DNA of 32,260 bases from Chthoniobacterales bacterium (GTDB lineage Bacteria > Verrucomicrobiota > Verrucomicrobiia > Chthoniobacterales > JACTMZ01), in the NCBI GenBank assembly GCA_044355525.1, contig JBIKXZ010000003.1:1-32260 (forward strand). The letters run 5' to 3'. The position numbers and the translations under genes are program-made. Positions within the stretch are counted from its first letter, which is position 1. Each line of letters opens with the position of its first letter. This document shows positions 1 through 32,260 of this stretch, piece after piece. Under the pieces are notes generated by a model. That model saw only the letters and a list, made by a program, of their open reading frames with translations, had not been told where the DNA came from and searched no databases.

Positions 1-153
1 GTATGCCGGCAGGTCGCGGAACATGCGGTGCGTGATCGTTCCGGCTGCGCGGTCGGCCACCAGCATGCGCGAGGCGGCGCGATCGGGCAGGGGCCGCGAA
101 GCGACCAGCTCGCGCGGCAGGTGGAAGTCGTAATCCGAAAGCTGCGCGCTCAC
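1..153 (-). CDS. queA: S-adenosylmethionine:tRNA ribosyltransferase-isomerase, N-terminal part (runs off window)
   Basis: Manual translation from GTG at 153: MSAQLSDYDFHLPRELVASRPLPDRAASRMLVADR...HRMFRDL, matching the QueA N-terminus (DFDxxLPxELIAxxP...SRLL). Start overlaps the upstream stop (GTGA). Confidence 0.9.
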   Translation of the reverse strand, partial: MSAQLSDYDFHLPRELVASRPLPDRAASRMLVADRAAGTITHRMFRDLPAY

Positions 154-2705
154 GAAGCCGGCTTGCCGGTCACCCGGGTCAGCCCGGCATGACGTGCGGC
201 CACGCAAAGGAGATCGGCGGCGCGACGTTTGAGCCGGCGCGCGCGGTAGCCGAGGAAGAGGACGAAAATTCCGTAGCCACCGGCCAGCCACCACGGAATC
301 CCGCCGCCTGCGAAATGCTGGTAGAGCAGCACGCCGAGGACGAGTAGGTTGGCCATCAAAGTCGGGCCGCCCATGCGCAGCCGCAGGGTGGCGCGGGTCA
401 GGCATTTCGGTCCGCCGTGGTATTCGGTCACGCTGCGCAAACGCAGCAACCACCAGAAACTCCCGTAGATCTGCACGTCCCAATCGTTCCAGCCGGTGTC
501 CAGCGAGTAGCTCCATCCCTCGTCCTCGAGCAGCTTCGTCGTCTCGGCGAGCAAACGTTCGCGTCCGTGTCCCTGCTCGTTCCAGAATTCGAAATTCGTT
601 TTGCTTCCCGCGACGTGCTTCGAGGCCAATTCCTGTTCGGGTGTGCGGATGACGCGCTCCGGGGTGCGTTTGTATTTTAGCCAGGTGAAATAGCGTGCCC
701 ACCCGCGCACCAGCGGTTGGGTGAAGGCGAGAAAAGTGACGAGCAGCCGCGCGCGCACCGAATCGAACTGAGGTTCGAGCCGCGCGTGGAGCATGTAGGA
801 CAGTGCGACGAGGAATGTCCCGCCGAACATGAGGTAGGGCACGATGCGCAGGTCGGGGATGACGATGGAGACGAGGAAAACGAGCGCGGTGAGCACGACC
901 CATTCGAGGCTGGCGAGGTAGTTGGCCACCTCCGAGCGCGGCGTCGGATAAATACTCTGGAACAGTCCCTCGCCGAAGACGCCGTGGTAGATGAGCGGAC
1001 GATTGACCAACCACGTGAAGCGCGGCGCGCCGTAAATTTGCCCTTTCCATTTGGCCGTGCCGGTCGGACCGAAAAAGACGAGGTGTTTGAAGCGCAGCAT
1101 GCTCTCCGCTTCGCCGTAGCCTTCCTGCTGCTTGCGGAACGCGCCGAGCGTGAAACGACGGTAGTGCCACACGATGGCCGCCGGACTGAAGGCGATGACT
1201 TGTCCGCTCTGTTGCAAACGCCAGCAGAAATCCACATCGTCTCCCGCTTTGCGGTAATCGGGATCGAACCCGCCAACCGAGTCGAAAGCCCAGCGATGGA
1301 AAGCCATGTTGCAACCGGGAATGTGCTCTGCCACCACGTCGGTGAGGAGCACGTGACTCGGTCCGCCCGGTGCCGCGGCCACGCACGCTTGAATCCAATC
1401 CTGTGCGGGCGGCGAGATGTTCGGTCCGCCCACACCGGCGTATTCCCCGGAAATCAGCGTGCCGACGAGGTAGTAGAGCCAATCCGGATCGGCCATGCAG
1501 TCGCTGTCCGTGTAAGCGATGATTTCTCCCGTGGCCGACGCCGCGCCCGCGTTGCGCGCGTAGCTCAGGCCCATGTTTTTCTGACGGATGTTCTGGAAAT
1601 CCGGCAACTTGGCGCCTTCCGCCCGGCGCTTCTCGCGCGCCTTTTCCCAATCAGCCACCACGTCCTGCGTCTGGTCTTTCGAACCGTCGTCGACGAAGAC
1701 GATTTCGTAATCGGGGTAATCGATACGGTCGAGCGCCTCGAGGCAGTCGCCCAAGGTTTTCGCACCGTTGTAGGAACAGACGATGACCGACACGCGCGGG
1801 TATTTCTCCAGTGGCACGCGCTCGGCCAGCGGACGTCCGCCGGTGAAAAGTTTCTGCACCGTGTCGAAAGCTTTCTTCGGCTTCCGCTCGCGCGTGACCA
1901 GACCGAAGGCCCAATCGAGAATTTCCTGTCCGCCACGGAACCATTCGTCGGTCCACGAATAAATGATCGTTCCGGCCAGGCCTCCACGCACCACGCTTTC
2001 GATGTGCCACGCCAGCATTTCCGATTGCTCGTCCTCGCTGTGGCGGATGGTGTCCATGCCGAATTCGCCGAGGACAAGCGGACGGTCCTCCGCGAGGTTC
2101 TGCAAGCGCGCGAGGTAGCGTTCGAAGTCCTCGCGGCGATGCAGGTAGACATTGAAGGTGAAGAAATCCGCGTTCTGCGGGAGCAGGTATTCGGTCGGCG
2201 GGAAGCTGGCGTAGGAGCAGAGCACCCCGGGGTCGGTGCGCTTGGCCAAATAGATGAGATGCTCGACGAATTCGGTGACACGGTGCGGACCCAGCCAGCG
2301 CACCATGTGGCTGGGGATTTCGTTGCCCACGAGGTAACCGAAAACGGCGGGGTGCCCCTTGTGCTCGGCCACGGACGAGACCACGGTCTTCTCGATTTCA
2401 CGGCGGATTTTGCGGTCGTTGAGAAACTCCACGTGCTCGGCCCACGGGATGGAAATAAGGCAACGGATCCCGTGCTCGGCGCATGCATCGAGGAACCAGC
2501 GCGGCGGGACATAGTAGATGCGAACGAGATTGATCCCCGCGGTGCGCATGACGGCCAAATCGGCGCGCGCTTTTTCCGGCGTGCCGAAATGATGTCCGTC
2601 GGCATCGGGGGCAAACGGCCCGTAGGTGACGCCTTGGACGAAGAACTTGCGGTCGCCTTCGTGGAAAAATTTCGCTTGGACCCGGACGGGTGCGGTGAAA
2701 CTCAC
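150..2705 (-). CDS. Clan GH-A (GH2-like) glycoside hydrolase domain fused to GT2 glycosyltransferase with C-terminal TM helices
   Basis: N-terminal GVTYGP...VRIY...VGNE...LGEFG...WTDEW (acid/base and nucleophile Glu motifs); central VSVIVCSYN, VDDGS, GLSYARN, TDSD, GCNMAF, GDDVD; hydrophobic C-terminal segments. Confidence 0.85.
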   Translation of the reverse strand: MSFTAPVRVQAKFFHEGDRKFFVQGVTYGPFAPDADGHHFGTPEKARADLAVMRTAGINLVRIYYVPPRWFLDACAEHGIRCLISIPWAEHVEFLNDRKIRREIEKTVVSSVAEHKGHPAVFGYLVGNEIPSHMVRWLGPHRVTEFVEHLIYLAKRTDPGVLCSYASFPPTEYLLPQNADFFTFNVYLHRREDFERYLARLQNLAEDRPLVLGEFGMDTIRHSEDEQSEMLAWHIESVVRGGLAGTIIYSWTDEWFRGGQEILDWAFGLVTRERKPKKAFDTVQKLFTGGRPLAERVPLEKYPRVSVIVCSYNGAKTLGDCLEALDRIDYPDYEIVFVDDGSKDQTQDVVADWEKAREKRRAEGAKLPDFQNIRQKNMGLSYARNAGAASATGEIIAYTDSDCMADPDWLYYLVGTLISGEYAGVGGPNISPPAQDWIQACVAAAPGGPSHVLLTDVVAEHIPGCNMAFHRWAFDSVGGFDPDYRKAGDDVDFCWRLQQSGQVIAFSPAAIVWHYRRFTLGAFRKQQEGYGEAESMLRFKHLVFFGPTGTAKWKGQIYGAPRFTWLVNRPLIYHGVFGEGLFQSIYPTPRSEVANYLASLEWVVLTALVFLVSIVIPDLRIVPYLMFGGTFLVALSYMLHARLEPQFDSVRARLLVTFLAFTQPLVRGWARYFTWLKYKRTPERVIRTPEQELASKHVAGSKTNFEFWNEQGHGRERLLAETTKLLEDEGWSYSLDTGWNDWDVQIYGSFWWLLRLRSVTEYHGGPKCLTRATLRLRMGGPTLMANLLVLGVLLYQHFAGGGIPWWLAGGYGIFVLFLGYRARRLKRRAADLLCVAARHAGLTRVTGKPAS

Positions 2706-2794
2706 GCCGCTTCAGCTAGGCCAAGCCGCGCCACTTGTCGAGCGGATCGCGGGATTGACCGCCCCCGCGGCCGGCGTCAGGGTTCGGTCAGGTC

Positions 2795-3088
2795 ATGAAT
2801 ATCGCCATCGCCTTGGCCCAATTCATCATGCTGGCCCTGGCCACCATGGCATCGCACATCCTGGTCAATTCCGGCTCGGTTGCTTCGCCGCCGGTCACGT
2901 GGTCGGACACGGCCACGACCTTCATCGCCAACCAAGGCCTGTGGTTCCTCGTCATCCCGGCCGTTTGGCTGATGTTCGCCGGATGGTGCGAAAAGACGAA
3001 GAGTCCGCTGGCCGGCGCCGCCCAACCGATTGGCGTGGGTGTGGCTGTGGCGATCCTTGCAGTGATCGTGCTGGTGCTGGTTTTTTAG
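2795..3088 (+). CDS. Small hypothetical membrane protein (about 3 TM segments)
   Basis: 97-aa ATG ORF that fills the gap between genes; three hydrophobic stretches. Confidence 0.65.
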   Translation: MNIAIALAQFIMLALATMASHILVNSGSVASPPVTWSDTATTFIANQGLWFLVIPAVWLMFAGWCEKTKSPLAGAAQPIGVGVAVAILAVIVLVLVF

Positions 3089-3135
3089 GTCGATCGCGCC
3101 GTCCCTGCCGATCGAAAAAGTGCGAAGACCCTCGC

Positions 3136-3852
3136 TCAGCCCTTCAACCCCGCACTGATCAGCACCGCGGGCGAGGTGGGTGCGGACGGCAGGCTGTCCG
3201 CACGCTCGATCGACACCGCGAAGCCCTGCATCGAATCGATCGCATCGCCGGGTTGGACAAAGCGACGGGCCAGTCCGCCGTGGCGCAGTGGAAGTTCGCC
3301 GCAGTCGTGCAACTTGCCGTCGGCGCAAACCGCCCAAACCCGGTAGCTGTGGGAGGAAGGTAACTCGGGCAGCCCGGCCGCTTGCACATACCAGCCGCGC
3401 TGGCCGCTGTCCCAGAGCACATTGGCTTTGACCCCGGCGTAATCGCCGTAGCCCTCGAGCGGGACCGTGAGGTCCTGCGGATCTGAGCGCATGTCGCGGA
3501 CCATGACATTTTCTTTTTGCCGTGTGGTCGCGGACGCGCCGACAAGGGCAAGGAGGACAATGGCGGCAGCCGCAGCCCATGCGGCGTAACCGAACGGTCG
3601 TGACGCCTGCGCCGCGTTCCGGTCGGAGGCATCGCCGAAGACGCGGTCCATGACACGCTGACGCAACGCAGCCGGCGCTTCGACTTGCGATGCGAGCAAG
3701 GAGAGTCGCGCCGCCACATCGCCCAATTCGTCGCGAAGCCGCGAGGCTGTGGCATCCTCCGCCCGGACATGTTCCCACGCGGCAACATCGTCCCCGTCGA
3801 GCGCGCCGAGGGCGTCGAGGCAGGCAAGTTCTTCGATCTGGTCGCGGTTCAT
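3136..3852 (-). CDS. Anti-sigma factor, RskA-like
   Basis: N-terminal EELACLDALGALD...APAALRQRVM, one TM (WAAAAAIVLLALV), C-terminal LPELP..SYRVW...FAVSIE..P.APT; ATGA overlap with the sigma gene. Confidence 0.85.
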   Translation of the reverse strand: MNRDQIEELACLDALGALDGDDVAAWEHVRAEDATASRLRDELGDVAARLSLLASQVEAPAALRQRVMDRVFGDASDRNAAQASRPFGYAAWAAAAAIVLLALVGASATTRQKENVMVRDMRSDPQDLTVPLEGYGDYAGVKANVLWDSGQRGWYVQAAGLPELPSSHSYRVWAVCADGKLHDCGELPLRHGGLARRFVQPGDAIDSMQGFAVSIERADSLPSAPTSPAVLISAGLKG

Positions 3853-4430
3853 GGCTGGGTGACGAGGATTTCTTTGAGTTTCATCAGGCCGCGGCGGGCG
3901 CGGGCTTTGACCGTGCCGAGCGGTTCGCCCAGGCGGTCGGCGATTTCGCTTTGGGTGAAGCCGCCGAAGAAGGCCAGTTCGATGACTTTTCTCTGTTCGG
4001 GCGACAAGCGTCCCACGGCATCGCGCAAAATCTGGCTCTTTTCGCTGGCATCCACCCCAGATAACGCCTCCCTGATCCCCGCGGATTCATCGGCGACCGT
4101 TTCCTTCTCGAAATCGTCCCGCAGGCGGGTGCGGCGCTGGATGGCGCGGATGCGGTCGATCGAGCGGTTGCGGGTCAGGGTGAGGGCCCAGGTGAGGGGC
4201 TTGCCCTTGGCCGGATCGTAAAGCTTCGCCTTGTCCCAGATCTGGATGAAAACATCCTGCACCACGTCCTGCGCATCGGCGTCCTCCTTGAGGAACTTCA
4301 TCGCCGTGGCATAGAGGATGTTCGAATAGCGGTCGTAGAGTTGCTCGAACGCCGCCCGCTCGCGCTTGGCCACCCGCGCCAGCAAATCCAGCTCGACGGC
4401 GCGGTCGTCATGTTCCGGTGCGTTGCTCAT
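3849..4430 (-). CDS. ECF sigma-70 family RNA polymerase sigma factor (SigK-like)
   Basis: Start moved to ATG 4430 (MSNAPEHDD); [77 protein letters not shown]. Confidence 0.93.
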
Positions 4431-5722
4431 GAGGCGTGGCGCAGTGCCTGGACGGCCATCCCGACCGTCCGGGCGATGTCCTCGTCCGTGTGCGCCGTGC
4501 TGATGAATCCCGTTTCGAACTGCGAGGGGGGAAAATACACGCCGTGCTCCAGACAGTAATGAAAAAATTTGGCGAACTTCGAGGTGTCGGACTTTTTGGC
4601 GTCCTCGAGGTTGCGCACCGGGCTCCCGGTAAAGAAGAGGCTGAACATGCTGCCCGCGCGGTGGAAGGTGCAACCGGCTGCAGTCGCGCCCGCGCGCACG
4701 CCGCTCTCCAATTCCGCGCCAAGTTCCTCCAACCGGCTCCACGCATCGCTCCTCTCCAGCTCGCGCAATTGCGCCAAGCCAGCGGCCATGGCCAGCGCAT
4801 TTCCCGACAAAGTGCCGGCCTGATAGACCGGACCGTCCGGCGCGAGATGATCCATGATCTCCGCGCGCCCGCCGAACGCGCCGACCGGCAAACCGCCGCC
4901 GATCACTTTGCCCATCGCGGTGAGATCCGGCATCACGCCGGTCATTTCCTGCACGCCCCCGCGCGCCACGCGGAATCCGGTCATCACTTCGTCGAAAACG
5001 AGCAGCGCCCCGTGTGAGGTGCAAAGCTCGCGCAGTTTTCGCAAGTAACCGGGCCGCGGATGAATGAGCCCGGCGTTGGCCGGCAACGGCTCCACGATGA
5101 CCGCGGCAATGCTGTCCTTCTCCCGCGCGAACACCTCTTCGACCGCCGCCGCCTCATTGAACGGCAGCATAATGGTCAGCGCGGCCAAGTCGCGCGGCAC
5201 ACCGGCGCTGTCCGGTTGACCCAGCGTGAGCGCCCCGCTGCCCGCCCGCACGAGCAGCGAATCGACGTGCCCGTGATAGCAGCCCTCGAATTTGACGATC
5301 TTGTCGCGTCCGGTGAACCCGCGGGCCAGCCGCAAACACGACATCGTCGCCTCGGTCCCGCTGTTGACCATGCGCACTTTTTCCACCGACGGCACCCACG
5401 CGCAGATCAGTTCGGCCATTTCCACCTCGAGCGGATTAGGGATGCCGTAGCTCAGTCCGCGCCCCGCCGCCTCGCGCACCGCGTCGACGACGACCTTCGG
5501 CGCATGTCCGAGAATCGCCGGGCCCCACGTGCCGACGTAATCGATGTATTCATGCCCGTCGACATCGCGGATCCGCGCGCCCGCCGCGTGATCGACAAAA
5601 AACGGCTCCCCGCCCACGCCGCGGAAAGCGCGCACGGGCGAATTGACCCCGCCCGGGATGCGGGCACGCGCCGCGGCGAAGAGTTCGTGCGAGCGCGGAC
5701 GCGCGGGCATCGGCGTGGCCAC
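4427..5722 (-). CDS. hemL: Glutamate-1-semialdehyde 2,1-aminomutase
   Basis: [64 protein letters not shown]. Confidence 0.97.
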
Positions 5723-5726
5723 GCGC

Positions 5727-6836
5727 TCAGAGCGTGCGGAGGAAGCTCACCATGTCCTCGACCGTCGGACTTTTGGCCGTGCGGACATAAAAACCGGAGG
5801 TGCCCACGCCGATCTGCAGGCTGACATCGAGCGGCGCCTCGAGCATCCGTCCGATGCAAAAGCCCGCGTTGAAATGGTCGCCGGCACCCGTGGTGATTTT
5901 CGGCTTCTCGATGAAAGGCCCCTGCACGGCCGCGGTGCCTTTGGCATCGGCCGCCGCGGCGAAGGACACGGGGTGGATGACCACCGTTTCGACCCCGAGC
6001 TTTTCGCGGATCTTGGCCGCGTGCGCGGCCACCGCCTCGTGCGTTTCCTCGCAGGGCGCGAATCCGAGCACCTCGCCGATCTGACGGCCTTCCTGCAGGT
6101 TGAGTCCGAGAATGACCTTGGCGTGCTTTTGGAACTTGGCGATGAGATCGACCGCCTTGGCGATATCTTCGCGCGTGCGTTTGGCCGGATCGGCCAAGTC
6201 AAAGAAAATCCAGCGCGGCTCGGTGACGAGAGGCATCACCTTTTTGAGTAGTTCCTCGAAAATGCGCGTCATGCCCGTGAGCATGGTCCAATTGACCAGT
6301 GCGATGAGTGCGGAGTCGTTGAACAACTTCACCAACCGCTCGAGCGGGACGTGCTCGAGGAGATTTTCCCAGTTCACGTCGCGCAGGCTGAGATGCTTGC
6401 CGAACATCAGCTTGCCGTCGTCGAACTCGATGGCGTCGGTATAGCCCGGTTCGGCCAGCGAAATGACTTCGGCCCGCTTGGCGAAATCGGCGAAAACCGG
6501 ATGGATGTTCGGCGAACCGAGGATGCCGACATAGGTTACCGGCGTGCCGTAGGCGTCGAGCGCGTTGGCCATGATCGGGCCGTTGCCGCCGAGCTTCACC
6601 ATTTGCTGCACCATTTCGAAATTCGCGCTCAGTCCGGCCGCTGCCGAAATCTTGCGTCCGAATTCCGCCATGCTCTCGAGGCGCGTGTATTGTTCCGCGC
6701 TCTCCCGGGTCGCGACCACATGCAGGATGGTGTCCACAAAGCCGTCGAGCCCGACCAGGCTGGGCGACTTGGGCAGGGTGTCGGCGCGGGACGAAAGAAG
6801 ATCGGCCGCCGCCGCGGCCAGCGATGCATTACTCAT
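5727..6836 (-). CDS. PfkB-family carbohydrate kinase-like protein
   Basis: [19 protein letters not shown] and C-terminal [13 protein letters not shown] (PfkB signature 2). Confidence 0.8.
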
Positions 6837-6944
6837 GGAACCGCATAGAATAAATCCGCCGGTCGGGCCAACGCACGCGATTTCCGTTTCCGCAAAAAGA
6901 GCTTTCGTCAGACGCCGCCCTGCGCTTTATTGGCAGGTTCTCAA

Positions 6945-7018
6945 GGAGCCTTAGCTCAATTGGTTAGAGCGCTGCCCTGTCACGGCAGAGGTTGCGGGTT
7001 CGAGCCCCGTAGGCTCCG
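6945..7018 (+). tRNA. tRNA-Asp (GTC), CCA not encoded
   Basis: Acceptor stem GGAGCCT/AGGCTCC, D arm GCTC..GAGC, anticodon arm CTGCC-CTGTCAC-GGCAG, T loop GGTTCGAGCC, discriminator G. Confidence 0.96.
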
Positions 7019-7035
7019 GCTTCTCTCATGCCGGC

Positions 7036-7060
7036 AGGTTTCTCTGATGAAACCTCCTTT
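7036..7060 (+). terminator. Possible hairpin/terminator downstream of tRNA-Asp
   Basis: AGGTTTC-6nt-GAAACCT stem followed by CCTTT; U-tract is weak. Confidence 0.3.
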
Positions 7061-7291
7061 CCAGAGAATCAGAGCAAAATGTTGCGACTTTAGTTCGCCG
7101 GTTTCTCTTCGTTTTCGCCGGTCAATTTGGCCCAAACGATTTCGGCAAACTCCCGCCTGTTTGATCGATGCGGAGCGAGAGTTTGTACGAGTTGGGTGCG
7201 TCGTGTCGCATCAATTCGTCTTCAAACCAGCAGCGTCATGACAACAGAGCGGGTCGCCGCGAGAAGTGCTTGCCGCGATGAATAATCTCCC

Positions 7292-9154
7292 TCAGCTCTG
7301 AGGGATGAGTTTGATCTCGTCGAGGTAAAGGGTGCCGTCGGGAGCGGACAACTCGAAACAAATGATGAGGACCGCCTTGTGGGTTGCTTTTACGTCCTTG
7401 AGATCGCGGTTCCTGAAGTTGATGGTGAAACTTTTTTCCAATTTTGACCAGGAAGCACCGGGGCGGAAGTCCTCCGCTACGTTTCCGTGCTCGTCGGCGA
7501 CGTTGTGGACTTTGGAGACGGCACCGCGCTCTCCGCGGATTATGCGATCTTCCCCCAGTTCTTTGCGTCCCCACCATCCGAGAAAGATGTGCGCACGGAC
7601 TACGCCGGATCCCTTGTGCTGCAAGCCGAGTGTGTAGGTCTTGCCGGCCTGCAATTGGACCTGTTGCTGCATCATGAAGGTCCTGCTTGGTGCATCGAGG
7701 ATCCTTTGCGACAGCGGGATGTCGTAGAAGAACCAATTCTGGTCGTAGTTGCCAAAGCGGAAAGCCTTCGAGCCCGGTAAGCTGAATCGGCTCACGGGAC
7801 TCTGTTGGGAAGCCGCGAATCCAAACCTCAGTGCGCGACCTCCCTCGGGGGGCGCAGCCGACGTGTCCTCTTGCGCGGAAACGGAGCTTGCGTATGCGAG
7901 GATGTTGCCTCTCGAGGTTCCCGTGTCTATTTCCCACTGCGAAGGATGTTGCCAGGTCAGCGGCGCCGGTTTGTCGCCGCTCAGTTTTTCGGGTTGGTCG
8001 AATTTCGGAGCCTCCTTGGAACCTCGGTTTGCCGACCACGCAATCGTGCAGTCGCTTCTTCCGACGACGAGGTCTAATAGTCCGTCGCCGTTCAGGTCGC
8101 CCGTTGCGATGGTGTTGATTCCGGATCCCACGGAGAAAGCCTGGCCCTCGTCCTTGGTTAGCGCGCCGGTTTTGGCCAAGAAACCCGAGGGCGGGATACT
8201 GTCGCCAAACTTCCAGTTGTCCGGACGAACGTAGGCGGTGATTTTTCCGCCGCGGTCAGACGCCACGATGATGTCGAGCTGACCGTCGCCGTTTATATCT
8301 GCCAGTGCGGGCGTGAGCTGCTGGCGTCCTTCGCCCAAAGCCAGGGGCTGGCGCTTATCCTCGTTGAACAGTGGCGCCCCGGGCGAGCCTTGGTTGAGAA
8401 AGAGGTGCACGTTGTTGGCCGAATACGAACCCTCGCCTATGAGAAGGTCCGGCTTCGCGTCACCGTCCCAGTCGTGAAGGAGCGGTGCGAAAACGTTTCC
8501 CCAGCGGGGCATGGGATCTTTCATGGTGGGAACGGTTACCTTGGCGAGAGAAGGAGGTTGGGCGAATCGGGGGGCTTGGGCCGTCCCGTCGTTGGGCACA
8601 AAAAAGACATCGCCGAAGTAGTTGCCGGCCACGAGATCCAGCTTTCCGTTACCTGCCGTATCGGCAAGTGAAGCGCGCACTCCGAGCCGCCGCTCGGCCC
8701 ATTTGCGGTTCCACGCAAGCATCTCGTGGCGCAATAGCCCTGGAGGGCGCCACGGGGGTTCTCCCTCCCCGGAAGCCAGCCACGGCAGGGTGAGTTCGCC
8801 GGTGGTGAACTTGGGCTGCTCCTTGCTGCCGCTGTTGAAATAGATGCGCAGGTAGCCGAGAGGGTCGGAGGAGAAGATGTCTGACAAACCATCACCGTTG
8901 AGGTCGCCGACTGCCACACTCACCGGCATGGGAGTCTCAGCCACGCTTCCGCTATCGCTCAGCACAGGAAGAAAGCCTCGGAAACCGGCGAGGAATCCGT
9001 CCTTGTCCACTCCGCTCCACAGATTGGGTATCTGCATTGTGCGCTCGAAGCCGCCGTTGCTGATGGCGTCTTTCGGCGCCGCCACCGGCGGTTGCTGGGC
9101 CCATAGTGAGCCGGCATAAAGCATTAAAACCGCGCCTAATTTGCAAGGGCTCAC
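7292..9154 (-). CDS. Secreted FG-GAP/VCBS repeat protein with CBM-like beta-sandwich region
   Basis: Signal-like N-terminus; repeats GDLNGDGLSDI, DTAGNGKLDLVAG, DWDGDAKPDLLIG, DINGDGQLDII, GDLNGDGLLDLVVG; C-terminal QQVQLQAGKTYTL...YLDEIKL. Start codon uncertain. Confidence 0.8.
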   Translation of the reverse strand: MSPCKLGAVLMLYAGSLWAQQPPVAAPKDAISNGGFERTMQIPNLWSGVDKDGFLAGFRGFLPVLSDSGSVAETPMPVSVAVGDLNGDGLSDIFSSDPLGYLRIYFNSGSKEQPKFTTGELTLPWLASGEGEPPWRPPGLLRHEMLAWNRKWAERRLGVRASLADTAGNGKLDLVAGNYFGDVFFVPNDGTAQAPRFAQPPSLAKVTVPTMKDPMPRWGNVFAPLLHDWDGDAKPDLLIGEGSYSANNVHLFLNQGSPGAPLFNEDKRQPLALGEGRQQLTPALADINGDGQLDIIVASDRGGKITAYVRPDNWKFGDSIPPSGFLAKTGALTKDEGQAFSVGSGINTIATGDLNGDGLLDLVVGRSDCTIAWSANRGSKEAPKFDQPEKLSGDKPAPLTWQHPSQWEIDTGTSRGNILAYASSVSAQEDTSAAPPEGGRALRFGFAASQQSPVSRFSLPGSKAFRFGNYDQNWFFYDIPLSQRILDAPSRTFMMQQQVQLQAGKTYTLGLQHKGSGVVRAHIFLGWWGRKELGEDRIIRGERGAVSKVHNVADEHGNVAEDFRPGASWSKLEKSFTINFRNRDLKDVKATHKAVLIICFELSAPDGTLYLDEIKLIPQS

Positions 9155-9178
9155 TGTTTTTTGGCGCTTACGTTACGA

Positions 9179-10429
9179 CTACCTATGTTCTGCTATCTTG
9201 CGTTCGTAGTCTAGGACATCTGTAAGCCACGCAGTTCCAATGGGAACATCTTTTCTTCGGCAGAACTCGTCCCACACCGCGCCCCAGGGGAGGGACTTGG
9301 CTTCTTCGAGCAAGGCCAGTCGTGTGGTGAGGTTTCCGGCGGTTTCGGCTTCACGCAGTTGACTCGACGGTTCGAGCAGGGCGAGGAGGAGGGCTTTTTG
9401 GGTGGCGCGGATGCCGATGACCCAAGCGGCCACGCGGTTGATGCTGGCATCGAAATAGTCGAGGCCGATGCTGGTTCGGCCGAGGAAATCGCCGCGGACC
9501 AATTCCTCCATCACTGCGCGCGTCGGGTCGTCGAGGATGACGACATGGTCGCTGTCCCAGCGCACGCCGCGGCTGACGTGAAGCAGTAAGCGTGGCACGA
9601 AGAGCAGCACGGAGGAAATTTTGTCGGCGAGGGTTTCCGTGGGATGAAAATGGCCGGCGTCGAGACAGACAGCTTTCTGCCGCGAGACGGCATAGCCGAG
9701 GTAAAATTCGTGCGAGCCTGCCGTGTAGCTTTCCGAGCCGATGCCGAAAAGTTTGCACTCCACGGCGTCGATTTCGTCCTTCTCCGGGAGCTTTTCGGCG
9801 AAGATGGCGTCGAGCGATTCTATGAGGCGCTGGCGAGGAGCGACGCGGTCGATCGGCAGGTCTTTGTAGCCGTCGGGAATCCAGACGTTCGTCACGCACG
9901 TCGAGCCGAGGGCGCGCCCGATATCCGCACCGATCTTGCGGCAGCGTTTGGCGTGTTCGATCCAGAAATCGCGGATGCCCTTGTCGCGATGGGCGAGGGT
10001 GAAGCCGTCGGCGGCTTTCGGGTGGGCGAAGCAGGTCGGATTGAAGTCCATACCGATGCCGAGTGACTTGGCCCAATCGATCCACCTCTGGAAATGCTTC
10101 GTCTCGATCTGGTCGCGGTCGACTTTCTGACCGCCGGTCTCGAGGTAGAAGGCGTGAAGGTTGAGGCGGTGCTTGCCGGGAACGAGCGAGAAAACTTTCT
10201 CGAGGTCCGCGCGTAGCTCGTTGGGTGTGCGGGCGCGGCCCGGATAGTTGCCGGTCACGGCGAGTCCGCCACCCGGATCGCCGGCGGAGGTGGATTCGAA
10301 TCCGCCGACGTCATCGCCTTGCCAGCAGTGGACGGAGATCGGTGTGCGGCCGAGGGTTTCGAGGGCCTTTTCGGTATCGACGCCGAGAGTGGCGTAGGCC
10401 TCGCGGGCCGCCTGGTAGGGGGAGGGCAT
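9179..10429 (-). CDS. rhaA: L-rhamnose isomerase
   Basis: Start at ATG 10429 behind AGGAG; [77 protein letters not shown]. Confidence 0.96.
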
Positions 10430-10437
10430 AAGTTCTC

Positions 10438-10851
10438 CTACTGCTCGCCGTTGTGGCCGTCGAGCCAATGGGCGATTTCGTCGAGAGTTTTCCTCCCGCA
10501 ATTCCGCTCGTCGCGGAGGATGTCCAAAACGTTCGCGTTGCGCGCTTGCTCGCGGTTCTTGATCCCGTGGCGTCCGAGGGCGTTGACGGCGCGCGCGGAA
10601 AGGTTGCTCAGTTCCACGGCAGTGCCGAGAGATTTGAGTGCGCGGCGGTGGCGCGAGAGCATCAGTGAAACCGCTTGCGGGGTGACGCTGAATTGCCGGC
10701 CTATCTCGCGATAGGAGTAGCCAAGGCCGCGAAGCATGGCGATTTCGCCGACGCGCTGTGGAACAGTCTCGAGATTGCGGGGCTTGAAGGTCGCCGAGGC
10801 GGCAACCGGGTTGGATTGCTGGTGCATGGTGGTTTCGGAGGTGGTTTCCAT
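10438..10851 (-). CDS. Small protein: sigma-region-4-like HTH fused to RNA polymerase alpha C-terminal domain
   Basis: 137 aa from ATG 10851 (TGATG overlap with upstream stop). [26 protein letters not shown] (HTH), then [14 protein letters not shown]...[15 protein letters not shown] (alpha-CTD-like). Fills the gap exactly. Confidence 0.8.
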
Positions 10852-13079
10852 CAACGGAGGAAGGCTTCGACCAAACCTCCGTCGATGGTGACGATTTGGC
10901 CGGTGGTTTTGGAAAGACGGTCGGACAGGAGGAGGAAGTATGCCTCTGCCTGGTCGGCCGGGGTGATCGGCGCCTTGGTCAGCGTGCGATCGGCGTAGAA
11001 TTGCGCGAGTTTGGAAGTGAGCGATTCGTCGCTTTCGTCCTCGGAGTAAGCGATGCCGTATTTGGCCAGTGAGCCAATGACACGGTCGCGGGGGAACATG
11101 GCGCTTCCCTGCACGACGGTGGCGGGCGCCACCCCGTTGACGCGGACCAGTGGCGAGAGTTCGATGGCCAGTTCGCGCACGAGATGGTTGGCTGCCGCCT
11201 TGGAGGTGTCGTAGGCGAGACTGCCTTTCTTGGCCACGGCGGCGTTGGCGCTGGTCGTGAGAACAACCGAGCCGCGCAATCCCTGCTCGCGGAAAATTGT
11301 CGCCGCCTCGTCGGCCACGAGATAGCTGCCAGTGACATTGATCGCGTAGGTCAGCGCCCATTTGTCGTCCGGGATGTGTCCGGTTGTGTCGCTCGCGACA
11401 AAGATGCCGGCGGTCACCGCCACGGAGTCGAATCCGCCATAGGCAAGGATGACGCGGTCGAACATCGCGCGGATGCTCTCGCGTTTGGTGATATCCACTT
11501 GCGCGGCGATAGCCGGGCCGCAGCCGGAGATGCCCGTGCCGGCCACGCCGATGCCGAGACCGGTCTTGGCGAGGATTTCGTCAGCCGTTTTCTGCGCGGC
11601 CTCGAGATTCAAGTCGGCGCAGACAATCTGCGCGCCTTCTCGGACAAGGCGGAGCGCGGTTTCGCGTCCGATGCCGCTGCCGGCGCCGATAACAATGACC
11701 ACGCGGCCGGCCATTTCCTTTTCGGGTGGCATGCGTCTGAGCTTCGCTTCTTCGAGTGCCCAGTATTCGATGTCGAAGGCTTCCTGCTGCGGCAGGGAGA
11801 TGTATCCGCCCAGCGCCTCGGCGCCACGCATCACCTCCACCGCGCAGTTGTAGAACTCGGCCGTGACGCGCGATTCGGATTTGTCTTTGCCGAAAGCGAC
11901 CATGCCGAGCCCCGGGATGAGCACGACGGTCGGGTTCGGATCGCGCATGGCGGGTGAATCGGGACGCTTGCAGGCCTCGTAATATTTGGCGTAGTCCGCA
12001 CGATAGGCGTCGAGGCCGGCGGAGAGCTTCTCTTTGAGTTGGCCGACGAAGGAGTCCAGCTGCGCGTCGTCCAATCCGGCCGGCACCGTATCGAGGGCGA
12101 CGTAGAGAGGTTTGATCTTCGTGCGGAGGAAGTGGTCCGGGCAACTGGTGCCGAGTTCGGCCAAGCGCGGGGCGTCCTGCGAATCGACAAAGCGGAGAAT
12201 TTTCTCGTCGTCCTGCACGGTGGCGATGAAACGTCGCGATTTGCTGACTTGTCCGCGCAACCACGGAAGCAGGCGGCACCAAATTTTGGCGCGTGTTTCG
12301 GCCGGAAGCGCCGCGTGTCGCTGTCCGCCGAAAATTTTCCCTTCGCCGCCGCTTGCCGCGATACGCTCCTCGATGGCGGTGGCAGCGCGGTCGATGAGTT
12401 GCAGCGATCGATCGTAGCATTCGCGGCCTGTCTTGCCCCAGTTGATCAGCCCGTGCTGGCCCATGATGAAGCCGACGGCTCGGGGGTAATCCCTGCAGGC
12501 TTTTTGCATGGCGAGTCCGAGTTCGAAGCCCGGGCGCATCCAAGGAAGGTGCACGATCTCATCGCCGTAAATTTCGCGCGTCGCCTCCTTGCTGCGTGCG
12601 CAGGCGGCCACGGCAATCGCGGCATTGGGATGCGTGTGATCGACGTGCGGGTGGGGGATAAAACTGTGCAACGGAGTGTCGATCGAAGACGGGCGCGGAT
12701 TGAGATTGAATGTGCAGTGCGCATACATGCCGACCATCTCGTCCTCGGCGGGGGACTTGAGGCCTTTGTCCGCCCGCGCCCCGTAAACTTTCTGCAAGCC
12801 GGTCAATTTGTCCTGATAGAGCGAGGAAAAGTTTTCCCGCTTCGAGGTGCGCAGGTCGCCGCCCGAGCCTTTGACCCACAGCACTTCGACTTTCTCGCCG
12901 GTGACCGGGTCGGTCTCGGTGATCTTGGCCGACGTATTGCCTCCGCCCGTATTGGTGATGCGCTGGTCGCGGCCAAGGCAGTTCGAGCGGTAGACGAGTT
13001 CCTCAACGCCGCTCAGAGCATTGGCTTTCGAGTCGTCCCAATGGGCGGTTACGTGCTTGAGTGTGTCGGGAGATGCCAT
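10851..13079 (-). CDS. rhaD: Bifunctional rhamnulose-1-phosphate aldolase / short-chain dehydrogenase (RhaEW type)
   Basis: [55 protein letters not shown], then SDR GAGSGIG and YDTSKAA. Confidence 0.93.
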
Positions 13080-13080
13080 G

Positions 13081-13180
13081 AATTGTGGGAAAATGTCGGG
13101 ATAACACCAAATTTGGCAAGAAGAAACTTCTTAAGTTGACTAAATCGCGGCGAAAACACACATTTTCCCAATCTTTACTC
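13081..13180. promoter_or_regulatory. Divergent promoter region with paired 11-bp operator-like boxes
   Basis: TGGGAAAATGT (13086-13096) is the exact reverse complement of ACATTTTCCCA (13160-13170); TTGACT-17-CACATT on + and TTGCCA-16-GACATT on -. Confidence 0.6.
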
Positions 13181-13951
13181 ATGCTTGCCATTGATCGCCA
13201 CCGCTGGTTGCTGGACGAACTGAACGAACGCGGCAGCCTCCGCACCTCGGAAATCGCCGAGCGGGCTGGCGTGGCGGAGGAGACGATTCGGCGGGACTTC
13301 GAAAAGCTCGAAAGCGAAGGCATGTTGCGCCGCACGCACGGTGGAGCGGTTCGCCTTGAGGCCGATCGGCGCGAATTTCCGGCCGGCGAGCGCGCTTTGC
13401 AGCACGCTATCGAAAAGCAAGCCATCGCCCGCGCTGCGGCCCGTCGTCTCCGCGCGGGCCAGACGGTGTATTTCGACGCGAGCACGACAGTTCTCGAGTT
13501 GGTCCGCGTCATGCCCGATATCCCCCTGACCGTGGTGACCAACAGCATCGAGAACGCCTTGGCCCTTGCGGAAAAGAGCGATGTTTCCTGCGTCCTCCTC
13601 GGTGGCACCATGCACCCGAGCTCGCTTTCCTGCACGGGGTGGGCCGCGGAAAAATCCCTGGAGATCTACCATCTCGATGCGGCCTTCCTCTCCTGCCGCG
13701 GCATCGACGCCGACCGCGGCTTCAGCGATGCAACCGAGGGGCAAGCCCAACTCAAGCACTCCGTGGTAGAGCGCGCCGGGCAGGTTTTCCTCCTTGCCGA
13801 CACCTCTAAGTCCGGGGTGACCTCAAGCTACTTCTTTGCGGGGGGAGCGGATATCGATGTCTGGATCGCGGAAACACCGCCGCCTGTGCAGCTGGCCTCC
13901 GCCTTGGTATCGCAGGGCCTTCGCATCGAGTGCGCGAAAGGAGACGATTGA
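13181..13951 (+). CDS. DeoR/GlpR family transcriptional regulator
   Basis: Start at ATG 13181; VAEETIRRDFEKLE..RTHGGA, EKQAIA, FDASTT, VVTNS, LLADTSK. Confidence 0.93.
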   Translation: MLAIDRHRWLLDELNERGSLRTSEIAERAGVAEETIRRDFEKLESEGMLRRTHGGAVRLEADRREFPAGERALQHAIEKQAIARAAARRLRAGQTVYFDASTTVLELVRVMPDIPLTVVTNSIENALALAEKSDVSCVLLGGTMHPSSLSCTGWAAEKSLEIYHLDAAFLSCRGIDADRGFSDATEGQAQLKHSVVERAGQVFLLADTSKSGVTSSYFFAGGADIDVWIAETPPPVQLASALVSQGLRIECAKGDD

Positions 13952-15423
13952 TGAGCGGCAAGCGTGTTTACCTCGCGGTCGATCTTGGTGCCGATAGCGG
14001 GCGGGTCATGGCCGCCGTGTTCGACGGGAGCAAAATCACGCTCGAGGAAATGGCGCGCTTCCGCACGGGCGGTGTGCTGCTGCCCGACGGTTGGCATTGG
14101 GATTTGCTGCGCATCTACGCCGACATCCGCACGGGCATTGCCAGGGCCGTGGCCGAGCACGGGGACGATGTCGTCTCGGTCTCGGTGGATACCTGGGGCG
14201 TTGACTACGGGCTTCTCGACGAGGGCGGCCGTCTGCTCGGTTTGCCCTGGATGTATCGCGACGCCCGCACCGATGGCATGATGGAGGTGGTGGCGGAGAC
14301 GGTGAAGTCGGACGAACTCTACCGTCGCACCGGCATCCAGCCGATGTTCTTCAATACCCTTTACCAGCTCTTTGCCGAAACCTGGCAGCACCCCGAAATC
14401 GTCAAAGCTTCCGCACGCCTCGCCTTCATTCCCGACTTGTTGACTTACTGGCTGAGTGGAGAACGCACGGTCGAGCGCACCATTGCCAGCACCTCCGGAC
14501 TCCTCAAGGCCGGCACCGCAGAATGGGACACCGAACTGGCCGGCATGCTCGGCATCCCGCCGGCCATCCTGCCCTCTGTCAGCGAGCCCTGCACCATCGC
14601 CGGTCGCCTGCGCGGCGAGGACGGCTCGCCGGGGAAAATCGACGTGATCTTGTGCGGCAGCCACGACACCGCTTCGGCGGTGGCCGGCGTGCCAACCGAG
14701 GCGAGAAATCCGCTCTTCCTCAGCTCGGGAACGTGGTCGTTGCTCGGGCGCGAACTCGACGCACCGCTGGTCACCGACGCCACGGCCGCGGCGAAATTCT
14801 CCAACGAGCAGGGCCTCGCCGGCACCACGCGCTTCCTCAAAAACGTCGCCGGCATGTGGCTCCTGCAGGAATGCAAACGCAATTGGGAGTCCGGCGGCGA
14901 GAGACTCGAATACGAATCCATCGTGGCCAAAGCGGCCGGCACGACCACGGATGTGTTTATCGATCCAGACGCGCGCGAATTTTCTCGTCCCTGTGACATG
15001 CCCGCAGTCATCGCCGCGTGGCTGGAGAATTCCGGTCAGGTCGCGCCGTCCACCCGCGCCGGTATCACGCGCGTCATCTTCGAAAGCCTCGCCCTGAAAT
15101 ACCGCGTCCTCTTGCATCGCATGAAGGAATGGATGCCCGACTTCCCCGACACGCTGCACGTCGTTGGCGGGGGTTCCCGCAATGCTTTGCTCAACCAGAT
15201 GACGGCCGACGCGTCCGGCCTGCGCGTGCTGGCCGGCCCCTCCGAGGCGACCGCGCTGGGCAATGTGGCCGCGCAAATGATCGCCCGCGGCGACCTTGCC
15301 TCGCTGGCCGAGGGACGGGCGCTCATCCGTGATTCCTTTGAAATCGGCGAATTCATCCCCCGCGACACCGCGGTGTGGGACGCCAAGGCCGCGCGCTTCG
15401 AAAAACTCTGTTCCGACCAATGA
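13951..15423 (+). CDS. rhaB: Rhamnulokinase (FGGY family)
   Basis: Start at ATG 13951 (TGATG overlap); AVDLGADSGR, DTWGVDY, YRDART, TGIQ..FNTLYQL, HDTASAV, SSGTWSLLG, NE.G..RFLKNVAGMW. Confidence 0.93.
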   Translation: MSGKRVYLAVDLGADSGRVMAAVFDGSKITLEEMARFRTGGVLLPDGWHWDLLRIYADIRTGIARAVAEHGDDVVSVSVDTWGVDYGLLDEGGRLLGLPWMYRDARTDGMMEVVAETVKSDELYRRTGIQPMFFNTLYQLFAETWQHPEIVKASARLAFIPDLLTYWLSGERTVERTIASTSGLLKAGTAEWDTELAGMLGIPPAILPSVSEPCTIAGRLRGEDGSPGKIDVILCGSHDTASAVAGVPTEARNPLFLSSGTWSLLGRELDAPLVTDATAAAKFSNEQGLAGTTRFLKNVAGMWLLQECKRNWESGGERLEYESIVAKAAGTTTDVFIDPDAREFSRPCDMPAVIAAWLENSGQVAPSTRAGITRVIFESLALKYRVLLHRMKEWMPDFPDTLHVVGGGSRNALLNQMTADASGLRVLAGPSEATALGNVAAQMIARGDLASLAEGRALIRDSFEIGEFIPRDTAVWDAKAARFEKLCSDQ

Positions 15424-16193
15424 TCAATCTCGCCGCCCGACCGAAAAGTAAACGAGTCCAACTTATGGCCACGTGTCTGTGCGATGCGTTTTATGACGAT
15501 GTGGCCAAGGCCACCGTCGAGGTGCTCGAGCATGCTGGTTGCGAGGTTGTCTTCCCGGAAAACCAGACGTGCTGCGGGCAGCCCGCATTCAACTGCGGCC
15601 AATGGCCCGCCGCCCGCACGGTCATGCGTCACACGGCACAAGTCTTCGCCGGCGACGAACCGATCATCGTGCCCTCGGGATCCTGCGCAGCCATGATGTT
15701 CCATGGTGCGACCCTCGAGTTCGAGGGCGAGAAGGATCGTGCCGCCATCGAGCAAGTCGGCGGACGCACCTGGGAACTCGGCGACTTTTTGGTCAACGGT
15801 CTCGGGATCAAAGAGTGGCCGGGGGAATTCCACGCGCGCATTGCTTTCCACCGTGCCTGCCACACCCGCGGCACGGCGAGCGGCCCTGCCGTCATGCAAC
15901 TGCTTGAGTCGATCAAAGGCTTGCGCATCCTGCCCTTTGGAGAAGCCGAACAATGCTGCGGATTCGGTGGCACGTTCTCCGTCAGTTTTCCCAATGTCTC
16001 CACCGCGATGGGCGATCTGAAACTCGAGCATGTCGAGGCTGTCGATCCCGACTACCTCGTGTCCGGCGACATGAGCTGCCTCATGCATCTTTCCGGTCTC
16101 GCCGAACGCGAGCACCGTCCGCTCAAGACCCTCCACTTCGTGCAAATTCTGCGCGACGCCCTGCACAACCGCCATGGCCAAGCAACTCATTGA
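15420..16193 (+). CDS. lutA: L-lactate utilisation protein, CCG domains (LutA/LldE)
   Basis: Start at ATG 15420; TCLCD, QTCCGQPAFN, PSGSC, CCGFGGTFSV, DMSCLMH. Confidence 0.9.
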   Translation: MINLAARPKSKRVQLMATCLCDAFYDDVAKATVEVLEHAGCEVVFPENQTCCGQPAFNCGQWPAARTVMRHTAQVFAGDEPIIVPSGSCAAMMFHGATLEFEGEKDRAAIEQVGGRTWELGDFLVNGLGIKEWPGEFHARIAFHRACHTRGTASGPAVMQLLESIKGLRILPFGEAEQCCGFGGTFSVSFPNVSTAMGDLKLEHVEAVDPDYLVSGDMSCLMHLSGLAEREHRPLKTLHFVQILRDALHNRHGQATH

Positions 16194-17580
16194 CACCTAC
16201 GTGGCGGAACTTCCGCCGACCGTGCAAAAGGCCGTGCACCAAAGCACGGCGACAACCACGGAAAAACGCTACCAACTCCTCGGTGACGATTTCGCCGATT
16301 CCGACTCGCTGCGCAAATTGGCCGGATCCATCCGTCAGCACACCCTTGAGCATCTGGACACCTACTTGGCACAAGCCGAGGAGAGCCTGACCGCCCGCGG
16401 AGCCAAAGTTCACTACGCGGTCACTGCGGACGACGCCTGCCGCACGGTGGCGGAAATCCTGCAATCGGCCGGCATCACCAAAGTGGTGAAGTCGAAGAGC
16501 ATGGTCACCGAGGAAATTCATCTCAACGACTACCTCGCGAACCACGGCATCGAATCGGTCGAGAGCGACTTGGGCGAATACATCGTGCAGATCGACGGCG
16601 ACCACCCGAGTCATATCGTTCGTCCGATCATTCACAAAACCCGCGGTGACATTGCCCGCAGTTTCGAGCGCGAGGGGTTGGGGGACTACAATGACGATCC
16701 GGAGACCATCACCCGCCGCGCGCGGAAATTCATGCGCGGCAAATACCTCGAAGCAGGTGCGGGGATCACCGGCGCGAACTTCGTCACCGCCGACACCGGA
16801 CGCCTCGTGCTCGTGACCAACGAAGGCAACTCCCGCTTCTGCCTCGCTCCGGCCAAAGTCCACATCGCGCTCGTCGGTATCGAGAAAGTTGTGCCGTCCG
16901 ATGCAGACCTCGCCGTCTTGCTCAATCTGCTCGGCCGTTCGGCCACCGGACAGCAGCTCACGGTCTACACCGAATTCATCAACGGTCCGCGCCGCCACGA
17001 CCGTCCGTCGGGTCCGGAGCAAATGCACGTGGTCTTCGTCGACAACCGTCGCACCGAAGTGCTGGCGTCGGATTGCAAAGAAATCCTGCGCTGCATCCGC
17101 TGCGGCGCGTGTCTCAATGTTTGCCCCGTTTACCGCCAGGCCTCCGGTCACGCCTACCGCAGCGTTTATCCCGGACCGGTCGGCGCCGTGCTTTCGCCGC
17201 TGCTGGCCGGCGACAAATTCAAAGAGCTGGCCGATTTGCCCAAAGCTTCCAGTCTTTGCGGCGCGTGCAACGAAGTCTGCCCTGTCGATATTCCTATTCC
17301 GGATCTGCTCCTGCGTTTGCGGCACCGCGCGCACGAGGAGCACGTCCCTTCGCCCGGCACGCCGCCCATGGCCGGTTTCGCTTTGCTCGGGAGTCATCCG
17401 CTCATCTGGCGCTCGGCCATGACCTTCGGTGCGGCCAAAGACTACCTGCCGCTCGACAAAATGCCGGTGCCGTATCTCGGGTCGTGGCTCAAGACACGCA
17501 CGCTGCCGAAGTGGCGCGGCGGGAAATTCCGCACGTGGATGAAATCGCGCGACGGGCGCAACGGGGGCAACGGCAAGTGA
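16174..17580 (+). CDS. lutB: L-lactate utilisation Fe-S protein (LutB/LldF)
   Basis: KSKSMVTEE, DLGEYIVQ, PSHIV, GITGANF, TNEGN, CIRCGACLNVCPVY, YPGPVG, SSLCGACNEVCPV. Confidence 0.93.
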   Translation: MAKQLIDTYVAELPPTVQKAVHQSTATTTEKRYQLLGDDFADSDSLRKLAGSIRQHTLEHLDTYLAQAEESLTARGAKVHYAVTADDACRTVAEILQSAGITKVVKSKSMVTEEIHLNDYLANHGIESVESDLGEYIVQIDGDHPSHIVRPIIHKTRGDIARSFEREGLGDYNDDPETITRRARKFMRGKYLEAGAGITGANFVTADTGRLVLVTNEGNSRFCLAPAKVHIALVGIEKVVPSDADLAVLLNLLGRSATGQQLTVYTEFINGPRRHDRPSGPEQMHVVFVDNRRTEVLASDCKEILRCIRCGACLNVCPVYRQASGHAYRSVYPGPVGAVLSPLLAGDKFKELADLPKASSLCGACNEVCPVDIPIPDLLLRLRHRAHEEHVPSPGTPPMAGFALLGSHPLIWRSAMTFGAAKDYLPLDKMPVPYLGSWLKTRTLPKWRGGKFRTWMKSRDGRNGGNGK

Positions 17581-18182
17581 CCGCGCGCGAAAAAGTTTTC
17601 TCCGGCATCAAGTCCGCCCTCGCTCCGTTGCCCGAGCGCGAAGCCCGCCCCGCCGTCCCGCACGGCGTGGCCGATCCGCAGTGGTTGGCCGGCGAGGCCG
17701 ACAACGTTGCGCTTTTCAAAAAGCGCGCCAAGGCGGCCGGCACGCTTTGTTTCGATACTCCCGGTGGTTGCCTTAGCTGGCTCTACGAACAGCAGGCCAA
17801 ACTGGTCTACCTCCCGGAAGCGCTCGCCTCGCTCGACGCGAAATTTTCCGAGATCGTCCAACTCACGCACGACTACGCCCGCGCGCAGGTTGACGAAATC
17901 GATGCCGCCCTCACCTTGGCCCACGGCGCCATCGCCGAAACTGGAACCATCATTCTGACCGACGAATCTACCCCCGACCGTTTGGCTGCTCTCGCTCCGT
18001 GGACCCACATCGCCGTGGTGCGCAAGGATACCATCCGCCGCTCCGTGGCCGACGCCCTCGCCGTCATGCCCGACGACCCGAACATCATCTGGGTCACCGG
18101 CCCGTCCAAAACCGCCGACGTCGAGGGCATCCTTATTCAAGGCGTGCATGGCCCCGGGGTCCAAGGTTGCCTTCTTATTTGA
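17577..18182 (+). CDS. lutC: L-lactate utilisation protein, LUD domain (LutC/LldG)
   Basis: GTG at 17577 overlaps the lutB stop; AIAETGT, HIAVV, TGPSKTADVEGILIQGVHGP. Confidence 0.88.
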   Translation: MTAREKVFSGIKSALAPLPEREARPAVPHGVADPQWLAGEADNVALFKKRAKAAGTLCFDTPGGCLSWLYEQQAKLVYLPEALASLDAKFSEIVQLTHDYARAQVDEIDAALTLAHGAIAETGTIILTDESTPDRLAALAPWTHIAVVRKDTIRRSVADALAVMPDDPNIIWVTGPSKTADVEGILIQGVHGPGVQGCLLI

Positions 18183-18198
18183 ATTCTCTCGCCCGGCC

Positions 18199-18960
18199 AT
18201 GAAGGAAACCCTCGAACGGCTCATCTCGTTGTCGCATCAGATTGGGCGCCAAGACCGCCGGTTGGCCATCCTCGGCGAAGGTAACACCAGTGCAGATCTC
18301 GGCGACGGCACATTCCTGGTCAAGTCTTCGGGCTGCAGTTTGTCGGACCTCGATGAATCGGGCGTGAGCCGCGTAGACATGGCAAAAGTGCTCGCTGCAT
18401 TGGATGATCAAACTCTGGATGACTCGGGTGTGCGTTCGGTCTTGGAAAGTTCGCGTGCCGATCAATCGCCGAAATTGCCCTCGGTCGAGACCTTCATGCA
18501 TGCGGTCTGCTTGTCCGAGGGCGGCGCGAAATGGGTCGGCCATTGCCACGCCGAGTCGGTGATGTCCGTCCTTTGCTCCGAGCACGGCGCGAAGCCATTC
18601 CTTGGCCACATTTTCCCCGATGCCATCGTCGTCTGCGGACGGCATGTTGCCGCGGTGCCCTACATCGATCCGGGACTCGAGCTGGCCCGCGAGGTTCGCC
18701 GGGTTCTTCGCGAGTTCCGCGCCGCACACGGGTCGGCGCCGAAGGTCATCCTTTTGGAAAACCACGGACCGGTCGCACTCGGCGCGGGCGACAAGGAGGT
18801 TCTCAACATTCTCCTCATGCTCGACAAATGGGCCCGCGTCCTCGCCGGCACGCTTGCCGTCGGAACGCCGAAGTTTCTGCCGTCCGCGGTGAGCGAGAGA
18901 ATCGACCAGCGCCCCGACGAACACTACCGCCGTGCACAAATCGTCAAAGGGCCGGCTTAA
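18199..18960 (+). CDS. Class II aldolase/adducin family protein, probable L-fuculose-1-phosphate aldolase
   Basis: Start at ATG 18199; GEGNTSA, PSVETFMH, GHCH, LLENHG (Zn-binding His). Substrate inferred from adjacency to fucI. Confidence 0.8.
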   Translation: MKETLERLISLSHQIGRQDRRLAILGEGNTSADLGDGTFLVKSSGCSLSDLDESGVSRVDMAKVLAALDDQTLDDSGVRSVLESSRADQSPKLPSVETFMHAVCLSEGGAKWVGHCHAESVMSVLCSEHGAKPFLGHIFPDAIVVCGRHVAAVPYIDPGLELAREVRRVLREFRAAHGSAPKVILLENHGPVALGAGDKEVLNILLMLDKWARVLAGTLAVGTPKFLPSAVSERIDQRPDEHYRRAQIVKGPA

Positions 18961-18995
18961 GTTAAGACCAGTCTGCGGGCTAAAATTTCAACACG

Positions 18996-19032
18996 CTGAA
19001 ATCTGAACACTGAACACTGAAAACTGAAAACT
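18996..19032 (+). repeat. Tandem 7-mer repeat (CTGAAMW) x5
   Basis: CTGAAAT CTGAACA CTGAACA CTGAAAA CTGAAAA CT, ending 6 nt before the fucI ATG. Confidence 0.85.
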
Positions 19033-19038
19033 TTTCCT

Positions 19039-20802
19039 ATGACCAATCTCCCCAAAGTCGGCATTCGCCCAACGATCGACGGCCGCCTCGGAGGCGTGCG
19101 CGAGTCGCTCGAAGAGCAGACGATGAACATGGCCAAGGCCACGGCCAAACTCATCGCCTCCAAGCTGCGCTATCCGACCGGCGAACCGGTCAAATGCGTC
19201 ATTGCCGACACCTGCATCGGCGGCGTGGCCGAGGCTGCGGCCTGCGCGGAAAAATTCCGCAAGGAGAACGTCGGCGTTTCTCTTACCGTCACACCTTGCT
19301 GGTGTTACGGGTCCGAAACAATGGACGCCGATCCGCTGACTCCGAAAGCGGTGTGGGGATTCAACGGCACCGAGCGTCCGGGCGCGGTCTATCTTGCCGC
19401 GGTGCTGGCCGGCCATACGCAAAAAGGTCTGCCGGCCTTCGGGATTTACGGCCAAGACGTGCAGGAAGCGGGCGACAAAAAAATTCCTGCCGATGTGGAA
19501 GAAAAAATTCTGCGTTTTGTCCGCGCAGGGCTCGCTGCGGCGACGATGCGCGGCCGCGCCTATCTCGCCATGGGTGGAACCTCCATGGGCATCGCCGGAT
19601 CGATCGTCGATCCCGCGTTTTTCGAGCATTGGCTCGGCATGCGCGTCGAGTCAGTCGACATGACCGAATTCATCCGCCGCATCGAGCGGGGGATTTACGA
19701 CAAGTCCGAATTCGCCAAAGCGCTCAAGTGGGTCAAAGCTAATTGCCAAGAAGGCAAGGATTGGAACAGCGCGAAGACCAAACGTTCCCGCAAGCAACTC
19801 GATGCCGAGTGGGAAACATCCGTGAAGATGGCGCTCATCGCGCGCGATCTCATGGTTGGCAATCCGCAGTTGGCGAAGGCGGGCTTCGGCGAAGAGGCCC
19901 AGGGGCATTACGCCATTGCCTCCGGATTCCAGGGCCAGCGCCAGTGGACTGACCACATGCCGAACGGCGACTTTCTCGAGGCTATTCTTAGCACATCCTT
20001 CGATTGGAACGGCCCGCGCGCTCCTTACATCATCGCCACGGAGAATGACGCGCTGAATGGTGCAAGTATGCTCTTCGGTCATCTCCTAACCAACACCGCG
20101 CAGATTTTCGCCGACCTGCGCACTTATTGGAGCGCGGATGCGATGAAACGCGTCTCGGGCGAAACCCCGACCGGTGCCGCGGCGAACGGAGTTCTGCACC
20201 TGATCAATTCCGGGCCGGCGGCTCTCGACGGTTGCGGGGAACAGACGATCAACGGCCAACCGGCCATGAAGCCTTTCTGGGACATCACGCCGCAGGAAAT
20301 CAAAGCATGCCTCGGCGCGACGACATGGCATCCGTCGATCACGGAGTATTTTCCCGGCGGCGGCTGGAGCACGCGTTATGTCACGCGCGGCGGCATGCCG
20401 GCCACGATCTACCGCATCAACCTCGTGCACGGGCTCGGACCCGCCTTGCAAATCGCCGAAGGCCAGACGGTCGAGTTGCCGGAGAAGACACATCGACTTC
20501 TCGAGGAACGGACCAACCCGACGTGGCCGACCACATGGTTCGCGCCGCGTCTCACGGGGCAGGGGCCTTTCGGCGACACCTACTCGGTGATGAACAACTG
20601 GGGTGCGAACCACTGCGTCATGAGTTACGGCCATATCGGTGCGGACCTCATCAGTCTGGCCAGCGTGCTGCGCATCCCGGTCTACATGCACAATGTCGAC
20701 CGTGCGCAGGTCTTCCGCCCGAGTGCATGGGCTGCCTTTGGCACCGACGATCTCATGGGCGCCGACTTCCGGGCCTGCGCCAATTTCGGGCCTCTCTACT
20801 GA
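19039..20802 (+). CDS. fucI: L-fucose isomerase
   Basis: [76 protein letters not shown]. Confidence 0.97.
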
Positions 20803-20880
20803 GTATTTACCCGGTTAGAGCCCCCTCCAGCCTCCCAAACGCGTTTGCAAAATCCCAGCATCTCGCTGAGATTTCCACTG

Positions 20881-21822
20881 ATGCCCCCCGCTTCGCCAAG
20901 TCCGCTGCTCGCCGCCACGCTGCGAAAGCGGAAAACCGTGCCCGCGTCGCGCTCGCGCCTCATGCGGTGGTCCGAGTTGCCTAAGCGTTTCGTTCGCCCG
21001 CTTGCCGTGGTCCGCGCCACCGACCACCCGGCTTATCCGCGTCACCGGCATGAGTTTTGGGAGATTGTTATAGTGACCCGGGGCAGCGGCACGATGCTGT
21101 TCGAATCGCGCACCCTTCCCATCAAGGTGGGGGATGTTTTCGTCATCGCGCGCGACCAAAACCACGCTTACGAGGAGACCCACTCGTTGGATGTGGTGAA
21201 CATCGTCTTCGATCCGCACTACATCGGCTCGATGCACCCGCTGCTCGAGGACTGGATGAGTCGCCATGCCTTGTTCGCCGTGGGCCCGCGCTGGAAACCG
21301 GGCGAAGCGCCCGGCGAGTGTTTGCATCTCGGCTCGACCGAATACGCGCGCTGTCTCGACCTTGTCCAACGCATGGAGAGCGAACTGGAGCACGAAGGCG
21401 AGGAGGCGCGTGTCGCCGGATTCGCGTATTTTCTTCTCTTGGTTACCATGCTGCGCCGGCACTGCAAGCCTTGGGCGCCGTCCGGCAGCGCGGCACCTGT
21501 CGCGCGGATCGGCCGCGCTATCGACTACATCGACCAGAATTTCCCCGAACGCATCACCCTCGATGACTTGGCAGCCAGTTGCCACGTGTCGCGTCGGCAC
21601 TTTTTCCGACTTTTCGAACAAGCCGTCGGTGTGGCGCCCATGGAATACCTAAAGAAGGTCCGGTTGCAAAAAGCCGCTGAAATGCTCGTCACGACGAACT
21701 ACAACGTCACCGAGGTCGCCTTCGCCTGCGGGTTCAACGACAGCAACTACTTCAGCTCGCTCTACCACAAGGAATTCGGCATGTCGCCGAGCCAGTTCAA
21801 AAAAGAAGGCGTCCGGGCCTGA
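20881..21822 (+). CDS. AraC family transcriptional regulator with cupin sensor domain (RhaR/RhaS-like)
   Basis: HRHEFWEIVIVTRGSG..GDVFVI..H.Y cupin motif; C-terminal double HTH (ITLDDLA..VSRRHFFRLF...EVAFACGFNDSNYFS..FGMSP). Start uncertain (20845, 20881 or 20962). Confidence 0.9.
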   Translation: MPPASPSPLLAATLRKRKTVPASRSRLMRWSELPKRFVRPLAVVRATDHPAYPRHRHEFWEIVIVTRGSGTMLFESRTLPIKVGDVFVIARDQNHAYEETHSLDVVNIVFDPHYIGSMHPLLEDWMSRHALFAVGPRWKPGEAPGECLHLGSTEYARCLDLVQRMESELEHEGEEARVAGFAYFLLLVTMLRRHCKPWAPSGSAAPVARIGRAIDYIDQNFPERITLDDLAASCHVSRRHFFRLFEQAVGVAPMEYLKKVRLQKAAEMLVTTNYNVTEVAFACGFNDSNYFSSLYHKEFGMSPSQFKKEGVRA

Positions 21823-21954
21823 TACAGGCGAGGGAAGGGGCCTTGGCGGGTCTCGTGCCGCTCTAGACCCCATCGTTGTAGCGGCGCCATCCCCGGCGCC
21901 GGAGGAGCAAGCGACTACAGCATTTCCCAAACTGCTTTAAGCGGAAGCGGCGAT

Positions 21955-22017
21955 TGGCACCAATTCAGTATTTTTCGGCACCTTGGTCAAGGTCCGGGGA
22001 GAGGTCGTGGTCAATAT
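21955..22017 (+). promoter_or_regulatory. Putative activator-dependent promoter, copy 1
   Basis: TGGCAC at 21955 and CGGCAC-CTTGG-TCAAGG at 21976 (21-bp period); CAATAT at 22012. Confidence 0.6.
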
Positions 22018-22044
22018 TGGCAACCTTCTCACTCCCCCCGAGTT

Positions 22045-25000
22045 ATGAATCTCCCCACGCCCAAATTGGCGCCCGGTCTTCGGGCGTCTCTTATTGTTGT
22101 TACCCTCTCGCTGCTCGTTTGCCCCGTCGCTCGCGCGGCCACCATATCCTTCGTCGGTGTGGAGCCCGGAACATCTGGCAGCGGATTTGCGGCGCAGAAC
22201 TGGTCGAATGCAGGGGTGGCCAAGGACTACGACCTGAGCGGCAACGTTTATGGCACCGCCGGCTATTACCAGATACGCCCCACGCTTAATTCCTCCCCAA
22301 GCAATGTCCCAGGTGAAGCCGCCTCCGCGGGCAATAATCTGGGTATTACGGCGACGAATAATCCAACATTGTATTCCGCACCGGTCTTCTTGAGTTCAAT
22401 CACCGGCGCTGCGGGTAGTTACGTCAACTACGGGGGTTATCCAATCTTCCGCGGCCCGGACGGTTCTACGCTTTACCGTCAGGGTTCGCTCTCGGTTTCG
22501 GTTGGCAATGGCCCTTTCAACACTCCCTCCGGTGCCAACACCGGGTATTTCGGCGAGGCCTTCACTTTCACCATGGCCTCGGGTATCGGCGCGAACTTCC
22601 GCATCGCTGTTGCCGTGGATACCGCGGCCGAAGGCACTTACGCGCCTGATTATGTCAGCATCTACAATGCGGGAACGGGGAGCGTTTATTCCAGCCTTCT
22701 CGCGCGCAACGGCACACCGGATATGACAGTATTTGATGTTACTGCGACCGCGGGTGAAAGCTTCACGGCGGCGATGTGGCAGTTGGCGGGAACGCAAAGC
22801 GTGTCGCCCTATGGTCTCATCACCTTTGATGTCTCGCGCTACAATTTGGATGTCGCTTCGGGATCTCAGACCAACTCTTCGGCCCTCGGTGGATCACCGG
22901 CGGCTTTGCTCAAGACGGGTGCCGGGACGATGGTGCTGACCGGAGCAAGCACCTTCACCGGCGCGACCACCATCAGTAACGGTGCGGTCCAGTTGGGCGG
23001 AAGCGGAACTTTGGCCGGCGGCACCTACGGCGGTGCGGTATCGTTGGTAACCAACTCGTCGTCGCTCGCCATCGCAACCTCGGCAAACCAAACTTTGTCC
23101 GGTGCAATCAGCGGCAGCGGCTCCTTGGCCAAGTCGGCCAATGGCACGCTGACCTTGAGTGGAAGCAACAGCTACACGGGAGCAACCGTGGTCAGCGGTG
23201 GCACGCTTAGACTGGACGGATCGGGCGCGCTTTCCGGAAGCACCACCCTGCAAGTCGACTCTGGTGCCACTTTTTCGACGACCGGAACTGTGCTCGCCAG
23301 CAACAATGTCACCGTTGCGGGACTGACGGGGGCGGGAACGGTGACGGGCGCTGCTGGGACGTTGACGGTGAACAAAGCTGCCGGTAGCGACACTTTTTCC
23401 GGCACTATCAGCGGTGGCACTGCGTTGGCCAAATCGGCCGCCGGCACATTGACCTTGAGCGGCAGCAACAGCTACAGCGGGGGAACCACGATCTCCGGTG
23501 GCCGTGTTATCACTACCTCGTCCGACGCTTTGGGCGATGCTTCCGCAGTGATCACGGTCAGCGGGGGAGCATATCTCGATGTTCGTACCAATACGACGCG
23601 CACTGGCACGGTCACTTTCGATGGGGGATACCTCGCGACCAGTGCTGGGGCGCCGGCGTCGCTTGTGAACAACGGCGGCAGTTTTGTCCTTACCAACGCC
23701 GCGGAAATCGTTGCTGAGTTGGGCGGCACAGCTGGTCTGACTTCGGGCGGCGCTGGGACGTCGGTGCTATGGCGGTCGAATAGCTACACGGGGGCGACTG
23801 TCGTCAACTCGGGCACGCTGACTTTGAACGGAGCCGGTGCTCTCTCCACAAACACCTCTTTGCAAGTGGCGTCGGGCGCTACGTTTTCGATGACCGGAAA
23901 TTTCGCCCAGAGCAACAATGTTACCGTAGCGGGATTGACCGGGGCTGGAACAGTCACGGGCGCCGCAGGAACATTGACCGTCACCAAACCCTCCGGCAAC
24001 ACGGACCTTTTCACAGGGACTATTCAGGGCGGAATAGGCCTCACCAAGAGTGGCGCTGGGCAGTTTTCGATTTCCGGCAGCAATAGCTACACTGGTACAA
24101 CAACGGTCAGCGGTGGTGTGGTAAACCTCGCGAGTGGCAGTGGGTTTGGCAGCACAGCTGGCGGAACGATTGTGGCAGACGGTGCCGCCATTCGCATCCA
24201 GGGAACCAACGCTGGAGGCAGTGGTATCACTGTCGGCAACGAGGCGCTGAACATCCGCGGACTCGGGGTGAGCGGCGGTGGCGGCGCTTTGCGAAGCGCG
24301 AGCGGCACGAACACCTGGCAAGGCAAGGTCACCTTGGATGATAATGCACGCATCGGCGCGGCCACAAATAACCTGCTCACTTTAGATGTCGCTTCGGGCA
24401 ACGCAATCGAAGCAGCCAATTTCAACCTTAGCACCGAAGGCGCCGGTCATATCCGCGTCAACGACGCGATCAGTCTTGGCACGGGAGGACTGACCAAAGC
24501 TGGATCTGGCTCGTTGATTCTTGCCGCAAGCAACAGCTACAGCGGTTCCACCGACATCCAAGCAGGCCGGTTGACTCTCTCCGGCAATGGACGGTTAGGG
24601 TCCGGAGCGGTAACCATCTCCAACGCGAACAACGGTGCGCTGGAGTTTGCGGTAAGCGGAACGAATGTGGTTGGTAACAATATCTCCGGCGCCGGCGCTT
24701 TGATCTCGAGTTCAGGTGAAACGCGCTTCACCGGCGCGGTGACCAGCACGGGCGGGCTCACGAATTCGAGCAGCATAGTGCGTATAGGAAACGGAGGCAC
24801 GACAGGATCCTATTCCGGCAACACTGTTTTGAGCGATGCGGCTGCCCAGTTGGTCTTCGATCGCAGTGATGCATACATCCACAGCGGGACGATCTCCGGA
24901 AGCGGCAGCGTGACTAAAGTCGGGGCGGGGACGTCTACCCTTGCGGGTTTGAATACTTACAATGGCGGAACATTCCTTAACGGTGGCTGGCTGGTGGCCG

Positions 25001-26286
25001 GGCACACCAATGCGTTCGGCACTGGCTCTATCACCGTGGGTTCGGGCACCACGCTCAACTTGACCAATTTCAACATTGCCAACCTTGTCATAAATAATGG
25101 CGGCACCATCCTCTCTACCGGAACGCTCGATGACGTCATCGCTACGAACGGCACGACCGACATCGGCGGCAACAACAGCACGATCGAGGAGATTGGCGGA
25201 ACGGCTGTCGTCAACGTGACCGGCAGCAGCGTCGTGGTTTCCAACACAACGGGCGGCACGCTCAATGCCGATGGCTCCAGTGTGCAGGTTGCCTCGGTCA
25301 GCGGCGGCACGGTGAACCTCGGTGGCAGCAGCGCGGTGGTCACCGCAGCCAGCGGGGGCACGGTCAATGCCAATGCTTCCGGTGCAACCCTCGGCACGGT
25401 CAGCGGAACGGCGGCGGTCAATGTTGCCGGGGCCAATGCCCGCGTAGCCACCCTCTCTGGCGGTTCGGTGGCGGCCAATGCCTCCGGCCTTGTCGTCACC
25501 AACTTCAACGGCGGCAACATTGCGGTCTCCAACGGCGCCACCGTCGGCCTGCGCGGCGGTTCGTCCTCGGGAGTCATCTCCGGCCAAGGTGGCATCGCCA
25601 AGCAGGGAGCAGACACGCTGACACTTTCCGGTGTCAACACGCTCAGCGGCGCGACAACCGTCGAGCAAGGCAAGCTGATCGTGAACGGATCGCTCAACAG
25701 CAGCGCCGTCACCGTGCAGAGCGGAGCAACTCTGGGTGGTGGCGGGTCCATCGGAACCCTGACCTTGAACGGTATCCTGGCGCCCGGAAATTCTGCCGGC
25801 ACCACTACCGCTGGTGCGACGACCTGGAACCAAGGTGGCAGCTACAATTGGGAAATATTCAACTTGGCCGGGCCTGCCGGCACCGGATGGGACTGGCTCA
25901 ACGTCACCAACGGGTCGCTCAACCTGAGTGGAATCACCGCTCCGGGCGGATTCACCATCAACTTGATCACACTTACGACCGACAATTCTACGCCCGGCCC
26001 GCTCAATGAATTCAACGCAGCCACTAACTACTCAAACTGGTTGATTGCCAGCGCTCCGACCATCAGTGGCTTCAGCGCCAATCTCTTCACGCTGAACACC
26101 AGTTCCTTTGTCGGCGCGACCGGCATCTTCGCCATCGAGCAACGCGGTGGGGATCTCTTCCTGACCTACACCGGCGCCGCAGCCGCTGTTCCGGAGCCCG
26201 GAACTTGGGCGGCTGGAGGTCTCTTGCTGGCGCTTGCCGCGCTGGCGCGGCGGCGGGCCAAGGAGCGCGCGGAGAAGGCGGCCTGA
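22045..26286 (+). CDS. Secreted protein: unrecognised N-terminal domain + autotransporter-associated beta-strand repeats + PEP-CTERM
   Basis: Signal peptide ending ARA-; many LxKxGxGTLTLSGxNSYxGxTxxxxG repeats; VPEP-TM-RRR tail; no beta-barrel seen. Confidence 0.9.
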   Translation: MNLPTPKLAPGLRASLIVVTLSLLVCPVARAATISFVGVEPGTSGSGFAAQNWSNAGVAKDYDLSGNVYGTAGYYQIRPTLNSSPSNVPGEAASAGNNLGITATNNPTLYSAPVFLSSITGAAGSYVNYGGYPIFRGPDGSTLYRQGSLSVSVGNGPFNTPSGANTGYFGEAFTFTMASGIGANFRIAVAVDTAAEGTYAPDYVSIYNAGTGSVYSSLLARNGTPDMTVFDVTATAGESFTAAMWQLAGTQSVSPYGLITFDVSRYNLDVASGSQTNSSALGGSPAALLKTGAGTMVLTGASTFTGATTISNGAVQLGGSGTLAGGTYGGAVSLVTNSSSLAIATSANQTLSGAISGSGSLAKSANGTLTLSGSNSYTGATVVSGGTLRLDGSGALSGSTTLQVDSGATFSTTGTVLASNNVTVAGLTGAGTVTGAAGTLTVNKAAGSDTFSGTISGGTALAKSAAGTLTLSGSNSYSGGTTISGGRVITTSSDALGDASAVITVSGGAYLDVRTNTTRTGTVTFDGGYLATSAGAPASLVNNGGSFVLTNAAEIVAELGGTAGLTSGGAGTSVLWRSNSYTGATVVNSGTLTLNGAGALSTNTSLQVASGATFSMTGNFAQSNNVTVAGLTGAGTVTGAAGTLTVTKPSGNTDLFTGTIQGGIGLTKSGAGQFSISGSNSYTGTTTVSGGVVNLASGSGFGSTAGGTIVADGAAIRIQGTNAGGSGITVGNEALNIRGLGVSGGGGALRSASGTNTWQGKVTLDDNARIGAATNNLLTLDVASGNAIEAANFNLSTEGAGHIRVNDAISLGTGGLTKAGSGSLILAASNSYSGSTDIQAGRLTLSGNGRLGSGAVTISNANNGALEFAVSGTNVVGNNISGAGALISSSGETRFTGAVTSTGGLTNSSSIVRIGNGGTTGSYSGNTVLSDAAAQLVFDRSDAYIHSGTISGSGSVTKVGAGTSTLAGLNTYNGGTFLNGGWLVAGHTNAFGTGSITVGSGTTLNLTNFNIANLVINNGGTILSTGTLDDVIATNGTTDIGGNNSTIEEIGGTAVVNVTGSSVVVSNTTGGTLNADGSSVQVASVSGGTVNLGGSSAVVTAASGGTVNANASGATLGTVSGTAAVNVAGANARVATLSGGSVAANASGLVVTNFNGGNIAVSNGATVGLRGGSSSGVISGQGGIAKQGADTLTLSGVNTLSGATTVEQGKLIVNGSLNSSAVTVQSGATLGGGGSIGTLTLNGILAPGNSAGTTTAGATTWNQGGSYNWEIFNLAGPAGTGWDWLNVTNGSLNLSGITAPGGFTINLITLTTDNSTPGPLNEFNAATNYSNWLIASAPTISGFSANLFTLNTSSFVGATGIFAIEQRGGDLFLTYTGAAAAVPEPGTWAAGGLLLALAALARRRAKERAEKAA

Positions 26287-26349
26287 TGGCATTTTTGCGC
26301 GCGTTGTTGGCACAGGGCTCAAGGAGATATTGCCTTTGAAGTGTAACAT
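26287..26349 (+). promoter_or_regulatory. Putative activator-dependent promoter, copy 2
   Basis: TGGCAT at 26287 and TGGCAC-AGGGC-TCAAGG at 26308 (21-bp period); TAACAT at 26344. Confidence 0.6.
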
Positions 26350-26373
26350 TCCTGTCGCATCCGGATTTCTACC

Positions 26374-29300
26374 ATGAACAGATCCTCTATCTCCCGCAAA
26401 TTTCGCGCGTCTCATCTAGCTGCATTGCTGCTGCCGGTTTGCCTCACAGCTCCCGGTCTCGGAGCAACGATTTCGTTTGTCGGCATCGAGGTCGGCACGG
26501 ATACAAACAGCTACGCTGTGCAAAATTGGTCGAATCTGGGCGTCTCGAAATTATATGACTTGGGTGGGTCTGAAGTTTATGGAACCTCGGGTTACTACCA
26601 GATTCGTCCCACGTTGAGTTCCGCCCCGAGCAACGTCTCCGAAGCTGTCTCCTCGGGCAATGATCTTGGGATCACCGCAACGAACAACCCGACCTTATTT
26701 TCAGCACCTGTATTTTTGAGTTCACTCACTGGTGGTGCTGGGACCTTGGTCAACTTTGGAGGCTATCAGACTTTTCGCGGTCCGGATGGTTCAACGCTCT
26801 ACCGTCAAGGTGGCCTCTCGGTCTCGGTCAACAACGGGCCGTTCAACACGCCGTCGGGCAACAACAACGGCTACTTCGGCTCAGCTTTTTCTCTCACCAT
26901 GGCCTCGAATATGGGCGCCGATTTTCGCCTTGGGATCGCGGTCGACACCGTGGGGAGCGCCCAGTTTGCGCCGGACTATGTCAGCCTTTTCAATTCCGGA
27001 ACCGGCAGCGTCTATTCCACGCAGTTGTCGCGCGACGGGAACGCGGACATGGCTTTTTTCGACATCACCGCGTCCGCGGGCGAAAGTTTCAGCGCCGCTT
27101 TGTGGCAGTTGGCCGGCACGCAGAGTGTCGCTGTATTCAGTCTGATCACCTTCGATGTTTCGCGCTACAAGCTCGATGTTGCCTCCGGCCTGCAAACCAA
27201 CTCTGCGGTTCTCAGCGGTGCACCGGCCGCTTTGGTCAAGACGGGCGCGGGCACGACGGTCCTGACGGGTGTCAGCACGTATCAGGGTACCACGACGATC
27301 AGCAATGGCGCGGTTGAAGTGGGCGGTTCGGGCCGGCTGGCCAGTGGTAGTTATACCGGTGCGGTTTCGCTCGCCACCAACACGGCCTCACTCCGCATCG
27401 CGACCACGGCCGCTCAGACTTTGTCCGGCGCAATCAGCGGCAGCGGTTCTCTATCCAAGTCCGCCAACGGCACTCTGACTTTGAGCGGCAGCAACAGCTA
27501 CAGCGGGGGCACGACCATCTCGGGTGGGCGTCTCATCGCGACGTCCGCAAATGCTCTGGGCGATGCCGCTGGTGCGGTAACGGTCAGCGGTGGTGCTTAC
27601 CTCGACGTGCGCACGAATATCACGCGCACCGGGACCGTTACCTTCGACGGGGGCTTTCTGGCCACCGCCGATGGCGCACCGGCGTCGCTGATCAACAATG
27701 GCGGCGGTTTCGTGCTGACCAACGCCGCGGAAATTGTCGCGCAATTGGGCGGCACGGCCGGCTTGACCTCCGGAGGCACTGGCACCAACGCCTTGTGGCG
27801 TTCCAATAGCTACACGGGTGCGACGGTAGTGAGCGGAGGCACCCTGACTTTGAGAGGTGCGGGTGCGCTCTCGACGAATACCACTTTGCAGGTGGCATCT
27901 GGCGCGACCTTCTCCATGACCGGAGATTTCGCCCCGAGCAACAACGTCACGGTCGCGGGCTTGTCCGGAGCAGGGACGGTGACCGGCGGTGCTGGTGCGC
28001 TGACCATCGACAAGGCCTCCGGTAGCGACACGTTTTCCGGACAAGTCACCGGAGGGGTTGGCCTGACCAAGGCAGGACTGGGGACCTTGGTCTTGTCGGG
28101 CTCGAATTCCTATTCGGGCGGAACCCTCATTTCGGCGGGTGCGCTCGAGCTGAACGGCGCACTGCTCAGCGGCGGCATCACCAACAATGCCAGCCTTGTC
28201 ATCCATGGCGATCTGGTCAACGTGGTCAGCGGCACTGGTTCCCTGACCAAGACCGGCAGCGCCAATACATCCATCTGGGTATCCAACACTTACTCCGGCG
28301 CCACAGTCATCGAGGGTGGTTCGGTGAAGCTGGATGGCGCGGGGATGATCTCGAGTAATAGCGCGCTGCGGGTGGACTCGGGGGCGTCATTTTCCATTAC
28401 GGGATTTTTCACAGCCAGCAACAACGTCACGGTGGCGGGCCTGACCGGGGCAGGTATCGTGCAAGGAGCGGCGGGCACGTTGACCGTGAGCAAACCTACC
28501 AACACCTCGGATGTCTTCACCGGCAGCATCAATGGAGGCATCGCCTTGACGCTCGCCGGCTCCACCCAGCTGTGGCTCGCCGGCAGCAACAGCTACACGG
28601 GTGTGACCACAGTCGGAGGGGCGGATAATATTCTGAATCTTGTTCACGCCAACGGCTTGGGCAGCACGGTGGCTGGCACAACGGTGGGCAACGGTTCCGT
28701 GTTGCGCATTCAGGGGACCAACAATGGCGGGAGCGGCATTACCGTAGGTGCGGAGGCTTTGACCATCATCGGGCAAGGCCGTGGCGGCAACGGCGGGGCT
28801 CTGCGCAGCGTCTCCGGAACAAACACCTGGCAAGGGAAAGTCACTTTGTCTGGCGACGCGCGGATCGGGTCCGCCGGCGGCAGCTTTCTGACGTTGGATG
28901 TCGCATCCGGCAACGCGGTCGAGGCGGCGAACTTCAATCTCACCACCGAAGGTGCAGGCCACCTGCAGGTCAACGATGCGATCAGCTTGGGCACGGGAAG
29001 TCTGACCAAACTTGGCACGGGCTCCCTCATTTTGGCCACGGCTAACAGCTACAGCGGTGGGACGACGCTGAGTGAGGGATTCCTGAGGTTGGACACCGCG
29101 AGCGCGGCGGGCAGCGGCTCGATCACGCAGGTGACAAACAACTCCACGCTGCAGATCAACACCACCGGCACGGTGGCCAATGCTATGAGCATCTTCAATG
29201 TCCGCACCATGCAGACCGTGACGCTGAGTGGCAACAAGACGCTCAATAACGCGACCTACACCGTGGACGCGGGCACGACGACAACGGAGTCCGGCAGTCT

Positions 29301-29928
29301 CAGTGGGGCGGGCGGCATCACCAAGCAGGGGACCGGGACGCTCATCGTCACCGGCAACAACAGCTACACTGGAGCTGTTGCCGTGGACGCGGGAGTGCTC
29401 AACCTCAACAGTTCGGTCGGCGGAGCGGCCGCGACGACCAGTTCGGTCTCCGTGGCCAACGGCGCAACGCTGCTTCTTTCGCAAAGCGACCAGGTGAGCA
29501 ACACGGCGGCGGTCACGCTGTCCGGCGGGACCATCCAGCGCGCCAGCGGGGTAAGCGAGGTCTTTGGCTCCCTCAACCTCACAGCTTCGTCCTTTCTCGA
29601 TTTCAGCGGCGGAACAGCCGGGACGATCGAGTTCAGCGGGATCAGCTACACCCCGAGCGCACTCCTTCTGCTTAACATCGCAAACTTCACGCAGGGCAAC
29701 ACCCTGGTCTTCCAGACAACGAGCAACCTATCGCTTTCGGGTTTCAGCTTCAGCGGCAGCGGCGGTTTCGGCAGTTCCTCCTTCAACGGAACAACCTTCA
29801 CGATCACGGCAATTCCGGAGCCTTCGACCTGGTTGACGGCAACCGGACTGCTCGGCCTTCTTCTCTGGTCGTCACGCAAACGGCTTGCCCTGGTGTCGAG
29901 CGCCACCGGTAAAGGCGACGAATCGTGA
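26374..29928 (+). CDS. Paralogous secreted protein: same N-terminal domain + beta-strand repeats + PEP-CTERM
   Basis: Signal peptide; N-domain highly similar to 22045..26286; passenger-associated repeats; IPEPSTW-TM-RKR tail. Confidence 0.9.
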   Translation: MNRSSISRKFRASHLAALLLPVCLTAPGLGATISFVGIEVGTDTNSYAVQNWSNLGVSKLYDLGGSEVYGTSGYYQIRPTLSSAPSNVSEAVSSGNDLGITATNNPTLFSAPVFLSSLTGGAGTLVNFGGYQTFRGPDGSTLYRQGGLSVSVNNGPFNTPSGNNNGYFGSAFSLTMASNMGADFRLGIAVDTVGSAQFAPDYVSLFNSGTGSVYSTQLSRDGNADMAFFDITASAGESFSAALWQLAGTQSVAVFSLITFDVSRYKLDVASGLQTNSAVLSGAPAALVKTGAGTTVLTGVSTYQGTTTISNGAVEVGGSGRLASGSYTGAVSLATNTASLRIATTAAQTLSGAISGSGSLSKSANGTLTLSGSNSYSGGTTISGGRLIATSANALGDAAGAVTVSGGAYLDVRTNITRTGTVTFDGGFLATADGAPASLINNGGGFVLTNAAEIVAQLGGTAGLTSGGTGTNALWRSNSYTGATVVSGGTLTLRGAGALSTNTTLQVASGATFSMTGDFAPSNNVTVAGLSGAGTVTGGAGALTIDKASGSDTFSGQVTGGVGLTKAGLGTLVLSGSNSYSGGTLISAGALELNGALLSGGITNNASLVIHGDLVNVVSGTGSLTKTGSANTSIWVSNTYSGATVIEGGSVKLDGAGMISSNSALRVDSGASFSITGFFTASNNVTVAGLTGAGIVQGAAGTLTVSKPTNTSDVFTGSINGGIALTLAGSTQLWLAGSNSYTGVTTVGGADNILNLVHANGLGSTVAGTTVGNGSVLRIQGTNNGGSGITVGAEALTIIGQGRGGNGGALRSVSGTNTWQGKVTLSGDARIGSAGGSFLTLDVASGNAVEAANFNLTTEGAGHLQVNDAISLGTGSLTKLGTGSLILATANSYSGGTTLSEGFLRLDTASAAGSGSITQVTNNSTLQINTTGTVANAMSIFNVRTMQTVTLSGNKTLNNATYTVDAGTTTTESGSLSGAGGITKQGTGTLIVTGNNSYTGAVAVDAGVLNLNSSVGGAAATTSSVSVANGATLLLSQSDQVSNTAAVTLSGGTIQRASGVSEVFGSLNLTASSFLDFSGGTAGTIEFSGISYTPSALLLLNIANFTQGNTLVFQTTSNLSLSGFSFSGSGGFGSSSFNGTTFTITAIPEPSTWLTATGLLGLLLWSSRKRLALVSSATGKGDES

Positions 29929-29931
29929 AGT

Positions 29932-29973
29932 TGGCACTATCTTTAAGGCGCTTGGCTCTGAAGCTGCTAGAAT
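29932..29973 (+). promoter_or_regulatory. Putative activator-dependent promoter, copy 3
   Basis: TGGCAC-TATCT-TTAAGG at 29932; extended -10 TGc-TAGAAT with the hexamer at 29968. Confidence 0.6.
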
Positions 29974-29991
29974 GATCATTGTTGCAACACC

Positions 29992-31014
29992 GTGAAATTC
30001 CTCCCTCCCTCGTTTCCGAGTAGGCTCCCCTCGAACTTTGGTGTGACCGGGACGTTCCTGCTTTTCTTCTCGTTTTCCTGGCTGATGGCAACCGATTCGC
30101 TGTCCCAAACCCAAATCCAATTTGTCGGCACCGAAATCGGTATTCTGGCCAATTCTTATCCTGTCCAAAACTGGTCCGACCCCAGCGTGCCGAAAGCCTT
30201 CAACACCGGCGCCAGCGAAGTCTACGGCACCGCCGGATACTGCCAAATCCGTCCCATGCCTTGGGATCCGGGAACGGACAACATTTCCTCCGCTGCTCCT
30301 GACGACAATGATCTGGGCGTAACTGCGTCACCCGATCCATCGCTTTATTCGCCCCCGTCCTTTCTGGGTTCGCTTTCCGGCGGCGCGGGAAGCTTCGTCA
30401 ACTTCCAAGGCTATCAGCCCTACTTGGCACCTGATGGGACTTCGATCGTGCGTCAAGGGGCGCTCTCAATTTCCGTGAACGACGGTCCTTACAATTCGCC
30501 GGCGGGCGACAACGCAAGTCGTGTCGGAGTGCCTGTGCAATTCACCGTCGCCACCGCTGCCTCATTTCGCCTCGGCATCGCCGTCGATTCGGTGGGAACC
30601 GGACTCTATGCCCCGGATTATGTCAGCGTCTTCAGCGCTGCTTCCGGAACAGTTTTCTCCACTGCCTTGGTTCGCGATGGCACACCAGAGATGGTTTTTT
30701 TCGACGTCACGGCGCAAGCGGGCGACACCTTCATCGTCGGTCTGTGGCAGAATGAAGGGACACAGTCGGTGGCCACGCTGAGTCTTTTGACCGTGGATCC
30801 ATTGTCCAGTGCCATGCCTGTTCTTTCCTACAGTGCTGAAGGGGGTAATTTCATTCTCTCTTGGCCGCCCGAAACAGTCGGTTGGACGCTCGAAAGCACC
30901 ACCGATCTGGTGCTCGCGAACTCCTGGACCGCTGTTCCGGGCGTGAACAACAACAGCGTTTCGGTGCCCATGACAATTTCCCGGGAGTTCTTCCGTCTGA
31001 GGGAAAATCCCTGA
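29992..31014 (+). CDS. Secreted protein: shared domain + C-terminal LSWP...FFRL domain
   Basis: Hydrophobic leader; shared domain (QFVGTE..VQNWSD..YGTAGYCQIRP..RQGALS..FRLGIAVD..YAPDYVS..FFD..LWQ); tail PVLSY..ILSWP..WTLESTTDL..SW..FFRL. Start uncertain. Confidence 0.82.
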   Translation: MKFLPPSFPSRLPSNFGVTGTFLLFFSFSWLMATDSLSQTQIQFVGTEIGILANSYPVQNWSDPSVPKAFNTGASEVYGTAGYCQIRPMPWDPGTDNISSAAPDDNDLGVTASPDPSLYSPPSFLGSLSGGAGSFVNFQGYQPYLAPDGTSIVRQGALSISVNDGPYNSPAGDNASRVGVPVQFTVATAASFRLGIAVDSVGTGLYAPDYVSVFSAASGTVFSTALVRDGTPEMVFFDVTAQAGDTFIVGLWQNEGTQSVATLSLLTVDPLSSAMPVLSYSAEGGNFILSWPPETVGWTLESTTDLVLANSWTAVPGVNNNSVSVPMTISREFFRLRENP

Positions 31015-31054
31015 AGTGCAGTCAATCTCCAAACAAACCAAAAATCCCATCCAC

Positions 31055-31924
31055 ATGAAAAATCCGATGAAACAAATCTGCCGCGCCGGTGCCGTCTGTC
31101 TCCTTCTGGTAGTCCAGACCGCCTCCGGCCAAGTCGTCACCTACGTCGGTTCCGAAACCGGCCTGCCGGAGAACGGTTATTCGGTGCAAAACTGGTCAAA
31201 TCCAGGGGTATCCAAGACTTACGACATCGGCAGCAGCGAAGTGTATGGCTCCGCCGGCTACTACCAAATTCGTCCGACCCTGAACTCCTCTCCGACTGAC
31301 CTCTTCGAGGCCGCCAGCGCGGGTAACAATTTGGGAATCGGTGCCGGCGTCAACCCGACACTTTCCTTGACGCCGTCCTTCTTAAGTTCTGCCACGGGGG
31401 CAGCGGGAAACTTCGTCAACTTCGACGGCTATTCTCTCTACCGCGGACCGGATGGATCCACCGTTTACCGGCAGGGAGCGTTGTCTGTCCCTGTCAACAA
31501 CGGGCCTTTCAATTCGCCAGCCGGAAACAACGCAAGCCTCTTCGGTATCGCCATGAGTTTCACGCTCAACAGCACGGCAAACTTCCGGCTCGGTCTCGCC
31601 GTGGATTCGGTCGGCACCGGTGACTATGCCCCCAATTACATCAGCATCGGCGGTATTTTCTCGGATGCCCTGACGCGCGACGGAAACGCCGACATGGTTT
31701 TCTTCGATATTTCCGGCTCAAACGGAAATACCTTCGATGTGGCCTTGTGGCAAAATGTCGGGACGCAACCTGGTGGGGCCTTCGCCGCGCTCAGTTTGGT
31801 TACATACGACGTTATTCCCGAGCCCTCCGCAGGCCTGCTGGCGGTCTTCGGATTGGCCTCGCTCGGGGCGCTGCATGCCATTCGCAAGCGGCATCGATTG
31901 ACGAACACAGCCTCCAAACACTAA
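31055..31924 (+). CDS. Secreted protein: shared domain directly fused to PEP-CTERM
   Basis: Start at ATG 31055; signal peptide ending ASG-; shared domain; IPEPSAG-TM-RKRHR tail. Confidence 0.87.
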   Translation: MKNPMKQICRAGAVCLLLVVQTASGQVVTYVGSETGLPENGYSVQNWSNPGVSKTYDIGSSEVYGSAGYYQIRPTLNSSPTDLFEAASAGNNLGIGAGVNPTLSLTPSFLSSATGAAGNFVNFDGYSLYRGPDGSTVYRQGALSVPVNNGPFNSPAGNNASLFGIAMSFTLNSTANFRLGLAVDSVGTGDYAPNYISIGGIFSDALTRDGNADMVFFDISGSNGNTFDVALWQNVGTQPGGAFAALSLVTYDVIPEPSAGLLAVFGLASLGALHAIRKRHRLTNTASKH

Positions 31925-32035
31925 AGGCGTCCCCGGATGTCGCTGGAGATGTTGACCGACGATTCCGGTTCAAATTTCGTAACGCTTGATGGCGCGTTGC
32001 GTAGCGTCCTCATTTCGGCCCGCAACTGACCCGCC

Positions 32036-32260
32036 ATGAGTTCTTCCGGCAGCCCGTCCGACACCCGCGTCGGGTGTTACTACTTCCCGAACTACCACGT
32101 CGATCCGCGCAACGAGAAAGTGCACGGGCCGGAGTGGACGGAGTGGCAACTCGTCAAGCAGGCCGGACCGCGTTTCCCCGGGCATGAACAGCCGAAGGTT
32201 CCCATCTGGGGACATGAGGACGAGTCGGATCCGCTCGTCATGGAAAAGAAGATCGATGCG
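32036..32260 (+). CDS. Glycoside hydrolase family 99-like / WbsX family protein, N-terminal part (runs off window)
   Basis: Manual translation: MSSSGSPSDTRVGCYYFPNYHVDPRNEKVHGPEWTEWQLVKQAGPRFPGHEQPKVPIWGHEDESDPLVMEKKIDA; matches YxPxxH..N..TEW..V..A.P.F.GH.QP. Confidence 0.85.
   Translation, partial: MSSSGSPSDTRVGCYYFPNYHVDPRNEKVHGPEWTEWQLVKQAGPRFPGHEQPKVPIWGHEDESDPLVMEKKIDA

Follow-up and report, generated by a model that had tools for sequence, protein, structure and literature searches.

Sigma region 4 and the C-terminal domain of the RNA polymerase (RNAP) alpha subunit (alpha-CTD) read the upstream half of the promoter, and most activators act on them. The two modules are seen side by side on promoter DNA in the complex of alpha-CTD, sigma region 4 and UP-plus-(-35) DNA (PDB: 3N97), in which they belong to separate RNAP subunits. 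The LuxR/GerE-type HTH domains, such as those of GerE, NarL, DosR and TraR, are found in further small DNA-binding regulators. A free-standing protein of 130-140 residues joining both promoter-reading modules would provide a natural test of their abilities away from the polymerase. The literature that we searched, which covers few subscription journals, contains no description of an architecture combining sigma region 4 with alpha-CTD, or of a family with it.

The known regulators of rhamnose utilisation are of other types, namely the AraC-type RhaS and RhaR, and RhaR proteins of the DeoR and LacI types. In the survey of rha regulons in PMC3870299, DeoR-family RhaR regulators are documented, a fusion of an aldolase and a dehydrogenase is described as RhaEW, and the lactate dehydrogenase genes lldEFG are given as members of the RhaR regulon in RhaEW-encoding genomes; neither 'Verrucomicrobia' nor 'RNA polymerase' occurs in the main text of that article. 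Here we analyse a stretch of 32,260 nucleotides from a Chthoniobacterales bacterium (assembly GCA_044355525.1, contig JBIKXZ010000003.1), hereafter the window, in which a rhamnose operon contains a gene for a 137-residue protein with an HTH followed by an alpha-CTD-like domain. This protein is likewise encoded in a rha locus, beside a DeoR-type regulator, but it has no AraC, DeoR or LacI domain. Its parts are known, an alpha-CTD and a region-4/LuxR-class HTH; the combined architecture appears to be new, and it is lineage-restricted in the collections searched and expanded in sugar loci.

The small gene and its rhamnose operon

The first-pass annotation had reported an ORF of 137 residues that adjoins the aldolase-SDR gene and ends 8 nt short of rhaA, and the sequence letters bear this out. 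Translation of the window gives a minus-strand frame of 137 codons without internal stop (Table 1), in which both strings quoted at that time, that of the HTH and LSARAVNAL...RNCGRKT, are present. The plus-strand letters 10849-10853 read CATCA, giving TGATG on the coding strand, and the ATG of the small gene shares one base with the TGA stop of the 742-residue aldolase-SDR gene (an ATGA overlap). At the other end, the TAG stop occupies 10438-10440 and the ATG of rhaA 10427-10429, with a spacer of 8 nt. Many homologues start at a conserved 'MH' that corresponds to residue 9, and judging from these the true start could be M9 instead of M1, which would put a 24-nt gap in place of the ATGA overlap. 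The frame is a real, conserved gene: pairwise comparison of nine rha-linked orthologues gives dN/dS values of 0.12-0.39 in all 36 pairs, indicating purifying selection, and database searches recover 673 homologous clusters (see below).

Table 1. Features of the window in and around the small gene
Feature	Coordinates	Strand	Remarks
HTH + alpha-CTD-like protein gene (P0001)	10438..10851	-	137 aa, stop codon included; alternative start possible at residue 9
N-terminal tail, residues 1-30	10762..10851	-	variable between paralogues, predicted disordered; no conserved columns before P31
HTH, sigma-70 region 4 / LuxR class, residues 31-76	10624..10761	-	Sigma70_r4_2 E 3.4e-4, fold matches
alpha-CTD-like (HhH)2 domain, residues 77-133	10453..10623	-	PF03118 27.6 bits, fold matches
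L-rhamnose isomerase rhaA	9179..10429	-	Pfam RhaA E 4.8e-201; downstream of small gene
class II aldolase fused to short-chain dehydrogenase (RhaEW type)	10851..13079	-	Pfam Aldolase_II + adh_short; upstream, same operon
divergent promoter region, operon vs DeoR-type gene	13080..13180	.	holds inverted repeat TGGGAAAATGT
DeoR-family regulator, likely RhaR	13181..13951	+	Pfam HTH_DeoR + DeoRC

Only three lake-water runs contain a small share (0.06) of the query words; the contigs in them derive from relatives (90-95% alike for the most part) and span parts of rhaA and of the aldolase gene. A 387-nt record covers 10473-10871, the RNA label of its run being a guess, and two RNA runs match only 10640-10677, within the stretch for the conserved HTH; these matches have loose ends on either side and are probably paralogues. 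We considered these runs as a sign of transcription of the gene and set them aside, since contigs of relatives and probable paralogues do not demonstrate it.

The other neighbours of the rhamnose operon identified with Pfam are an FGGY kinase and lutABC-type lactate utilisation genes, and farther along in the window lie a second aldolase, a fucose isomerase and an AraC regulator. The RhaEW fusion, the DeoR-type RhaR and the lactate genes, as described in PMC3870299, thus fit the locus in the window. The regulator beside the operon itself is of the DeoR type and not an AraC activator. An ECF sigma factor encoded in the window has no similarity to the HTH of the 137-residue protein.

Linkage to rhaA was established from the coordinates of the family search, a RhaA family search of 31 genomes of the genus and tblastn checks. 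Where the upstream flank of rhaA is visible, the small gene lies directly upstream on the same strand in 9 of 13 loci; it is missing from the other four (G409, G569, G583:C19 and G593:C240). Two arrangements are seen. In type a, exemplified by the window, the order is aldolase-SDR gene, small gene, rhaA, with the ATGA overlap in all six loci, and the loci from a pattern scan described below add two further examples. In type b, a DeoR gene diverges from the small gene, which is the first gene of an operon continuing with rhaA, a phosphotransacylase and microcompartment shell genes. Four further loci have no adjacent rhaA: three of them (L037, which stops at a contig end, L042 and L043) have a DeoR neighbour, and the fourth (L033) has only an aldolase-SDR neighbour and a DeoR fragment at the contig end. 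The placement in the rhamnose operon emphasised by the first-pass annotation is thus correct for this locus, but it is not specific to rhamnose: the family occurs at many sugar loci and a few housekeeping ones, and the four rhaA loci without it, together with genome G409, which gave no match, mean that rhamnose use does not depend on the small gene.

The promoter region shared by the operon and the DeoR-type gene contains a perfect 11-nt inverted repeat, TGGGAAAATGT, at 13086-13096 (plus strand) and 13160-13170 (minus strand). Of five type-a loci compared, four keep the repeat, whereas L036 has a diverged version; the repeat is probably the operator of the DeoR-type repressor. The GTG start listed for the DeoR-family gene, at 13085, probably lies too far upstream, because the type-b DeoR orthologues align only from residue 16-33 onwards.

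Domains, predicted structure and conserved residues

The N half of the protein had been read as a sigma-region-4-like HTH, and the C half as an RpoA CTD-like domain without an alpha-NTD; for the latter, a profile match to the alpha-CTD had been named as the check. This match lies above the curated Pfam cut-off, RNA_pol_A_CTD (PF03118) covering residues 72-130 with 27.6 bits against 23.8 (E 2.3e-6). Neither Pfam nor NCBIfam gives any match to the alpha-NTD, and the NCBIfam matches are all sub-threshold ones to rpoA and ECF-sigma models, with every rpoA equivalog model far under its cut-off. Lacking an NTD, the protein does not qualify as a regular RNAP subunit, and the rpoA of the genome lies on another contig (C82). 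For the HTH, Sigma70_r4_2 (PF08281) matches residues 38-72 below its cut-off (20.6 bits against 25.7, E 3.4e-4); PF04545 (14.3 bits against 24.1) and TIGR02937 (18.5 bits against 42.9) also score below theirs. The Sigma70_r4_2 match spans model positions 19-54 only and thus leaves out the first helix of region 4. Pfam finds no region 2 (Sigma70_r2), and the protein is therefore not a sigma factor. Among 62 family members at E<=1e-3, PF03118 is matched by 55, Sigma70_r4_2 by 40 (best E 6e-8) and the GerE profile (PF00196) by one. By sequence, the N-terminal domain accordingly fits best with sigma-70 region 4.2, or ECF domain 4, although the match is sub-cut-off, partial and unaccompanied by region 2; we regard the domain as an HTH of the region-4/LuxR class, with membership in the strict sigma-70 region 4 family falling below the cut-off for this protein. 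None of the sigma factors of the same genome resembles the HTH at E<=0.01.

Comparisons with individual alpha-CTDs agree with the profiles. When the single protein was searched against PDB sequences, B. subtilis alpha-CTD chains came first (E 1.6e-3), and the HMMER alignment to them pairs the counterpart segments LSVRSYNCLKRAGI and RNLGRKSLEEV; all eight matches of a family profile in the same collection are alpha-CTDs of RpoA (best E 3e-6). Identity to alpha-CTDs amounts to 30-35%, including the RpoA of the same genome (33% over 79 residues in BLASTP). R87, N90, N117, G119, K121 and E125 align to identical residues in both the B. subtilis alpha-CTD and this RpoA, and T122 aligns to S in the alpha-CTDs (HMMER, BLASTP). 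The first-pass annotation had proposed that the DNA-contact residues of the alpha-CTD are kept, and this holds for R87, N90, N117, G119 and K121, so that the residues contacting UP-element DNA are retained. The E. coli numbers that it gave, R265, N268, N294, G296 and K298, agree with a structural alignment to E. coli RpoA 258-311 (4mex_A). Two further features set the protein apart from the alpha-CTD: the stretch between its two hairpins has one extra residue, and the family alone has an invariant Trp (W129) after the second hairpin.

An AlphaFold2 model built on the alignment of 62 sequences has a mean pLDDT of 77, with values of about 74-97 per 10-residue block over residues 31-130 and below 50 for residues 1-27. 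Eight helices are predicted, of which 32-42, 47-54, 58-67 and 69-80 form the HTH region. With a pTM of 0.49, the model gives no confident placement of the two domains relative to each other. A Foldseek search of the PDB returned no row at E<=0.001, the best rows being sigma region 4 (3vep, 3vfz, 5fgm, 1ku7) and alpha-CTDs (1z3e_B, 2max), with a predicted superposition on 1z3e_B at an rmsd of 1.6 A over 53 columns. With VIA-align, residues 18-83 of the model give Z scores of 6-7 against both sigma region 4 and LuxR/GerE domains, and residues 75-134 give Z 6.2 against 1z3e_B (rmsd 2.6 A over 58 residues) and Z 5.5 against 4mex_A (1.9 A over 53 residues), placing the modelled C-terminal domain within 1.6-2.6 A of known alpha-CTDs. 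A range of Z 6-7 is common for small helical domains according to VIA-align, so the fold supports the sequence evidence rather than replacing it. The fold matches of the modelled HTH include region 4 bound to -35 DNA (1ku7, 2h27, 6jhe), as well as the LuxR/GerE-type HTHs, which share the same four-helix layout at rmsd values of 2.2-3.0 A (Z 6.3-6.9), as low as or lower than those for sigma region 4. The latter proteins, however, have no HhH domain, and only one member of the family matches their profile; they are small DNA-binding regulators, as the 137-residue protein putatively is. The complex of 3n97 is also among the Foldseek matches, at rank 50; in contrast to its separate subunits, the two modules are here part of one chain, with the HTH first and a helical linker of 10-15 residues. 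A homodimer prediction with two copies of residues 28-134 on their own alignment scored 0.02, which counts neither way on pairing.

Conservation is concentrated in these two domains. In the 62 sequences L84, S85, R87, L92 and W129 are invariant, and the following are conserved in at least 90%: P31, I37, A38, L40-G44, I50, P58, Q59, A60, S62, L65 and R67 in the HTH, and A88, N90, R94, R100, A103, L112, R116-G119, K121, T122, E125 and I126 in the CTD part. All of the residues R87, N90, N117, G119, K121, T122 and E125, whose equivalents we take to contact DNA in the alpha-CTD, are thus invariant or nearly so. The recognition helix (P58, Q59, A60, S62, L65, R67) is nearly identical in all paralogues, and both putative DNA-reading surfaces are thus fixed across them. 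Among the 46 members derived from loci, the signature starts with P.R.R.IA.LRGLGYSFREI and ends with RNCG.KT..EI..W. By contrast, residues 81-83 and about 104-111 vary within the family; these presumably correspond to the 261 and 287 determinants of the alpha-CTD, with their activator and sigma contacts, which would then not be conserved here. The first 30 residues are variable and are the sole paralogue-specific part of the protein. The core is strongly basic: once two long-branch rows are removed from the 48 members, the remaining 46 have a median pI of 10.8, against 6.4 for the corresponding CTD segment of the RpoA of the same genome.

Distribution of the family and neighbourhoods of its members

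A word-indexed search at E<=1e-3 retrieved 673 clusters of about 130-170 residues, many with a precomputed PF03118 match, with or without PF08281. Databases thus already flag the alpha-CTD domain of family members; among the few names supplied by the sources is 'DNA-directed RNA polymerase subunit alpha C-terminal domain-containing protein', used for entries of Chthoniobacterales MAGs. When 1.84 billion representatives were searched with a profile, 65 clusters scored at E<=1e-30, a number that rose to 125 at E<=1e-10 and to 1269 at E<=1e-3. In a sample of 200 other genomes of the order, 21 of the 22 other genomes of the window's genus have a match, with 1-7 matching places per genome, which are not exact copy numbers. 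The one exception, G409, has no match anywhere at 96% completeness. Outside the genus, the sole matches in this sample (E about 1e-4) fall in frames of about 340 residues and are the alpha-CTD of RpoA itself, and 400 other genomes sampled across the phylum gave no match at E<=1e-5. A pattern scan of 185,579 species genomes yielded 39 loci, of which 37 are strong (E<=5e-19) and bear titles of Chthoniobacter, Chthoniobacterales or Verrucomicrobia MAGs, with two exceptions. These are a 7.3-kb contig of a 'Pirellulales' MAG, with the same order of aldolase gene, small gene and rhaA at about 87% protein identity, and a 1.9-kb contig of a 'Luteolibacter' MAG, both of which are probably mis-binned. 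In the collections searched, the family is restricted to one genus of aquatic Chthoniobacterales (Verrucomicrobiota). The genome of the window (79% complete) contains a second copy, flanked by a PIN-domain gene and thymidine phosphorylase; it is divided between two contig ends, those of C139 and C54. PF03118 is in use as a single-copy marker (PMC3663571), and genomes of this lineage have several places matching it.

A phage or defence origin was considered and rejected. None of 27 pattern matches in viral contigs was confirmed as a relative, tblastn of P0001 and P0229 against 50,697 phage records was negative, and so was PADLOC. PHROGs returned only weak HTH matches, with weak matches to RepB and phage HTH families in Pfam and PHROGs, and a resemblance to Sigma70_r4 and Mor clusters of phages, seen in the Atlas with a score of 0.91, was not confirmed. 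Two distant two-domain proteins, P0221 and P0224, are singletons without named relatives.

We surveyed the neighbourhoods of the family in 55 regions, using a rough codon-usage gene caller that misses some genes; 242 neighbours fell into 134 groups, whose representatives were scanned with Pfam (133, plus one scanned beforehand). Typical settings are: 1) a GH3 gene followed by the small gene, facing GH5+CBM6 and a two-component system. 2) GH65 and a beta-phosphoglucomutase-like HAD, followed by the small gene. 3) PATR-repeat giants, the small gene and GH36. 4) An AraC gene divergent from the small gene, with 2-hydroxyacid and 6-phosphogluconate dehydrogenases. 5) A LacI gene divergent from the small gene and a dehydrogenase. 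6) The small gene followed by galactokinase, glucokinase or GH5. A minority lie near thymidine phosphorylase, a sigma-70 gene, RF3/PPK2 or TrpA, and some copies adjoin UvrD, SMC or IS genes. A sugar-use gene lies within three called genes of 42 of the 53 copies and directly adjacent to 30, and the other 11 have non-sugar settings. Around 20 random positions in the window's genome, treated with the same caller (115 neighbours scanned), the count is two under strict labels (L142, L144), or four under generous ones that add PTS EIIA and a dTDP-sugar cluster. The survey proposed in the first-pass annotation hence does link the homologues to sugar loci, though this enrichment is an indication rather than a statistical test, given that the sugar labels were fixed after seeing the data, the copies are related and the control comes from one genome. 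A regulator gene lies within three genes of 26 of the 53 copies, leaving 27 with none nearby; the upstream gene is divergent in 16, and the named examples are regulators of the DeoR, AraC or LacI type.

A quick maximum-likelihood tree (IQ-TREE) of 48 of the 53 members, from which five truncated ones (<120 residues) were dropped, groups the proteins by neighbourhood. The GH3, GH65, GH36, AraC and LacI groups each have SH-aLRT values of 82-99, while 21 of the 45 inner branches lack resolution. Each orthogroup thus stays with a single locus, in most cases an operon for sugar utilisation. The family would also offer a first handle on how abundant uncultured freshwater Verrucomicrobia control their many polysaccharide and sugar loci.

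Candidate roles and binding sites

The reading that we prefer, and to which we give about an even chance, is that the protein is an operon-embedded DNA-binding transcription regulator that reads -35/UP-like promoter DNA. It would do so with the two modules that RNAP itself employs: the HTH would take a -35-like element in the major groove, and the alpha-CTD-like domain the adjacent A/T-rich minor groove. Being made inside the operon, often from overlapping or closely spaced frames, the protein would follow the operon's own transcription in its amount, and the result would be feedback or feed-forward on promoters of the sugar locus. The conserved surfaces for DNA and the basic core favour such a role over that of a protein decoy. 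The near-identical recognition helix among paralogues argues against a separate operator for each locus; either there is one common type of site, for which a -35-like word next to an A/T tract is the natural guess, or the tail, partners or local action provide the specificity. The first-pass annotation had suggested occupancy of UP/-35 DNA as feedback, an idea that is plausible and lies near the preferred reading.

Some observations sit less easily with regulation through promoter DNA. A nearly uniform recognition helix leaves the need for one copy per locus unexplained, and to this may be added the sub-cut-off HTH match, the Z scores of 6-7, the pTM of 0.49, the 11 of 53 copies in non-sugar settings and the lack of a site among those searched for.

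A more far-reaching version, which we think unlikely, is that the fusion of alpha-CTD with sigma region 4 serves as a 'placeholder' at sugar-locus promoters, where it would occupy the UP/-35 part and either keep RNAP away or pass the site on to it. Since all paralogues share the DNA-reading residues, the specificity of a placeholder would have to come from acting in cis beside its own operon. If it were true, regulators that mimic promoter-reading modules from within an operon would be a new kind, and the lineage would have its own way of setting the order in which a small genome deals with many sugars.

Two other explanations give the leading part to protein contacts. In one, which we consider improbable, the core would provide general affinity for DNA or RNAP and the tail would dock on a local regulator of the DeoR, AraC or LacI/GntR type, or on an enzyme, turning the protein into a locus-specific co-repressor or co-activator. 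It would account for the tail being the only paralogue-specific part and for the regulators within three genes of 26 of 53 copies, including the DeoR-, AraC- or LacI-type examples among the 16 divergent upstream genes; but the tail is predicted to be disordered and has no conserved motif, and the other 27 copies have no regulator nearby. In another, also unlikely, the protein would be an RNAP mimic or adaptor that binds activators, anti-sigma-type proteins or RNAP itself, for instance at the beta-flap, and titrates or bridges them without sequence-specific DNA binding. Sigma region 4 and the alpha-CTD are the usual targets of activators, and derivation of both domains from these modules would suit a mimic, as would the presence among the best Foldseek rows of sigma region 4 with a negative regulator (3vep) and with WhiB-type factors; the shared recognition helix would fit one common protein partner. 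Against this, the positions presumed to serve activator and sigma contacts (81-83, ~104-111) vary while those for DNA are nearly invariant, and the Sigma70_r4_2 match lacks the first helix of region 4, which we take to help hold the beta-flap. Moreover, the core pI near 10.8 points to nucleic acid, and the adjacent regulator is of the DeoR type rather than an AraC activator. The earlier suggestion of a soluble mimic that titrates activators consequently finds little support, given the variable 261/287 positions, the near-invariant DNA contacts and the DeoR-type neighbour. Very unlikely is a general architectural or nucleoid-associated DNA binder, or a recombination or partition helper, with no specific role at sugar genes: in many proteins HhH domains are DNA binders with no preference for sequence, the paralogues share invariant determinants for DNA binding, weak matches link the family to RepB and phage HTHs and some copies lie beside UvrD, SMC and IS genes, but the neighbourhoods of the orthogroups are stable and enriched in sugar genes, the gene sits inside catabolic operons with overlapping frames, and viral contigs, phage genomes and PADLOC yield no relatives.

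In search of binding sites, we compared the intergenic regions of rha loci of type a, of type b and without the gene, and the regions upstream of 26 copies, and repeats were seen. The TGGGAAAATGT pair and repeats similar to GCAAGAA-N7-TTCTTGC were rejected as sites of the small protein, as they also occur in gene-less loci or resemble DeoR operators. A count of 9-mers over 24 context groups gave only GC-rich words, which probably derive from coding sequence overlooked by the rough gene caller. No binding site of the family emerged from the rha intergenic footprinting, the upstream regions or the 9-mers. The rha promoter regions are A/T-rich, and in type-b and gene-less loci A-tracts occur just upstream of CTTGC-type words, a layout that is compatible with the idea of a -35/UP-type site.

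The divergent rha promoter region and the start of the DeoR-type gene

The divergent promoter region between the rha operon and the gene for the DeoR-type regulator is flanked by the two arms of a perfect 11-nt inverted repeat, TGGGAAAATGT, each of which lies beside one of the start codons. A scan of the window for this word with at most one mismatch recovered 6 matches against 0.34 expected. The repeat is kept in four of the five type-a loci printed (those that combine the RhaEW aldolase-dehydrogenase, the small HTH plus alpha-CTD gene and rhaA), the fifth, L036, being diverged; it is probably the operator of the DeoR-type repressor.

The listed start of the DeoR-type ORF is doubtful, because the alignment with its orthologues from type-b loci begins only at residue 16–33 and an ATG at 13181 lies ahead of the HTH. 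From these sequence comparisons the GTG is probably the wrong start, and the first 32 codons of the listed ORF (13085–13180) are more likely to be promoter DNA than coding sequence.

Coordinates of the features discussed in the window
Feature	Position	Strand	Remark
DeoR ORF, GTG start as listed	13085	+	
Perfect 11-nt inverted repeat TGGGAAAATGT, first arm	13086-13096	+	
Perfect 11-nt inverted repeat TGGGAAAATGT, second arm	13160-13170	-	
Two very large genes with PATR autotransporter-type repeats	22045-29928		1413 and 1184 aa; after the AraC gene

Two forms of the rha locus and stray copies

Within a single genus the rha locus takes two forms: one, seen in the window and in L033–L037, contains the RhaEW aldolase/dehydrogenase, whereas the other (L038–L043) is devoid of it and carries a phosphotransacylase and microcompartment shell genes 3' of rhaA. 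This dichotomy suggests the existence of two lactaldehyde routes. In two loci of the first form (L034 on G506:C162 and L035 on G530:C23) there are two copies of the family 7.4 kb apart, on either side of the rha/lut cluster, with the second coming after a prepilin-type N_methyl gene; the window has no family copy at the matching place.

The family gene of this lineage was also recovered on short contigs in MAGs titled as other taxa, namely Pirellulales (L094) and Luteolibacter (L124). The former contains the entire aldolase-gene-rhaA block, whose proteins are about 87% identical to those of the window. Both are probably binning errors rather than instances of transfer.

Paralogues, a tandem version and longer proteins

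The second family copy of the window's own genome (G000) is split over the ends of contigs C139 (L002/L086) and C54 (L003/L087); these ends have identical sequence in common, so C139 and C54 are direct neighbours in the genome. This copy (L087) forms one orthogroup with L067, L068 and L070, all four being paralogues situated near UvrD and thymidine phosphorylase. At 10–20 nt 5' of the start codon, all four loci display the word TGGCAC-N5-TTGC, which has the form of the sigma-54 -24/-12 promoter consensus, and this copy may be sigma-54 dependent. PATR-repeat genes are common neighbours of the family paralogues too.

Seven metagenome representatives (P0202, P0217, P0220, P0223, P0230, P0233 and P0234) are long proteins of 570–1634 aa, in each of which 1–7 alpha-CTD-like stretches were matched, at least three in most. 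All except P0202 also match Sigma70_r4, and there are additionally three Spo0A_C copies in P0233 and a weak RuvC match in P0217. P0121 (269 aa), from the single cluster of its kind found, naturally carries two HTH plus alpha-CTD units, diverged from each other, in tandem on a single chain, which hints that two units may act jointly.
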